IMG/VR virus record: IMGVR_UViG_3300030329_006012
Coordinates: 32,001-96,000 of that record
DNA length: 64,000 bases
Origin: a virus
Reading direction: 5' to 3' (one strand)
Shown here: positions 1-64,000 of the stretch, in pieces
Layout: each line of letters begins with the position of its first letter
Position numbering within the stretch: the first letter of the stretch is position 1
Program-made: the position numbers and the translations under genes
The notes under the pieces: generated by a model
The model's database searches: none
Seen by the model: only the letters and a program-made list of their open reading frames with translations
Told to the model about the DNA's origin: nothing

Positions 1-1
1 A

Positions 2-367
2 ACTTGCCCCGATTTGGGCAATGCAACGATCTTCCATGAAGGCAGCTTCCACTCTATTGGAACTGATCTTAGGACAAGCTTGGTAGGCTCCAGTATATAT
101 ATAACGGCTTCAGGCGGCTCTATTATCATGAGTGGTTCCAACCCAACACAAATAGGAGATACCGAAATAGACGGAACACTGCTACTTGGCACAGAGACGG
201 CAACGCCATCACAGCCCCAATCAGGATCCAGTGGGACGGACGGAAGAATCTATGTGAAGGGCGGAAACCTTATCGTCCAATACAATGTCACAGGAAGTAC
301 TTATTATAAATACCTCGACTTAACTGGAGAGGGTGTCAACTGGAACTTCAGCTCTTCAGAGCCGTAG
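2..367 (+). CDS. C-terminal part of a probable virion fibre/structural protein (5' truncated by the window edge)
   Basis: The frame is open from position 2 (ACT TGC CCC GAT TTG...). The product is G/S/T-rich and beta-type, and ends in the fibre-like segment DGRIYVKGGNLIVQY. Confidence 0.55.
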   Translation, partial: TCPDLGNATIFHEGSFHSIGTDLRTSLVGSSIYITASGGSIIMSGSNPTQIGDTEIDGTLLLGTETATPSQPQSGSSGTDGRIYVKGGNLIVQYNVTGSTYYKYLDLTGEGVNWNFSSSEP

Positions 368-462
368 AAAGAAAAGCCAATCACTTTTATAACATCTAAA
401 TAATTACTACTGAAGAATAAAGGCTTATAGAAGCCCGATATTGATGTTATAATAAGGTACTC

Positions 463-3400
463 ATGAGCAACCCCGGAAACAAATCAACAAAAAGAGCCCC
501 GTTTACAATGTTCAGTTCCTCTGCCGAAGGGGGATATTTAACAGAGTTCCATGAAAATTTCAAAGAAGGCGTCCAGATTGCAAACATGCATACGGACACT
601 TATGGCGATTTCCGCAACCCGCCAATGCAAGGTCCATTTACGGAACAATTCGTTGGCGGTGCCTTTTTCCGACATCAACCTCTTACTAACGACGACAACG
701 GCTTCGAGTGCCCACCGGGTGAAATTCCGGGCTGCGATGACCCCACCGCAAGCAACTACAATCCGTGCGCCACTATGAATGATGGGAGCTGTCTATACGG
801 CCCCATCTCTTTTTCCACCGACGCTGAGAGATTAGAGGGCTTTAATATTGATGCAGCTGCAGGCTCGCTGACAATTTCCCGCCCCCAGCGCGGCTTTCTT
901 TATCGCGATGCCTTCGCAAAGCGACCCGTCAACATCAGAAACATCAAAAAGCGCAGCCCAGGAAACTATAGCCAAGAATATGAAGTCATACAAATCGCAG
1001 GAAGAACATTAAATCCTCGACACTACGCAGAATACCCAGAACAATACACTACAGATTATCCTCTTCATATGGGGACAGAAGGAAGAGTTTTAAACACTCT
1101 CAACGCAGCCGGCCAACCTGCAACCGGAACACTGCCCGACTATACACTGCCCGACAATACGGGCTCTCTTAATGAATTCATTTTCGTAAACAAGTTCTCA
1201 GCTCCCGGCGACAGATACACAATGTCTCGCGGCTTTTTAAATCCAAAGGGAGAAGAACTCTCAGGATATAATGCAAGCCCATTCAGAAACCTGAATGTCA
1301 AGAAGGAGTTGTCAGCAGATTTGGCAACACATACGCCAAAGGCAACAGACATCCCGCCAGCATCTGGTACACTTTACCATACGACGAATAGGAATACGAG
1401 GTACTACAAACAGGTGAGTGATGCCGTGGCCAGTAGTGTCACGCCAGCAGGAAACTGCCATCAGATAGCTATAGATACTGCAACGCAGAAAATTTATTGG
1501 ACGGACTACACTGCCGGTACGATTAGTCGTTCCAATGTCGACGGGGCAGCAGTCGAAGAGTTGGTGTCTGGCATTTCCGGCCCCTATGGTATATCCCTTG
1601 ACACCTCCGCCGGAAAGCTATACTGGGCCGAGTATAGTGGCGGAAATATTAATAGAACAGACATAGAAATCCCAGCCGGAGAGACTCCGGCGACAAGAAC
1701 AATAGACAACATCGTGACAGGACAAGCCGTAATCTACGCAATCATGGTGGCTCCCCATCTTCAAAAAGTGTATTGGTCTAGCCAAGCCGGACTCGAAATC
1801 AGGGCAAAAAACTCTGACGGTTCAGGGGACGTTACAGCCATAACCGATTCTGAAAGAACAGAAGGTATGCAGTATGATCCTGTTACGGATAGAATATTTT
1901 TCACCAAACAGGATTACCCGTCGGTGAGTGGTAATATATTCTCAACTCTTGCCGATGGAAGTGGTAGGATAGAAATCCTGAATTTCCCTACATCCATCCC
2001 CGCTGGACTCTCGGTAGATGGAAATCTTGGACAGATATACTGGACAGACAAGATCAATGGCGAAATTTCGAGAGCAAACCTCGATGGAAGCGGATTAGAA
2101 GAGCTTCTTGATGCCAATAACGACCCACGCGGTACCGCCTTGGACATCAATAGGGGAATTTTATATTGGGCATCCAACGATGATCAAACTCTAAAAAGGA
2201 TCACACTCCCATACCGTCCAGTCTACGACGACGGCTACGTCACCCACGCAATCCCACAAAGCAGCTTACAATATAGCTGGATCAAAGACTCTGCCACAAC
2301 AACCAGAGCAGAATTCCAAGGCTTCGCAACAGGCAGTGACATTACCTTTTACCCTTCAACCTATGACTTTATGTCTATGGGAACCATCAGGGTTTCAGAT
2401 CTTGGCCCAACACAAGCGGTTGTTGGAGAATATTTCTCCTATACATTCGACGGCTTCACGTTATCCGGAGGAGCCACATCATGGGCTCCACCCGACGTAA
2501 CCTTCACAGACGGGGAGCAGCCGTCTTGGATGTTTTACAGCTATGAACTATCTCCCGCCTCTGTTACTATATGGGGGACACCACCAACTCCAGCTTTTAT
2601 ACGGGACATCCCTATGATTGTTCAGTTCACCGATGACATGGGCGGCTCTGATGCGAAATCTGAAACCATCGAAGTTATCGCTTCACACCCATACACTACT
2701 GTGCCCGGTCTCGTGCCGCATGTCATGAATGATGTATATATCGACGAAGCTGCAGCTGTGCAGGACTTTGATTTCACAGGCTCTGTTTACACTTATAACT
2801 CATGGAAAGAGATTCGAGGAGGAGAGCTGGCCCTATCGAGATATTACAGGAATCATAACATCCTCCCAGTGGCCAATATGACAGACAAAGTAAAGCAATA
2901 TATAGAGCCGCCAGTCGTGGCAAACAACCAACCTTTGGATTACATTTTGGCCATCGACAACACTGGAACACCATACAATATCCGAAGCGCCTATGGCAGC
3001 AAGCTGCAGAGGTATTCGAACACCGAGATAAACAAACTGGCCAATGTAACAATTTCCGATGCTGGAACGGAGTATAGTAAAATAAAGCCGCTTTACTTGG
3101 AAAGGTCCACGAGCGACACCAATAACCCCGTCAAAGCTTTCTATTCCTTGACATACGGACAAGCAGTTTACCCGCAGAGCAAGAATGCATTTATGAAGAA
3201 GGTGCGAATTCGAGGGAAATACACTGAGGTTCCCGGCACAGGCGAAAACGGGTATGATCGGCTATACGGAACACAACGCACCTTCTATAGTGCCACCGAG
3301 CAAAGAAGTGAGGGCGCCCTAAACTCGCAAGGATGTGCACCAACAGAATTCTCCACGCAAGAGGTTTATGCAGAAGATTTTGGTCCCGGAACTGAATGGG

Positions 3401-6400
3401 CGAACTATTCGCCGATGATTTCTAGAGACAATACCTCTGGAATTGCTTACGATAATACCAGTGGCAGCTATTGTTTTATCTTTGGCGGACAGCAGAATGC
3501 CAAAACAGAGACAAGATACATCTCTCTAAAACAGCCCGTGATCGGCGCGTTTACAGCCTCCTTCAAGGCAGTGTCTCACCCATACTCACCACTCAACCTT
3601 ACACCATCTACACTCGGCGTAGACAGCCGACTTGTGGTTGTAGAGAAAGATGCCGTCGTTAGACCAACTTCAGATATACGGAGAACCACATACTGTGCGA
3701 ATAAAGATTCGGGCTGGACAGCAGATCTCACCGGCCCAGGCTGGACATCTTTTTCGTATGAGAATTATTATTATTCACCCACCAATATTATAATCATGCA
3801 GCCCTCCCCTCAATTTGTGGACTACTCTGAGGCAACAGTCGCCCTAAAGGATCTGGAAATCTCATATACTCCAGCCACAGACCTTATTGCCTCAGACGCC
3901 TTTGCCCCAATGGGAACATCAGGAGATAAATCCTTTTATGCCTCTGGAACCTTCGATGAAAACATTGGAGAATTGAATTCAGATACCGATATAACAACTC
4001 CATATAAAAAGGTACAGACCTCCATTGCTTACAGTGAAGAGGTCAATAACGTTATAAACCACATTTTCCCTGGCCAAGAGTTGCCATCTACAAACTCAAT
4101 CACCGAAGCTGATTTGGCCGGAGAGCAAATTTCTTTTGGATACACAGAAAGACTAACAGAGGAAATCTCTGGCCTTACACCTGCATATTCTTCGTATGAA
4201 GACTACGCGGAAAACGAAAAGCATGCCATAAAAGAGGCATCAATCCTGCCAGAATTTAGAATCTCTGAGCAAATGCCCTTCTATGTTGAGCAGAATGGCG
4301 GAAATTTTCGAAAAGAAAATAAGAAATTTTTAACTCTGCTCGGAGCAGAATACAGCGCCTCTGCAGATAGTGCAGCTTCGGTCGCATTTGACCCAGACTT
4401 TGCCCAAGCTCATTTGTTGTCAGAGGGTGTCCCAAATTTAAAGAAGATTAGGGAAGACCACATCGGCCACTCAAAGCCTCGAAGAATATCACTTACAGCG
4501 AAGGGAGTCAAAAAACTTCTCCCATACAACGGATTTTACCCTGACACTAGAACTGTCCAACTCGCTAACACCTTGAGCTCCTCGCTCGCCGCTGGTATTA
4601 AGTCTTATGTTTATGATTCCCTCACAGCCGCCGACTCTCTAGAGACGGAACGAAATGATGCAACCGGCTGGTTTGGGTTTCTGAAGACAATGATGTCGCC
4701 TGGCATTCTGCACAATAGTTTGAAGGGAGGCATCGCTGTCGACTATCCAGTTTTTGGTTCTCCCGTCAACGTTGAGGGAAGAAAGCACGACTCCGCGTTT
4801 GGAGATGTAAAGCTACTGGATGCCCCAGATACAAGAATCTCATTTGATTCTCTCTACAACTTGAAAAAGAATCTCCCCGTCGACACACCCATTTACACTC
4901 TAGCGACTTCGGATAAACTGCAGGATAAAAAGGACACCTATCCTTTTTATTTTAAATGGGACGGCACCAAGAAGCCATCGTTCGAGCTTGGCATGCATAA
5001 TTTTTTGGCAGAGAGTGTAAAATTCTTTCTTAAGGGTTCCGAACTAAACTCCTTCTTATCTTCCCCTACTTCTGATTTTGGAGCAGTGGTGCCGTATAAA
5101 AAATATTATATGGATGTTGTCTTAGACGACGCAACGCAAAGAAACAAATTCCTGAACGTCAAAGGTCAAGCAAATCAGTTTGCTAATTTTCTTTCTACGA
5201 CACCGAAAGACGATCAGTTGCCCTTTTCGACCTTCTATGGTCATGCAACCGATATCTGCCCCGATGGTTACGGCGGATATTATGCAATGGTGGGGGCGCC
5301 CTGGTATTATTCATTCCCAATCGCCCCCCCCGACCTTTGGGGCATGGCAATATTGTACCATGTTGATTCGTCGAACCAGAGAACAGAGGTATGGAGATCG
5401 ACTGCAGCCGATGCCAACAATAGCGAATCTTGGCTAGGAACTTCGGTGGCTGTAATTTCAGGATCAGATGGTGTTTTCTTCGGCGCCGGCGCAACACGAT
5501 ATAATGATGGCACTTACACCAACGGCTATGCAAAGTTTTGGAAATATGATGGAAACACGGTTTCGGCAATTTCTCCGGGCGGCTTCGGATTACCGTGGAC
5601 CACCGTACAAAATGCCACAAAGTTTGGCGTTGCAATGAAGGGCTATTATGACGAGACAGTAAATATTCCATATTTTGCTGTAGCGGACTTGGGGACGTCT
5701 GTAGGCGGAACGGACGCTTCAGGATTAAACCTTTTCGCCATCGATGATCCCGGCGGGACACCAGAAGTGCACTGGAAGATGTGGCAGAACTTTGATTACA
5801 CGGAAAACAATATTTCGGTTGAACTCAATTATGGCATGACTGATCTTGCGATTCAGAAAGTAGAGTTTTCATCAAGTCCTTCCGACAATCGCCTCATTAT
5901 TTTACATTCAGCCACCGCATACAGGGACAATGCTACTCACCCTAATTACAGTGGTTCGGTACAGGCTGTCTTGTGGGACGAGACCACCAGTGCCGGCACC
6001 GCCCTTGGGCCCTACGTAGATCCGATAGGTCCAATCGTGTCTGGCCCAATGTTTGGTTCTAATGTCTCCGTTGTAGAGACATATAACAACGGTTCAACCG
6101 CCAAGGGAATCGTTTCGGTAAGTCGTGGCAGCGATTCAAGTTTATTTAATAGTACAGGCTCACAAGCTCTTTTCTGTGTAGATTTTGCTCCGGCAAACTT
6201 TAGCCTCGACCCAGCCGATGCGGATACGCGGATGATGAATGTGGCAGCCTTCCCTCAATACACCAACCCCTATGGTTATGGCGGCACCCTGTGGGGAGTC
6301 TCAGCTGACTTGCAAAAAGATCCAGACAATGGTGACATTATATTGGTTTCAGGAGATCCCTATTATTACTCTACTGGTAGTTGGGGCGGATATAATCTCG

Positions 6401-8022
6401 CCGGCGCCGTAGAACTACAGAGGTTCCCTGTTAAGTTTTTCGACGAAGACGGTGTTCCTTACTACTTTCCTACTGGCTCACTTGCTGACCTGACTACGTT
6501 GCAGGACTTTATGGATGTCTCTACTCAAAACCCGAAACTCGGCTATCCAGTGGCGACTACAATGATCGACGATAAACTTCATGTCCACGCAGGCGCTGTA
6601 CAGTACAGTGGCTCACTGTCTGCCGGCGGCATGGCCTGCGTTTTATATGAGGAGAGCAGAGAGCAAGACTACAGGCAAGATGGGAAGCTATTTGGATTTC
6701 CATTGGACGGATATTATGATCCGGCCTACTGCACATATACACCCCCTGGTTTTTATGGTGAGTCCATTGCGAGACTGTCTTTTTCTTCCGCCACCGGTGG
6801 TGATGTTGACTTAGAAGAGATTTTAGAAAACATGCAGGTCGAGCACCTGCATACGCTGGCCGGGAACAGGATACAGACTATCACAGGTTCACACCCAGTT
6901 TATACAACGACTCAAGACGAAGCTCAAACAACGGTGTCATCCTCTGTGGATCTTTTTGGCAAAGTCACAAATCCAGGCATGGAATTTTCCGTATCAGAAG
7001 ATGGCGCCCTAACCCGCGCCGACCGAGCAACTCCAGCAACAGCCGGATCGGCAAGGTGGGCGATCTCAACGAAGTTTGAATGCCCAGTAGTAAACGTATC
7101 TTCCAGCTTGTATCGCGAGAACTATTCGACCTTTAACAATCAGATCTCCTCCTCCGTCGCGCTGTCCTCCAGTACAGTTTCCTATGATCCACCTCAAAGT
7201 ACGTGGACGAGCTATACCGAAAATCCACCCACCGAGAACTACACTTTCTCTTTAAGGGATTCTTTTGACTTATCTACTGTATCTTCCAACACAGGATCTT
7301 TAATCGACTTGTGTGGTTTCACGCCCGGCGACAAGCAGGTGGGCTCACTCGCAGACCAGAAGACAATCAGCGAAGCAATTATGGTAATCCCCTATACTAG
7401 CCGGCCAATTCGAAACAAAACGATAAAGCTTGAAGATGGCATGTATTTTTTCAAAGTCGGAAAGAGAGAGCTAAAGCGCCAAAGGAAATCTATGGAAGAC
7501 AACGGATACGCTATCAGCGAAGAAGTTCCAGTCACATCCATATCTGAAGCAATCGACGCTATGAAGAATTATGTTATACCGCCTCAATACAACTTTGTAA
7601 AGTATGACGACCTCTCTCCCTTTGTTGCATATTTTCTGAAGTTTGAACACTCTCTTAATCAGGATGATTTGAAGAAGGTTTGGCAGGGAATCTCGCCATC
7701 AATTGCCGTAACTCCAGAGACCGACGAGGTAGACATCTCTCACGACATCGATAAACACAACTTTTTTTACGACATCAATATCCCAAATGATATTAAGTTT
7801 ATGATATTTAAAGTAAAGCAAAAGGCAGAATGGAATTACTACAACGTAACTACAGACTCCACGGACGATGATCGTTTCAGGTTCGATTTCCAAGGCAACG
7901 GACAGGTAGAAGTTGTGCCAGACTATAGTTATAATTGGCCTTATGATTACTTCTCCCTCGTGGAGAGGGCCAAGGTTAGCGTTAACTTTACGCTCAAGAA
8001 GGATGAGGAAGACACAGAATGA
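463..8022 (+). CDS. Giant virion structural protein (2,519 aa) with adhesion-type modules (GCxDP motif, YWTD propeller, Ig/He_PIG-like domain, FG-GAP-like propeller)
   Basis: Long ORF with IYWTD/LYWAE/VYWSS/IYWTD/LYWAS repeats, GCDDPTASNYNPCATMNDGSCLY and several xG(T/S/V)xVAV-type blades; it lies among structural genes. Confidence 0.75.
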   Translation: MSNPGNKSTKRAPFTMFSSSAEGGYLTEFHENFKEGVQIANMHTDTYGDFRNPPMQGPFTEQFVGGAFFRHQPLTNDDNGFECPPGEIPGCDDPTASNYNPCATMNDGSCLYGPISFSTDAERLEGFNIDAAAGSLTISRPQRGFLYRDAFAKRPVNIRNIKKRSPGNYSQEYEVIQIAGRTLNPRHYAEYPEQYTTDYPLHMGTEGRVLNTLNAAGQPATGTLPDYTLPDNTGSLNEFIFVNKFSAPGDRYTMSRGFLNPKGEELSGYNASPFRNLNVKKELSADLATHTPKATDIPPASGTLYHTTNRNTRYYKQVSDAVASSVTPAGNCHQIAIDTATQKIYWTDYTAGTISRSNVDGAAVEELVSGISGPYGISLDTSAGKLYWAEYSGGNINRTDIEIPAGETPATRTIDNIVTGQAVIYAIMVAPHLQKVYWSSQAGLEIRAKNSDGSGDVTAITDSERTEGMQYDPVTDRIFFTKQDYPSVSGNIFSTLADGSGRIEILNFPTSIPAGLSVDGNLGQIYWTDKINGEISRANLDGSGLEELLDANNDPRGTALDINRGILYWASNDDQTLKRITLPYRPVYDDGYVTHAIPQSSLQYSWIKDSATTTRAEFQGFATGSDITFYPSTYDFMSMGTIRVSDLGPTQAVVGEYFSYTFDGFTLSGGATSWAPPDVTFTDGEQPSWMFYSYELSPASVTIWGTPPTPAFIRDIPMIVQFTDDMGGSDAKSETIEVIASHPYTTVPGLVPHVMNDVYIDEAAAVQDFDFTGSVYTYNSWKEIRGGELALSRYYRNHNILPVANMTDKVKQYIEPPVVANNQPLDYILAIDNTGTPYNIRSAYGSKLQRYSNTEINKLANVTISDAGTEYSKIKPLYLERSTSDTNNPVKAFYSLTYGQAVYPQSKNAFMKKVRIRGKYTEVPGTGENGYDRLYGTQRTFYSATEQRSEGALNSQGCAPTEFSTQEVYAEDFGPGTEWANYSPMISRDNTSGIAYDNTSGSYCFIFGGQQNAKTETRYISLKQPVIGAFTASFKAVSHPYSPLNLTPSTLGVDSRLVVVEKDAVVRPTSDIRRTTYCANKDSGWTADLTGPGWTSFSYENYYYSPTNIIIMQPSPQFVDYSEATVALKDLEISYTPATDLIASDAFAPMGTSGDKSFYASGTFDENIGELNSDTDITTPYKKVQTSIAYSEEVNNVINHIFPGQELPSTNSITEADLAGEQISFGYTERLTEEISGLTPAYSSYEDYAENEKHAIKEASILPEFRISEQMPFYVEQNGGNFRKENKKFLTLLGAEYSASADSAASVAFDPDFAQAHLLSEGVPNLKKIREDHIGHSKPRRISLTAKGVKKLLPYNGFYPDTRTVQLANTLSSSLAAGIKSYVYDSLTAADSLETERNDATGWFGFLKTMMSPGILHNSLKGGIAVDYPVFGSPVNVEGRKHDSAFGDVKLLDAPDTRISFDSLYNLKKNLPVDTPIYTLATSDKLQDKKDTYPFYFKWDGTKKPSFELGMHNFLAESVKFFLKGSELNSFLSSPTSDFGAVVPYKKYYMDVVLDDATQRNKFLNVKGQANQFANFLSTTPKDDQLPFSTFYGHATDICPDGYGGYYAMVGAPWYYSFPIAPPDLWGMAILYHVDSSNQRTEVWRSTAADANNSESWLGTSVAVISGSDGVFFGAGATRYNDGTYTNGYAKFWKYDGNTVSAISPGGFGLPWTTVQNATKFGVAMKGYYDETVNIPYFAVADLGTSVGGTDASGLNLFAIDDPGGTPEVHWKMWQNFDYTENNISVELNYGMTDLAIQKVEFSSSPSDNRLIILHSATAYRDNATHPNYSGSVQAVLWDETTSAGTALGPYVDPIGPIVSGPMFGSNVSVVETYNNGSTAKGIVSVSRGSDSSLFNSTGSQALFCVDFAPANFSLDPADADTRMMNVAAFPQYTNPYGYGGTLWGVSADLQKDPDNGDIILVSGDPYYYSTGSWGGYNLAGAVELQRFPVKFFDEDGVPYYFPTGSLADLTTLQDFMDVSTQNPKLGYPVATTMIDDKLHVHAGAVQYSGSLSAGGMACVLYEESREQDYRQDGKLFGFPLDGYYDPAYCTYTPPGFYGESIARLSFSSATGGDVDLEEILENMQVEHLHTLAGNRIQTITGSHPVYTTTQDEAQTTVSSSVDLFGKVTNPGMEFSVSEDGALTRADRATPATAGSARWAISTKFECPVVNVSSSLYRENYSTFNNQISSSVALSSSTVSYDPPQSTWTSYTENPPTENYTFSLRDSFDLSTVSSNTGSLIDLCGFTPGDKQVGSLADQKTISEAIMVIPYTSRPIRNKTIKLEDGMYFFKVGKRELKRQRKSMEDNGYAISEEVPVTSISEAIDAMKNYVIPPQYNFVKYDDLSPFVAYFLKFEHSLNQDDLKKVWQGISPSIAVTPETDEVDISHDIDKHNFFYDINIPNDIKFMIFKVKQKAEWNYYNVTTDSTDDDRFRFDFQGNGQVEVVPDYSYNWPYDYFSLVERAKVSVNFTLKKDEEDTE
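1450..2210 (+). repeat. Six-bladed YWTD (LDL-receptor class B-like) beta-propeller coding region
   Basis: Repeats about 43 aa apart: IAIDTATQKIYWTD, ISLDTSAGKLYWAE, VAPHLQKVYWSS, YDPVTDRIFFTK, LSVDGNLGQIYWTD, ALDINRGILYWAS, with ISRSNVDG/ISRANLDGS strands. Confidence 0.85.
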
Positions 8023-9101
8023 CCTTTTATAACAAAAAAGAGGAAGTTATCGAGGTAGAACTGACGTCATTTGGCAAGACCATGCTGGCTAAGGGGAAGC
8101 TGAAGCCGTCATATTATGCATTCTTTGATGAGGATATTATATATGATCCTGAGTATGGGGCATCTTCATCCGAGACAGCAGACGAAAGAATTCGAAATCA
8201 AACCCCTCGAAGCAGAGTACAATACAACTACTCTAGCGTCGAGGATGTAAAGTCAATGAGGGAAGAAATAATCCCCACCACCGACGGAGAGTCAGTAAGG
8301 CAAGTGCTGGTTCAGGAACAACGACGCCGAAACGTCTTTCCACCAATTGGCACATCTGCCAACAGCACCGCTTATCATCCTTCTTGGAAGGCGTATATGT
8401 TGCAAGGAGAGCTGGATTCTTCCTCTCCTGACATCACTATGGACGATTCTACAATAAACATCCCTCAGATGGAGTTGGCCACAAGAACTTTCACTTCTAA
8501 GGCAATTAGGGGCTCCGATTTCAACTCATCTTTGTACGGATACACTTTTCCCGATGGGAGCAGCGTCACATTAAAAGAGGACGAAAACTCCGAGTTTCTC
8601 CTGTTCTTACTGGAGGAAAATGCCTCTTCTGATTCCGAGAATTTTTCAATTGAATTTTATGAAGTTGAGGAGCAGAGTGGCAAAGAGTTTTTAACTCCAC
8701 TTTCCTTTCCTAAAAAATTTGAGAAAGACAGAATTGTTGACGGCATAATGTTGGACAATGAATATATACCTGAACTCGACCCATCGGAAGATCCTACACT
8801 TGTTGGCTATTATTTCGATGTCGAGGTTGATTCTGAAATTGATCCCGCCATTTTGACCAAAGCCATGCAGTCTGGCCGGTTTGCCGATATCCGAGATTTG
8901 GAGTCATTTGCAAACAGTGCCAGATTTAAAGATGGCGATCTAGAAAGACTTACAGCAGGAAACTCAGCAACTGACATTTATGGACTTAGCCTTTCTGATA
9001 TCGCAGGAATGAATGAAGAGGCACTAAGAAGCGCGGAAGAGAGAGCTCAGTCACAAGAGAATCTCTACGACGAAGAGGATAACACCAATGGCTGCGATTG
9101 A
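8019..9101 (+). CDS. Hypothetical virion protein (360 aa)
   Basis: ATGA overlap with the upstream stop. The N-terminal ELTSFGKTMLAKG...YYAFFDEDIIYD resembles the N-terminus of the 14359 ORF (LTDTGRYRLAQG...FALGDDEIDY). Confidence 0.7.
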   Translation: MTFYNKKEEVIEVELTSFGKTMLAKGKLKPSYYAFFDEDIIYDPEYGASSSETADERIRNQTPRSRVQYNYSSVEDVKSMREEIIPTTDGESVRQVLVQEQRRRNVFPPIGTSANSTAYHPSWKAYMLQGELDSSSPDITMDDSTINIPQMELATRTFTSKAIRGSDFNSSLYGYTFPDGSSVTLKEDENSEFLLFLLEENASSDSENFSIEFYEVEEQSGKEFLTPLSFPKKFEKDRIVDGIMLDNEYIPELDPSEDPTLVGYYFDVEVDSEIDPAILTKAMQSGRFADIRDLESFANSARFKDGDLERLTAGNSATDIYGLSLSDIAGMNEEALRSAEERAQSQENLYDEEDNTNGCD

Positions 9102-12063
9102 TCTTATAGGAAGAACAGTTCCAAATGTTATATTGGATACAGTTATTTTAAGGAGCGAAACCGGCTCCGATCCTACTGCCCTGAGAAAAATAGAGCTTAG
9201 GATGCATATTCCAGAATATATCTATGAAGACGGCACAGGGACTTGGTATACAAATGGAGATTACAAGACCAAGTTGAAAATAAGAATTCGAGTTGAGACA
9301 GAAAACGGCTCGGAAGAAATAACAAAGTCGTTTGAACAGATGTCTGGGCTGGATATTACGCTGTTACAGTCCGAGCAGAAATTTAAAAACATATACTTTT
9401 CCGAAGAAATCGTTGCCGCCGAGCTACCTGGTTTATTGACGGCCACCAGTCCGGAGATGTTGAAGGTGTCCGTGGAAACCATCATTCCCGCCTACAACTT
9501 ATCCCCTCCGATTAACTTTGGGAATATCGGGTTCACGGAGCTCAAGGGAAAAACCTCTTCTGTAGATGTTATCGCCAACGGAAACGTCTTGTCGAGAACA
9601 GTTGGCTACTTCTTGGAAGGAACATTTTACAACGGCCCAAAGACACAACTTACAAACGGAAGGTGGGTTACTGGAGACGCCCAGAATGAGGCATCGCAGT
9701 TTCTAATAGAAAGAGAAGTTCCAAATATAAAAGTCATGGATCTCAGAGATACTGGTCTGTATCAAGATGTCCGTTACGGCAGATGGGATTCCGGCGTAGA
9801 TATCACTAAAAAAGGAGCCTACTTTTCTCCGATGAGTACAACCAGGGACACCAATGGAGTTGCAAGGTTTTTGTTTACCCTTGATTATAAGAGAGCATAT
9901 GCAGAGAATTCTCTCTGGGACTTCATGTTCGAGAGACTTTCGGAAAACCTTCAAGACCGTGTGCTGCTGTGGTCTTCCTTGAGAAAGTTGGCCTTGAAAA
10001 GAGTGCGCGTTGGTGCAGCATTCGTAAATGATGTTCCTCAAACCATTGTTTCGAGTGGCGAGTTGTCGGGAGACAGATTTGTAGATTACTCAGACTCCAC
10101 TGCCTCGATCAAGGAAGAGGAATTTAATTTTCAGAAGGGGACTTTATTTTTAAGATCTTTTTCTGGAGCCGATAAATCCTTTAAAGACATTTCGTTTGGA
10201 GAGTATGCATATATTGCAGAAGCAGAAATTAGAGACGGGATGTATCAATTTGTGAGTTTCCAACTTGAAGACCTCAAAAAATCATACCAGCTTTTAAGAC
10301 AATATATAAATAGGATGCAACAGGCCGGCCACATGACGTCGGATCAGCGACCAACAGCAGCATTTAACAATAAAATAAATGCAGAAACAGATTTTTTAAA
10401 CAGACCCTATATAAGAGCCCTTGTTTCAATGTCAGAAGGAATATATTTCTATGAAGGCAGAAGCGTGAGCGAAGAGGCAAAGATATTGAGAACACTTAGG
10501 GCAAAGTTGAGTCCGGTCACTTCCACACTTGGCACGTTGCTTGAGGTGCTTGGCGACATGGAATCAGTAATAACGATTACTCAAAAGAAGCTGGACGCTA
10601 TCAGCGACAAAGCCGCCACTGCCACTACACAGGGCGCCCCGTTTGGGAACATGGTATATTCCGTTGAAGAAACATTTACCAACCTCTTTGATGCAACGAA
10701 AAGTTTTAAAACCGGCCTAAGTTTCCTTTCCGCTACGGAGATACTGGAATCCTCCGACGCCACGGGCCTCAAGGTCGTATCTTCTGAAAAGTTCGAAAAG
10801 AGAGTCGAAGCCGAGGGGATTAACTTCTTTAATTCAAAGGAACCCACGTTTACCATACAGGGATCGCAAGATACCCTCTCTGAAACAGGTAGAACCACTT
10901 CGTTCACTTACTTAACACCAACATCCGCGAGAGTGGGAAATATCGTGTATGCGGTTGGCCCAACAACGGGCTTAACCTCGACAGAGGGCATCGATGTCAC
11001 ATCCCTTTCTCTTGGAGATTCTAAGGGAAAATATAAGACCGTGTTATCTGACTTAAGATATTCTAGAGTTACCGACAGCGGCGTCGGCGCAGAGCCACTT
11101 ACTATTACTCCGGTTTCCGATCCTGATTTCGAATCAATCGCACCCGAAGGTGAGCCAAATCCGAACAATTCCGCCGTTGACACAATTTACAGCTTCGGGT
11201 CTTCAATCGCTGCTGAAAGTTATAACAGCCCGTTTGAGTTCTTGAGGGTTGATAAGATCGAGGGAGACAGTGTTTTTATTACTGGCATTACGGGCCAAAT
11301 GGCAACCCTAACAAAAGAAAAATTCAGCCTGCTCCCAAATTACTTTAAATCAATATTGGCAAACTCTCAGGTATTTGGCAATAGTTATTCAAAAATTTAT
11401 GATAGTGCGTCCAATGGCGACGTCGATCCCTATAGCTTGATTATAGGCTCGGTTGCAAAGATCGAGGTTCTTACGGGGTACAAAAAAGAAAACATTGAGT
11501 ATGCCATGCATACAACCCGCCGACCAGAATACATGGTCCGAGAACCCATCTGGGAGCCTCTCACTTATGAGCTTTACAGAAGAAACTCAGGTACGAACCT
11601 TTTGTGCCGCCTGTCAAAGTATGATAACAATGCCATCGGTTTTCATAGGAGCAATGATGCCGCAATATACAACCACTACTTTGTGCTCGACGCACCAGTC
11701 GTCTCTACGATTTACGGAAACGACGGAAGCAATAATTTGCAACTAGATTTAAACGGAGCGAGATCAATCAATGATCTTGCAAATATATTCAGTAACTATG
11801 GGATTGATTATAATCCAGGTTCCGGTACCGGTGCTGACGATGATATTGATTTCGGCGCCGATGCTTGCGCTGCTCTATTGGATGAGCAGTTGGCAGAACA
11901 GATGAGTGGTGCAGACGTAACTGCAGCCATCGATGCCTTAAAGTTGCAGCCGATGAGAGAGGGCGACATCGCCCCATTTGCCGGCGTCCTTATTGATTCT
12001 GAGTCGGCCGAAGAAATAAGCGATGTACTTAGCGATATAGATTCTACAGGGGGAAGTGAGTAA
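9088..12063 (+). CDS. Hypothetical protein (991 aa), probably structural
   Basis: Long ORF overlapping its neighbours in the structural operon; no recognised catalytic motif. Confidence 0.7.
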   Translation: MAAIDLIGRTVPNVILDTVILRSETGSDPTALRKIELRMHIPEYIYEDGTGTWYTNGDYKTKLKIRIRVETENGSEEITKSFEQMSGLDITLLQSEQKFKNIYFSEEIVAAELPGLLTATSPEMLKVSVETIIPAYNLSPPINFGNIGFTELKGKTSSVDVIANGNVLSRTVGYFLEGTFYNGPKTQLTNGRWVTGDAQNEASQFLIEREVPNIKVMDLRDTGLYQDVRYGRWDSGVDITKKGAYFSPMSTTRDTNGVARFLFTLDYKRAYAENSLWDFMFERLSENLQDRVLLWSSLRKLALKRVRVGAAFVNDVPQTIVSSGELSGDRFVDYSDSTASIKEEEFNFQKGTLFLRSFSGADKSFKDISFGEYAYIAEAEIRDGMYQFVSFQLEDLKKSYQLLRQYINRMQQAGHMTSDQRPTAAFNNKINAETDFLNRPYIRALVSMSEGIYFYEGRSVSEEAKILRTLRAKLSPVTSTLGTLLEVLGDMESVITITQKKLDAISDKAATATTQGAPFGNMVYSVEETFTNLFDATKSFKTGLSFLSATEILESSDATGLKVVSSEKFEKRVEAEGINFFNSKEPTFTIQGSQDTLSETGRTTSFTYLTPTSARVGNIVYAVGPTTGLTSTEGIDVTSLSLGDSKGKYKTVLSDLRYSRVTDSGVGAEPLTITPVSDPDFESIAPEGEPNPNNSAVDTIYSFGSSIAAESYNSPFEFLRVDKIEGDSVFITGITGQMATLTKEKFSLLPNYFKSILANSQVFGNSYSKIYDSASNGDVDPYSLIIGSVAKIEVLTGYKKENIEYAMHTTRRPEYMVREPIWEPLTYELYRRNSGTNLLCRLSKYDNNAIGFHRSNDAAIYNHYFVLDAPVVSTIYGNDGSNNLQLDLNGARSINDLANIFSNYGIDYNPGSGTGADDDIDFGADACAALLDEQLAEQMSGADVTAAIDALKLQPMREGDIAPFAGVLIDSESAEEISDVLSDIDSTGGSE

Positions 12064-14297
12064 TGCCAGAGAATAACGATTTTGTTGAGCCAGTCAAGCC
12101 TGTGGTCACACCACCTCTTGATACGGCGCAAGAAGCACTAGATCAAGAAGTTGTTCGAACCAATCTACCACTTCAGTTGCCGCCACATGCAATGCCTTCC
12201 ATAGACGGGAAAGGCTCAATGGAGGATATCTTTTGTGTAGCTAAATCTACGATTAATCGAGACCCCTTCCTGCTAACTCTTGGTGGCTCCTATATTATCG
12301 ATGGTGATTCGATCACCACCCAAAACAATGCGTCCGTCCCATTTGAAGCCGTCTACTACATCACTGATTTTACTGGTTCCGCAGATCCACTCGGCGGCAC
12401 TACCACTTTTGCCAAGATTATACCAACGAAGACTGGAACTAAAATGCCAGCGTCACCCACTAACACTTATTTTCACGACGCATTTGATGTTCCTGTGCGC
12501 CCCATTTCCACGGCCAAAACAGTATACGGAACCTACATTAGTGATTATGAGGACTATATTGCAGAGCAGACGCAAGATCCTGAGTTGACAATGATGGATG
12601 TATATGGCACCGTCTTATCACTTGGCAACGACTCAGAATTAAATAACGCAGCGAGGAGAGTGTACCCTAATGGCACACCCCTAACGACAGACTGGCAAAT
12701 TCAAGATGGCAATCAGTGGGCCGATCTCGATGCTGAATCACGGATAATCACATATTTTAGAGATTTCGGAGCTAATAGTGTTCAGCCTGCACTAAACTAT
12801 AAAAACGTAATCTACCCCCACAACGCCGTTGTTTCAGCAAACAGTGCGTTTGCACTAGCAAAAGATTCTTTTCCATTCTATGTGAACTTCAACATTAATA
12901 TGGCCCCCTCTGGTGATATGTGCAAGAGTCTCATAGATACGAAGTATGCAGATAAATTCACCGCCAATATCGGAGCCACAATCTCAAATGGAGATGTGTT
13001 CACGAGAGAGGATCTTGTCCAGCAAACCCGCGACGGCATAAAGAATTATAGGTCAAGAGTTTACGACGCAAACTTGCTGGCCACATATGATGCCTCATCC
13101 TTTATATCAAATTCGGTTGTACTGGGAACAGAGGAAGATCTCAAAGAAGCGTTTCCGAGCTTGCAGCCAACATTCAATGACGTCATCGAGGCCCTGAAGT
13201 ATCTCATTGATTTAAGAAACTTGCTGACAACAAACGCTCTCAACTTTATTGACATTGCTTCAGGGAAGAAATGCTACTCAGAGGTGATTGTCTATAGAAT
13301 AGCTAAGTTCTCCGAAGAAGATCCGCTGGCCCCAATTCAGAACTTTTATTTCTTCAATAGCCCTGACGCATCTACTTTCAACTTTATGGACTCACAAGTG
13401 GTTCCTGGCAAGATGTACAATTACAAAATCTATGCTTATTCGTTTGTTGCTGCAACCGCTTACGAATATGACAACATTACAGATGAGGAAGTTTTCGGCA
13501 TCGCAAAGGTCAACGCATTCTCAAAGGCACAAATCGCAGAAACACTAATCTCAGAGACTAGGGCGTTTGTCACGAGTCTGCCACCGACAAGCCCAGAGGT
13601 GGAGTTTAGATCCTTTCTCGGAGAAGAGAAACAAATCCAGCTCCTCTTTCAAGATAGTATCCAACGGATTGTAGAGCAGCCAGTCATTTTGAATCAGGAA
13701 GAGAGGCTTCTTGCCAACCGTCTCAGGGTTTCGCAAGGTGTCACACACGAAGCCCCGCTAACTTTCTTTAATGATGACGAGACTAAAGTCTATGAGATAT
13801 ATAGAAGCACCGTTGCTCCTGACCGGGTTGATGATTTTGCCGACAAGCTTTCCCGCCGTGTCACTGGCAAAGTAGTTCTTGAGGGCCTAAGATCAGATCA
13901 GACTTACTACTATATGTTTAGGACTGTAGACAGCCACGGAAATATATCTAACCCATCTGTACCATTTGAAGTGACGCTCATCGGCGGCCTCTCGCCATAT
14001 CTTTTGGTAAATGAATATTTATATCCTTTTGTCGCTCAGGAGAAAAAACAAAAGCAGAAGCCTTTTAAGAGGTTCATGAGAGTAAGGCCGGCCCTTCAGC
14101 AACTCATGCTTAATACTTCATCCGGGATACAAGATAAGAAGTCTTCTCTTGACGTGAATAATGTGACTCTTGGAGTTGCCACCGACGGAAAAGTTTGGGG
14201 AAAGAAATATAAAATTCGAGTTATCTCGAAGGAAACAGGAAAGAAAATAGACTTTAATTTTAAATATGATTATAATTTTGATTATAGAGAACAATAA
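12063..14297 (+). CDS. Hypothetical structural protein (744 aa) with FN3-like segments
   Basis: TAATG coupling. The segments YEIYRS...LRSDQTYYYMFRTVDSHGNISNPS and PGKMYNYKIYAY are FN3-like strands. Confidence 0.65.
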   Translation: MPENNDFVEPVKPVVTPPLDTAQEALDQEVVRTNLPLQLPPHAMPSIDGKGSMEDIFCVAKSTINRDPFLLTLGGSYIIDGDSITTQNNASVPFEAVYYITDFTGSADPLGGTTTFAKIIPTKTGTKMPASPTNTYFHDAFDVPVRPISTAKTVYGTYISDYEDYIAEQTQDPELTMMDVYGTVLSLGNDSELNNAARRVYPNGTPLTTDWQIQDGNQWADLDAESRIITYFRDFGANSVQPALNYKNVIYPHNAVVSANSAFALAKDSFPFYVNFNINMAPSGDMCKSLIDTKYADKFTANIGATISNGDVFTREDLVQQTRDGIKNYRSRVYDANLLATYDASSFISNSVVLGTEEDLKEAFPSLQPTFNDVIEALKYLIDLRNLLTTNALNFIDIASGKKCYSEVIVYRIAKFSEEDPLAPIQNFYFFNSPDASTFNFMDSQVVPGKMYNYKIYAYSFVAATAYEYDNITDEEVFGIAKVNAFSKAQIAETLISETRAFVTSLPPTSPEVEFRSFLGEEKQIQLLFQDSIQRIVEQPVILNQEERLLANRLRVSQGVTHEAPLTFFNDDETKVYEIYRSTVAPDRVDDFADKLSRRVTGKVVLEGLRSDQTYYYMFRTVDSHGNISNPSVPFEVTLIGGLSPYLLVNEYLYPFVAQEKKQKQKPFKRFMRVRPALQQLMLNTSSGIQDKKSSLDVNNVTLGVATDGKVWGKKYKIRVISKETGKKIDFNFKYDYNFDYREQ

Positions 14298-14329
14298 TAT
14301 TTAAAAAACCCGTCTATTTAGTGTAGAAT

Positions 14330-14337
14330 ACTATTTA
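14330..14337 (+). promoter_or_regulatory. Candidate late-promoter motif ACTATTTA (second copy TCTATTTA at 14313-14320)
   Basis: Intergenic, 29 nt before the SD-led ATG at 14359; the motif recurs before many structural genes. Confidence 0.55.
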
Positions 14338-14358
14338 TCGTTACAGGAGAATGTAAAA

Positions 14359-15249
14359 ATGGCTTTTTTAGATAACAGTGGAGACATCATTATTGATGCA
14401 GTTTTGACAGATACGGGCAGATATAGACTTGCCCAAGGCGATGGATCTTTTAAGATTTCTAAGTTTGCTCTTGGCGACGACGAGATTGATTACGCTCTTT
14501 ACGATGCCGACGCATCCGACGCCACGGCCGATTTGCAAATTATGCAGACTCCGATCTTGGAGGCATTTACAAACAACGCATCTTCGATGAAGAGTAAGTT
14601 GGTCTCTCTATCGAGGAACAACATTCTTTACATGCCTGTCTTGAGGGAAAATAATTACAACCCAAATGTTTTAAACGAAGAATTTCAAATGTATGTTGTA
14701 GCTGCAGATGAGACCACCGAGAATAACACAAACCAGACTGATGCCAATTGGCTCTTTGGGGAAAACTTTCAAAATGCCGGACAAATTAGGATCGATCAGG
14801 GTATCGACAGTGATGCTATTTCACCAAAGTTTTCCATTGAGTCAGACTTGGAAGAGTCCCAATATATAATCGAGATAGATAATCGCTTGGGAACCATTGT
14901 GTCGGACACTGGCCCAGCTGCCAAGATTGCGTTTATTGATGATGATAATATCGCAACTTATATTCTTGCACAGAACACCGACCCTTCGTATGTAACAAAG
15001 AACGCAAGTACTTCCCAAGCAGGCGAAGTCATCAAGGGCCCAAGGGGCACAACAATAAAATTTTCAATTCAATCTTCAATCGAAGTTAACACGAGTACTT
15101 ATCTTTTTGATACGCTCGGCTCCACCGGCGCTGCTCCCATGACGGGTCTGACCGGCGGATTTAAATATATCGACACAACTGTTAGAATCCAAGGCGCTAC
15201 TACGGGAGCGCAGATCGATCTGCCAGTCAGATTTGTCAAATCATCGTAG
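14359..15249 (+). CDS. Putative baseplate/tail-collar-like structural protein (296 aa)
   Basis: SD AGGAG. The N-terminal DAVLTDTGRYRLAQG..FKISKFALGD resembles tail-collar/fibre-attachment N-termini. Confidence 0.55.
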   Translation: MAFLDNSGDIIIDAVLTDTGRYRLAQGDGSFKISKFALGDDEIDYALYDADASDATADLQIMQTPILEAFTNNASSMKSKLVSLSRNNILYMPVLRENNYNPNVLNEEFQMYVVAADETTENNTNQTDANWLFGENFQNAGQIRIDQGIDSDAISPKFSIESDLEESQYIIEIDNRLGTIVSDTGPAAKIAFIDDDNIATYILAQNTDPSYVTKNASTSQAGEVIKGPRGTTIKFSIQSSIEVNTSTYLFDTLGSTGAAPMTGLTGGFKYIDTTVRIQGATTGAQIDLPVRFVKSS

Positions 15250-15265
15250 AACAGGGGTATAAGAA

Positions 15266-16294
15266 ATGGCAACAATTTTTAAGAATTTATCAAGCGACAA
15301 CATCACGTCTACGAGAACGCTTTTACATGAATCAGTTCCAGTGACGGGAACAATCGTTTCCGGCAGTGCATATGATGATTCGAACATCAAAAACTACTCT
15401 CACGGCATGTTTCAATCAGTATATGATTACCCCATTCTGAGCTCCTCTGCCAATCATCTTTTTGATTTAACCTGTGGCTATGCAACAGGATCGCACTTGA
15501 ATGTTTCTACCAACTCAGAGAACTCCAAGAAGGTAAACATTTATGGCCAAATGGCGCAAGTGCTCGTTGGGCACGATTCTTCTGGAAACATTTTGGAATT
15601 TGATAATGACGGCAACTTTGCCACTACTGGTGACAAAATTACAGAAGCCTATTTTATTAATCTTTCTCGGCTCCTAACCAAAGACGAAATCAAGAAGGGA
15701 ACCTTTTCTCTTGAGATTGGTGACGGTACAGCTTATGACACCCCATTTTCTTCAACAGAAATAATTTCCGACGCAGGAGCAGACACTAACTATAGAACAA
15801 ACTCTCCAGCCGGCGAATACGGTGTTTTATACACAGGTTCGGCTCCGTTTACGGAAGGTACAGGCGTTGGACTTATTTACTATCAAGCCGGAGTTGCTGT
15901 CTTGACAGCCTCTGTCTTTGGTTCGGCAATTATGAATACTGCAGATGACGAAGTAGAGGCAGCTCTCACCGGGACCACTATTCAGGATAATGCAGATGAT
16001 CTCCGCCACCGTTATGAGAATATGTCTTTCAACAATACAATTGAGTTGAACTCTACCATTTACTTCTGTAACGCCAATCACAATGAGTTTAACTACAGCT
16101 CGAATCCAACATACTTGAGCAGTAGCCAAATCAGAGTTAAGGATGGAAATGCCCAGAAATCTCCATCTTCATATATCACTTCTGTGGGCCTTTACTCAGC
16201 TGACAATGAGCTTTTGGCAACAGCGAAATTATCTGAACCACTTAAAAAGGATCCCTCATCCACGCTCACGCTTAGGGTGAGGCTAGATTATTAG
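15266..16294 (+). CDS. Putative baseplate-associated structural protein (342 aa)
   Basis: C-terminal YITSVGLYSADNELLATAKLSEPLKK; paralogous to the next gene. Confidence 0.6.
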   Translation: MATIFKNLSSDNITSTRTLLHESVPVTGTIVSGSAYDDSNIKNYSHGMFQSVYDYPILSSSANHLFDLTCGYATGSHLNVSTNSENSKKVNIYGQMAQVLVGHDSSGNILEFDNDGNFATTGDKITEAYFINLSRLLTKDEIKKGTFSLEIGDGTAYDTPFSSTEIISDAGADTNYRTNSPAGEYGVLYTGSAPFTEGTGVGLIYYQAGVAVLTASVFGSAIMNTADDEVEAALTGTTIQDNADDLRHRYENMSFNNTIELNSTIYFCNANHNEFNYSSNPTYLSSSQIRVKDGNAQKSPSSYITSVGLYSADNELLATAKLSEPLKKDPSSTLTLRVRLDY

Positions 16295-16320
16295 ACCCCT
16301 TTTCCGAAGAGGAGGAGTGA

Positions 16321-17430
16321 ATGTCCTTTTACAAGTTTGATAAGAAAGATATTTTACTAAACAAGATTAGATCCTATCCTGAAGTCAAGATTTATGTTGA
16401 CTCTGGTAATGTTTACTATAACAATTCTTACGTGCCAGGCATAAAGCCTGTCAATCATATTTCTGGAAGTGAACTTCGGGTTGCACAAAATTCATGGAAC
16501 TGCCGACCAGTGTTTGTTCCGTCTTCCTCCTATGACTCCCCAACCGTTCTTCCTGACACGATATGGACAAAAGACTATTTCTTAAGCTCAAGTGCCAACA
16601 TTTCATCTGACTACTTAATTGGCGCACCCGTTGTTTATCCCGATAGCCCTCCCGATCCAAAACTGTCGGCACTGAAGAATACTTTAAATTATTATTCTAA
16701 AAACAGTATCAACTACTCCTTCTCTTCGAGCATCGGAGGGAACTCTTGGTACAAGCCAGAGCAAGACATGATGCTCATTAGCATACCCTCTATCTTATAT
16801 GGCTCTCAGATCCAACCCGGCAGTATTAAGTTGAGCTTTTATGTAACGGGAACACTCGCGGCCGAACTAACTGACTCCACTAAGCGAGGAGATCTCACCG
16901 ACGATAGCGGCAGAACTGCAGGAGTGGCTCTCTATAATGAGGGGTTCTTTCTGCTGACTGGCTCTTGGGCGCTAGGAGTAAGCACAGATATGAACTATCC
17001 GGTTCCTGACGACAACCCCCGATGGAAGTATTTCGGATATCAGAACCCTGCATTGACAGACTCTACATTCAATATAAGTTTCAATGGCACGACTTATACT
17101 CCGTCGATGACGATGTTTGCCCACGCAAACAAGGGAGAACTAAATAGTTCGAATAATCCAACTTTTATTAAGCACTCGTCATCTTTGGACGCCAACCAAA
17201 AGCTTCTTGTAACGAGCTCTCATATGTACGTGGAGAACAGCATGCGCGAGGTTGAGAATGTTACCTCGTCCTCTTTCGCTTCTTCTGGGTCTTTCGAAAA
17301 AACGTCGTACCTATCCTCTATTGGGGTTTATGATGATGATCACAATTTAGTTGGCATTGCCAAGCTCGCCACTCCCGTTAGAAAGAGGGAAAAAGATAGC
17401 TACACGTTTAAAATAAAGATGGATCTGTGA
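16321..17430 (+). CDS. Putative baseplate-associated structural protein (369 aa), paralog of 15266
   Basis: SD GGAGGAG. It shares ELNSSNNPT (vs EFNYSSNPT), G++LYNEG (vs G++YYQAG) and YLSSIGVYDDDHNLVGIAKLATPVRK with the 15266 ORF. Confidence 0.6.
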   Translation: MSFYKFDKKDILLNKIRSYPEVKIYVDSGNVYYNNSYVPGIKPVNHISGSELRVAQNSWNCRPVFVPSSSYDSPTVLPDTIWTKDYFLSSSANISSDYLIGAPVVYPDSPPDPKLSALKNTLNYYSKNSINYSFSSSIGGNSWYKPEQDMMLISIPSILYGSQIQPGSIKLSFYVTGTLAAELTDSTKRGDLTDDSGRTAGVALYNEGFFLLTGSWALGVSTDMNYPVPDDNPRWKYFGYQNPALTDSTFNISFNGTTYTPSMTMFAHANKGELNSSNNPTFIKHSSSLDANQKLLVTSSHMYVENSMREVENVTSSSFASSGSFEKTSYLSSIGVYDDDHNLVGIAKLATPVRKREKDSYTFKIKMDL

Positions 17431-17436
17431 TATAAT
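17428..17436 (+). promoter_or_regulatory. Extended -10 sigma70-type promoter (TGATATAAT); predicted +1 at the ATG of the RuvC-like gene (leaderless)
   Basis: TGnTATAAT ends at 17436, the ATG is 6 nt later at 17443, and no SD is present. Confidence 0.55.
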
Positions 17437-17442
17437 ATCTAT

Positions 17443-17964
17443 ATGATCTGTGGCCTTGATATTAGCACTAGCATTACTGGTGTTACATTACTTGACAATT
17501 CTGGAAAAATAGTGTATAATGAAGCTTGGGATACGAGAAAATTCAAGGATTTTTTCGCAAAAGCGGAGTTTATTAGAAGAAAAATAACATTCCTTACGGA
17601 GAGTTACGACATTGATGAGATATATATAGAGCAATCTCTGCAGTCTTTTCGCAGCGGATTCTCTTCTGCAAAGACACTTTCGTCATTAAGTCGATTCAAC
17701 GGAGTCGTTTCTTGGCTCATGTTTCAGCACACAAAGGTAAAACCAGAATACTTATCGGCAACTTCTGCCCGAAAGTCTTGCGGAATTAAAGTTCCGAGAG
17801 GCTCAAAGGCCAAACAGGTTGTTGTTGACTTTTTGCTTGACAATGAGCCACAATTTATGGTAGAATATACAAGATTCGGAAATGTTAAACCTGAATGCTT
17901 TGATAAGGCAGACAGCATAATTATAGCAAAAGCGGGATATAATTGTCGGCAGGACAGAAGTTAA
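17443..17964 (+). CDS. RuvC-like Holliday junction resolvase
   Basis: RNase H-fold acidic residues: ICGLDISTSITG, IYIEQ, FDKADSIIIA. Confidence 0.85.
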   Translation: MICGLDISTSITGVTLLDNSGKIVYNEAWDTRKFKDFFAKAEFIRRKITFLTESYDIDEIYIEQSLQSFRSGFSSAKTLSSLSRFNGVVSWLMFQHTKVKPEYLSATSARKSCGIKVPRGSKAKQVVVDFLLDNEPQFMVEYTRFGNVKPECFDKADSIIIAKAGYNCRQDRS

Positions 17965-18911
17965 AAATTCTAAGATCTTTTCTCGGACATTCACAGAAGG
18001 TCGGAGCAGAACATCTTTTTACATGCCCTAAGTGTAGGCACCACAAGAAAAAGCTTTCCATAAATATAGGAAAGGACAGCTTTAAGTGTTGGATCTGCGA
18101 CTACAAATCTCCATCTATCGCCAGACTCGTTCGGAGATATGGCGGGTTCAACCAGAAGGTTGAATGGGAGAGGATTTCAGGAAGAATCGATCTTTCATCG
18201 CCGGAGTCTGACCTTGTTTCGATGATAAACACAATCGGGGAAACAGCGCAGGAGTCGCTAGAAGAGGTAATTTCTTTACCGACAGAGTTTAAAACCCTAA
18301 CTGGAACGCCTACCCACATTTCCGCAGTTAAGGCGATGAGATATTTGAACTCTCGTGCCGTAGACAAGAAGGACATCTTAAAGTGGAAGATTGGGTATTG
18401 CTCAACAGGCGAATATGAAGACCGAATTGTGATCCCCTCATTCAACACCGATGGCAGGGTCAACTATTTTATAGCCAGATCGTATGGCGACTCTTGGATG
18501 AAGTATAAAAATCCACCGGCCCATAAAGATATAGTTTTTAACGAACTGTACGTTGATTGGGATAGCGATCTTATATTGGTCGAGGGTGTCTTCGACGCCC
18601 TTGTAGCCGGAAATGCTATTCCACTCTTAGGGTCCTCCCTGCGTGAAGACAGCAGGCTGTTCTCGAAGATTGTGCGACACGACACACCACTTTACATTGC
18701 ACTGGATCATGACGCTGAGTCCAAGGCAATAAGGCTAATTAATAGCCTCTTAAAATATGATATGGAAATATATAAAATTGACGTATCAGGCTTCAGCGAT
18801 GTTGGTAGTATGCCAAAGGAAATATTTAGACAAAGAAAGAATTCGGCCATCCCCATGACTGGCTCTCTTTCTTGTCTTGAGTATGCATTGAATGGACTCG
18901 ATGCACAATAG
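17943..18911 (+). CDS. DNA primase (zinc-binding + TOPRIM), phage DnaG-like
   Basis: CPKC..H...CWIC zinc ribbon; RIVIP, YFIAR, KYKNP; TOPRIM LVEGVFDAL and ALDHDA. TTG start is uncertain. Confidence 0.9.
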   Translation: MSAGQKLKILRSFLGHSQKVGAEHLFTCPKCRHHKKKLSINIGKDSFKCWICDYKSPSIARLVRRYGGFNQKVEWERISGRIDLSSPESDLVSMINTIGETAQESLEEVISLPTEFKTLTGTPTHISAVKAMRYLNSRAVDKKDILKWKIGYCSTGEYEDRIVIPSFNTDGRVNYFIARSYGDSWMKYKNPPAHKDIVFNELYVDWDSDLILVEGVFDALVAGNAIPLLGSSLREDSRLFSKIVRHDTPLYIALDHDAESKAIRLINSLLKYDMEIYKIDVSGFSDVGSMPKEIFRQRKNSAIPMTGSLSCLEYALNGLDAQ

Positions 18912-18923
18912 GAGAAAACAAAT

Positions 18924-21900
18924 ATGGTAAGAATCGCTCACATTAGTGATACGCATATACGTAATTTAAAATTTCACAAACAATATAGGGCAGCTTTCGA
19001 AGATATGTATGACAAACTTCGAGAGCTTAAGCCGGATTACATCATTCATTGCGGAGACATTGCACACCGCAAGACAGACATATCGCCGGAACTTGTGGAC
19101 ATGACCACTGACTTCATCAGGGGAATGGCAGACATCGCTCCTACCCATATTATTTTAGGAAACCATGATGGCAACTTGAGGAACGACAGTCGGCAAGATG
19201 CCATCTCCCCGATCATTGCGGCAATGGACAATTCCAATGTGCATCTATATAAAAAATCAGGAGAGTTCGACATTGGAGATGACATTGTACTGAATGTGCT
19301 ATCTGTGTTTGACAAGGACAACTGGATTACCGAGCCGACCAATCTGGATAAGATTAATGTCGCCCTCTATCACGGCCCAGTCGCTGGCTGTAAAACAGAG
19401 ACTGGCTTCATGCTGGAACATGGCGTCAACATTTCTGTCTTGCAGAATTTTGATTATGGCTTGTTGGGCGATATTCACAAGACAAACCAGAAGCTAGACC
19501 ATGAAGGCAGGGTCAGGTATTGTGGATCCACCATTCAGCAAAATCATGGCGAAACAAACGACAAGGGATTTTTGATCTGGGATATCGAAGATGGGGATAA
19601 TTTTTCTGTCACCCACCACCAGATCTTGAATATAAATCCGTTTGTTACGGTGATCTTGACTCCAAAAGGAAAGGTGCCAAAGGGACTGGATATTCCCGAA
19701 GGCTCCCGCGTTCGTATTCGCTCCATGAACCAGATTTCAGTCGGTGCGATGAGAAAAGCACAGGCAGTTATTCAGTCGAAATTTAATCCGGAATCAACGA
19801 CAACTCAAAACAATGTTAGTGGTGTTGTCGGCAGCGTAGAAGATGCAGTGAGGGAAGCTCTAGAAGAGGATCTCCGAGATGAGAAGATACAGGAAAAGCT
19901 AATCACGAACTATCTTAGCGATTTTGAATTGTCTGACGAGATGTTGTCGGAGGTTTTACAGATAAACCGTCGCATGAATACGCTGGCCTCCGCAGAAAAA
20001 GACGAGGTTTCCAGAAACATCCACTGGAAACTGAAGAACCTTGAGTGGGACAACTTGTTTAATTATGGAGAAGGTAACAAGGTGGACTTCCAAAAGCTGT
20101 CTGGCGTTATTGGCATCTTTGGGGAGAACTATTCTGGCAAGAGTAGCACTATTGATTCCCTGTGTTATGCTCTCTTTAATAATACAACAAAGAGCGTTCG
20201 CAAAGCATACAATATAATAAATCAAAACAAAAGCCGGTGTAGAGCCAAGGCAGTTATTGATATTGCTGGCCAAGATTATGTTGTCGAACGCCGCAGCGAG
20301 AAGTATGTCAAGCGTCTCAAGGGCGAAGTTACCAATGAGGCGAAAACAGACGTTGACTTTCTCCTCCTTGATTCATCTGGTGATGCTAGGGAATTAAACG
20401 GAACAACGAGATCGGCAACAGATAAGCAAATTGCAAGGTATTTCGGAAATATAGATGACTTTCTGTTGACCTCTATGTCTTCACAGACAGATTCTTTGAC
20501 CTTTCTTAAAGAAGGCTGCACCAAGAGGAAAGAGATTCTTGCCAAGTTTCTTGATTTGGTTCTTTTTGAGGAGAAGTTTGCACTAGCAAAGACTGAGGCT
20601 TCCGATCTTAAGGGACTCATCAAGGCCCTTGAGGGAAGGGATTATGACCGCGAAATTTTTGATACTGCAGCTGACCTCTACAGAAATGAGGAGTCCCTTG
20701 CAGAACAGAAATCTGACTGTGAGAGGTACAAAGAAGACCTGAAGATAACAAACGATGAGATAGAGACAATCTCTCAGCAGATCGATTCAATACCCTCTGA
20801 CATAATCGATTCAGAGAAGACAAAAAAAATGGTAAAATCCCTCAATAAAGAGTTGGTCGGAATAAAGGATGCCGTCATTTCGACAGAGAAGGATAGGGTA
20901 AAAAATACCCAAGGGCTTGAAAAGATAAACGAATTCTTGTCTACTTTCGATATTGACTTATATAGAAAGACCAGAGAAGAGATTACATCACTGGAGAGGA
21001 AGATCGCCGATCTCTCTGCCGAGGAGGACTCGCTATCAAATACGTTTGCGGTAGCGAAGAAGAAATCCACGCTTCTACGTGAGGTTCCTTGTGGAGACAT
21101 GTTTCTTGGCTGCAAGTTTCTTTCCGATGCATCTGAGGCGAGGGAGAGTCTTCCTGAGTTGGAGGGCAAACTATACTCAATTACCTCAAGAAAGGATGAG
21201 GCTTCTGAGTCTCTGCGCTTGCTTGATACCACCTCTGTGGATTCGAGGATTGATAATTATGAAAAACTTCTCGACAAGAAGGTCGAAAAAGAGAGAGCTA
21301 TCGCAGAGGCATCACTTTTATCAGAAAAACTCATGCTAGAGGCAAAAGAGAAAGAGAGACACATCTCAGATCTTGAGTCAGACATCCAGATTTATGAAGA
21401 TAATATTGAAGCAATTGAAAACCTGGAAACAATGCTGAAGACCAAAGCAACGCTTGAGAAAGAGGCGACGGGCATCATGGAGAACCTTGGGGCCTGCGAG
21501 GAGCAAGTTCTTGAGCTGTATAAGGTGAACGGTTCTCTGGAAGAGAAGCTTGCAGCCCTTGAGAGGGATAAGGAGACCCTAAGCCACAAGAGAGAGGAAT
21601 ATGCTGCGTATGATTATTTTCTTCGATGTATGCATGCACATGGGATTTCCTCTGACATCGTAAAGAGGAGACTTCCTGTTATTAATGCGGAGATTTCCAA
21701 GGTGTTGTCTAATGTGGTTGAGTTCGAGATATTTCTTGAGACAGATGGCCGCAAGCTGGATATCTTAATTAAACATCCCAAGTTTGATCCGAGGCCGATT
21801 GAGCTTGGCTCAGGCGCCGAAAAAACACTCGCCGCCATAGCGATTAGACTAGCCCTTCTCAGTGTTAGTACTCTGCCTCGCGGAGATGTATTCATTCTTG

Positions 21901-22079
21901 ATGAGCCAGGTACAGCACTTGATGAAAACAACATGGAAGGTTTTTCTAGGATTGTTGACATGATCAAGACGCAATTCAACAAGGTTATTTTAATCTCTCA
22001 CCTCGATAGCCTTAAAGACACTGCAGATGTCACAATTGACATAGATAGGAAAGATGGTTTTGCTCATATTGATCAGTAA
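18924..22079 (+). CDS. Fused SbcD/Mre11 nuclease - SbcC/Rad50 ABC ATPase (T4 gp47-gp46-like fusion), 1,051 aa
   Basis: Phosphoesterase motifs DTH, GDIAH, GNHD and GDIHK; Walker A GENYSGKSS; coiled coil; signature LGSGAEK; Walker B FILDEP; H-loop LISH; all in one uninterrupted frame. Confidence 0.92.
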   Translation: MVRIAHISDTHIRNLKFHKQYRAAFEDMYDKLRELKPDYIIHCGDIAHRKTDISPELVDMTTDFIRGMADIAPTHIILGNHDGNLRNDSRQDAISPIIAAMDNSNVHLYKKSGEFDIGDDIVLNVLSVFDKDNWITEPTNLDKINVALYHGPVAGCKTETGFMLEHGVNISVLQNFDYGLLGDIHKTNQKLDHEGRVRYCGSTIQQNHGETNDKGFLIWDIEDGDNFSVTHHQILNINPFVTVILTPKGKVPKGLDIPEGSRVRIRSMNQISVGAMRKAQAVIQSKFNPESTTTQNNVSGVVGSVEDAVREALEEDLRDEKIQEKLITNYLSDFELSDEMLSEVLQINRRMNTLASAEKDEVSRNIHWKLKNLEWDNLFNYGEGNKVDFQKLSGVIGIFGENYSGKSSTIDSLCYALFNNTTKSVRKAYNIINQNKSRCRAKAVIDIAGQDYVVERRSEKYVKRLKGEVTNEAKTDVDFLLLDSSGDARELNGTTRSATDKQIARYFGNIDDFLLTSMSSQTDSLTFLKEGCTKRKEILAKFLDLVLFEEKFALAKTEASDLKGLIKALEGRDYDREIFDTAADLYRNEESLAEQKSDCERYKEDLKITNDEIETISQQIDSIPSDIIDSEKTKKMVKSLNKELVGIKDAVISTEKDRVKNTQGLEKINEFLSTFDIDLYRKTREEITSLERKIADLSAEEDSLSNTFAVAKKKSTLLREVPCGDMFLGCKFLSDASEARESLPELEGKLYSITSRKDEASESLRLLDTTSVDSRIDNYEKLLDKKVEKERAIAEASLLSEKLMLEAKEKERHISDLESDIQIYEDNIEAIENLETMLKTKATLEKEATGIMENLGACEEQVLELYKVNGSLEEKLAALERDKETLSHKREEYAAYDYFLRCMHAHGISSDIVKRRLPVINAEISKVLSNVVEFEIFLETDGRKLDILIKHPKFDPRPIELGSGAEKTLAAIAIRLALLSVSTLPRGDVFILDEPGTALDENNMEGFSRIVDMIKTQFNKVILISHLDSLKDTADVTIDIDRKDGFAHIDQ

Positions 22080-22081
22080 TG

Positions 22082-22089
22082 ACTATTTA
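22082..22089 (+). promoter_or_regulatory. Candidate late-promoter motif ACTATTTA
   Basis: Immediately after the SbcCD stop and 31 nt before the GGAGG-led ATG at 22113. Confidence 0.55.
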
Positions 22090-22112
22090 CTTCTATAGTG
22101 GAGGTGACTATT

Positions 22113-22367
22113 ATGAGCACTGATGAAAAAATTAAATTAGATACAATCGAGGAGAAGATTGACCAAATGACGTCTAAGTCCGGAGTACTGGACAGACTGT
22201 TCAGCAAAGTGGCTTCTCGCAAGTTAATGGTCTGGATGACAGCAACAGCCCTTATGTCTGTTGCGGCACTGGAGTCCGAGCATTGGGTTTGGATTAGTAT
22301 CGTATATCTAGGTGGGCAATCTGCTATTGACATCTTTGAAAGGATCAAGGGGTATAAAAAGCAGTGA
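22113..22367 (+). CDS. Small two-TM membrane protein, holin-like
   Basis: SD GGAGG favours ATG 22113 over the ORF-track GTG 22098. SRKLMVWMTATALMSV and WVWISIVYLGGQSAID are hydrophobic segments followed by a basic C-tail. Confidence 0.5.
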   Translation: MSTDEKIKLDTIEEKIDQMTSKSGVLDRLFSKVASRKLMVWMTATALMSVAALESEHWVWISIVYLGGQSAIDIFERIKGYKKQ

Positions 22368-22996
22368 AGGTTACAGTAACCATATCCAGAAAAAAGGTTC
22401 TGACCAATAAGAGGGGGAAGTCGCTGGTGATGGTTTCTGGTGGACTAGATAGCGTGGCAGCACTTGTGTGGCTTCTTGAAAACACCGATGACCTTATTCA
22501 CGTGCACCATGTAAGGTTGTTTAATTATGAAGACAGATCTACCCCTGAGTACGAGGCATATAAGAATTGTATGAAATATATAGAAGAAAATTATAGACCC
22601 CTGCATTTGGTTACAGAATCGGTCGTCTCTTGGCCAGAGCCGTTTTGCCCGTGGGACATGTACTCTTATATGTTCCAAGGCGCCCTTCTGATAAACTGCT
22701 ATAATCCCGGCTTCAACCCTACGAGGATTGTCACTGGGAGCATCGACGAGGAAGACCCGAACACTAATGTGCACGTTCGACGAGGTGTTTCGTGGGAGAT
22801 GTTTAAGCTTTTGTGCGAACATGCTGTTGAGTGGTATAAGCCGCTGCTTCATATGAAAAAGCCAGAGGTCGCTGCCATTTTGCCAGATGAGCTTCGAAGA
22901 ATGACCTTTTCGTGCCGCTCCCCCATTGTTGAGGACGGCATTTATCGAAGCTGTGGCGAATGCCGTCCCTGCTGGGCCAGAAGGAAAGAGGACTAA
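22364..22996 (+). CDS. Divergent QueC-like (7-cyano-7-deazaguanine synthase family) PP-loop ATPase with Zn site
   Basis: SLVMVSGGLDS PP-loop; PLLHMKKPEVA; TFSC...SCGECRPCWARR zinc motif. Confidence 0.8.
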   Translation: MKVTVTISRKKVLTNKRGKSLVMVSGGLDSVAALVWLLENTDDLIHVHHVRLFNYEDRSTPEYEAYKNCMKYIEENYRPLHLVTESVVSWPEPFCPWDMYSYMFQGALLINCYNPGFNPTRIVTGSIDEEDPNTNVHVRRGVSWEMFKLLCEHAVEWYKPLLHMKKPEVAAILPDELRRMTFSCRSPIVEDGIYRSCGECRPCWARRKED

Positions 22997-23367
22997 TGAT
23001 AAAATTTAAAAAGGCTGTCTTGTTTTTGAAACACTATTGGTATTTCCCTGTCTTGTTCATTGTAGCTGCAGTGGCATTTATTGTCCACAGGAAAAAGGTG
23101 GAGATGCTGATCGACATCTTGGTCGGGTCAATGGAGAGCCACAAGAGAGAGATCGAAGTTTTGAACGAGGCCGAGAGGAAGAAGTCAGAGAGGCTCGAAA
23201 GTGCCGCCCTAGATCATTCGAAAGAATTGCAAGAAATATTTTCAGATGAGGCATTGGCACTTGAAGATGCCGGAAAACAAAAAGAGAAAAGAGAAAAATC
23301 ACTTCAGGAGCTGGAAATGGAGATGCTTGCTGACGAGATGAAGAAGGCTTTTAAGAAAGAGAGTTAA
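22996..23367 (+). CDS. N-terminally membrane-anchored coiled-coil protein (possible i-spanin-like)
   Basis: TAATG coupling gives the start MIKFKK; hydrophobic YWYFPVLFIVAAVAFIV is followed by an E/K-rich helix. Confidence 0.6.
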   Translation: MIKFKKAVLFLKHYWYFPVLFIVAAVAFIVHRKKVEMLIDILVGSMESHKREIEVLNEAERKKSERLESAALDHSKELQEIFSDEALALEDAGKQKEKREKSLQELEMEMLADEMKKAFKKES

Positions 23368-23368
23368 T

Positions 23369-23809
23369 ATGAAGAGGTTAGTTGTGTGTATTCTGTTGTT
23401 TAGTTTCCCGACTTTTGCAACAGATTTGGTGGTAGAGGGAATACGAAAAGGCCAGCCATCCCCTTTTGACGGCGTTGTTATGGATGCAGACACGGCTGCA
23501 AAAGTAATTGCTGAGCGAGAGTATGAGATCAAGAAGTGCGATATTAAGATTGAGCACGAGAAAAAGAAGAAAGATTCTCTTTGCGACTTAAAGACCGAGA
23601 TACTTGATGCTAAACTAAAAGCAGAGGAAGAAAAGAACAATGCCATTACAAAAATCAAAACAGAAGAAATCGAAAGACTTACGAAGGCTCTTGAAAACTC
23701 CTCAACCGACTACAGCGAGTGGTGGTTTGTTGGTGGCTTTTTCGCAGGAATTGTGGCTTCTATCGGGGTGTTTTACGCCGCCGTAAAAACTTCTCAAGGT
23801 GATGTGTGA
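23369..23809 (+). CDS. Secreted coiled-coil protein with C-terminal TM anchor
   Basis: Signal peptide MKRLVVCILLFSFPTFA, a central coiled coil, and C-terminal WWFVGGFFAGIVASIGVFYAA. Confidence 0.65.
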   Translation: MKRLVVCILLFSFPTFATDLVVEGIRKGQPSPFDGVVMDADTAAKVIAEREYEIKKCDIKIEHEKKKKDSLCDLKTEILDAKLKAEEEKNNAITKIKTEEIERLTKALENSSTDYSEWWFVGGFFAGIVASIGVFYAAVKTSQGDV

Positions 23810-24204
23810 AGAAAGATTTAAATGAGATAGCTTCATTGGAAAAAGCCATTTCCCAGAAATACGGAGCAGACACAGTGGTTAATCCAAAATCCACTTGGGA
23901 TGCCGAGAGGGAAGAGGATTATATAGAACAGTTGAAAAAAGTAGCAAAATCAGAAGCTGCGACCTCTAAAAGCCATTCTCAAGTCGAATTAAACGGTTTT
24001 TTGTTATCTCGAAAACTAATTAATAAACGAAGTGAAAGGGTTTGTCCTGTTTGCGACACATATTCTTTCAGCAAAAGAGATGATTTATATATGAATCGTT
24101 TCGAGTGTTGTTTGAAGTGTTACATTAACTTCGTAGAAGACAGAGAAGAAAGATGGGCTACCGGATGGCGGCCCGAAAAATTGGAGAAGAATAGAGATGA
24201 TTAA
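23806..24204 (+). CDS. Hypothetical protein with Zn-finger (CPVC...CCLKC)
   Basis: GTGA overlap with the upstream stop; two CxxC-type pairs. Confidence 0.7.
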   Translation: MKKDLNEIASLEKAISQKYGADTVVNPKSTWDAEREEDYIEQLKKVAKSEAATSKSHSQVELNGFLLSRKLINKRSERVCPVCDTYSFSKRDDLYMNRFECCLKCYINFVEDREERWATGWRPEKLEKNRDD

Positions 24205-24385
24205 AGAAAAATTACAAGAGATTATTGATGTGCTGTCTGCTGCAGATAGAGATACGCAAAAGTTTGATCGCGGAAATGCTACAGCGGGAACCAGAGTTAG
24301 GAAGAACGCAATGGAAGCTATAAAACTACTCAAAGATATGAGAGCCGAAATTATCGACATTCGCAACGAAAGAAAAAACCACTAA
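24197..24385 (+). CDS. Histone H1-like Hc1-family small DNA-binding protein
   Basis: 62-aa helical hairpin with KFDRGNATAGTRVRK, matching the Hc1-family GNxxAGTR(A/V)RK signature. Confidence 0.75.
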   Translation: MIKEKLQEIIDVLSAADRDTQKFDRGNATAGTRVRKNAMEAIKLLKDMRAEIIDIRNERKNH

Positions 24386-24401
24386 TTAGGAGAAAAGTAA
24401 A

Positions 24402-24941
24402 ATGTCAAATATTGGAGATATTGTAAAAGGAATTAATCAAGCTGCAGCTAACGCTCACGACGGCGCGGTGGACGAAGAGGGTGAGCCCTTGGATATTGGA
24501 TTGCACCGCGATAAGCCGACTCCAATAACTGACCGCCGCGTCATGGACGGCTTCGGCGTGTCCATTAATGGTACCACGATGCGTGTAAATTACCACCGCG
24601 AAGTTGCAACCAACGAGGTTATGGACAACCGACTGAAGACGGATATTGAAACATCCATTGAAGAGGTGGCGTCCTTTCTGAAGAAGGAATACAAGAAGAT
24701 AACTGGCGAAGCCTTAAAGCTCAAGAAGTTGCCAGGTGACGTGATTGGAAACGTCCAGTCAACTTCTCGTGTCCGCTCTTGGGTGCAAGCACACTGTGAC
24801 TATGAAATTCAGGGCGCAGACGGCCACAACGTAAAAGACAAAGACGGAATTGATGCCTCTATTAGAACCTTCTTGGAGTTAGGAAAATCCCCCAAGAAGC
24901 CCCAGAACGTATCAATCAGTGCTGCCGCTAACGAAAAATAG
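24402..24941 (+). CDS. Hypothetical protein upstream of TerL (179 aa)
   Basis: SD AGGAG; full-length ORF; no recognised motif. Confidence 0.7.
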   Translation: MSNIGDIVKGINQAAANAHDGAVDEEGEPLDIGLHRDKPTPITDRRVMDGFGVSINGTTMRVNYHREVATNEVMDNRLKTDIETSIEEVASFLKKEYKKITGEALKLKKLPGDVIGNVQSTSRVRSWVQAHCDYEIQGADGHNVKDKDGIDASIRTFLELGKSPKKPQNVSISAAANEK

Positions 24942-24950
24942 GTGACAGCC

Positions 24951-26549
24951 ATGACTGGCTACCAGCTCACAAAAAAGCAGATTATCAAAGAGATCGTTAA
25001 ATGTGGCAAGGATCCGGTCTATTTCACCAACACATACGCAAGGATCTCCCACCCACAACTGGGACAGATCCCTTTCAACACATATGATTTCCAGACCCAA
25101 CTGTTAAGAGACTTCACAGATTATCGATTTAATGTGATCTTGAAAGCGAGGCAGCTGGGCATTTCTACGATCTCTGCAGCCTATATCGCGTGGCTGATGA
25201 TGTTTCACAAAGAGAAGAATGTCCTTGTTGTTGCAACGAAGTTTGGCACCGCATCCAATCTTGTTAAAAAAGTGAAGCAGATTATAAAGAATCTACCAGA
25301 TTGGATGGCAACCGCCAACATTACTATAGATAACAGATCCTCGTTTGAGCTATCGAACGGGTCTCAGATCAAGGCATCTTCGACCTCTGGTGACGCCGGC
25401 CGCTCGGAAGCCCTCTCTCTTTTGGTGGTTGACGAGGCGGCTCACGTCGAAGGTTTGGACGAGTTGTGGATGGGCTTGTATCCTACTCTTTCGACGGGTG
25501 GAACGTGTATTGCCCTCTCAACGCCCAATGGCGTTGGGAACTGGTTCCACAAGACGTTTTCCGACGCAGACGAAAACAGAAACGATTTTCACTCCACCAC
25601 TCTAACTTGGGATGTGCACCCAGACAGAGACAAAGAGTGGTTTGAAAGAGAGACACGGAATATGTCTAGGCGCGACATCGCGCAGGAACTTGAGTGCTCT
25701 TTCCTCGCCTCTGGAGAGTCGGTGATCCACCCTGATGACATAACGAGGCTGGAGGGGTTGGTTGTTGAACCGAAGTACAAGACCGCTTTTGATAGAAATT
25801 TGTGGATCTGGGAGGAGTTCAAGCCGGAGAACTCTTACATTTTAGTTGCCGATGTTGCTCGCGGAGACGGTAAGGACTTTTCGGTATTTAACGTTATCAA
25901 ACTAGAGACGATGGAGGTCGTGGCCGAATATCAGGGGAAACCAAATCTCGAAGCCTTTGCTGGACTACTCAACACTTCCGGCCGCGAATATGGCGACTGC
26001 ATGCTCGTGGTGGAAAATAACAATATTGGCTTCAATATATTGGAAAAACTTGTGGATGTGCAGTACCCAAACCTGTACTATTCAAGCAAGGGATCTCACG
26101 AGTATGTAGACCCCCTTGTTGCTGAAACCAAGTCGTCCGCCATTCCTGGATTCACCACCTCCATGAAGACACGTCCCCTAATCATCGCAAAATTGGAAGA
26201 ATATATTCGTAATAAACTACTTAAAGTGTATTCTATACGCCTAATCAGTGAAATGAGAACGTTTGTATGGAATCATGGACGACCCGAAGCCATGCGTGGC
26301 TACAATGATGATCTTATGATGTCGTTGGCGATTGCATGCTGGGTCCGAGATACGGCAATACTTACTAATAGTAGGTCCGTAGAGTACAGCAAGGCTTGTT
26401 TGGACGCGATGATTGTAACAAATACTAAAATAAACACTAAAATTCCTGGACAAATGGGTTATAATAGTTCATTAGACGCAGATAGATCAAGAAAAAGAGA
26501 AGAAACTATTAAAGAATACCAAGATTACATGTGGCTTTACAAAGGATAG
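24951..26549 (+). CDS. terL: Terminase large subunit (T4 gp17-like)
   Basis: ILKARQLGIST (Walker A region), LVVDEAAH (Walker B), LSTPNG (motif III), nuclease ADVARGDGKDFS and NDDLMMSLA. SD AGGTGA favours ATG 24951. Confidence 0.95.
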   Translation: MTGYQLTKKQIIKEIVKCGKDPVYFTNTYARISHPQLGQIPFNTYDFQTQLLRDFTDYRFNVILKARQLGISTISAAYIAWLMMFHKEKNVLVVATKFGTASNLVKKVKQIIKNLPDWMATANITIDNRSSFELSNGSQIKASSTSGDAGRSEALSLLVVDEAAHVEGLDELWMGLYPTLSTGGTCIALSTPNGVGNWFHKTFSDADENRNDFHSTTLTWDVHPDRDKEWFERETRNMSRRDIAQELECSFLASGESVIHPDDITRLEGLVVEPKYKTAFDRNLWIWEEFKPENSYILVADVARGDGKDFSVFNVIKLETMEVVAEYQGKPNLEAFAGLLNTSGREYGDCMLVVENNNIGFNILEKLVDVQYPNLYYSSKGSHEYVDPLVAETKSSAIPGFTTSMKTRPLIIAKLEEYIRNKLLKVYSIRLISEMRTFVWNHGRPEAMRGYNDDLMMSLAIACWVRDTAILTNSRSVEYSKACLDAMIVTNTKINTKIPGQMGYNSSLDADRSRKREETIKEYQDYMWLYKG

Positions 26550-26552
26550 AAT

Positions 26553-28502
26553 ATGGCAGACAATACAAGAAACCCCAGAAACCCCCAGTCGGGATTATTC
26601 AATAGGCTCACCAGACTTTTTTCGGGCCCCATTGTCAACCGCCGGACACAAACTTATCGACAGCAACGCCGCCGCCAGCTAAACAAGTATAAGAAGCAGT
26701 TCTACTCCACAAGCGGCCTCCAGTTTAAGAAATCGACGTACAACCCGTTTGACGTTATGCAAACAAATCAAATATCCAACCAAAACCGCGCAGAGCGGTA
26801 TATGGATTTTGACCAGATGGAGTACACTCCAGAAATCGCCTCGTCACTGGACATTTACGCAGATGAGATGACAACATATTCACAAATACAGGACATGTTA
26901 AAGATAAATTGTTCCAATGACGAGATCAAAACTATCCTATCATCATTATATAGCAATGTCTTGAACCTGCAATTCAATCTATTCGGCTGGTGTCGCACAA
27001 TGTGCAAATATGGCGACTTCTTCCTGTATCTCGACATCGACGAAGAAGAGGGAGTCAAGACAGTTATCGGCTTGCCACCGCAAGAAGTTGAAAGGATGGA
27101 GGGCGAAGACCCAACAAATCCGAATTACATACAATTTCAGTGGAATTCAGGCGGCCTGACTTTTGAAAACTGGCAAGTCGCCCATTTCAGAATTCTTGGT
27201 AATGACAAATACAGTCCATATGGCACTTCCGTACTGGAACCAGCCAGAAGAATCTGGAGACAACTCACTTTGCTGGAGGATGCCATGATGTCCTATCGCA
27301 TTGTACGATCCCCAGAAAGACGTGTGTTCTATATTGACGTTGGCAACATTGCTCCACAAGATGTCGAGCAATACATGCAGCGCATTATGACTCAAATGAA
27401 ACGAAATCAAGTTGTTGATGCTCAAACCGGACGAGTGGATTTAAGATATAATCCTCTGTCGGTAGAGGAGGACTATTTCATGCCCGTGCGTGGTGATTCC
27501 TCTTCAAAGATCGAATCGCTGCCTGGCGGAACATTCACCGGCGACATCGACGACGTTAAATATTTAAGAGACAAGCTATTCTCAGCACTCAAGGTGCCGC
27601 AGTCCTATTTGTCTCGCGGCGAAGGCGCAGATGAAGACAAGTCTACTTTGGCGCAGAAGGATATCCGCTTCGCTAGAACGATCCAGAGACTTCAACGCAG
27701 TGTTCTGTCGGAAATAGAGAAGATAGGCACTGTTCACCTCTATACTCTTGGTTTCCGAGGAGATGACTTAGTAAACTTCTCCTTGAGCCTGAACAATCCA
27801 TCTAAAATTGCGGAACTTCAAGAGCTGGAACACTGGAGAACGAAGTTTGATGTCGCAGCCGGAGCTACTGAAGGATTCTTTAGTAAGCGATGGCTGGCCA
27901 CGAACCTCTTCGGACTTTCAGACGATGAGATTATCAGAATGCAGCGAGAAATGTTCTTTGATAGAAAGTTCGATGCTCAGCTTAACGCAGTCGGAGAAGC
28001 AGTGGAATCAGAAGGTGGAATGGGTGGCGACTTCGGCGGAGATGATATCGGCGGAGATGATTTCGACGACGATTTAGGCGGAGACGATCTTGGCGGAGAC
28101 GATCTTGGCGGAGACGATTTGGGTGATGACGAAGATGAAACCCTTCTCGTAGCACCCCCTGGAAGGCGAAGCGATAAAGCTGCAATTGGAGAATTTACCA
28201 CAACCCCGAAGTCAAAGGGGAAGAGATACAAGAAGCGAGGACAGGGTGGCCACAAAGCGGCTGCACGGAACTATAGCATGGACGCCCACGCAGGTGGTCA
28301 CAAGAGATCCACCACGACGGGAAACACTGTTCCGGGCCTCGATGGCCTTAAAACTCTCGCAAATGGAATATTTGAAGAGAAGGGCACTAATTATAAAAAG
28401 GACGAAAAGAAAATCCTATTGGCCAGCCACGAGCTTAGGCGTTTTGCGGAATCTTTAGTCAGTTCGGAAAAACCGGAGAAGGATGAAAATGGCAAAGCAT
28501 AA
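26553..28502 (+). CDS. gp20: Portal protein (T4 gp20-like)
   Basis: EIASSLDIYADE, LLEDAMMSYRIVRSPERRVFYIDVG, EEDYFMP, LFSALKVP, FARTIQRLQ. Confidence 0.93.
   Translation: MADNTRNPRNPQSGLFNRLTRLFSGPIVNRRTQTYRQQRRRQLNKYKKQFYSTSGLQFKKSTYNPFDVMQTNQISNQNRAERYMDFDQMEYTPEIASSLDIYADEMTTYSQIQDMLKINCSNDEIKTILSSLYSNVLNLQFNLFGWCRTMCKYGDFFLYLDIDEEEGVKTVIGLPPQEVERMEGEDPTNPNYIQFQWNSGGLTFENWQVAHFRILGNDKYSPYGTSVLEPARRIWRQLTLLEDAMMSYRIVRSPERRVFYIDVGNIAPQDVEQYMQRIMTQMKRNQVVDAQTGRVDLRYNPLSVEEDYFMPVRGDSSSKIESLPGGTFTGDIDDVKYLRDKLFSALKVPQSYLSRGEGADEDKSTLAQKDIRFARTIQRLQRSVLSEIEKIGTVHLYTLGFRGDDLVNFSLSLNNPSKIAELQELEHWRTKFDVAAGATEGFFSKRWLATNLFGLSDDEIIRMQREMFFDRKFDAQLNAVGEAVESEGGMGGDFGGDDIGGDDFDDDLGGDDLGGDDLGGDDLGDDEDETLLVAPPGRRSDKAAIGEFTTTPKSKGKRYKKRGQGGHKAAARNYSMDAHAGGHKRSTTTGNTVPGLDGLKTLANGIFEEKGTNYKKDEKKILLASHELRRFAESLVSSEKPEKDENGKA
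28035..28130 (+). repeat. 15-nt coding tandem repeat (GGDD[L/I/F]) in the portal C-terminal tail
   Basis: GGCGGAGA(C/T)GAT(CTT/TTG/ATC) iterated about 5-6 times, in frame. Confidence 0.85.
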
Positions 28503-29298
28503 TAAAAAAAGAAACACTGCGTTCATTTTCGAAGCACTCAGTCACGAGATGACTCAGGCGATTGTATCGAAAGATGACGTCAGGCGACAAAAGATTGTAA
28601 AGATAGTGAGGCACCACTTTAAAAAAGGAACAGAACTCAGGAAAGAGCTGGATCTCTTCCAGGCACTCTCCGAGAACTATGGCACCAAGGACGAAGCTTC
28701 GAAAATTCTGCAGGAAGCCAAATCGAGACACTCCAAGGTCAATAGAGAGAAGCTGTTCTCTGAGCAGACAAAGCTCATCAATCGCATCAACAAAGAGTTA
28801 TCAAAGGGCGTCTTCTCAAACTTTGTTGGAAACTACAAAGATTTGGCAACTATCTACAAGGTATTCAATGATGACACTCCCATCAAGGAGAAGATTTTAT
28901 TGGAGGAGGTTGTAGTTTCTTCTATGGTCTCAGACTCAGATTCTGAAAAGATGAAGCCAGTAGATGGTGTTGTGTACAGCACATTTGTCAAGAAGTTTAA
29001 CGAGGAGTATTCAAGGAAACTCCCAACTGAACAGAAGGAATTACTCAACAGATATGTGAGCTCTGTATCCGACAATGGCTTAGAATTCAAATTCTATCTT
29101 AACGAAGAAATCGGGCGCCTAAAGAAGAGGGTTCAAGAGTCGCTAGAGGTCGAGGAAATAAAGGCAGACCTACAGATGACAGACTCAACCAAGAGGGTTT
29201 TTAAAATTCTTGAGGATCTTTCTGAAGAGCCCCTTGGCGAAGAAGTGGTTAAGAAGGTAATGAGTGTGCAGAACTTTATATTGGAGGTAGATTCATAA
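28489..29298 (+). CDS. Conserved-type hypothetical head-cluster protein
   Basis: Overlaps the portal end; start MAKHNKKRNT is likely (ORF-track start 28483); helical composition. Confidence 0.7.
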   Translation: MAKHNKKRNTAFIFEALSHEMTQAIVSKDDVRRQKIVKIVRHHFKKGTELRKELDLFQALSENYGTKDEASKILQEAKSRHSKVNREKLFSEQTKLINRINKELSKGVFSNFVGNYKDLATIYKVFNDDTPIKEKILLEEVVVSSMVSDSDSEKMKPVDGVVYSTFVKKFNEEYSRKLPTEQKELLNRYVSSVSDNGLEFKFYLNEEIGRLKKRVQESLEVEEIKADLQMTDSTKRVFKILEDLSEEPLGEEVVKKVMSVQNFILEVDS

Positions 29299-29834
29299 TG
29301 GCTATTGAAATAAAGGTGGATGCTGAAGCCACGCCATCCAAAAAAGAAGCCACAAATGAAAGGCCCCTAAGCTTCTCGCTCAACGCCCGTCGAAGCATCG
29401 ACGGGAATATTATGATTTTCGATCATATTGACATCGATATAGTTTATGCACCTGGTGTACGCAAGGTCATGACCTTTGCAAAAGATATGCTAAGTGATAG
29501 TGTTTATGCCGCCCAAAACAGAATGTTCGAATACCTCTCAAAGCACGGAGTCGTAACGAGAGACACTGTTCAGGGAGGGAATGTTTACGGCTCAATGGAA
29601 GGAGCCGTTCCTGAGCCAGTTGGCGATCTTGATGCGACCAAAGTGTTCATGATGTCTATCGGCAAGTTCTTGGAAGAAGAAAAGCCCTATTTCATGTATG
29701 AAAAAGCGTACAAGGAGCAAGAACTGGAGGATCTGGTCGATCCAGACGCTCAGGACTCTACAGAGCTTGGAGAAGTCCCACAGGCTGCCAAGAAAGGCTC
29801 CATCGGAAAATTGAGAGGATACTGGAACGTCTAA
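29298..29834 (+). CDS. Hypothetical protein (178 aa)
   Basis: TAATG coupling at both ends. Confidence 0.7.
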   Translation: MAIEIKVDAEATPSKKEATNERPLSFSLNARRSIDGNIMIFDHIDIDIVYAPGVRKVMTFAKDMLSDSVYAAQNRMFEYLSKHGVVTRDTVQGGNVYGSMEGAVPEPVGDLDATKVFMMSIGKFLEEEKPYFMYEKAYKEQELEDLVDPDAQDSTELGEVPQAAKKGSIGKLRGYWNV

Positions 29835-30175
29835 TGAACCTCTTGATGTTTGTTTTGTGTGCCTTTGGCCTAACACAAATAATAGTTTATGGTACAATTT
29901 TTGATAAAATGCGCCCCACAGAGGGGTGGCTTGGGTGTCTTTTTAATTGTTCTATGTGCGTTGGTTTTTGGTCTGGGGTATTTCTTTGGGGAATAAACGA
30001 TTTTACAACACTATTTATCTTTGATAATAGCATCCTAACAGGGTTTTTGCTGGGATGCTTGTCTTCAGGTACTAGCTATATATTATGCCAGGTGGTTGGA
30101 GATGAGGGAGTAAAGTATGAACGGCTGGACAAAAAAGTGGATGCTTCAACCAGTAAGACGTTGTTGCAAGGGTAA
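29834..30175 (+). CDS. Membrane protein, DUF1360-like
   Basis: Three hydrophobic segments with CSMCVGFW (CxxCxGxW). Confidence 0.55.
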   Translation: MNLLMFVLCAFGLTQIIVYGTIFDKMRPTEGWLGCLFNCSMCVGFWSGVFLWGINDFTTLFIFDNSILTGFLLGCLSSGTSYILCQVVGDEGVKYERLDKKVDASTSKTLLQG

Positions 30176-30179
30176 CTGA
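30117..30179 (+). CDS. Candidate 20-aa small ORF MNGWTKKWMLQPVRRCCKGN (not in the ORF track)
   Basis: Strong SD GAGGGAG 6 nt before ATG 30117; overlaps the 3' end of the DUF1360-like gene in another frame; ends in TGA followed by a hairpin. Confidence 0.4.
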   Translation: MNGWTKKWMLQPVRRCCKGN

Positions 30180-30183
30180 CTCG

Positions 30184-30204
30184 GACGGGTAATGCCCGTC
30201 TTTT
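30184..30204 (+). terminator. Hairpin GACGGG-TAATG-CCCGTC followed by TTTT (weak intrinsic terminator or processing/regulatory hairpin)
   Basis: Perfect 6-bp GC-rich stem with a short U tract, just upstream of the protease RBS. Confidence 0.45.
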
Positions 30205-30219
30205 GATTTGGAGAAATTG

Positions 30220-30834
30220 ATGTCAAAGTATTTATTAACCGAGTATTACGAGCTTTGCCCAAATGGGACATGCGAAGACCTGCTTACTGAGGCAGAGAAG
30301 CAATTGGTCAAGAACGGAGCAATGTTTTTGACTGGAGTTATGCAACGAGCTAACGCCAAAAACGGCAACGGCCGTCGCTATCCAAGGCCCGTGCTTGAGC
30401 GCGAGATGGAAAACTACAAGAAGCTCGTCCGAGATAGACGCGCCGTCGGCGAACTCGACCACCCGGACTCTGATGTTGTTAATTTAAAAAACGCATCTCA
30501 TATTGTTACAGAGGTTTGGTGGGACGGTGACGATGTTAAGGGGAAGGTTCAATTACTAGACACTCCTTCCGGACAGATTTTGAGATCACTGGTGAATGGT
30601 GGCGTTAAGTTGGGAATCTCTTCTCGTGGACTTGGCTCTGTTGCCCAGTCCGGCAACGACACCATTGTTCAGGAGGATTTTCAGCTGATATGTTTTGACT
30701 TTGTTTCAGAGCCCAGCACCACCGGTGCCTTTATGGTAAAGGAAAGTAAGAGTCGAGCCAACAATATCACCACAAAGGCAGATAGAATAAACAGAGCTTT
30801 GAACAACATTTTAAAGCCGTGGGAGAACAAATAA
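30220..30834 (+). CDS. gp21: Prohead core protease (T4 gp21-like)
   Basis: NGNGRRYP, GELDHP (catalytic His), LGISSRGLGS (catalytic Ser), FDFVSEPS. SD GGAGA favours ATG 30220. Confidence 0.93.
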   Translation: MSKYLLTEYYELCPNGTCEDLLTEAEKQLVKNGAMFLTGVMQRANAKNGNGRRYPRPVLEREMENYKKLVRDRRAVGELDHPDSDVVNLKNASHIVTEVWWDGDDVKGKVQLLDTPSGQILRSLVNGGVKLGISSRGLGSVAQSGNDTIVQEDFQLICFDFVSEPSTTGAFMVKESKSRANNITTKADRINRALNNILKPWENK

Positions 30835-31685
30835 TGAAAATCCGCAAATCACTATTAAAAAAGATCATACAGGAAGAAGTTACTAACGCTAAGTTCATTA
30901 ATGTCCGAGAAGATTCTGAAGAGCCAAGCATCATCGCCCCCGGCTTGGGAGACTTCGGCCAAGACGCCATCGCTGTATTAAAACAAACCAGAGAGTTTAT
31001 CGACAAAATGATCGAGGAAGATCAGGTTTATGGCAATCTAGTGGACAGTTCCATTGCAAGGCTGCAAGGAATTGCCAAGTTTCACAAAGAACTGCAAACT
31101 CGCATGAATGAGGATAACTTTTTTGACACCTCTACGGAGACTGCTGAGGCTGCCGAGCAAGAGGCCGAGGACGACACTGCGCCAGTAGACGAGTCAAGCC
31201 GTCTTCTCGACGAAATCATCGTTCAGGAGATTATTAAAATATTGGGCGAAGGACCACTTAGCCACACTCATCAAGCCAGAGCACTGCAGAAAAAGGCCAA
31301 GGAGCAAGGTGCACTCGGTCATAACGATGCCGCAGCCCTGAAATATCATTTGGCTCAGTCTGAAAAAGAAAAAGCCGCATTGGGAGAAAAAGCCAATTGG
31401 GGCGGAAACAAGGGCGATCAAAACCGATCCGCAAAGCGAGGAGAAAAGTCCCTTGACGGCGCCGAAGATTTCGAGCCAGTTTTTGAAGAAAAAGACGACG
31501 ACTGGATGGGCGATGTTAAATCGACTGGCGAGTGGACAGATTATACCGTAGCTGAATTAGAGAAAAAGAAGGCGACTCTCATGAAAAAAGAAAAGAGAAC
31601 TGCTGACGAAGTAAAGACAGTGCGTCAATTGAATTTTGCCATCAGAGCAAAGAAGGGTGAGTTGAGTGAAGAAGAGCGAACTTAA
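30834..31685 (+). CDS. Acidic/charged hypothetical protein, possible internal head protein
   Basis: TAATG coupling; N-terminal MKIRKSLLKKIIQEEV; E-rich low-complexity segments. Confidence 0.65.
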   Translation: MKIRKSLLKKIIQEEVTNAKFINVREDSEEPSIIAPGLGDFGQDAIAVLKQTREFIDKMIEEDQVYGNLVDSSIARLQGIAKFHKELQTRMNEDNFFDTSTETAEAAEQEAEDDTAPVDESSRLLDEIIVQEIIKILGEGPLSHTHQARALQKKAKEQGALGHNDAAALKYHLAQSEKEKAALGEKANWGGNKGDQNRSAKRGEKSLDGAEDFEPVFEEKDDDWMGDVKSTGEWTDYTVAELEKKKATLMKKEKRTADEVKTVRQLNFAIRAKKGELSEEERT

Positions 31686-32070
31686 AAAGATATTAAAACC
31701 CATCATTAAAGAATGTATTAAAGAATCTCTCTACGAAGAGGGTTTGCTTAAAAATATTGTCTCTCAAGTAGTTGAGGGCTATTCGGCTGGTACCCCAAAG
31801 ATCGTGGAAGAAAAGGTCGTAAGTCGCATCGATAGCGATGAACAAGATAAGCATGCCGCGAAGATAAAGGGAAAGCTTGAAGAGACTAAAAAGAAGATGT
31901 TGAATGCAATTGGTTCATCGGCTTACGGCGGCGTAAATGTATTCGAGGGAACCACTCCAGCGCCCAGTGAGGGCGTTGCACACGCTAATCCGATGGAAGG
32001 GGTTGAGCCGACAGACTCTGGCGTGGACATATCGTCCATTCTCAATCCTTCTTGGGGAAAGATGATTTAG
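31666..32070 (+). CDS. Hypothetical head-cluster protein (134 aa)
   Basis: GTG start overlapping the upstream gene; MKKSELKKILKPIIKECIKESL. Confidence 0.7.
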   Translation: MKKSELKKILKPIIKECIKESLYEEGLLKNIVSQVVEGYSAGTPKIVEEKVVSRIDSDEQDKHAAKIKGKLEETKKKMLNAIGSSAYGGVNVFEGTTPAPSEGVAHANPMEGVEPTDSGVDISSILNPSWGKMI

Positions 32071-32083
32071 AAAGGTATTTATT

Positions 32084-32305
32084 ATGGCAACCAACGTAAC
32101 CGTTAAGCAGAGATCAGGAGAGTCATCAGAGAAGCTGATAAAGAGATTTATGAAGCAGGTGAAGAAGTTTAAAATCATCGAACAAGTTCGTGATAGAAGG
32201 TATTACAAGAAGAAGTCAGATGTGGAAAGATTGGCCCGACAAAAAGCCCACCGTGACATGCAAAAAAAGAATGCTAAGAAAAAGGCACTGGAGAAGAACG
32301 TATGA
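32084..32305 (+). CDS. rpsU: Phage-encoded 30S ribosomal protein bS21
   Basis: 73 aa and basic; V.V..R.GES.E..+KRF.K.V....I...R.RRYY.K.S pattern of bS21 (KPS appears as KKS). Confidence 0.88.
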   Translation: MATNVTVKQRSGESSEKLIKRFMKQVKKFKIIEQVRDRRYYKKKSDVERLARQKAHRDMQKKNAKKKALEKNV

Positions 32306-32661
32306 GCAACTATTATATAAGAAAGCCGGGGATTAATGAAACTTCCCCGTATCAAGTTAGCGGAAAGCCATTTGCCACAGGCTCTTTTGGCACCGACGGA
32401 TCCACTGGCACCCCAACGGTGATTGAGTTTCCTACCGTTACGAGATGGATTTATATTGTCAACGCCGGCGCCCGCCCTATTAAATACGCCTTTCATGCGG
32501 ACGACTTGGCTAGTGATTATGCTGTAGTAGACACCGGCAAGCAGAGTGAGGTACTAGAAGTTAGGGCTAAAGAAATTCATTTGATTGGCGCAGGAGTTTC
32601 TGCCACCACGGATATTTCAATCTGTGCTGGCCTAACGTCCATTGCGACAGGATCACTTTAG
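32302..32661 (+). CDS. Small beta-rich protein (YQVSG family), putative capsid decoration
   Basis: MSNYY...PYQVSGKP; paralog of the next gene; composition suggests a jelly-roll-like fold. Confidence 0.6.
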   Translation: MSNYYIRKPGINETSPYQVSGKPFATGSFGTDGSTGTPTVIEFPTVTRWIYIVNAGARPIKYAFHADDLASDYAVVDTGKQSEVLEVRAKEIHLIGAGVSATTDISICAGLTSIATGSL

Positions 32662-32669
32662 GAGTTATT

Positions 32670-33086
32670 ATGGCAAACTACTACATCTATAAAAGCAGCC
32701 TCGGCTCAGTAGCCGCATACCAAGTTAGCGGAACACCGCAACTTAAGACAGATGCTCCACTTGCGATGCCCCTCGTTGGAGATGCTGATGTTACGTCCAT
32801 AGACTTCAATTCGGTCACAAACTGGATTCAAATTACAAACAATAGTCTTGCAGATGTTCGAATTGGTTTTTCTGCCAATGGCACGAAACCTGCCACTGCA
32901 GTGGCAAACTACTTTATAGTCCCATCTTTTACCCAAACACCAAAACTTCCGCTAAAGGTCAGGCAGATATGGACAACCTCAGATACAACGATATTGGCCA
33001 AAACAATTTCTGTTGTTGCTTCGTTAACTTCCATATCTTCTGGATCGATAGAGAGCAATTGGTCGGGATCTGTAGGCGTTGGCTAA
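32670..33086 (+). CDS. Small beta-rich protein (YQVSG family), paralog of 32302
   Basis: SD AGGAG; MANYY...AYQVSGTP; F.SVT.WI.I.N; AxLTSI at the C-terminus. Confidence 0.6.
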   Translation: MANYYIYKSSLGSVAAYQVSGTPQLKTDAPLAMPLVGDADVTSIDFNSVTNWIQITNNSLADVRIGFSANGTKPATAVANYFIVPSFTQTPKLPLKVRQIWTTSDTTILAKTISVVASLTSISSGSIESNWSGSVGVG

Positions 33087-33224
33087 TTCTTTTGGATCTG
33101 TGAAAAATTTTCATTCTTCAAAGAAACTGGCCCCCGTAAATTAAATAAACCTTAGAATAACCCTTTTTTTTCGCATACTTAGGTTCGTGAGCGAACAAGT
33201 TTGCTTACAATGGAGGGTTAATTT

Positions 33225-33629
33225 ATGACTACGAAGAAAAAAGGCATTGCTGTCATAGCTGACAGCGGCGACGTCGCATTCAAATTCCTCGATGATGGTA
33301 CAAGTATTATAGGTAAAGATGAAAACAGTGTTCATTCTTTTACCGGGACTGTCAATGTAGAAGGCAAGATGGACATCAAAGGATCTCTATCTATGTCTGA
33401 GCGCATTGGCGGCTATAAATTTGGCCTACCATCCTTGAACGAAGACGGCACTGATGATTCAGTTGCACTTGAAGAATTACGTACTAACGAAAATGGAAAG
33501 TACAACGGTTTTATGTTTTATCTAAATGCTTCGTCGTCAGCCCCATTTGATCAGGAAAAGAAGATTTACTTTTGTGAGAACGGTGTTTGGTTTCCAAGCC
33601 CCTTTGTTGCTTTTAATAGTGAAGAATAA
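33225..33629 (+). CDS. Minimal member of the 'KG-V..KF..DG / YFCE' family (134 aa)
   Basis: SD GGAGG; N-terminal KKKGIAV...FKFLDDG; C-terminal YNGFMFYL...APFDQEKKIYFCENGVWFPSPF. Confidence 0.7.
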   Translation: MTTKKKGIAVIADSGDVAFKFLDDGTSIIGKDENSVHSFTGTVNVEGKMDIKGSLSMSERIGGYKFGLPSLNEDGTDDSVALEELRTNENGKYNGFMFYLNASSSAPFDQEKKIYFCENGVWFPSPFVAFNSEE

Positions 33630-33781
33630 TTTTCTGATTTTTGAAAATTAGGTGTTGGGTTTCGTGGCGTAGGGGAGGTACTTGTGGGTACCCACGCCCG
33701 GAGAGGCAGGAGAGTTGATGAGGTGAAAAAAAATTTAAATATATATTTGAAACATCAATTGGCCAATCCCGTACCGTGCCG

Positions 33782-33789
33782 ACTAATTA
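33782..33789 (+). promoter_or_regulatory. Candidate late-promoter motif ACTAATTA
   Basis: 35 nt before the AGGAGG-led ATG at 33817. Confidence 0.5.
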
Positions 33790-33816
33790 AATACACGAAT
33801 TCAGGAGGACCATATC

Positions 33817-36800
33817 ATGGCCATTAAAAAAGTAAAAGGAATAAAAGTATCCAAGTCCCTGTCGGACAAGTTTAAGTTTGACAAAGAGGGAGAATCTCAA
33901 ATAGGCTCCGGCGGCGAAGACGTGCATGTCATTGTCGGAGAGTCGGACATTGGTAATGATATGTCTCTAACCGGACAGGCCCATTTTGAAAAAAGAATAG
34001 CAGAAACACTCTTTGGAGTCCCGCAGCTCAACGGCGCCACACAAACCGCCGAATTACAAGATCTGATAGACAATGCTGCCGACCACGAGGGTTTTATTAT
34101 TTATTTAACGGCCCCATCGACGACTGCCCCTTTTACCCAGGGAGAGAAGTTTTATTTTTGCGAAAATGGTGTTTGGCACCAAAGCCCGTTCACTTCTAGT
34201 GATTCTGATGAGCCAGATCCCGACGACACCGACGGCGACGGAATAGATGATGTTGAAGATCCGCAGGTTACAGAAACGGTATCCACCACAGGAGCCACTG
34301 TTCAGGCCAGCGCCGCCGCACTGGAAATCCCCCCAAATGCATTGCCCGCCGCAGTGGACATATCAGTTGAAGTTGTTGATCCGGCCACAGTCTCAGACGC
34401 CGTTCTTGATGAGAAAACATTAACATCAGACGTGATCACCTTAACTCCTCACGGACAACAGTTCGCTGAACCAGTGAAGGTCACGATTAATGTTTCTAAA
34501 TTCATATGGAACCCAGACATTTATATACAAAGCTCGCCCGGTGCCACTTGGGAGCTTCACGAAACCCCAGTAGATGTGGACGGGAACAAGGTTTCTTTTG
34601 AGGTAACTTCATTCAGCTCTTATGCTGTTGTGGAGCCACCCCCCTCTCAGTACATTGTACTTGTTTACGAGGGCGACGGGAACTATTCTTTCAGGGCCAA
34701 TTTCGGCGAGGCCATCGGCGGCTTTCAATTCACGTTCGACGCCGGCTCTGCAGGAACCATTACACCTACCGCCGGCGCCCAAGTCGCCGAAGCAGGATGG
34801 TACTTTACCGCAAGCCCATCCTCAAAGACGGTATTGGCGTTCCCGTTTGACGGCAGGGAAATCGGGGCTGGTGAAGTCGAGCTCATTAGGTTCCATGCCT
34901 CGTCTAATTACTTGCCAACACCTCACTCCAATCTTCTTGAACCAATAGTACTCTCAAGGATCGACGGCACTCGAATTGATATGTCCGGTTTTGATTTTGA
35001 CGTTACACAATTGGACAATGCAGGTAGTTTCTCCGGAGTGGGAGATGCTGACGGCGACGGCGCGAATGATAATGTTGACGCATTCCCGAATGATCCATCT
35101 GAAACCCAAGACACCGACGGCGACGGAGTAGGCGATAATGCAGACGACCTCCCCAATGATCCCAGTGAGACTGTAGATAGCGATGGCGATGGTGTTGGAG
35201 ACAATTCAGATTGGAAACCAAACGATCCCGCTGAATCTGCTGACACCGACGGTGACGGAGTTGGTGACAATGCCGACGCCTTCCCAAATGATGCATCTGA
35301 AACAGTAGATTCCGACAATGACGGAGTTGGAGACAATTCAGATTGGAAACCAAACGATCCCGCTGAATCTGCTGATAGTGATGGTGACGGAGTTGGAGAC
35401 AACGCCGACGCTTTCCCGAATGATGCTTTGGAGACTGTTGACACCGATGGCGATGGCACAGGCGACAATGCCGATGTCTTCCCCAACGATGCCACCGAAG
35501 ACACCGACACCGATGGCGATGGAGTTGGCGATAATCTCGACTACGCTCCAAGCGATCCGGCAATCACAATACCCCCACAGCCCCCAGCCGGCTCAACGTT
35601 CGTTCTTAGAGTCTACACAGATGATGAAGTCCACGTTCCGGGCTCCACATCCTGGGATCGGTGGGGAGGACAACTTGTTGTTGACGGAACTGATTACAGC
35701 GACCTTCTTTCTACAGAAAGTGAGGAAACCATAACACTACCATATGATGCTAATCAGGTTGGGTATAGCACTGTTGATATCAATGACATAGGCGGCGACG
35801 GGGGGATAAAAGTAGAATTTCTTCACCCCGTATATGGCTGGCAATTCCCCGTTTACAGCATGGGCTCCATGAACCAGTCCGGCTGGCCAAATGGTGCTCC
35901 CGCCGGGGCACAAAACTTTTCTGATCCAGCACACTGGGAGGGCCCCCTGCCTGTCACGTTTCAATACTTAAGCACAGACGCAACGGACTTCGTGGTCAGG
36001 GATCAGCAGAATAACGTAATGGTCTCTACCGATGATCTCGGATCTGTTCCGGCCCCCCCGATGGTATTCTTTGATAATGCCGATCTAGTTGTAAACGAGA
36101 CTCACCCCCATAACTCCAATCAGGAGGCGTATGCCGGCTGGCGCCTGATGACAGCACTGGCAGGCGATGTTTTGTCCATTGATACATCAAAGTTCACTAT
36201 TGAAGATCTAGATGATCTTCCCGCTAACACTACTGTTAAATTCTACTGGCGGATGAGAGAGGACAACGAGTCAGGAGGCAAAGATGATAAATACATTACA
36301 CCCGATGGCGACACTTCGTGGGGTCGGAATTCCGGTACCGCTACGAACACCATTACAATTCCCCAAGAATTTGCAGCGGCGAGTTGGTATGAGAAGCCGG
36401 CGAGCTCCTTTATTTATCTGGAGATGGATTTGGAAGACGCGGATGGAAATATAAAACAGATCAAAAACAACTCCGTCGGTGACACTGTGATCTACGCTTT
36501 AAATGAGAACGAAGTTGAAATGTGGAGCCGCTTAAATGACGGCCTTACAGTAGATACTCCTGTTGATTCAAGCCACATATCCCTCAGTCGTGAAAAGAAG
36601 TATGATAGCGAAGGTAGACTGTTTGTTGTGGAAGGAGACACTGTAACATTCACTCCACCAGAGCCAGTTGCCACAGTCAAGGATCCTTACGGAAACGATA
36701 TTTCAGGGCCCTTTGAAGCACAGTGGAGATCACGCGCCATCGTCGACAATGAATATGTTTATCATCTTTCTTCTGCACCTTGGATTGCCAATTTTTATTC

Positions 36801-37755
36801 CGCCTCTGACAAGCCGTCGTTCTCCATACCGGAGCTCCCAAGCCCTTCTTCTTGGTATGAGTTCTTCTATATTCAACAAAAATGGTCGAATGGAGATCAT
36901 CTTTTCCCCACCTATGGCGCCGCGTACTCACAAATACTGCGGCAGACAAAGAATGAAATGGACTATATGTGGCTCACCGAGCCGTTAGCAAGCTTCGATG
37001 CCCTGTGGGAAACAACAGAACCATCTTGGTTCGACGATGAAGATAGCCTTACCAACTCGGCCAGCATGCACCTGCGCCAACTTTATGATCTGTATTACGT
37101 CGCTGCAGCCAACAATGGCTCACTCGACGTCAGCCATTACGATGTGCACTTTGAACACCGCATCGGAGACTTGAATTCTCAAATTGCTGTAGTAGATAAA
37201 TACTTTCCTGATACCTCGACAAGTGAGCATCACGAGAAATATCAGGAACTCGTGGCATGGGCATCGACATATGAAAATCCCCTCACCCCCATGATGGAAG
37301 TTCTTCACGATGCATCAATTATAAAAGAGGAGCTCGTCGCCGACTACACCATCCACGCCCTCAGAGACTACGGAATGTATTTCCCAGAAAACATCTATGG
37401 TCTGTGGCAACACGCTTTAGACGCTGAACCGAGCGATCAAGGCACTTGGCGCTGGTGGGCCCACAACGATGACGGCACAGACCCCACAAGGTTGAATGTT
37501 GATTTTTCTTCTGTGCTGTCTGAATATCCGAACCCTGCAGACTGGGCAACAGCACAACTTAACGCACTCAGCGAGATGAGAGAAGACATATCGAACGAGT
37601 TTGGTGGTTATGATGAGGCTGCCTTCGAGTCGGCAGATTATGGAGACTACTACTGCTACTCCGGGTGGAGTAACTATGAGCAAAAAAAACCTATCTCTTA
37701 CAATTCAGTCATTGATTTTCTCACTGAAGTGAGTGAGCTAACACCACCTGAGTAA
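33817..37755 (+). CDS. Multidomain adhesin-like virion protein (1,312 aa): YFCE module, ZU5-like, cohesin-like, thrombospondin type-3 repeats
   Basis: YFCENGVWHQSPF; LEIPPNAL...ITLTPHGQQFAEPVKVTI (ZU5-like); EAIGGFQFTF (cohesin-like); repeated DGDGVGDNADAFPND. Confidence 0.75.
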   Translation: MAIKKVKGIKVSKSLSDKFKFDKEGESQIGSGGEDVHVIVGESDIGNDMSLTGQAHFEKRIAETLFGVPQLNGATQTAELQDLIDNAADHEGFIIYLTAPSTTAPFTQGEKFYFCENGVWHQSPFTSSDSDEPDPDDTDGDGIDDVEDPQVTETVSTTGATVQASAAALEIPPNALPAAVDISVEVVDPATVSDAVLDEKTLTSDVITLTPHGQQFAEPVKVTINVSKFIWNPDIYIQSSPGATWELHETPVDVDGNKVSFEVTSFSSYAVVEPPPSQYIVLVYEGDGNYSFRANFGEAIGGFQFTFDAGSAGTITPTAGAQVAEAGWYFTASPSSKTVLAFPFDGREIGAGEVELIRFHASSNYLPTPHSNLLEPIVLSRIDGTRIDMSGFDFDVTQLDNAGSFSGVGDADGDGANDNVDAFPNDPSETQDTDGDGVGDNADDLPNDPSETVDSDGDGVGDNSDWKPNDPAESADTDGDGVGDNADAFPNDASETVDSDNDGVGDNSDWKPNDPAESADSDGDGVGDNADAFPNDALETVDTDGDGTGDNADVFPNDATEDTDTDGDGVGDNLDYAPSDPAITIPPQPPAGSTFVLRVYTDDEVHVPGSTSWDRWGGQLVVDGTDYSDLLSTESEETITLPYDANQVGYSTVDINDIGGDGGIKVEFLHPVYGWQFPVYSMGSMNQSGWPNGAPAGAQNFSDPAHWEGPLPVTFQYLSTDATDFVVRDQQNNVMVSTDDLGSVPAPPMVFFDNADLVVNETHPHNSNQEAYAGWRLMTALAGDVLSIDTSKFTIEDLDDLPANTTVKFYWRMREDNESGGKDDKYITPDGDTSWGRNSGTATNTITIPQEFAAASWYEKPASSFIYLEMDLEDADGNIKQIKNNSVGDTVIYALNENEVEMWSRLNDGLTVDTPVDSSHISLSREKKYDSEGRLFVVEGDTVTFTPPEPVATVKDPYGNDISGPFEAQWRSRAIVDNEYVYHLSSAPWIANFYSASDKPSFSIPELPSPSSWYEFFYIQQKWSNGDHLFPTYGAAYSQILRQTKNEMDYMWLTEPLASFDALWETTEPSWFDDEDSLTNSASMHLRQLYDLYYVAAANNGSLDVSHYDVHFEHRIGDLNSQIAVVDKYFPDTSTSEHHEKYQELVAWASTYENPLTPMMEVLHDASIIKEELVADYTIHALRDYGMYFPENIYGLWQHALDAEPSDQGTWRWWAHNDDGTDPTRLNVDFSSVLSEYPNPADWATAQLNALSEMREDISNEFGGYDEAAFESADYGDYYCYSGWSNYEQKKPISYNSVIDFLTEVSELTPPE
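35041..35570 (+). repeat. Thrombospondin type-3-like Ca-binding repeats (about 8 x 22 aa)
   Basis: D(T/S)DGDGVGDN(A/S)D(AF/WK)PND(P/A)xE repeated; includes an exact 50-nt duplication at 35194-35243 / 35326-35375. Confidence 0.9.
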
Positions 37756-37767
37756 AGGTTTGCCTAC

Positions 37768-37787
37768 GGCGCCCCTTGAGGGGCGCC
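37768..37787 (+). terminator. GC-rich hairpin GGCGCCCC-TTGA-GGGGCGCC after the 1,312-aa gene
   Basis: Perfect 8-bp stem 12 nt after the stop, but no U tract, so possibly a stabilising or Rho-type element. Confidence 0.4.
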
Positions 37788-37914
37788 AACAATCCGCCTA
37801 AGCGCCAAAATGCGGCCGCCTTTGCTAATTCTTTTGAGATCTAATTTATTATCGCCCCTTAAAAATCGGGAACAAAACAAATAAAATTAGATCAGATTTA
37901 CCCAACATTTACAG

Positions 37915-37921
37915 CTACTTA
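37915..37921 (+). promoter_or_regulatory. Candidate late-promoter motif CTACTTA
   Basis: Intergenic, upstream of two hairpins and the GGAGG-led ATG at 38029. Confidence 0.4.
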
Positions 37922-38028
37922 CTGGCACGAGAGTGTGCCATTTTTTATAATGCATACTCTCTACTTGTACTCCGTAGGCGGAGTGCAGGTGTTAACTTAA
38001 AATTTAATTCCTTGGAGGGAAAAATATT

Positions 38029-40479
38029 ATGCCAGATAATAATAATAAAGTGAAGGGTTTGGCCGTTTTTAGCGGCACAAGCACCGTACACAAATTTACA
38101 GAAGACGGCAAAGCTAACCTTAATGATCTACTTGTTGTAGGTGAAGGTGAAACTAAGGACGTCGTTGAACTTAAAGGTCGTGTCTTTTTGAACGATCTTG
38201 ATAAAGATAAGCCACTGCACGAAGCCATTAACAAGATGGTCAGTGACGAGCAGAAAACACGTGGCGAAGAAGTTGCGAGATTAGACGCAGAAGATTCTCT
38301 GATCAAAGCCGAACTCGCAGGTGAAGCTAAAGCAATCCGACAAGAGCTCGCAGGTGAAGCTAAAGCAATCCGTGGAGAACTCGAAGGTGAAGCTAACGCA
38401 ATCCGTGGAGAACTCGCAGGTGAAGCTAAAGCAATCCGTGGAGAACTCGCAGGTGAAGCTAAAGCAATCCGCGAAGAACTGAAAGACGCTCGCGGCGAAC
38501 TCGGTGGCGAAGTTGCCGATGTTAGACGTGATCTCGTTGGCGAAATGGACTCAATGAAAAACGATATCGGTGGGGACATTGATCACGTCAAAGGTGAGTT
38601 GGAAACAAAGATCGACAATACCAAAAGTTCGTTGCAAACTAAAATTGATGAAAACAAAGATGCAGCCGCAAACGCTCGCTCTTTGTTGGCTCAAGACATT
38701 GCTGATAACACCGCCGCAATTGATTTTGTTAAAGATAATGCAAATCCAGACGCTATCGATTCCTTAACTGAAATCATTAAAGCGTATTCAGATGCTGACG
38801 GTGAATTGACCAATGCATTTGTTGCTTTGCTCGGTGAAGAGAAGAAAGCACGTGGCGAAGATTACATACGCCTGAAAGACAACCTTGCCAAAGAAGCCAG
38901 CATGCGCCAAGCCGACGTTCAGTACTTGGTGGGTGAAGATAACTTCTTTTTCCAAATGGGCATGGATGCTCTCAGCCAGGTTGATAAAAAGGTCGATGCC
39001 AACAACCAAATCATTGGCCAAAATGCCGTGAGTATCATCCAACAAAGCCAAAACTTTGATGGTTACGTGGTGGTTAACGACGCCAAGGTTGATGCGAATG
39101 CGACCGACATAGCCAGCCTCCAGCAATTCGCTGGTGCCGCAGTCGCGGATATCAATAATCAACAAGTGATTCAAGATAACGCCATCGCCGCTAACACCAC
39201 GTCGATTGGTCAAAATGCTCAAGATATTGCAAACAACACCGACAAAATCACTCTTGATGTTCAAACATTGGAAAATACCATCAACACCTCTTTTGGTGAA
39301 TTCAAAGATGAGATGAGTGCTGAACATGGTAAAATTCGCGATGATGTGAATGCTGAATTCGTCCGAGCGAGAGGTGAAGAAGACGCCATTCGCGCCGAAC
39401 TCGCAGGTGAAGCTAAAGCAATCCGTGGAGAACTCGCAGGTGAAGCTAACGCAATCCGCGATGAACTCAAAGGTGAAGCTAGTGCAATCCGCGAAGAACT
39501 CGCAGGTGAAGCTGATGCAATCCGTGGAGAGCTCGCAGGTGAATCTGCTTTTCTCCTTATGAGGCTCGAAGGTGAAGTAATGTCAGTCCGCGATGAACTC
39601 GCAGGTGAAACAGCATTGATTCACAGTCGCATGGGAGATCATCAGGCAACTGGTCATCCGACCCTCGCTGATGCTATCGTTGCTAATAAGAGCGCAATTG
39701 ATTTTGTTAAAGATAATGCAGATAAAGACGCTATCGATTCCTTAACTGAAATCATCAAGGCGTATTCGGATGCTGACGGTGAATTGAACAATGCATTTGT
39801 TGCTTTGCTCGGTGAAGAGACGAAAGCACGTGAAAAGGATGTCAAAAACCTGAAATCTGCACTCGAAGGTGAAACTAGAGCAATCCGCGAACAACTCGCA
39901 GGTGAAGCTAAAGCAATCCGTGGAGAACTCGCAGGTGAAGCTAAAGCAATCCGTGGAGAACTCAAAGGTGAAATCAACAACCTACAGGGTGAATTAAGCA
40001 GTGATCTTGGCGAGTTCAAAACAAAGACTGGTGAAGATCTCACATCTTTGATGAACTATTCAGACGGCCGCGATAATACTATCACGGATCATGTTAACAA
40101 CCTTACAGAAAAGACCTTTGATGGAAACAACATGAGTCTTTCTGGTTTTGCTCAATTGAATTCGGTTGAAGCAGCTTCAGTAGCTGTTACTTCTGCTTTT
40201 AGAATTCCACACATCACCACTGTTCAACAGTTGACTGATATGCAGGATACCTACACAAAAGCAAACGGTATGATGTTCTATTTGGACATGGCTGATGATG
40301 CTGGTCGTACTGGCTTCGAAGAAGGGTATAAATTATACTTCTGCGAAGGCAACGAGTGGTATCCTTCCCCGTTCCACAGTGAACCACAAAGTGAAGACTC
40401 TGAACGAACTGGCTCTACTTGGGGAGAAATCCTCACTGCTGCCGGCGAAGAACTGGAGTCCTTTGACCCTTTAGCGTAG
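38029..40479 (+). CDS. Coiled-coil fibre protein (816 aa) with 11-residue ELAGEAKAIRG repeats and a C-terminal YFCE module
   Basis: N-terminal KVKGLAV...HKFTEDG; three hendecad repeat clusters; duplicated AIDSLTEII fibre motif; YFCEGNEWYPSPF. Confidence 0.8.
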   Translation: MPDNNNKVKGLAVFSGTSTVHKFTEDGKANLNDLLVVGEGETKDVVELKGRVFLNDLDKDKPLHEAINKMVSDEQKTRGEEVARLDAEDSLIKAELAGEAKAIRQELAGEAKAIRGELEGEANAIRGELAGEAKAIRGELAGEAKAIREELKDARGELGGEVADVRRDLVGEMDSMKNDIGGDIDHVKGELETKIDNTKSSLQTKIDENKDAAANARSLLAQDIADNTAAIDFVKDNANPDAIDSLTEIIKAYSDADGELTNAFVALLGEEKKARGEDYIRLKDNLAKEASMRQADVQYLVGEDNFFFQMGMDALSQVDKKVDANNQIIGQNAVSIIQQSQNFDGYVVVNDAKVDANATDIASLQQFAGAAVADINNQQVIQDNAIAANTTSIGQNAQDIANNTDKITLDVQTLENTINTSFGEFKDEMSAEHGKIRDDVNAEFVRARGEEDAIRAELAGEAKAIRGELAGEANAIRDELKGEASAIREELAGEADAIRGELAGESAFLLMRLEGEVMSVRDELAGETALIHSRMGDHQATGHPTLADAIVANKSAIDFVKDNADKDAIDSLTEIIKAYSDADGELNNAFVALLGEETKAREKDVKNLKSALEGETRAIREQLAGEAKAIRGELAGEAKAIRGELKGEINNLQGELSSDLGEFKTKTGEDLTSLMNYSDGRDNTITDHVNNLTEKTFDGNNMSLSGFAQLNSVEAASVAVTSAFRIPHITTVQQLTDMQDTYTKANGMMFYLDMADDAGRTGFEEGYKLYFCEGNEWYPSPFHSEPQSEDSERTGSTWGEILTAAGEELESFDPLA
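38311..38480 (+). repeat. 33-nt coding tandem repeats, cluster 1 (others at about 39397-39612 and 39862-39972)
   Basis: GAACTCGCAGGTGAAGCTAAAGCAATCCGTGGA iterated with few substitutions. Confidence 0.92.
38716..38854 (+). repeat. 139-nt near-identical dispersed repeat (second copy 39694-39832)
   Basis: The copies differ at about 8 positions and encode AIDFVKDNA..DAIDSLTEIIKAYSDADGEL.NAFVALLGEE.KAR. Confidence 0.9.
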
Positions 40480-40529
40480 AGGGATCTAGTGGAAGTAAGC
40501 CTGATTTTTCAGGCAACTTCCCTGATCCC
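40467..40529 (+). promoter_or_regulatory. Predicted -1 programmed ribosomal frameshift signal (C CCU UUA + 7-nt spacer + stem-loop)
   Basis: X XXY YYZ heptamer in the correct phase at 40467-40473. Nested stem GGGATC/GATCCC, GGAAGT/ACTTCC, GCCTGA/TCAGGC spans 40481-40529. The -1 frame opens exactly at the heptamer (TGA at 40464-40466). Confidence 0.82.
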
Positions 40530-42329
40530 GGAGTAAATCCATTTGCTGGATACTCTTGGTCTGCCAGTGTTAGGAGCATGGTTGAGCCCGACGGCTTTAT
40601 CTCTCCTTCTGCATGGGCTGCCCTTCCGGCTTCAAATGTTGAACCGTGGGACGCTATTAAGGACAATGCTGAATGGCTTGGCCTATGGAACACCTATGCA
40701 TCTGCCCAGATAGAGCATGCTCGCCAATATTGGGAGTGGCTCGCTCTTTGGGAGGGTGGCAAACCACCTTCTTCAGTAGAGGCACTGGCTGATGCTGCAA
40801 AAGATGCCCAAACCGCGCTGCAAAACGCCATCAATGATGGAGAAGTCGGCCGCGCTGTAGCTGGAGCATATTTAGCAGCAGGCGTCCAAGATAAGAGAGA
40901 TATAGACTCTTACTCTACTGATATGATGGATGAGGCGAAAAAATCATATGACGCGGAGCGAAAAGTCATGTTTGGTCAACTGAAAGACTTTGAAAGGCTT
41001 GTCGTGGATATGAGAAGAAAGTTCACTATTGGTGTCCGAGAAATGCTCATCGAAGCAGCTAAGTCTAGTTCCGGAGTAATTAATGATCATCCGGTCATTT
41101 CTTATACTGGAAGTTACACCATCAACGTGCTTCAGGGCGATGCCGCACCAGACCTTTTGGCTGGCGTGACTGCTACTGATGACCAAGACGGTGATTTGAC
41201 AGCTTCAATTGTCGTAGATGACGATGGCCTCGACATGAGTGAGGTTGGGTCATACACTATCGTTTATAGTGTTACAGATTCCAACGGCTCTGAGTCGTCC
41301 AATAATCGAATGGTTCAGGTTGAGCCAGATGTCAACTCTTTGTTGGCTTCTGATCTTCCGGTACCAACCCTTGACGGGTTTGATTCTGAAGGACGAGCTG
41401 TTATCTCAACAGGAGAAATAAGTCTCCCATTTAATCCTAATCATTTTTATTATGCGGATTCAAATGGAGATAGGTACTTCCTAGAGCTCAAGACCGGATG
41501 GTATCGCTTTGGCGACACTTCCAATGTTGTGTGGGGATCCAGTGTCCTTCTTAATGCAAATGCATCGCAATGGACAGAAGACGAGAATGGCAGATTTGTC
41601 AGTCCCGGCTGGACCTATGCGATGTCGTGTCAAGACGGTACTCCAGAGAACTACACGAATTCTTCGGCCTATGGCAAGAAAATATATGACGGTGACACCT
41701 ACTGGTACAAGTTAGATTGGAGGAAGTATAACCAGAACACATATCAATATACCGATGTGCACAATTCTGGTGATACACTTTCCGTCTCGCTTCCATCAAG
41801 GCCGGCTCCAACATTTCCTGCAATTGTGACAACGGATGTTTCATTTGTTCCTGACAACTTGCGAGACAATCCCCACAATGTAGCTGGAATTTTGGATTTT
41901 GAAATGCCTTGGAGGTTTACGCAAGATCCAAGTTCATACATGGACAGTGGCAACAGAGTAGTTCTGGATAATGGAGATACGCTATATGCTCAAGCCCACA
42001 CCAGAACCAAGGTTTTCCGCGATGGAGAGCAGATAGCGTGGTCTGGCTGGTCTCAGCGTTGGGGATCCGATTATACTTATGTCGATTTAGTCGATGACGG
42101 AAACGGATTGTATCAGATCACCAATGGTGGTACAGACACAAGAACACTTAACTTCTGGAATCACAGCACTCAAGAACTATCTTACGAAATGCAGTGGGGC
42201 GATACAGTACGCTTGACTCATGGTATGGTTCTTTATTTGTACGATGCCGATGGCAACTATGTTGCGTCGCTGGACAACTTTGGTGTAACACCAATGGTTA
42301 GCGAATTTGTTCTAGAAGAAGACGAATAA
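40467..42329 (+). CDS. -1-frame extension of the 816-aa fibre containing an Ig-like (DUF5011/HYR-like) domain; fused product about 1,433 aa
   Basis: The frame is open 111 nt upstream of the ORF-track ATG 40578, whose AGGAG is only 1 nt away. Ig-like segment HPVISYTG...GVTATDDQDGDLT..IVV......SEVGSYTIVYSVTDSNG...RMVQV at about 41085-41325. Confidence 0.78.
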   Translation, partial: PFSVEGSSGSKPDFSGNFPDPGVNPFAGYSWSASVRSMVEPDGFISPSAWAALPASNVEPWDAIKDNAEWLGLWNTYASAQIEHARQYWEWLALWEGGKPPSSVEALADAAKDAQTALQNAINDGEVGRAVAGAYLAAGVQDKRDIDSYSTDMMDEAKKSYDAERKVMFGQLKDFERLVVDMRRKFTIGVREMLIEAAKSSSGVINDHPVISYTGSYTINVLQGDAAPDLLAGVTATDDQDGDLTASIVVDDDGLDMSEVGSYTIVYSVTDSNGSESSNNRMVQVEPDVNSLLASDLPVPTLDGFDSEGRAVISTGEISLPFNPNHFYYADSNGDRYFLELKTGWYRFGDTSNVVWGSSVLLNANASQWTEDENGRFVSPGWTYAMSCQDGTPENYTNSSAYGKKIYDGDTYWYKLDWRKYNQNTYQYTDVHNSGDTLSVSLPSRPAPTFPAIVTTDVSFVPDNLRDNPHNVAGILDFEMPWRFTQDPSSYMDSGNRVVLDNGDTLYAQAHTRTKVFRDGEQIAWSGWSQRWGSDYTYVDLVDDGNGLYQITNGGTDTRTLNFWNHSTQELSYEMQWGDTVRLTHGMVLYLYDADGNYVASLDNFGVTPMVSEFVLEEDE

Positions 42330-42383
42330 TAATTTTACAAATGGGGCCCTCTCTGCGGAGAGCGAACCATAATAATAATTTCC

Positions 42384-42413
42384 AAAGCACCCCCCTTGCG
42401 GGGGTGCTTTTTT
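42384..42413 (+). terminator. Intrinsic terminator
   Basis: AAAGCACCCCC-CTTGC-GGGGGTGCTTT followed by TTT. Confidence 0.88.
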
Positions 42414-42481
42414 ATGTAAACTGTAGTGGGGGCCCCAAAGTGATGTTTTTTTTGAAAAAATGGTGTTTACGGAATATAAGC

Positions 42482-42489
42482 ACTATTTA
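42482..42489 (+). promoter_or_regulatory. Candidate late-promoter motif ACTATTTA for the scaffold-capsid operon
   Basis: Located between the terminator and the AGGAG-led ATG at 42547. Confidence 0.55.
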
Positions 42490-42546
42490 TATTAGATAAA
42501 AGCCCCATTCTGGCTCTAAAATAAAGATTTTAACAGGAGTAATCAC

Positions 42547-43578
42547 ATGTCAAATATGTTCGAACAAGCAATCATCGATGCGACAGCCCTTAAAGAAGCG
42601 GCATTAAAGAATGCAGAAGCAGAAATTGTTGAAAAGTATGCACCCGAAGTAAAAAAGGTTATGGAAAGTATTCTTGAAGCAGAAGATGAAGATCTTGCTG
42701 ATGAGGACGCCCTTGATATGGGTATGCCAATGGACGCCTCCGTGGAAGATCCTACGGCTATGGAATTGCCACTGGGCGCTGCAGCCGGCGAGAACGCTTG
42801 CCCGTGCCCAGACGAAGATGAGGAGGTCGTATTAGACCTGCCTGGCTTGGCTGCCATCGTAGCGGCCGAAGAACCAGCAATCGATGATCTAGAAAACACC
42901 GAAACTGCACTGGATCTTGATAATGCCGAGGAAGAGCTTCCACTTGAAGAGGAAGACGTGCTGTCCACGGTAGTGGCAGAACTCCTTGGTGAAGAAGAAA
43001 TTGAAGAAAATACCGAAACCCTTGAAGAAGAGGAAACTGTAGAAGAAGTATCTCTCGAAGAAGGGTGCTCTGACGAAGAAAAAGTCTCAGAAGAAAAGCA
43101 GACGAACGAATCAGTCGATTTAAGTAAAATCGCGGGAAAAACAAAAGAACTTTTAGGAACTATCAAGGCCCTCCAAGAGCAGAATGATAATTTCAAAGAA
43201 GGTAACACGAAACTGTTATCTAAAATGAACGAGCAAAAGGATTCTATCCAGAAGCTCACCACGACGTTGGAAGAACTTAGTCTCCAAAATGCAAAACTAC
43301 TTTATGTTAACGAAGTATTAAAGACCGACTCCCTGAATGAGCGACAGAAGCAAATTGCTGTCGAGGCACTTCAAGAAGCAAAGTCAGTTGAGCATGCAAA
43401 GACTGTTTTCGACACACTTCAAAGCACAGTGGTGTCCACCAAGAGGCAAACCGGACGACCTGAATCACTAAGCGAAGTAGTTAGCAACAAGACGTCGATT
43501 AAAATGCCTCGACGCAAAGAACAAAAAATATCTAATCCTCATGAAAACCGTTGGAAACTTCTGGCGGGGATTAAATAA
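42547..43578 (+). CDS. Prohead scaffolding/core protein
   Basis: Highly acidic, with a coiled-coil C-half, directly upstream of the major capsid gene. Confidence 0.75.
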   Translation: MSNMFEQAIIDATALKEAALKNAEAEIVEKYAPEVKKVMESILEAEDEDLADEDALDMGMPMDASVEDPTAMELPLGAAAGENACPCPDEDEEVVLDLPGLAAIVAAEEPAIDDLENTETALDLDNAEEELPLEEEDVLSTVVAELLGEEEIEENTETLEEEETVEEVSLEEGCSDEEKVSEEKQTNESVDLSKIAGKTKELLGTIKALQEQNDNFKEGNTKLLSKMNEQKDSIQKLTTTLEELSLQNAKLLYVNEVLKTDSLNERQKQIAVEALQEAKSVEHAKTVFDTLQSTVVSTKRQTGRPESLSEVVSNKTSIKMPRRKEQKISNPHENRWKLLAGIK

Positions 43579-43608
43579 TCTAACTACAAGAAAAAGGAGA
43601 CTTTAAAA

Positions 43609-45297
43609 ATGTCTATTTTAGGAAAACTTACTGAAGGTATTGTTGACCGTGATCTCTCCAAAGAAGGAACAGCCCTCTTAAACAAGTGGGAACAAACTGG
43701 CCTATTGGAAGGTCTTGGCAGCGACCGAGATAAAAATTATATGAGCCGCTTACTCGAAAACCAAGCAAAAGAACTTCTTCGTGAAGCTTCATCTATGGCC
43801 GGTGGCGATGTCGAAGGTTTTGCAGCTGTTGCATTCCCTATCGTTCGTCGTGTATTCGGTGGATTGATTGCTAACGATTTAGTTTCAGTTCAGCCCATGA
43901 GCTTGCCTTCTGGTCTGATCTTCTTCATGGATTTTACTTTAGGTACAGATCGTGGAGAGCAAGACGACCTTAAGGGAACGTCCGTATATGGCGGTGGAAA
44001 AGTCGCTTCGGAAATCACCGGAGGCGTATCTTTGACTGGCGCAAACGCTGATGAGAGTTTTTATAACTTGAACAGTGGTTACAGCTCACCTACTGGTTCT
44101 GTTTCAGTCGCTTTGGGAACTTCCACTACTCAGCTATCCGCTGCAGTGGATAATGCCGACTTGAATGTACCCCAAAAAGCTGCATTGCGTTTCGACCCTG
44201 ATGCTATCGCCAATACTGGTGCCGCGTATATTCAGCTTACTGCCGCTCTCGGCGCAACGATGAACTCTGTTAACTTAGAGAACCTTATCGATGTTGCTTG
44301 TGATGGCTTGGGTACTGACCGAATGATTCGTCGCTTGACTACTCGTGATGGGAACAACCTTATCATTACTCTGATTGCAGACAATGGTACGATTGCCTTC
44401 ACACCAGGAACTTCTGTAAATCTCAGCTATCCCTTGAAGGATGCATTTACTGATAGTGGCATTGCTTTAGGTGCTGTTGCAGGTACTGACCCTTGGGGTC
44501 TTGAAGGTGCAGGCGACGCAGGTTCAGTATATGACGGTTTAGCTCGTGATGAGATTCCAGAAATCGACATCAAAGTTGACAGTGTTGCTGTGACCGCAGT
44601 TACCAAAAAGTTGAAAGCAAAGTGGAGCCCTGAATTGGGTCAAGACTTGAACGCTTATCACAACCTCGACGCCGAAGTTGAATTGACAAGTATTCTCTCT
44701 GAGCAAATTGCTTTAGAAATCGATCAGGAAATCCTGAACGACTTGGTAAAAGGCGCTACTGCCAGCACTTATTACTGGAGCCGACGTCCTGGCAACTTTG
44801 TTGACCGTGACTCTGGCTTGTCTGTAACTGCCGACTTTACCGGTACTGTTTCTGAATGGTACGAGACACTTCTCGAAGTTGTCAACGACGTATCAGCTCA
44901 GATTCACCGCAAAGTGCTTCGCGGCGGAGCTACCTTCTTGGTTTGTTCCCCTGAAGTTGCGAACATCCTCGAATTCACTGCTGGCTTCCGTGCCAAAGTG
45001 ACTCACGATGATGACAAAGGTACTGCCGGTACTGTTAATGTTGGTACTTTGAGTGGAAAATGGGACGTCATGGTTGATCCTTACTTCCCACGTAACGTAA
45101 TTTTGGTTGGCCGCAAGGGCACCAACTTTCTCGAAAGTGGTTACGTTTACTCCCCATATGTTCCGTTGCAAGTCACTCCTACCATTTTTGGTCCCGAAGA
45201 CTTCACCCCTCGCAAGGGCGTGATGACTCGCTATGCCAAGAAGATGGTGCGTCCTGACATGTACGGCTTGGTTATCGTCGAAGATTTACTCGGCTAA
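43609..45297 (+). CDS. gp23: Major capsid protein (T4 gp23-like)
   Basis: LLENQ, FPIVRRVF, VSVQPMSLPSGLIFF, KLKAKWSPELGQDL.AYH.LDAE.ELT.ILSEQI.LEID.EI, YSPYVPL, KGVMTRYA. Confidence 0.96.
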   Translation: MSILGKLTEGIVDRDLSKEGTALLNKWEQTGLLEGLGSDRDKNYMSRLLENQAKELLREASSMAGGDVEGFAAVAFPIVRRVFGGLIANDLVSVQPMSLPSGLIFFMDFTLGTDRGEQDDLKGTSVYGGGKVASEITGGVSLTGANADESFYNLNSGYSSPTGSVSVALGTSTTQLSAAVDNADLNVPQKAALRFDPDAIANTGAAYIQLTAALGATMNSVNLENLIDVACDGLGTDRMIRRLTTRDGNNLIITLIADNGTIAFTPGTSVNLSYPLKDAFTDSGIALGAVAGTDPWGLEGAGDAGSVYDGLARDEIPEIDIKVDSVAVTAVTKKLKAKWSPELGQDLNAYHNLDAEVELTSILSEQIALEIDQEILNDLVKGATASTYYWSRRPGNFVDRDSGLSVTADFTGTVSEWYETLLEVVNDVSAQIHRKVLRGGATFLVCSPEVANILEFTAGFRAKVTHDDDKGTAGTVNVGTLSGKWDVMVDPYFPRNVILVGRKGTNFLESGYVYSPYVPLQVTPTIFGPEDFTPRKGVMTRYAKKMVRPDMYGLVIVEDLLG

Positions 45298-45323
45298 TCA
45301 AAACCAATACATAATATATGAAG

Positions 45324-45348
45324 AACCCGTCCTTGTGGCGGGTTTTTT
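45324..45348 (+). terminator. Intrinsic terminator after the capsid gene
   Basis: AACCCGTC-CTTGT-GGCGGGTT followed by TTTT. Confidence 0.82.
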
Positions 45349-45376
45349 ATTTGTGCTTCCTTTACTTGGAAAATAT

Positions 45377-45384
45377 ACTACTTA
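45377..45384 (+). promoter_or_regulatory. Candidate late-promoter motif ACTACTTA (TATAAT at 45395)
   Basis: Located between the terminator and the neck gene start at 45420. Confidence 0.5.
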
Positions 45385-45419
45385 CTAAATGAATTATAAT
45401 ATCTTATGAGGTATCCCGC

Positions 45420-46673
45420 ATGGCAGCTCCCGTCTTAACTCCAAAAAGCAATTCCAGCGTCTCCGTTCTTCCTGTAACGGGAACACAAGGAAACGTCTTA
45501 CCGGCTCTTGCCACAAAAGTATACAAAACCAGCGATTTCGTCTCTGGCGCACTAGACCAGGTCACCTACACTTACCGCAAATTAGGCGGTGATGTACTTG
45601 ACCTTGAAATCAAAGAAGAGAGTGTCTATGCTGCGTATGAGGAAGCTTGCCTAGAGTATTCGTACCTCATCAACATCCATCAGTCGAAGAACATCCTCTC
45701 TGATGTCCTCGGCGCCCAGACCGGAACTTTCGATCACAAGGGCGAGATGAAAGCTGGCGTCCTGAGCTCATCTCTTGGCGGCGACCATGTTAGCTTAAAA
45801 TATCCACTGTTTGATTATGCATATGCTCGCCGAGTTGCAGACGGTATTTCACAAGAAGCTAATGTCGGCGGCAGCGCCACTGTGTATTCGGCATCTTTTG
45901 ACATTAAAAATCAAGTGCAGGATTATGATCTGCAGGAGATTATCATGGCTAGTGGCTCCTCATTTAGCGGCAGCGTAGATAATAAAAAGATCCTAATTAA
46001 GAAGGTGTTTTATAAGACTCCAAGGGTTATGTGGAGGTTCTTTGGGTATCAGGGCGGCCTAAATGTTATTGGCAATCTAACGTCTTATGGGCAGTATGCA
46101 GATGACAGTACATTCCAAGTCGTTCCGGTGTGGGAGAACAAACTTCAGGCAATGGCCTATGAGGATGCCCTTTATACCAGAACATCTCAGTGTTCTTATG
46201 AATTAAGAAACAATAAGTTAAGGATTTTTCCAAACCCATCTGCATACAACATTGAGAAGATGTGGTTTGAATTTACGATACCTGGAAACAACTGGGAAGC
46301 CGAAGGCGACACCGATATTGGTATAGATGGCATCAACAACATGAACACCCTTCCTCTGGATAATATCCCCTATGAGAACATCAACTCTATTGGTAAGCAG
46401 TGGATTCGAAGATTCGCATTGTCACTGAGCAAGGAAACACTCGGCCTTACGAGAAGCAAGTTTGCCACAATACCGATTCCTGGCGAGTCTGTTACATTAA
46501 ACGGTGAGCAACTGGCTTCGCAGGCAAGAGAAGAACAAGAAAAACTTCGAGAAGAGCTCAAGACGATCTTAGACGAAATGACCTATGGTCAGTTGATGTC
46601 TAGTGATGCTGAGTTGATTGAGAACGCAAACAAGATACAACAGAAAATCCCCTTACTTATCTTTGTGGGATAA
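45420..46673 (+). CDS. Neck/head-tail adaptor protein (T4 gp13-like)
   Basis: C-terminal LGLTRSKFATIPIPGESVTLNGEQLASQAREEQEKL resembles gp13 KF.G..LPGGVTLNG; positioned right after the capsid gene. Confidence 0.72.
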   Translation: MAAPVLTPKSNSSVSVLPVTGTQGNVLPALATKVYKTSDFVSGALDQVTYTYRKLGGDVLDLEIKEESVYAAYEEACLEYSYLINIHQSKNILSDVLGAQTGTFDHKGEMKAGVLSSSLGGDHVSLKYPLFDYAYARRVADGISQEANVGGSATVYSASFDIKNQVQDYDLQEIIMASGSSFSGSVDNKKILIKKVFYKTPRVMWRFFGYQGGLNVIGNLTSYGQYADDSTFQVVPVWENKLQAMAYEDALYTRTSQCSYELRNNKLRIFPNPSAYNIEKMWFEFTIPGNNWEAEGDTDIGIDGINNMNTLPLDNIPYENINSIGKQWIRRFALSLSKETLGLTRSKFATIPIPGESVTLNGEQLASQAREEQEKLREELKTILDEMTYGQLMSSDAELIENANKIQQKIPLLIFVG

Positions 46674-46684
46674 GGAGGCGATAA

Positions 46685-49600
46685 GTGTCAGATAACGACA
46701 ACAAATGGGAACAACCGGCAGCTCCTCCTCCCCCTCTGTTTACGGGTAAGAAAGAAAAAGACCTCGTAAAACAGGTGACTGATGAGGTCATTGAACGTGT
46801 TATTGGCACGTCCATACTTTACTACCCCATCAGCCTTGCACATTCAGATTACCATCCGCTCTATGGCGAGGCCATAAAGAAGACCTATCTGCCTCCCGTC
46901 CACGTAGAAGTGCTTGCAGAGTGGGAGGGCGAAGAGACAACCACTACGGGATTTGGCATAGATAAGAAATCTTCTGTGACCATTCACTTCCACAAGCGCC
47001 GCCTGACGGAAGATCAGAATTTATTCGTCCGAGAGGGAGATTTCATCCAATATGGCGAGCAGAAGTACGAGATCATCACCCTTGGGCAACCAAAGCAGCT
47101 ATTTGGCCAGCCAGACTCTAAGATAGAGATTTCGGCCAAGTGTATTCGCGCCAGAGACGGCACTTTCCCATCGGAAGCATACCCCAATCCGGAAGAAGAT
47201 GATCCGCGATTCACCGCACCACCAGCCTGCGATCCAGTTCATGAAATACGAGTTTTAACGGGAGATACCACATCTACTGGCGGCGCCGGAGAGCAGCCAT
47301 GCGAACAGGTCTACGAGAGACCCGGCACCCCGCCACCACCACTCTTTACAGGCAAGAAAGAGTCGAACTTGGTGAAGCAGGTCGGAGATGAACTACTAGA
47401 GAGGGTCATTGGCCAGCAAATAGTTTATTTTCCAATCTCTCTAGGAAACTCAGATTATCACGAGCTCTACGGAGAGTCAATAAATAAGACTTTTTTGCCA
47501 CCCATTAGGGTTTTCGCCGCCGTAGACTGGAAGGGCAGCGATACAACCACCACTAATTTTGGGATTGACAGGAAGTCCGAGATTGAGGTGAAGTTTCACA
47601 AGAGGCGCCTCACAGAAGACCAAAATCTCTTTGTCCGCGAAGGTGATTTTGTCCTCTATGGTAAAATATTGTATGAGATCGTTACAGTCGGCCAACCCAG
47701 ACTTCTTTTCGGAAAGATAGATGAGAAGTATGAGGTTGTTGCAAGCTGCATTAGGGCTAGAGAAGGAACTTTCAGGCTATCAGAGGTGCAGGGTACAGTT
47801 AGTGAGTTTGATCTTGATTCTGTAACGGCATGCGAAAATGCCAATCTCGTAATTCCCGACGGCGTTGATAATACCATGTCAAATGTTGGCGCTGGAGCAG
47901 GGGTATTTAAGAATAAGACAGGCATCAACTTTAACATGAAAACTTTGGTGGAGGGGGACAACATAACCCTCACTTCCACTGCAGATGAGATAACCATCAA
48001 TTCTGTTGGTGCAGGCGGTGATTGGGATGGACAGAGAGATGGCGACGCAGCGATTACGGGGTCTCTTGTAGTGACCGACTCCACCTTTTTTGGAGACGCC
48101 CTTAGCGACACTCACACGTTTACAGGCTCAATCCTCCAAACAGGCTCAGGTGGGACATCTATATTTAATGATGAAGTCCGCGTTGCGGGAAATTTTTCTG
48201 CATCGTATCTTTCTGGCGACGGCTCCGGCCTTACCGGAGTAACAGGAGATTGGGATGGTCAACACATTGGCAACGCAGCAATTACAGGTAGCTTAGAGGT
48301 CTTAAATTCAACCACTTTCGGGGCCCTCTCAACAGACGTACACAAATTCACAGGATCTCTTCAAATCGGTAGCGCATCGGCCCAACACGCATCTAACTTA
48401 TCTCACGGAGGCGTACCAGCCTTCGAGGTTAGAAACAATGGACAACTTAGAACTAAAAACGACGGCGCCAAAGGATTTGAATTCGTGTCCGAGAATACCC
48501 CCAACGGCGGCGGCGGCAATGTTGCCACATTTTATATGGGCGACACCGATCCCGAAAACCCGAAAGAGGTTATGCGATTGGACAGAGCCGGCGGCTTTTA
48601 TGGCAAAGAAGCTCTGCATCTTACGTCACAGGGCTCTGGAGACAACAGGGATGTCCGCATCGCCGGCGCCTTTGATGAGGCGGGCGGCCATGCCGGCATC
48701 TCTCCCTATTATGACGCTACTGACGACGGATTAACCGGCTCCATGCTTGGGAGAGCTCACAAGAGGTGGAAAGAGGTCCACGCGAGAACAGCGTCTTTTG
48801 AAGAAGCCCGAAAGGTGGTTCCAACCACCTCCATCAATCATCACGGCTACGAACCCTACCTGGCAAACCACAACTATCTAACAAACTTTACAGCATGGGG
48901 GAACCCTAGTGTCTATGACCCGCTTACCAACAACATACTGGCGCGAGGAGATATCAAATTTGATATAAGTAGAACAGTGTATGACTCGGCCGGAGTGGAG
49001 ATTGCAAGTGATGCCTCTGGCAATATTGCCTATCCCGCAGGTCCACTTAGCAATACTGGGCTTGGGCTCCCATTCGATGGGGTCTATCAACAGTTGTGCT
49101 GGAACCCGCTAACGGCGAGCACCGTCATTAAGACAAACATTGATTTCACTACTAACGAATACTATGGCCCGGCAACCTCATCTATAGTCTACTCTCTTGG
49201 GAAGGTGGTGGTCCACTATGCCTCTAACGCAACCGGATCGTCCGTATCGGGGAGAATAAGGAGATACGACAAGAACCTCAGCTCCTCATTTTGGCATCCA
49301 CTGGATAACCTGCAAGATATTTCCACAGATCCCAGATACACAATTCATATGCTGGATATCCCCAATTACAACTATATGGAGGAGCTAGAAATCTCTATAA
49401 CAGCATCTGAAAATGGCTACAATCTGGGCGGCGCCCCCTCTTATATGGCTATCTCGGAAATTGAGTGCTTCCTTGACAATCTCATTCCCTATAATCACAA
49501 TCTGCCCAAAATTGATGGATATAGCGACAATGCTATGTACGGCGACTTGGATATGCGAGGAGGGAATGATCAAAAGAATATCGTTTTAGATGCCAGCACC

Positions 49601-50464
49601 GGAGATATTACGATGTCTGGCACTCTTTCAACTCATGGGGTGACAATGAGGGGCCACATCCTGCCAGATGAGGACGACGTTTATGACATAGGATCGCCAT
49701 CTAAGCAGATTAGAGATATCTATGTGTCCACCGGATCGATCATTTTTGGCGGCACTCACGCGATAAGTATTGATCCCGAATCCAACGGCTTTTCCTTTGG
49801 TGTGGTGGACGGCGTAGATGTTCCAGCCGCTGGCTTTACTATACCGCAATTAACTAACGAAGAACTCTCCTCTTTGCAGCCCAAAAACGGAACAATGGTC
49901 TATGACACCACTCAGGAAAAATTCCTTTTTTGTCAAGGCGGAGAATGGCTCTCGCTGGGATCTCAATCCGGAGGAGGAGAACAACCTACGATTCCACGAG
50001 GATCGGGAATCCTCAGCCTGACGGATGATGGCGACGGCCCCAATCGTCAGCTGCTGGAGGAGTATGCGGAGAATTCTGTTAGTTATTCTGGGAAGAGTTT
50101 ATATTTGGCCAATGTATCGGGAATACCACTAGAAGCATTCAGCCAAGGTGCCAAGTTCTACTTTAATGAAGGTGGTGTGTGGCACCCATCCCACTTTTTC
50201 AGCAATGATAAGGTTGAGTATCAAGGCGATCCGATTTATCCTGATATGCAAGATATATTATCTCTCAATGGTGCATCCGCTGCAGATCGGGCAATTCTCA
50301 CCGGATTGGATCAAAATGCGTCATCTTACGGCGGCCGAGCTATTTACTTAGGTGCAACCGGAAGTGCTCCCATTGGAGTGTTTTCCCAAGAGAATAAATA
50401 CTACTTTAATGAAGGTGGGGTTTGGCATGCCAGCAGCTTCTATACACTGAAGGATGAGGATTAA
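46685..50464 (+). CDS. Tandem duplicated neck/head-closure (gp14-like) domains fused to a fibre with two C-terminal YFNE modules (1,259 aa)
   Basis: GTG start with SD AGGAGG; two copies of PPPLFTGKKE...LYGE.I.KT.LPP...HKRRLTEDQNLFVREGDF..YG...YEI; DWDG...ITGSL repeats; YDIGSPSKQIRDIYVS. Confidence 0.7.
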   Translation: MSDNDNKWEQPAAPPPPLFTGKKEKDLVKQVTDEVIERVIGTSILYYPISLAHSDYHPLYGEAIKKTYLPPVHVEVLAEWEGEETTTTGFGIDKKSSVTIHFHKRRLTEDQNLFVREGDFIQYGEQKYEIITLGQPKQLFGQPDSKIEISAKCIRARDGTFPSEAYPNPEEDDPRFTAPPACDPVHEIRVLTGDTTSTGGAGEQPCEQVYERPGTPPPPLFTGKKESNLVKQVGDELLERVIGQQIVYFPISLGNSDYHELYGESINKTFLPPIRVFAAVDWKGSDTTTTNFGIDRKSEIEVKFHKRRLTEDQNLFVREGDFVLYGKILYEIVTVGQPRLLFGKIDEKYEVVASCIRAREGTFRLSEVQGTVSEFDLDSVTACENANLVIPDGVDNTMSNVGAGAGVFKNKTGINFNMKTLVEGDNITLTSTADEITINSVGAGGDWDGQRDGDAAITGSLVVTDSTFFGDALSDTHTFTGSILQTGSGGTSIFNDEVRVAGNFSASYLSGDGSGLTGVTGDWDGQHIGNAAITGSLEVLNSTTFGALSTDVHKFTGSLQIGSASAQHASNLSHGGVPAFEVRNNGQLRTKNDGAKGFEFVSENTPNGGGGNVATFYMGDTDPENPKEVMRLDRAGGFYGKEALHLTSQGSGDNRDVRIAGAFDEAGGHAGISPYYDATDDGLTGSMLGRAHKRWKEVHARTASFEEARKVVPTTSINHHGYEPYLANHNYLTNFTAWGNPSVYDPLTNNILARGDIKFDISRTVYDSAGVEIASDASGNIAYPAGPLSNTGLGLPFDGVYQQLCWNPLTASTVIKTNIDFTTNEYYGPATSSIVYSLGKVVVHYASNATGSSVSGRIRRYDKNLSSSFWHPLDNLQDISTDPRYTIHMLDIPNYNYMEELEISITASENGYNLGGAPSYMAISEIECFLDNLIPYNHNLPKIDGYSDNAMYGDLDMRGGNDQKNIVLDASTGDITMSGTLSTHGVTMRGHILPDEDDVYDIGSPSKQIRDIYVSTGSIIFGGTHAISIDPESNGFSFGVVDGVDVPAAGFTIPQLTNEELSSLQPKNGTMVYDTTQEKFLFCQGGEWLSLGSQSGGGEQPTIPRGSGILSLTDDGDGPNRQLLEEYAENSVSYSGKSLYLANVSGIPLEAFSQGAKFYFNEGGVWHPSHFFSNDKVEYQGDPIYPDMQDILSLNGASAADRAILTGLDQNASSYGGRAIYLGATGSAPIGVFSQENKYYFNEGGVWHASSFYTLKDED

Positions 50465-50466
50465 TA

Positions 50467-51288
50467 ATGGCAGAAGAAAAAGATAATAATAACGTTGTTG
50501 CTCTGGAGCCATCAACCATAGAGACTGTTGACTTGGCTATGTTTGAGTGGTTGAACGAGAACATGGATTTACATACCACTTCTAATCGCGGCTACAACAA
50601 GGTTCCGGTAATCTGGGTGTCTGCAGAGAGAGCCTTTCAGTCAAAGCGAAGCAGGGACATGAGGGACAAGGAAGGCGCCCTGATCCTGCCGCTGATCTCG
50701 CTAGAAAGAAACGGATTCCAGAAGGATCCGGCCATCAAAGGGGTTGCCTGGGCAAATGTGCCCCCAAATCCAGATGTTAAGGGCGGCGCCTTTACAATTA
50801 CTAGAGAAATTAAACAAAACAAAACGGCCAATTTTGCTAATGCCGACGCTAAAAAGCAAACTGGTCAAATAAATTTTCCGAGGAAGAACAAAAAAATTGT
50901 TTACGAAACCATTTCAATTCCTTTTCCCGTCTCTATTAATGTTAATTACGCCATTAAGATTCGTACAGAATACCAGCAGCAGATGAACGACTTGTTGCAA
51001 CCCTTTATGACTCGCACTGGAAATATCGACTATTTTAAGATCAAAAAAGACGGCCATGTTTATGAGGCGTTTATAGATGGAGATTTCACCTCCGAGAGCA
51101 ATGTTGAGGATATGGGCGAGGACGAGAGAATGTATGAGGCCGAAGTGGGGGTCCGAGTTTTAGCATATCTCGTCGGAGAAGGCTCTAATCAGGAGAAACC
51201 CTTTGTGGTTCGTCGAGAAAACGCTGTTGAGATCAAAATTCCTCGTGAAAGAGCCATGCTTGGTGAAGACGATTTTGATCTTTTGTAG
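50467..51288 (+). CDS. Tail terminator / sheath stabiliser (T4 gp15-like)
   Basis: Positioned before the sheath; IETVDLAMFEW, VPVIWVSAER and P.PV.INY.I.I.TEYQQQMNDLLQ patterns. Confidence 0.6.
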   Translation: MAEEKDNNNVVALEPSTIETVDLAMFEWLNENMDLHTTSNRGYNKVPVIWVSAERAFQSKRSRDMRDKEGALILPLISLERNGFQKDPAIKGVAWANVPPNPDVKGGAFTITREIKQNKTANFANADAKKQTGQINFPRKNKKIVYETISIPFPVSINVNYAIKIRTEYQQQMNDLLQPFMTRTGNIDYFKIKKDGHVYEAFIDGDFTSESNVEDMGEDERMYEAEVGVRVLAYLVGEGSNQEKPFVVRRENAVEIKIPRERAMLGEDDFDLL

Positions 51289-51345
51289 AAAAAACCCACC
51301 TAATACTCATAAAAAACACTTTTTCGGCTTTTGAAACTATTAAAC

Positions 51346-51353
51346 ACTAATTA
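51346..51353 (+). promoter_or_regulatory. Candidate late-promoter motif ACTAATTA (TATAAT at 51362)
   Basis: Intergenic, upstream of the sheath gene. Confidence 0.5.
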
Positions 51354-51415
51354 ATATGGTATATAATAGTGTCATGGTTGTATCTGCAATCAGACCCAAA
51401 GAGGAGAACTCAAAG

Positions 51416-54229
51416 ATGTCAGCAAAAAAGTTTAGATTCGTATCCCCTGGAATTTTCTTGAATGAGATTGATAAATCTCTTTTACCAAAAGAGGGAGCCC
51501 CAGTTGGGCCCGTCGTTATTGGACGTACTGAGCGAGGTCCTGGCCTCCGACCCGTCACCGTTAACTCATTTTTGGAATTTACCCAGATTTTTGGAAACCC
51601 AATCCCCGGTGGCAACACCAGCGATGTTTGGAGAAATGGCAACCGGACGAGTCCGACTTATGCTTCCTATGCCGCACGTGCATGGTTGAAGAACGGCACC
51701 CCCCTGACTGTTGTTCGGGTTCTCGGAGCAGCCAGTCCAGATGCCGACCCGACCACTGGAGTAGCCGGCTGGAAAACAGAGAATTCACCAAACGTATTAG
51801 CTTCCGACAACGGAGGCGCCTTCGGCCTTTTCGTTTCCCCGCAAGTCCCATCAGGCGCAGACCCCATCAACGGAACATTGGCAGCCATCTGGTATCTTGA
51901 TCAAGGATCAATCAGGCTCGCTGGCGAAGGACAGAGCGGTAGCACTGTCGGTGCCTCCGGCTCCGGCGCTGGCCAACTGGTCAAGTGCAACGGTTCAGAT
52001 TTCCAGTTTAAGGCGATTATCACAAATGCTGAAGATAATTCAGTCTTAACCTCATCTTTTAATTTCGATGCATCTTCCGACAAGTATATCAGAAAAGTGT
52101 TTAGCACGAACCCAACTCTTTTGGGCTCAGATAATGGCTCTCCGATTGAATATTTTCTTGGAGAGAGCTTCGACTCTAGTTTGAAAAAGACCCTTCCTGC
52201 CAGCGCCGCTGGAGCAGAAGGATCAATGGCGTTTATTGTCGCCCTTAAAGGTGCAGACGACCGCCAAAAGGATTCCCAACCCGCAGAGAGCGGGATGGTG
52301 ATTTCCCAAACGACAGGAGATCCAGGCGAGGCTCTTGAGCCAAAAGACCTTTTTAAATTTGTCGCCTTAGACAGCGGAGAGTGGATTAACTCTAACGTGA
52401 AGGTTTCGATTCGAGACATCGCCCCCTCGACAAACCCCGACTTCTCCCCCTTCGGGACTTTTACTGTCGAGGTGAGAGACGCAAGAGACACTGATGCAAA
52501 GAAGGTTGTACTGGAGACATTTTCCGGATGTAATCTTGATCCTGATTCCACGAACTATATCGGCGCCAAGATTGGCAACAAATATGCTACTTGGAATTCC
52601 ACTGATCGCCGCTTCACTGAGTTTGGAGATTACGACAACAAATCCGCCTATATTTATGTTGATACATCCATTCTAGACAACAAGCATCCGGGCGAAACAC
52701 TTTTGCCTTTCGGATTTAAAGGTCCGTCGACCTACGCTGACTTAACGGGCGTCATCAACACAAGTCTTGGGGATTTCGGCGAAGTAGATATTCCACACGC
52801 ACCGAGCAACACTTTTGTGTCCGGCGGTGGTGGAGCAAACAATCCACTTACCATGTCAGGCCCTCAGATGTCGCTTCGATTAAGCAGTTCAACGGGCGGC
52901 TTTTCCGATCCTACGGACGCTTATTGGGGTGTCACCACCGATGCCCCAGGTACTACAGTGTTTGACGGCTCCTACGCAGACATGGCAGGAATGCTGCCGA
53001 GCGTTAATGATGACTACATAAAAGCGGATACTTTTACGTTTTCGCTGGACAATGTTACATATGTTTCTAGTTCAACTACTGGTATTGTAGAGTGGCAGGC
53101 TCGGTATGGTTCCGATCTCTATGAAAATGACCTCTCTATTAATGCAGGGGGCGACACACCAGACGGACCACTCAGTGCCAGTTACGAGAATGTTCTTAAC
53201 GCCGGCCTGAATCGCTTTACGATGCCAATGGTTGGCGGATTCGATGGTCTCGACATCAAACACCGCGACCCACTTTCCAATGCTATCCTCAGCGAGAAGG
53301 ACGAATTAACGAGCTATGCCTTTAACTCGATTAAGAGATCTATTGACAGCGTTTCAGACCCAGAGGTGGTAGAGATGAATGTTGCCACCGTTCCTGGTGT
53401 CACCAACGAGTCACTAACCAACCATCTTGTGCAGGTTTGTGAAACCAGAGCAGATTGCTTAGCCATCATTGACCTACCAGGAGGCTACGAGACAGAATAT
53501 GAGTCATCCGCAGAAGCCTCAGAAAGAGTAGGCAGTGTTGATGCTACTGTCACAGCCCTCAAAAACAGAGCCATGAATAGCAGTTATGCATGCTCTTACT
53601 ATCCTTGGGTACAGTCAAAGGATGAATTCGGCTCAGGAAAGGTACTGTGGCTTCCACCGTCAGTGGCAGCTTTGGGTACTTTCGCCAGCAATGACCGAAA
53701 GTCAGCCCCTTGGTTTGCTCCCGCAGGATTCACTCGCGGCGGACTTTCCGACGGTGCAGCAGGTATTCCGGTAATTGGAGTACGTGAACACTTAACTCGC
53801 AAAATGCGAGATAAACTGTATGACAACAATGTTAACCCAATTGCTAAATTTCCAGCAGAAGGGATTGTTATTTTTGGACAAAAGACGATGCAGGCAGTTC
53901 CATCTGCCCTTGATCGCGTGAATGTTCGACGTATGCTCTTGCACGTCAAGAAGGGAATCTCAAACATTTCCTCTACCCTATTATTTGACCAGAACGTTAA
54001 AACAACCTGGGCAAGATTCTTGGGCGAAGCAGAGCCTTTCTTGAGAGATGTTCAGGCCCAACTGGGTTTGACTGAATACAAGATTGTTTTGGATGAAACC
54101 ACTACCACTCCAGACTTAATAGATCGCAACATTATGTATGCAAAAATCTTCTTGAAGCCTGCACGATCAATCGAGTTTATCGCAATTGATTTTGTAATTC
54201 AAAGAACTGGAGCATCTTTTGAAGATTAA
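51416..54229 (+). CDS. gp18: Contractile tail sheath protein (T4 gp18-like)
   Basis: FVSPGIFLNEID, GRTERGP, PWFAPAGFTRG, NVNPIAKFP.EGIVIFGQKT, ALDRVNVRR, IFLKPARSIEFIAIDF. SD GAGGAG favours ATG 51416. Confidence 0.95.
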   Translation: MSAKKFRFVSPGIFLNEIDKSLLPKEGAPVGPVVIGRTERGPGLRPVTVNSFLEFTQIFGNPIPGGNTSDVWRNGNRTSPTYASYAARAWLKNGTPLTVVRVLGAASPDADPTTGVAGWKTENSPNVLASDNGGAFGLFVSPQVPSGADPINGTLAAIWYLDQGSIRLAGEGQSGSTVGASGSGAGQLVKCNGSDFQFKAIITNAEDNSVLTSSFNFDASSDKYIRKVFSTNPTLLGSDNGSPIEYFLGESFDSSLKKTLPASAAGAEGSMAFIVALKGADDRQKDSQPAESGMVISQTTGDPGEALEPKDLFKFVALDSGEWINSNVKVSIRDIAPSTNPDFSPFGTFTVEVRDARDTDAKKVVLETFSGCNLDPDSTNYIGAKIGNKYATWNSTDRRFTEFGDYDNKSAYIYVDTSILDNKHPGETLLPFGFKGPSTYADLTGVINTSLGDFGEVDIPHAPSNTFVSGGGGANNPLTMSGPQMSLRLSSSTGGFSDPTDAYWGVTTDAPGTTVFDGSYADMAGMLPSVNDDYIKADTFTFSLDNVTYVSSSTTGIVEWQARYGSDLYENDLSINAGGDTPDGPLSASYENVLNAGLNRFTMPMVGGFDGLDIKHRDPLSNAILSEKDELTSYAFNSIKRSIDSVSDPEVVEMNVATVPGVTNESLTNHLVQVCETRADCLAIIDLPGGYETEYESSAEASERVGSVDATVTALKNRAMNSSYACSYYPWVQSKDEFGSGKVLWLPPSVAALGTFASNDRKSAPWFAPAGFTRGGLSDGAAGIPVIGVREHLTRKMRDKLYDNNVNPIAKFPAEGIVIFGQKTMQAVPSALDRVNVRRMLLHVKKGISNISSTLLFDQNVKTTWARFLGEAEPFLRDVQAQLGLTEYKIVLDETTTTPDLIDRNIMYAKIFLKPARSIEFIAIDFVIQRTGASFED

Positions 54230-54241
54230 AGGTTAAATGGT

Positions 54242-54249
54242 ACTATTTA
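54242..54249 (+). promoter_or_regulatory. Candidate late-promoter motif ACTATTTA
   Basis: 43 nt before the AGGAG-led ATG of the tube gene. Confidence 0.55.
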
Positions 54250-54284
54250 TTTGTGAAGAATAATTCATAAGGAGAACTTAAAAA

Positions 54285-54854
54285 ATGGCAAACTTTTGGA
54301 CAAGCCCCAACCGAGACCCGAAAAGGGCATATAGATTTTTAGTCAACTTGGCAGCATTTGACGGAGGCGCACAGTGGTACGCTAAGTCAGCAACGAAGCC
54401 AAAGTTCACCGTTACGAATCAAGAGCACAAATACATCAATCATACGTTTAATTATCCTGGCCGAGTAACGTGGGAGCCGATCACCATTACAATTGTTGAT
54501 CCTGTCGATCCCAACGCCGCTCGCCAAGCCGCAGAAATCCTCCAAGCATCCGGCTATTATATTCCGGGTAATGAAAACGCACCTATTACAACCATTAATA
54601 AGAAAGACGCCACCGAAGCCATGAAGCGTGTAGAAATCATGCAGATTGGAGAAAATGGCGACGATATTTTGGAAAAATGGGTGTTAAACAATGCTTGGAT
54701 TGAGACAATCAATTTCAGCGACTTGGACTATGAGTCTGATGAACTGACCACTATTGAGCTCACTATCCGCTATGACTGGGCAGAGTTAGAAGTTACCGAC
54801 GCAGACGGCACCACGACTCCTTATTTTACGACCAACAATAATCCCGGCGCATAA
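54285..54854 (+). CDS. gp19: Tail tube protein (T4 gp19-like)
   Basis: DPKRAYRF, YPGRVTWEPITIT, LDYESDELTTIELTIRYDWA; follows the sheath gene. Confidence 0.88.
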   Translation: MANFWTSPNRDPKRAYRFLVNLAAFDGGAQWYAKSATKPKFTVTNQEHKYINHTFNYPGRVTWEPITITIVDPVDPNAARQAAEILQASGYYIPGNENAPITTINKKDATEAMKRVEIMQIGENGDDILEKWVLNNAWIETINFSDLDYESDELTTIELTIRYDWAELEVTDADGTTTPYFTTNNNPGA

Positions 54855-54870
54855 GAGAAAGGGGTGACTA

Positions 54871-55770
54871 ATGTCATCAACTAGAAATAACCAAGCGAGG
54901 CTCGACACTACTTCAGTGGACGAGGCTCCGCAACCCGCTAAAGAAACGAAAAAAGAACAGGCAGCATCGTTGAGCTTTGCTGTACCTACTGAATTTGTTG
55001 ACTTACCATCTCGCGGCCTGTACTATCCGGAAGGCCACCCACTTCACGGTGTGGAGAGTATTGAGATCAAACATATGACTGCCAAAGAAGAAGATATCCT
55101 GTCTTCTGAGACGCTGATCAAAAAAGGCGTCGCAATAGACAGGATGTTACAAAGTGTAATGATTGATAAGGCCATTAAAATTTCCGACATGTTGATCGGT
55201 GATAAGAACGCCCTCACAGTCGCCGCTCGCGTTACTGGCTATGGTGCCGAGTATGAAACTCGCCTTGCATGCCCATCTTGCGATTCTGAGCAGGAGTTCG
55301 AATTTGACTTGGGCGATCTTGAATTTGTTGGGGCATCTTTTGACGATAGAAGTGAATTAAACAATCTTCTCGACGGGGTGGAAATCACCGACGACAACAC
55401 ATTCATTATCACGCTACCAAAAAGTAATCACAGTGTGGAATTAAAAATGCTCACAGGAGCAGACGAAGATAAACTTAATAAATTCCAAAATAAAAAGATT
55501 AAATCCCAGAAGGACAAGCTTCTTCCGACTACCTTGTTGACAGATACCTTAAAAATGGTCATCATCAGTGTCTCCGGGGTTAAGAGCCGAGATCAGATCA
55601 ACCAGTTTGTTGATAATATGCCGGCGATGGACTCTCGGTATCTGAGAGGGGTATACCAGAAGTTGGCGCCAAACATTGACATGACCCAGACGTTTGTCTG
55701 TGGAGATTGTGGACACGAGCAGGACCTGGAGGTTCCTGTTACTACGGACTTTTTTTGGCCTAGACAGTGA
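54871..55770 (+). CDS. Baseplate hub assembly / tail assembly chaperone (T4 gp26/gp51-like)
   Basis: VDLPSRG..YP, MTAKEEDIL, GDKNAL.VAAR..GYG, CPSC and CGDC Zn pairs; ends in FFWP. Confidence 0.75.
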   Translation: MSSTRNNQARLDTTSVDEAPQPAKETKKEQAASLSFAVPTEFVDLPSRGLYYPEGHPLHGVESIEIKHMTAKEEDILSSETLIKKGVAIDRMLQSVMIDKAIKISDMLIGDKNALTVAARVTGYGAEYETRLACPSCDSEQEFEFDLGDLEFVGASFDDRSELNNLLDGVEITDDNTFIITLPKSNHSVELKMLTGADEDKLNKFQNKKIKSQKDKLLPTTLLTDTLKMVIISVSGVKSRDQINQFVDNMPAMDSRYLRGVYQKLAPNIDMTQTFVCGDCGHEQDLEVPVTTDFFWPRQ

Positions 55771-55945
55771 GTATATTGAATCTGTTTATGAGGAAATTTT
55801 CGCTCTAAAGTATCACGGTAATTGGGCATTTGCTGAAGCTTACACACTTCCTGTCCAGATCCGCCGATGGTTCCTCAGAAGACTTCAGAAGCAAAAAGTT
55901 ATGGAAAACGAGGCCGCTGAGAATGCGTCCAGGGGAAGAAGATAG
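55751..55945 (+). CDS. Frameshift-accessed C-terminal extension of the tail chaperone (GT-like)
   Basis: The +1-frame ORF FFGLDSEYIESVYEEIFALKYHGNW...RRWF overlaps the T7 run at 55750-55756 and has no plausible start or SD of its own. Confidence 0.6.
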   Translation, partial: FFGLDSEYIESVYEEIFALKYHGNWAFAEAYTLPVQIRRWFLRRLQKQKVMENEAAENASRGRR

Positions 55946-55983
55946 AGAGAGATTTTATAAGTCCTCTCTATTTTGCTTTATAT

Positions 55984-56005
55984 ACTAATTATTAAGTGTT
56001 ATAAT
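55984..56005 (+). promoter_or_regulatory. ACTAATTA motif followed by extended -10 TGTTATAAT
   Basis: ACTAATTA at 55984-55991, TGTTATAAT at 55997-56005, GGAGG at 56012, ATG at 56024. Confidence 0.5.
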
Positions 56006-56023
56006 ACCATTGGAGGTTTTACA

Positions 56024-56350
56024 ATGGACAAGGAACTACAAGAATATACAATCGATTTGGGCGCCGCAAAGCGAGGAGAGGTAAATGAGAGTTATCTAAC
56101 CATGTTTGGGTGGGCCATTAAATCTATTATGGGCGCTATGTTTGGGGGCTCCAAAATCCCCGTCACTGTCAAAGGATCTCAGAGCCAAGTGCGCGATTTC
56201 GCCAAAGTCTTGGGGAAAGAGAAAAAATATCTCAATAACTATAAGAAGTTTGGGCTGGACAACCCACAGACGTACAAGAGCAGATATGCGCTAGACTCGG
56301 CTGTCAAGAAGTTCGAGAGAACCACTGGCTTAAAGTGGCCCTTCAAATAA
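56024..56350 (+). CDS. Hypothetical protein preceding the tape measure (108 aa)
   Basis: SD GGAGG favours ATG 56024 over the ORF-track start 55973. Confidence 0.7.
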   Translation: MDKELQEYTIDLGAAKRGEVNESYLTMFGWAIKSIMGAMFGGSKIPVTVKGSQSQVRDFAKVLGKEKKYLNNYKKFGLDNPQTYKSRYALDSAVKKFERTTGLKWPFK

Positions 56351-56364
56351 TCGGAGGATAGCGA

Positions 56365-58554
56365 GTGGCAGACCGCCTAATAAATGCACAAATAACCAAC
56401 TTAGCAAAGGCCATCAATGCCCTCAAGGAACAGCTGCATGTCGATTCAGACACGAACAAGTCGAACTTGACGGAGTTGACGGAGATCGTCTCAGATCTCA
56501 ATGCGGAATACAAAGAGCTTGTCGACACTCAGGCTGATGCAAAAGATATACAGGCCGCTGAAACAAAGGTGAAAGAGGCATATCTTGAGCAAGAGAGGGA
56601 ACACCTCAGAGTACTTGAACGCACCAAAGATGCAAAAAAAGAGGATATAGAGGCCAGCAGGGAAATTATTGCAGGCTTAAAGAAAGATCTCAGAGCCAGA
56701 AAGAAGGCCACCAAAGCTCAAGAGGACTACGCCGATGCGGTAGCGAGTACAACAGATAACTTAGGCGAAATGCTCGGTATTACGAACCGCACGAATACGG
56801 GCCTAATCAAGAACATCAAGGCCATCACCAAAAGTGCTGAAGCAACAAAGTCTTTTGGAGAAAGCTTGCAAAAGACCTTTTCAGGTGCGAATATAGCCAT
56901 CGGAACGGGCCTGAAGTCCATTCAAGCCCTCGCCGTGGGTTTTGGAGCAGCCTTTTCAGAAACTGACGAGGGCCTAGCCTCTCTCAGTAAATTAACGGGG
57001 ATGAGCGCAAAACTTGGCTCAGCAATCACCACCGCCGCCGCCGGCGTTCGTGAGTATGGCGTCACAGTGACAGATATTGCCCATGCCCAGAATGAGCTCA
57101 TGAGGAGCATCCCTCTCAGTGAGCTTAAAGATCAGGGGGTGGAGGTCTCCAAGCAGTTTGCCACGTGGCAGAAGTTTGGTGTAGGCGTTGGCGCCTCAAC
57201 ACAGGCTTTTACAGCATTGGTGAGATCTTTTAAAAGATCAGATGAAGACGCGCTCAGCCTCCAGAAGAGGATAATGAACCTTGGCGATGAACTGGGCATC
57301 GGTGCCCCAAAGATGATGGAATCTTTTGCCCAAGCAGCACCCAGATTGTCGATTTACGGAAACCAGGTGGAAAAGGTATTTGCAAATATGGCGACTGCCT
57401 CGGCCAAGCTCGGTCTGGAGGTCGAGGACGTGATGTCTCTCGCGGAAGGCTTTCAAACTTTTGAAGGCTCAGCTAAAGCTGCAGGCCAACTAAATTCTAT
57501 TTTAGGAAGCGGCCTCATTGACAATATAGAGTTGATGAACGCTTCATTCGAAGACCCAGCTAAAGCCGCTCTTATGATTAAGAACGCATTTAAAGATGCA
57601 GGACAGACAGTTCAAACTCTCGGACCAGCCGGAGTCAAAGCCGCAGCCGCTGCTGCTGGTTTTAGTGATGTTGGTAAATTTACAGCATTTTTGAACGGAA
57701 CATTATCTGCCGCTGAGCTCACTGGCAAAGAGCAGCTCGATAACGAAAAGGAAACCCTGAAGGCAGCCCAAGAAAGCATGAGTTTTCTGGATGACTTGAA
57801 GGCAGCCTCTGTTAAGTATTTCCATGAGATGACAGAAAAATGGCTGCCGAAGGTCATAAATGGTTTTAAATCACTTAGCACAGGGTTCAAGGCCGCCGTT
57901 ATGCTTGTTGGGCCGATATTGGGCACCGCCATCGTGGGCGGCATCATGAACGCCATCGGCGGCCGCTTCGCCACAAACGTCGGCCGCACGATTGCATCGC
58001 AAATGAGGATGGGCCAATCTATTTCGGGACAGGCCAACCCATTGGCACCCCGCCGTCAATTTAATTCTAATAATGCTGGCCAATTTAGCAATTTAACTCT
58101 TCAAAACAATAGCAGCCGGGCACCTAGAATGTCTAATATGAAAGTCGCCGGCATGGGACTCGGTGGTGCCCTTGTTGGAGGTGCCATCGGCGCAGCAACA
58201 TCGGGTTCTGCTGCAGCAGCCGGCAGTGCCTTTGGCGGAGCTATTGGATCATTAGGATATCTCGCTGGTCCCTGGGCGATGGTTCTGGGCCCACTCGGTC
58301 AAGCGGCCGGAGCCGCCATCGGCGGAATCGCTGGAAAATGGATCGGAGAAACATTCAAGGACGAGAAAAAGAAAGTAGATTCGTCAATGCCAACTAAAAA
58401 GACGCCCACCGACGTGAGGCTCGATACACTTACTGATAACATCGCAGCCCTTGCCAAAAAGTCGCAAGACATGAAGGTCAAACTTGAGGTTGATGAATAC
58501 GCATACAAGAAGGGCTTTAAGCTCTCCACTGCAGAGGTGGTGAGCGGTGGATAG
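56365..58554 (+). CDS. Tape measure protein (729 aa)
   Basis: A/G-rich helical protein; FQTFEGSAKAAGQLNSILG; GxxxG-rich C-terminal segments; lies between the chaperone and baseplate genes. Confidence 0.8.
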   Translation: MADRLINAQITNLAKAINALKEQLHVDSDTNKSNLTELTEIVSDLNAEYKELVDTQADAKDIQAAETKVKEAYLEQEREHLRVLERTKDAKKEDIEASREIIAGLKKDLRARKKATKAQEDYADAVASTTDNLGEMLGITNRTNTGLIKNIKAITKSAEATKSFGESLQKTFSGANIAIGTGLKSIQALAVGFGAAFSETDEGLASLSKLTGMSAKLGSAITTAAAGVREYGVTVTDIAHAQNELMRSIPLSELKDQGVEVSKQFATWQKFGVGVGASTQAFTALVRSFKRSDEDALSLQKRIMNLGDELGIGAPKMMESFAQAAPRLSIYGNQVEKVFANMATASAKLGLEVEDVMSLAEGFQTFEGSAKAAGQLNSILGSGLIDNIELMNASFEDPAKAALMIKNAFKDAGQTVQTLGPAGVKAAAAAAGFSDVGKFTAFLNGTLSAAELTGKEQLDNEKETLKAAQESMSFLDDLKAASVKYFHEMTEKWLPKVINGFKSLSTGFKAAVMLVGPILGTAIVGGIMNAIGGRFATNVGRTIASQMRMGQSISGQANPLAPRRQFNSNNAGQFSNLTLQNNSSRAPRMSNMKVAGMGLGGALVGGAIGAATSGSAAAAGSAFGGAIGSLGYLAGPWAMVLGPLGQAAGAAIGGIAGKWIGETFKDEKKKVDSSMPTKKTPTDVRLDTLTDNIAALAKKSQDMKVKLEVDEYAYKKGFKLSTAEVVSGG

Positions 58555-58565
58555 GAGATTGAAAA

Positions 58566-59315
58566 ATGGTAAAACCTAAAACTATTCCAGACATATCATC
58601 AGCAGAGGCCGCACTCTATAACAAGTTTCATATACAGCTGCAACACCTGCCCAGCGAAAAAAGCGTTTACTTTAAGGCGATGGTTACTCAGTTCGAAGAT
58701 CAATATACTTCTGATTGGGCGCTGGAGCATGTTTTTGGGAGAATGGATCCTGTTCGCACCTTCAGGGGAACACAGAGGATAATAACTCTTGGTTGGGACG
58801 TTGTAGCCGGCAGTCTAGAAGAGGCTCGTCATAATCTGGCAGAATGTTCCACTCTACTCTCTATGCTTTATCCATCTTATGAAGGCGGCGCTCCAAATGT
58901 AGCCGACGCCACAGCGCCGGAACCCGGTACCCCGACCCAAGAGGCCAATGAAGCCGCCACCACTGAGCCACAGCAGGGCCCAACCACCACCGGTGGTAAC
59001 GCAGCAACTATCAAATCAGCACCACTTTTCAGGATAAAGTTTGCCAATCTCATTCAAGACACAAAAAATCCCACCCCGACGCTCGCCATTAACGATGGCT
59101 TGATTGGTAGCATCGATGGGCTAACTTATGCACCAGATGTGGAGCAAGGGTTTTTCGACCCAAAGGACGAAAAGGGAGTCCTATACCCCCAGACTATAAA
59201 ACTTTCTTTTGGGTTCTATGTTGCACACGATCACCCACTTGGTTGGAGTAGCGAAAACAAAGGCGCCCTCCGATCAGGTACGGTATTCCCGTATCCAAAA
59301 AAGGGAGGCAGCTAG
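58566..59315 (+). CDS. Tail tube initiator / baseplate protein (gp48/gp54-like)
   Basis: FEDQYTSDW....VFGRMDP..TF.GT.R.I.L.W motif directly after the tape measure gene. Confidence 0.6.
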   Translation: MVKPKTIPDISSAEAALYNKFHIQLQHLPSEKSVYFKAMVTQFEDQYTSDWALEHVFGRMDPVRTFRGTQRIITLGWDVVAGSLEEARHNLAECSTLLSMLYPSYEGGAPNVADATAPEPGTPTQEANEAATTEPQQGPTTTGGNAATIKSAPLFRIKFANLIQDTKNPTPTLAINDGLIGSIDGLTYAPDVEQGFFDPKDEKGVLYPQTIKLSFGFYVAHDHPLGWSSENKGALRSGTVFPYPKKGGS

Positions 59316-59318
59316 TAA

Positions 59319-59657
59319 ATGTCGAGATATAAAAACACAACCATCAAAGTGAACAATTGGGAACTATATAAGAAACTGCGGAAGGAAAGAGGGATCCCAG
59401 GCGGAATCACTCAATACAACTTAACAAAACTTCCCAAACTCACCGTAGAGGACGTCTCCACCGTCAATTCTGTTGGCCACGTATGGTCAACTGGAGACAG
59501 ACTATATAAACTTGCATCTCAGCACTATGGGGATCCTAAGCTCTGGTGGATTATCGCCTGGTACAACAACAAGCCCACAGAGGGGCATCTGGCCATCGGA
59601 GAGATCATTCAAATACCGCTCCCTCTTGAGCATATTTATAGCTTCTTGAGGATGTAA
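59319..59657 (+). CDS. LysM-like baseplate wedge protein (gp53-like)
   Basis: GDRLYKLASQHYGDPKLWWIIAWYN...G.IIQIP. Confidence 0.8.
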   Translation: MSRYKNTTIKVNNWELYKKLRKERGIPGGITQYNLTKLPKLTVEDVSTVNSVGHVWSTGDRLYKLASQHYGDPKLWWIIAWYNNKPTEGHLAIGEIIQIPLPLEHIYSFLRM

Positions 59658-59659
59658 CG

Positions 59660-62600
59660 ATGCGCTTTGTAACAGCCAGAGACAGCAGTTCTTCCTATTA
59701 TCTGTTTGCTTTCAAGGAAGTTGATCAAGACCCGAACTCTTGGGCGGTTGAAGTTAGCCACATAATAACAACCTACGGCTCCGTCGACGACACTGGTGCC
59801 AACATAGACGGCGCAAGCGAGATCATACAGGTCATGACGTCAGATGCGTATGTGACCGACACCGCCGGAACCGATGCCATCGAGTTTCTTTATACTAAAA
59901 ACTTCCTTGAACAGTGGCTCACAGCACCACAAGCTCAGCTCGTGAACACTCTTCAGGGCGCAGATACACCAGATGCATTTGTAGAGTTTTTTATACCAAA
60001 AAACATTACGGTTCAGATGAGTCCGTATATAGAGTCGCCCACTACCCCCAAGTTGAAAGATGACCTTGATATCGGCGCAGAGATGATAGGATATGAACTT
60101 AAGCAGATTGATACACTTGGGATCAACGTACCACTGAGCGACGTTAATAAGAATTCCCACGTCTACTATCACCAAGGAGAGACAGATGAGGTAGTAGAGA
60201 GCCCCTATGCTGATGAGTTCATGCCAGATGAGATAACTGTTAAAAGGGCCGCAATCATCGGCGCCAACATTCCAAGGATATTTGTAGGGCCAAACCAGAC
60301 TCTAGACCCCAGCATTGACAATTTCGACCCCGAAGAGGATGTATTGGAAGGCGGCCTCACTGACGAACAGCGCAAAAACTCTCTTCCACTGAATGAGCAG
60401 GCCATTTTATTGTATCGTCTCGGCGAATTGATGCCCCGAAATAGGAAAAAGAGGAATTCTAAAGATTATGATCGCTTTGCATGTCTGGAGTGTAAGACTG
60501 CCGACGAAATCGCTAACCTAGTCAACTCGGTCACATCACCGCCAAACCGCGCACCTCTTTTTGATCTGGTGAGACCAATCCACCTTAGTGCTGTCATCCC
60601 CAGAGTTAGGTTATTTAAGATGTATGACCCATCCGCGAAGAGAATGAAGAATACCAAGAAGCCTGCGAACACACCAAAGATACCAGTGGAATATGAGTTC
60701 GAAGAATTCTCAAACAGGGATTTGTTGAAGGAGACTCTCAGCACAAACACTGGTGTTGGTATCGAGTCATTTAACTTTGATTTCAACGGAACAAATAAAT
60801 TTTCTGCTGAGAGGCTCATAAGTGCTGAATTGAAGATACGGGCAAGAAGCATTGATGAGCTTGAACGCCTGCGCGTAAGTTCAGCAACAAAGCGGCCATA
60901 CAGGTTTTCGGATCTTTTTATACCCGAAATGATCCAGCAAGACAATGCCAACAAGCGCCCCAATAACCTCAATTATATTGAATATAAGGCAAAGCACTTT
61001 GAGAGCCGAATGGTGGTGGAGTATGGCATCGACACCGAAAGTGCCGTTTTCACCAGCCGAGAGGGAAAACAAATTGCAGATGCATTTTATGAATCGAAAC
61101 TCGAAATCAACCTTAGTGTCACAAGTCACTCAATAGATCTAAAAGATGATGGGTCTATGGTGGTCACTATCAACTTCGTCGGACGCCTCGATGCACTTGC
61201 CAAGGATCCAAATAGTGGCAACATCCTCATGGACACGAACTTGAGTGATAAAATGCGCTTAGAACTTCTCACGGAGAGGAATGCGGCACAAGAGGCGGTG
61301 GATCTGGCAAGAGAAACGAAGGACGAGGCCGAAATAGACAACGTGACAGAAGATGATAGAGTGCGCGATGGCCAAACGCGGCAGACGAAAGAGGAGACAA
61401 ACGCTATTGCAGACGAAACTATCGCTACGAACACCGAAACATACAACCTTGGCCAAAAAGATGGCGAAAGAAAATTTCTTGAAAAGAACGGTGACAACTT
61501 GTCTAAGTTGAGACTTTACCGCTCCATCCTTAATGGTCTCATTCGCAAAGAAGCAGTCAATATCGTGGAGATTGATCCCTCCAACATTGCCCTGACAACT
61601 CAATCAACTGAGGAGCAGGCACTTTCCGCATCTGAAGATGGTGGAAAAGCCGGCAAAGAAATAGCCAATATCGAGACGCTGAATACAAAAGAGCAAATTG
61701 ACGAACAATTTAAAATCCTATCAGACCGCATGAAGAAGGGCATTGTTCCCATGTTCACATCCAATGCTTATTACATAAGATTCTTTTATTTTGGCGATCT
61801 CATGGACGTGGTTCTTGATCACATGTATGAAGGCCGTGAAGATGCGGCACTTGATATAAGAACGGTTTTGGGCCCAATCGAGATCAGGAGAAATTTGTTT
61901 GACTCATACCAATTCTCAGGAGAGGGTGTAAGTTTTCAACATAACGGCGCCATCGTCGTTACCGATAAATATGGGACTTTCGATCCCAAGGCCACAAGAA
62001 GGCGCAAAGCAGCAGTAGAGCAGGTTGAGGAGGGACTCAATAATGGAAAAAAGGCACCCTCTGCAGGCATTGAAGAGCAGACTCTGCTTGCATCCCTAGC
62101 AGATGTGCCGATCTCCCTCAATCTATTTTTGAGGTGGTTTGCAGACAACATCTCCAACAAGGGAGCTTTTGGGTACTCCTTTAAGCAGTTTTTGGTCGAC
62201 GCGACACAGGGCTTGATTGTTGCATCTTTAGAGGCGGATAGTTCTCGAATCTTGCTTCCGAAGCAACAGAGGATTGTAAGAACTGTTACTTGGGATTCTG
62301 CCACAGACCTGTCCACACCGGACGTTTTTGGCTTTACACACAAAGATGGCCAAGAATTGAAGATCGAGCTCCCCACTCAACAACGAAATTTGGTAGCAAA
62401 AGAGGGGCTTCAGATCTCTCGCCTTAGAGATGAATTCAACATAGCTCACACCCTCTCAACGGCTCCATACATGAGTGACTACCTTATGGTATACGCAGAG
62501 GCCCCTCGATATAATAGGGCGTTCGAAGGAACGCCCACGCAGTATAAAAGGGATCTGAAAGACGGTATCTATCACTTGAGCGTCGGAAGGGATGTTGGCA

Positions 62601-62905
62601 TGGTGAAAGATGTTAAGCTTTCCGCTGTCACTGTTCCCTATTACGAGGAGATGCAGATTCAGAGGGCAGCCAAAAATGGTGTGCGCCCAACAAAGAGGAT
62701 CTATGAAGCCACAGTAACACTTTTTGGGGTTACGTTCTTTCGACCGGGCCAAACAGTATATCTTAACGCAGCTGCTTTCGGCAGCCGCGAGAACTTGAAG
62801 GCCCACGGCTTGTGCGGGTATTATTCTATTCGAACAGTGTCCACAAACTTTTCGTCTGGCAATTTCGAAACCACATTGATATGTGACTTTAAGCATGCGG
62901 GGTAA
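59660..62905 (+). CDS. Baseplate hub protein (gp27/VgrG-like C-terminus), 1,081 aa
   Basis: C-terminal YEATVTLFGVTFFRPGQTVYL...GYYSIRTVSTNF..GNFETTL pattern; follows the LysM gene. Confidence 0.55.
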   Translation: MRFVTARDSSSSYYLFAFKEVDQDPNSWAVEVSHIITTYGSVDDTGANIDGASEIIQVMTSDAYVTDTAGTDAIEFLYTKNFLEQWLTAPQAQLVNTLQGADTPDAFVEFFIPKNITVQMSPYIESPTTPKLKDDLDIGAEMIGYELKQIDTLGINVPLSDVNKNSHVYYHQGETDEVVESPYADEFMPDEITVKRAAIIGANIPRIFVGPNQTLDPSIDNFDPEEDVLEGGLTDEQRKNSLPLNEQAILLYRLGELMPRNRKKRNSKDYDRFACLECKTADEIANLVNSVTSPPNRAPLFDLVRPIHLSAVIPRVRLFKMYDPSAKRMKNTKKPANTPKIPVEYEFEEFSNRDLLKETLSTNTGVGIESFNFDFNGTNKFSAERLISAELKIRARSIDELERLRVSSATKRPYRFSDLFIPEMIQQDNANKRPNNLNYIEYKAKHFESRMVVEYGIDTESAVFTSREGKQIADAFYESKLEINLSVTSHSIDLKDDGSMVVTINFVGRLDALAKDPNSGNILMDTNLSDKMRLELLTERNAAQEAVDLARETKDEAEIDNVTEDDRVRDGQTRQTKEETNAIADETIATNTETYNLGQKDGERKFLEKNGDNLSKLRLYRSILNGLIRKEAVNIVEIDPSNIALTTQSTEEQALSASEDGGKAGKEIANIETLNTKEQIDEQFKILSDRMKKGIVPMFTSNAYYIRFFYFGDLMDVVLDHMYEGREDAALDIRTVLGPIEIRRNLFDSYQFSGEGVSFQHNGAIVVTDKYGTFDPKATRRRKAAVEQVEEGLNNGKKAPSAGIEEQTLLASLADVPISLNLFLRWFADNISNKGAFGYSFKQFLVDATQGLIVASLEADSSRILLPKQQRIVRTVTWDSATDLSTPDVFGFTHKDGQELKIELPTQQRNLVAKEGLQISRLRDEFNIAHTLSTAPYMSDYLMVYAEAPRYNRAFEGTPTQYKRDLKDGIYHLSVGRDVGMVKDVKLSAVTVPYYEEMQIQRAAKNGVRPTKRIYEATVTLFGVTFFRPGQTVYLNAAAFGSRENLKAHGLCGYYSIRTVSTNFSSGNFETTLICDFKHAG

Positions 62906-62908
62906 AAT

Positions 62909-64000
62909 ATGAAACCAACAAGAGGCAACAACAGTTTAAGTTCAAAATATTCATACATACAGAGAGAGATGTACGAGGGAGAGGTAGATAAACTACTGGA
63001 GGCCAAGGAAGGGCTTACGCTTATCGACCTCAGAAAGAAAAGTCTGTATGGGAAAATAGATCTCAAGAACAAGGTGGTGGTTCCAAGACTGGAGAACCTG
63101 TCCTCCTTTCAGGGCGTCGCAAATGTGTTTCCCTTTGTCCGAGATGCCCTTGACGACCTCTCCTCCAAATTAAAAAAGAGGTCAGATCGGGGAACGATCA
63201 AAAAACGCGGCCCATACTCCACCCTCAGTGCAACCCCGCGCCCGAAGACGTGGCAAGATGAGTACGCCAACTATTTGAAGGATATCAAGGAATCATATCA
63301 GGATAGAATTCGCTCAACACCTGGCCTTAAAGATAGTGTGGCAGATTTCAAGCAGTATGTTTTTAATTTTCTTGAGTTCTCTACAATAGCTAATCCCCGC
63401 TACCCGCTTACTTTCTCGAAATTTTACCTATCATCTCACAGCTCTACTTTCGCCACAGGTATTACAGTGGACTTGAATTCAGAAGAGTACGGCGATGATT
63501 ATGTTTCTTTTTCAAAATATTTTGGAGATGTAAATTTTGACATTTTCTACCAAGAGGCCCAAAACCACGGCTTTCTTCTTGACCGCTATGCTCCTTGGCG
63601 CCTTGTGGCCAACCTAACATCGCAGCCGATGATTAGTTATATGAAAAAGTCTGGATATGCCAATATGCAGGACGTGTTCTCTGAACTAACCTTTAACCCC
63701 CTCTCGCCAGAGTTCTATGAACTCGTGAAAATGATAAACTTCTCTTACAGCGAGGTGTTTAAGCCCAATTCAACTGTGGCCGATGTGTGTTACCGAGAGG
63801 GCAAGACTTCTTATTCCCTCAAGCCGAGGGAAATGTTTGATCCTTCCCAATTTAAATCTCTAGAAGAAATGGTGGATTACATGGGATATGCGTTCTGGCT
63901 CCGAGCATACGCTTTTATCAAAGCGCGGGAGATAAATAAGAACTTGACACAGAAAGAGTTTGATGATATAGTAAAAGAATCTATAGCTATACAAAAACAT
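62909..64000 (+). CDS. Hypothetical protein, 3' truncated by the window edge
   Basis: ATG 62909 (MKPTRGNNSL...) reads open to the end of the window; contains HGFLLDRYAPWRLVANL. Confidence 0.7.
   Translation, partial: MKPTRGNNSLSSKYSYIQREMYEGEVDKLLEAKEGLTLIDLRKKSLYGKIDLKNKVVVPRLENLSSFQGVANVFPFVRDALDDLSSKLKKRSDRGTIKKRGPYSTLSATPRPKTWQDEYANYLKDIKESYQDRIRSTPGLKDSVADFKQYVFNFLEFSTIANPRYPLTFSKFYLSSHSSTFATGITVDLNSEEYGDDYVSFSKYFGDVNFDIFYQEAQNHGFLLDRYAPWRLVANLTSQPMISYMKKSGYANMQDVFSELTFNPLSPEFYELVKMINFSYSEVFKPNSTVADVCYREGKTSYSLKPREMFDPSQFKSLEEMVDYMGYAFWLRAYAFIKAREINKNLTQKEFDDIVKESIAIQKH

What the first reader, a model, noticed from the sequence alone, without database searches (positions are those of the whole stretch)
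40464..42329. -1 programmed frameshift that would append a 618-aa Ig-containing extension to a coiled-coil fibre
Seen in sequence: the 816-aa ORF ends ...GAC CCT TTA GCG TAG, which places an X XXY YYZ heptamer (C CCU UUA, 40467-40473) in the correct phase one codon before its stop. The -1 frame has a stop (TGA 40464-40466) immediately before the heptamer and is then open to 42329. Exactly 7 nt downstream a 49-nt nested stem-loop begins (GGGATC/GATCCC, GGAAGT/ACTTCC, GCCTGA-UUUU-TCAGGC; 40481-40529). The ORF-track start (ATG 40578) has its AGGAG only 1 nt away, and the 37 codons upstream of it read like protein (GSSGSKPDFSGNFPDPGVNPF). Established: heptamer + 5-9 nt spacer + stem-loop is the canonical -1 PRF signal, and phages add Ig-like domains to capsid and tail proteins by frameshifting. 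Inference: the virion carries an 816-aa fibre and a rarer ~1,433-aa form with a DUF5011-like Ig domain and a putative receptor-binding tip, in a fixed ratio. Here the target is an accessory fibre, not the capsid or tail tube.
Basis: partly seen in the sequence, partly recalled or inferred. Interest (0 to 1): 0.9.

Follow-up and report, generated by a model that had tools for sequence, protein, structure and literature searches.

The report
Frameshift site joining two fibre genes
A marine T4-like phage very probably uses a classical ribosomal -1 frameshift signal at the end of an 816-residue fibre gene to make a second, 1,433-residue form with an extra Ig-containing end piece; the trick is known in phages, but here it sits in a fibre family and adds an unusually large payload.

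Summary
ORF1 (38029-40479) ends GAC CCT TTA GCG TAG, with an in-phase C CCU UUA heptamer. The -1 frame opens right at the heptamer and runs 620 codons. A 20-bp hairpin starts 7 nt downstream (-32 kcal/mol, z -5.6) and is the most stable 60-nt fold on the + strand of the 190-kb genome.

It is not an assembly error: eight assemblies carry the identical junction without indels.

Two metagenomic relatives (ORF2 about 32% identical) have the same layout. Both keep the ...SFDPLA* end, the identical heptamer, ORF2 in the -1 frame, and a -32 kcal/mol hairpin at the same 7-nt spacing with a different inner sequence. The -1 frame is conserved as protein upstream of the called starts (NPF, VRS, with synonymous codon differences). 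Those starts are not homologous and lack usable Shine-Dalgarno sites.

Fibre relatives without ORF2 stop right after the C-terminal module and lack the 30-residue tail that carries the slip site. A window paralog and another relative carry payloads in frame at that point.

Verdict: a genuine -1 programmed frameshift (about 0.85), a new member of the known class of phage structural-protein extension by frameshifting. Efficiency, virion location and payload function are untested. The scan's other note on this site is from the same genome.

The parts
37923..37940 (+). Terminator-like hairpin plus T-run that closes the upstream gene and marks the start of the ORF1-ORF2 unit
37954..38028 (+). 5' leader of ORF1 with a GGAGG site 8 nt before the ATG. 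It is about 85% identical to the leader in relative L013, although the fibre stalks have diverged.
38029..40479 (+). ORF1, the zero-frame product of 816 aa. It has an N-terminal motif shared with paralogs, a roughly 650-aa coiled-coil stalk with ELAGEAKAIRG-type repeats, a C-terminal module and a tail.
40267..40374 (+). C-terminal 'YFCE' module (ORF1 residues 747-782). It is conserved in all fibre relatives and forms part of the predicted homotrimer interface.
40375..40476 (+). 34-residue tail (HSE...SFDPLA) found only in fibres followed by ORF2. It carries the slip site and lies outside the predicted trimer interface.
40467..40473 (+). Slippery heptamer C CCU UUA, in phase. It is identical in L003 and L013.
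40474..40480 (+). 7-nt spacer containing the zero-frame stop TAG (40477-40479)
40481..40529 (+). Stimulatory hairpin of 20 bp at -32 kcal/mol. The base stem GGGAUC/GAUCCC is conserved, while the inner stems differ in relatives but remain paired.
40473..42329 (+). -1 frame extension of 618 codons from AGC, plus the stop. The predicted transframe product is 1,433 aa.
40467..40577 (+). The 37 codons of the -1 frame ahead of the annotated ATG. They contain no start codon and are conserved as protein (NPF, VRS) with synonymous differences in relatives.
41106..41321 (+). Ig-like domain PF16403 (extension residues 214-285)
41334..42326 (+). Beta-rich C-terminal region of about 330 aa with no family hit. 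It is the putative distal or binding part.
42384..42410 (+). Strong intrinsic terminator (11-bp stem plus T-run) that closes the unit. A like terminator follows ORF2 in L003.

Best explanation
ORF1 and ORF2 are one recoded gene. Most ribosomes translate ORF1 and stop at TAG 40477, giving an 816-aa fibre subunit that probably forms trimers.

A fraction of ribosomes is held up by the 20-bp hairpin, which sits 7 nt past the slip site at the mRNA entry channel. While CCU and UUA occupy the P and A sites, the Pro and Leu tRNAs slip back one base to CCC and UUU. Translation then continues in the -1 frame for 618 more codons.

The product is a 1,433-aa subunit with the junction ...ESFDPL-SVEGSSGSK.... 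Behind the C-terminal module it has a flexible Gly/Ser/Pro linker, a helical region, an Ig-like domain and a beta-rich end domain. The short-to-long ratio is set by frameshift efficiency, so fibres would carry the payload on only some chains.

Shown here: the signal, its uniqueness in the genome, its conservation, and protein-level conservation of the -1 frame ahead of any start codon. Inferred: the slippage itself, its efficiency, trimer composition, virion location and binding function.
For: 1. The signal is canonical. It has an in-phase X XXY YYZ heptamer, a 7-nt spacer and a -32.1 kcal/mol hairpin with z -5.6. That hairpin is the most stable 60-nt fold on the genome's + strand. This is the only terminal heptamer in the genome with both a long -1 ORF and a strong fold.

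2. C_CC.U_UU.A is listed among heptamers that frameshift above 0.1% in E. coli without any stimulator and are under-represented in its genes (PMC4066793).

3. L003 and L013 show the same layout. Their ORF2 is 32% identical to the window's and their ORF1 end is 64-65% identical. Both have the ...SFDPLA* end, the identical heptamer, ORF2 in the -1 frame open from the heptamer, and hairpins of -32.1 and -31.5 kcal/mol starting 7 nt downstream. The inner stems and the encoded peptide differ from the window's.

4. The -1 frame is conserved as protein ahead of the called starts:
- NPF is AAT CCA TTT in the window and AAC CCG TTT in L003.
- VRS is GTT AGG AGC in the window and GTG AGA TCT in L003.
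- The two L003/L013 differences in this 84-nt stretch are both synonymous in the -1 frame.

5. The called starts are not homologous. The window ATG aligns with CTC in L003, the L003 GTG aligns with GTT in the window, and the L013 caller chose an ATG ten codons further on. None has a usable SD, while neighbouring genes do.

6. Fibre relatives without ORF2 (L001, L014, P0157, P0160 and others) end directly after the module and are followed by a terminator. The slip-site tail occurs only where ORF2 follows.

7. The architecture 'module then payload' exists as a single chain in paralog g33817 and in P0168.

8. Eight assemblies from several samples and assemblers have the identical 401-nt junction with no indels and 2-5 SNPs elsewhere.

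9. One transcription unit is bounded by terminators.

10. A homotrimer model of the last 129 residues of ORF1 scores 0.87 against a best control of 0.11. The mark was reached by 20 of 30 solved pairs and 1 of 23 single chains. Runs agree in at least 89% of contacts and pLDDT is at least 71. The tail lies outside the interface. The model supports trimerisation but does not show it.
Against: - There is no direct evidence of the product: no proteome, ribosome profile or reporter assay.
- Only two clearly independent lineages carry the arrangement. L003 and L013 share an 80-98% identical block from -520 to +140 around the site while their flanks are 45-65% identical. That block may be a recombined module rather than independent conservation.
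- With so few sequences, formal covariation support for the hairpin is weak.
- Z ZZN = U UUA is not among the best bacterial A-site motifs (H_HH.U_UU.Y; the tetramer U_UUA is only 1.8-3.6 times background; PMC4066793), so efficiency may be low.
- The host and its tRNA set are unknown.
- An AGGAG next to ATG 40578 leaves some room for separate initiation in this one phage.
Confidence: 0.85

Rival explanations
1. ORF1 and ORF2 are two ordinary genes. ORF2 starts on its own at ATG 40578, by direct initiation or by re-initiation after the ORF1 stop. The hairpin serves another purpose, such as mRNA stability, processing or throttling of ORF2 translation.
For: - Gene callers annotate two genes in all assemblies.
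- An AGGAG lies next to the ATG.
- Overlapping or adjacent genes in -1 register are common in this genome.
Against: - The SD spacing is 1 nt, against 6-9 nt elsewhere.
- L003 and L013 have no SD at their called starts, and those starts are at non-homologous positions.
- The stretch ahead of the starts is stop-free and conserved as protein in the -1 frame.
- This reading does not explain the conserved in-phase heptamer, the fixed 7-nt spacing, or why the extra ORF1 tail exists only where ORF2 follows.
Confidence: 0.08
2. Both routes operate. Frameshifting gives the fusion, and some free ORF2 is also made from ATG 40578 in this phage.
For: The AGGAG-ATG pair is present in the window only. Free and fused forms coexist in the Orsay virus CP-delta system (PMC5344674, abstract).
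Against: The SD spacing is poor. No equivalent start exists in the relatives. The first 37 codons are conserved.
Confidence: 0.05
3. The frame break is an artefact or a recent inactivating indel in what is really one continuous 1,430-aa gene.
For: In-frame payload versions exist in the family (g33817, P0168).
Against: - The junction is identical in eight assemblies made with four pipelines from several samples, with SNPs elsewhere but no indels.
- The same frame break recurs in relatives that are only 32% identical in ORF2.
- A random indel would not create a heptamer, a spacer and the genome's strongest hairpin.
Confidence: 0.02

Closest known systems
C-terminal Ig-like extensions of phage structural proteins made by programmed frameshifting (T3 capsid gene 10, Lactobacillus phage A2 capsid, Listeria phages A118/A500/PSA capsid and tail proteins; reviewed in PMC5009743)
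   Same: - The frameshift lies at the very end of a structural gene.
- Two products come from one gene.
- The extension contains an Ig-like domain.
- In-frame and frameshifted versions coexist among relatives, as the review notes.
   Different: - The carrier is a coiled-coil fibre of an unnamed family, not a capsid or tail-tube protein.
- The extension is 618 aa with three regions (helical, Ig, beta-rich), not a single small domain of about 100 aa.
Tail assembly chaperone G/GT-type -1 frameshift of tailed phages (Xu, Hendrix and Duda 2004, as cited in PMC7230728 and PMC12846349)
   Same: [quoted passage not shown]
   Different: - The proteins are unrelated and the role is different (assembly chaperone, not virion fibre).
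- The genomic position differs: here the head module, not the region between tail tube and tape measure.
E. coli dnaX and IS3/IS911-type bacterial -1 frameshift signals (PMC4066793, PMC5009743)
   Same: The signal is an X XXZ ZZN heptamer with a downstream hairpin at a short spacing.
   Different: - The heptamer is C CCU UUA rather than A AAA AAG.
- No conserved upstream SD-like stimulator is present. A GGAG at 40455-40458 occurs in the window only and not in L003 or L013.
Orsay virus CP-delta fusion (PMC5344674, abstract)
   Same: A fibre-forming module becomes part of the virion through a ribosomal frameshift fusion to a structural protein.
   Different: - It is a eukaryotic RNA virus with unrelated proteins.
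- There the fibre is the extension, whereas here the fibre is the carrier.
T4 fibritin (wac) with its C-terminal foldon (from my own knowledge, not tested as homology)
   Same: It is a long coiled-coil fibre closed by a small C-terminal beta module that is predicted to trimerise.
   Different: No Pfam or PHROG hit to fibritin. Any similarity is by analogy only. T4 fibritin has no frameshift extension.

Membership tests
Canonical -1 programmed ribosomal frameshift signal | X XXY YYZ heptamer in the zero-frame phase | tested here: met
   C CCU UUA lies at 40467-40473 in phase and is identical in L003 and L013. The motif is shift-prone in E. coli (PMC4066793).
Canonical -1 programmed ribosomal frameshift signal | Stable downstream RNA structure 5-9 nt after the heptamer | tested here: met
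   The spacer is 7 nt and the hairpin is -32.1 kcal/mol with z -5.6. It is the strongest 60-nt fold on the genome's + strand. The relatives have the same spacing and stability.
Canonical -1 programmed ribosomal frameshift signal | The -1 frame is open from the slip site and encodes conserved protein with no start of its own | tested here: met
   The -1 frame has 620 open codons and no start codon for the first 37. NPF and VRS are conserved with synonymous differences.
Canonical -1 programmed ribosomal frameshift signal | Conservation of the site in relatives | tested here: met
   Three lineages share the site (window, L003, L013), but only two are clearly independent. No further relatives were found.
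Canonical -1 programmed ribosomal frameshift signal | Transframe protein observed | not testable with these tools
Pfam PF16403 Bact_surface_Ig-like (DUF5011) | Score above the curated gathering cut-off | tested here: met
   48.6 bits against a cut-off of 27, E 8e-13, extension residues 214-285. Thousands of Ig-repeat proteins match this stretch.
Phage Ig-like extension added by frameshift (class described in PMC5009743) | The Ig-like domain is reachable only by a frameshift from the 3' end of a virion structural gene | tested here: inconclusive
   The frame relation and the Ig domain are shown. That ORF1 is a virion protein is inferred from its place in the head module, its coiled coil and its trimer model; it was not observed.
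T4 fibritin / foldon | Sequence family match | tested here: not met
   No fibritin hit in Pfam or PHROGs at the thresholds used. The likeness is an analogy only.

The most novel reading that the evidence does not exclude
The frameshift may work as a symmetry-breaking device. It would load, on average, fewer than three (perhaps one) 618-aa payloads onto a trimeric fibre. A large, probably monomeric, binding module would then sit on a three-fold stalk without crowding.

The family as a whole would be a plug-in display system around one N-motif and one C-terminal module. Payloads are absent (g33225, P0160), in frame (g33817, P0168) or dosed by frameshift (g38029), so the mode of attachment tunes the copy number of adhesin tips on the virion.
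Probability: 0.3. Interest if true: 0.65.

Novelty: new member of a known kind. Interest (0 to 1): 0.5.

Why it matters
Gene callers split this gene in every public assembly, so the long form of the fibre is missing from all annotations.

If the signal works, it gives an uncultured, ocean-wide T4-like phage two versions of one fibre from a single gene. The phage was assembled from several Tara Oceans samples. That bears on how phages vary and dose their adhesins.

The site is also a clean natural test case for a non-A-rich bacterial slip motif (C CCU UUA) paired with a simple but very strong hairpin.

The family offers a direct comparison of three attachment modes on one scaffold: no payload, payload in frame, and payload by frameshift.

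Tried and rejected
**Searches that found no or few relatives**
- Phage GenBank collection, by DNA and by protein: no match.
- IMG/VR scans by protein, by alignment and by three DNA patterns: nothing carrying ORF2. Only L001 turned up, a fibre relative without ORF2.
- Metagenome scan with the ORF2 alignment: returned only the L003 contig again.
- Heptamer-context pattern in prokaryote genomes: four chance hits in unrelated MAGs with no related protein, rejected.
- Representative-library search: swamped by Ig-repeat proteins, with one true relative among the 150 listed.
- Word-index search of the ORF2 C-terminal part: found only the protein itself.

**Fold and family searches**
- AlphaFold model of the 620-aa extension: pLDDT 45.7, too poor for a fold search.
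- AlphaFold model of the 134-aa paralog: pLDDT 39.
- ESM Atlas: no usable feature hit, and structural TM scores were all below 0.4.
- Rfam: no family for the hairpin or the leader.
- psbA: absent, so there is no sign of a cyanophage host.

**Tools or analyses that could not settle the point**
- RNAalifold on a MAFFT alignment of three hairpins: the alignment is not structure-aware and the sequences are too few for meaningful covariation statistics.

**Mechanisms considered and rejected**
- Stop-codon read-through: the zero frame stops again 18 codons after TAG.
- Transcriptional slippage: there is no homopolymer run longer than three.
- A conserved upstream SD-like stimulator: the GGAG at 40455-40458 is not conserved in the relatives.


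Full report
**1. The observation**

The window is bases 32001-96000 of a 190,225-bp IMG/VR virus record. The surrounding genes are as follows:

| Gene | Start |
|---|---|
| Large terminase | 24942 |
| Portal | 26553 |
| Prohead protease | 30208 |
| gp23-type major capsid protein | 43609 |
| Head-tail adaptor | 45420 |
| Tail sheath | 51356 |

It is therefore a T4-like myovirus. It has no psbA.

ORF1 (38029-40479, 816 aa) ends GAC CCT TTA GCG TAG. The heptamer C CCT TTA at 40467-40473 is in X XXY YYZ phase. The -1 frame has TGA at 40464-40466 and is then open for 620 codons to 42329. The first possible start in that frame is ATG 40578, at codon 38. Its AGGAG is 1 nt away, whereas GGAG-type sites sit 6-9 nt upstream of most other genes in the window.

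Bases 40481-40529 fold into a 20-bp hairpin of -32.1 kcal/mol. Shuffles give -15.0 +/- 3.1, so z is -5.6, and none of 200 shuffles folds as well. No T-run follows it, so it is not a terminator. Real terminators bracket the pair at 37923-37940 and 42384-42410.

**2. Is it more than chance?**

In-phase heptamers near ORF ends are common: 36 occur in the last 20 codons of 256 ORFs in this genome. Only this one combines a very long -1 frame with a strong downstream fold, with a 70-nt MFE of -33.3 against -3 to -21 for all others. Among 19,017 overlapping 60-nt windows on the + strand (mean -10.2, sd 4.2), the window starting at 40481 is the most stable of all.

**3. It is not an artefact**

The exact ORF2 protein lies on eight contigs:
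- two SPAdes assemblies;
- two MEGAHIT assemblies;
- two Tara scaffolds;
- two Logan assemblies.

These come from several Tara Oceans samples, although two pairs share a run. All eight contain the identical 401-nt junction. They differ from the window at 2-5 SNP positions within up to 7.7 kb and have no indel. Raw reads could not be examined.

**4. Relatives that carry ORF2**

Relatives are rare. One full-length ORF2 relative (P0096, 32% identity) surfaced from the representative library and lies on a 3.9-kb marine contig, L003. A fibre relative (P0154) led to a second contig, L013. Both show the same design:
- ORF1 ends ...SFDPLA followed by TAG.
- The DNA GACCCTTTAGC-TAGAGGG is the same as in the window.
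- ORF2 is in the -1 frame and open from the heptamer.
- No start codon occurs until a GTG 28 codons in.

Each relative has its own hairpin starting exactly 7 nt after the heptamer, at -32.1 kcal/mol (z -5.2) and -31.5 kcal/mol (z -3.7). The base stem GGGAU(C/U)/GAUCCC is kept, with U.G or G.U replacing a Watson-Crick pair. One middle pair changes on both sides (U-A to G-C). The apical stem is replaced by a different, shorter one, and the encoded peptide differs. With three sequences, formal covariation statistics mean little.

**5. The stretch ahead of the annotated starts is coding**

In the -1 frame the three sequences share PFS-EG at the slip site, then DP-NPF and (A/S)VRS further on. The codon differences are synonymous:
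- AAT CCA TTT against AAC CCG TTT;
- GTT AGG AGC against GTG AGA TCT.

The window's ATG aligns with CTC in L003. L003's GTG aligns with GTT in the window. The caller chose yet another ATG in L013. None of these starts has an SD, while the neighbouring genes in L003 and L013 have good ones.

L003 and L013 differ at only 2 of 84 positions between the heptamer and the GTG, and both differences are synonymous in the -1 frame. There is a caveat. A block from about -520 to +140 around the site is 80-98% identical between these two contigs, while the flanks are 45-65% identical. The two may therefore share a recombined module and count as less than two independent witnesses.

**6. The fibre family**

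Other fibre relatives end directly after a conserved C-terminal module (G-MMFYLD...YFCE-G-W-SPF) and are followed by a terminator. These include L001, L014, P0157, P0160 and about ten more. They lack the roughly 30-residue tail that carries the slip site.

The same module occurs in four genes of the window. In paralog g33817 it is followed in frame by about 1,180 residues. In P0168 (1,499 aa) it is followed in frame by about 740 residues that are unrelated to ORF2. So 'module then payload' is an established single-chain architecture in this family. Here the payload is reached by a frameshift instead.

A homotrimer model of the last 129 residues of ORF1 scored 0.87, against 0.11 for the best of three controls. 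The mark was reached by 20 of 30 solved pairs and by 1 of 23 single chains. The runs agree in at least 89% of contacts, and pLDDT is at least 71. The interface covers residues 2-97 and leaves the tail free. This supports trimerisation but does not show it.

**7. Mechanism**

The Pro tRNA on CCU can re-pair with CCC, and the Leu tRNA on UUA can re-pair with UUU. Sharma et al. list C_CC.U_UU.A among motifs that shift above 0.1% in E. coli without a stimulator and that are avoided in its genes. The best U-type motifs end in U or C, and the tetramer U_UUA alone is weak (PMC4066793). Efficiency here therefore probably depends heavily on the hairpin.

The predicted long form has 815 + 618 = 1,433 residues. 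The extension is made of:
- a Gly/Ser/Pro linker;
- a helical region (about residues 31-200, from a low-confidence model);
- an Ig-like domain PF16403 (residues 214-285);
- a beta-rich end of about 330 residues with no family or fold assignment.

**8. Comparison with what is known**

C-terminal Ig-like extensions of phage capsid and tail proteins made by -1 or +1 frameshifting are well documented. So is the observation that relatives may carry the same extension in frame (PMC5009743). The present case fits that class. It differs in the carrier, which is a coiled-coil fibre of an unnamed family in the head module, and in the size and make-up of the payload. Literature searches found no description of a fibre gene extended in this way in a T4-like phage, but the searchable library is incomplete.

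**9. Verdict**

This is a genuine, conserved -1 programmed frameshift site (confidence about 0.85). It is a new member of a known kind and is of moderate interest. Untested are the efficiency, the presence of both forms in the virion, and what the payload binds.

Another first-stage note of this scan (e1-5810476) describes the same site in the same genome. The scan holds no instance on other DNA.

Noticed in passing
window 30810-30816 (gene 30208-30834): An in-phase U UUA AAG heptamer lies five codons before the stop of the prohead protease gene. The -1 frame continues into the next gene (to 31685), which sits in the scaffold position. That gene has a good GGGAG site 8 nt before ATG 30834, which overlaps the stop (TAATG), and there is no downstream structure (MFE -3.9). 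This is probably ordinary coupling, but a protease-scaffold fusion by frameshift is not excluded.
   Followed up: partly
window 33225-33629, 33817-37755, 38029-40479, 46685-50464: A module of about 35 residues, G..(F/I)YL...YF(C/N)E.G.W..S.F, occurs five times in four head/neck-region genes. Three of these genes also share an N-terminal K-KG-.V...KF..(D/E)G motif. The 134-aa protein g33225 is little more than these two motifs.
   Followed up: partly
window 37954-38028 and L013 17-93: The 5' leader of the fibre gene is about 85% identical between the window and L013 (ATACTCTCT..TTGTACTCCGTAGG.GG.GTGCA ... TTAAAATTTAATT), although the fibre stalks have diverged strongly. It may be a conserved promoter or regulatory leader. 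No Rfam match was found.
   Followed up: partly
L003 and L013, about -520 to +140 around the slip site: The mosaic is sharp. The C-terminal module, tail, slip site and first 45 codons or so of ORF2 are 80-98% identical, while the stalk and the ORF2 body are 45-65% identical. This suggests that the module and junction are exchanged as a cassette.
   Followed up: partly
L019 3001-7500 (P0168): A fibre relative of 1,499 aa carries an in-frame C-terminal payload of about 740 aa, made of three or four repeats of roughly 170 aa (FHLFY.GDK...QINEVPG...). The payload is unrelated to ORF2.
   Followed up: no
window 38310-39975: The ORF1 stalk is built from 11-residue ELAGEAKAIRG-type repeats in three clusters. 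It also contains two blocks of about 46 residues (AIDFVKDNA..DAIDSLTEIIKAYSDADGEL.NAFVALLGEE) that are duplicated about 325 residues apart.
   Followed up: no
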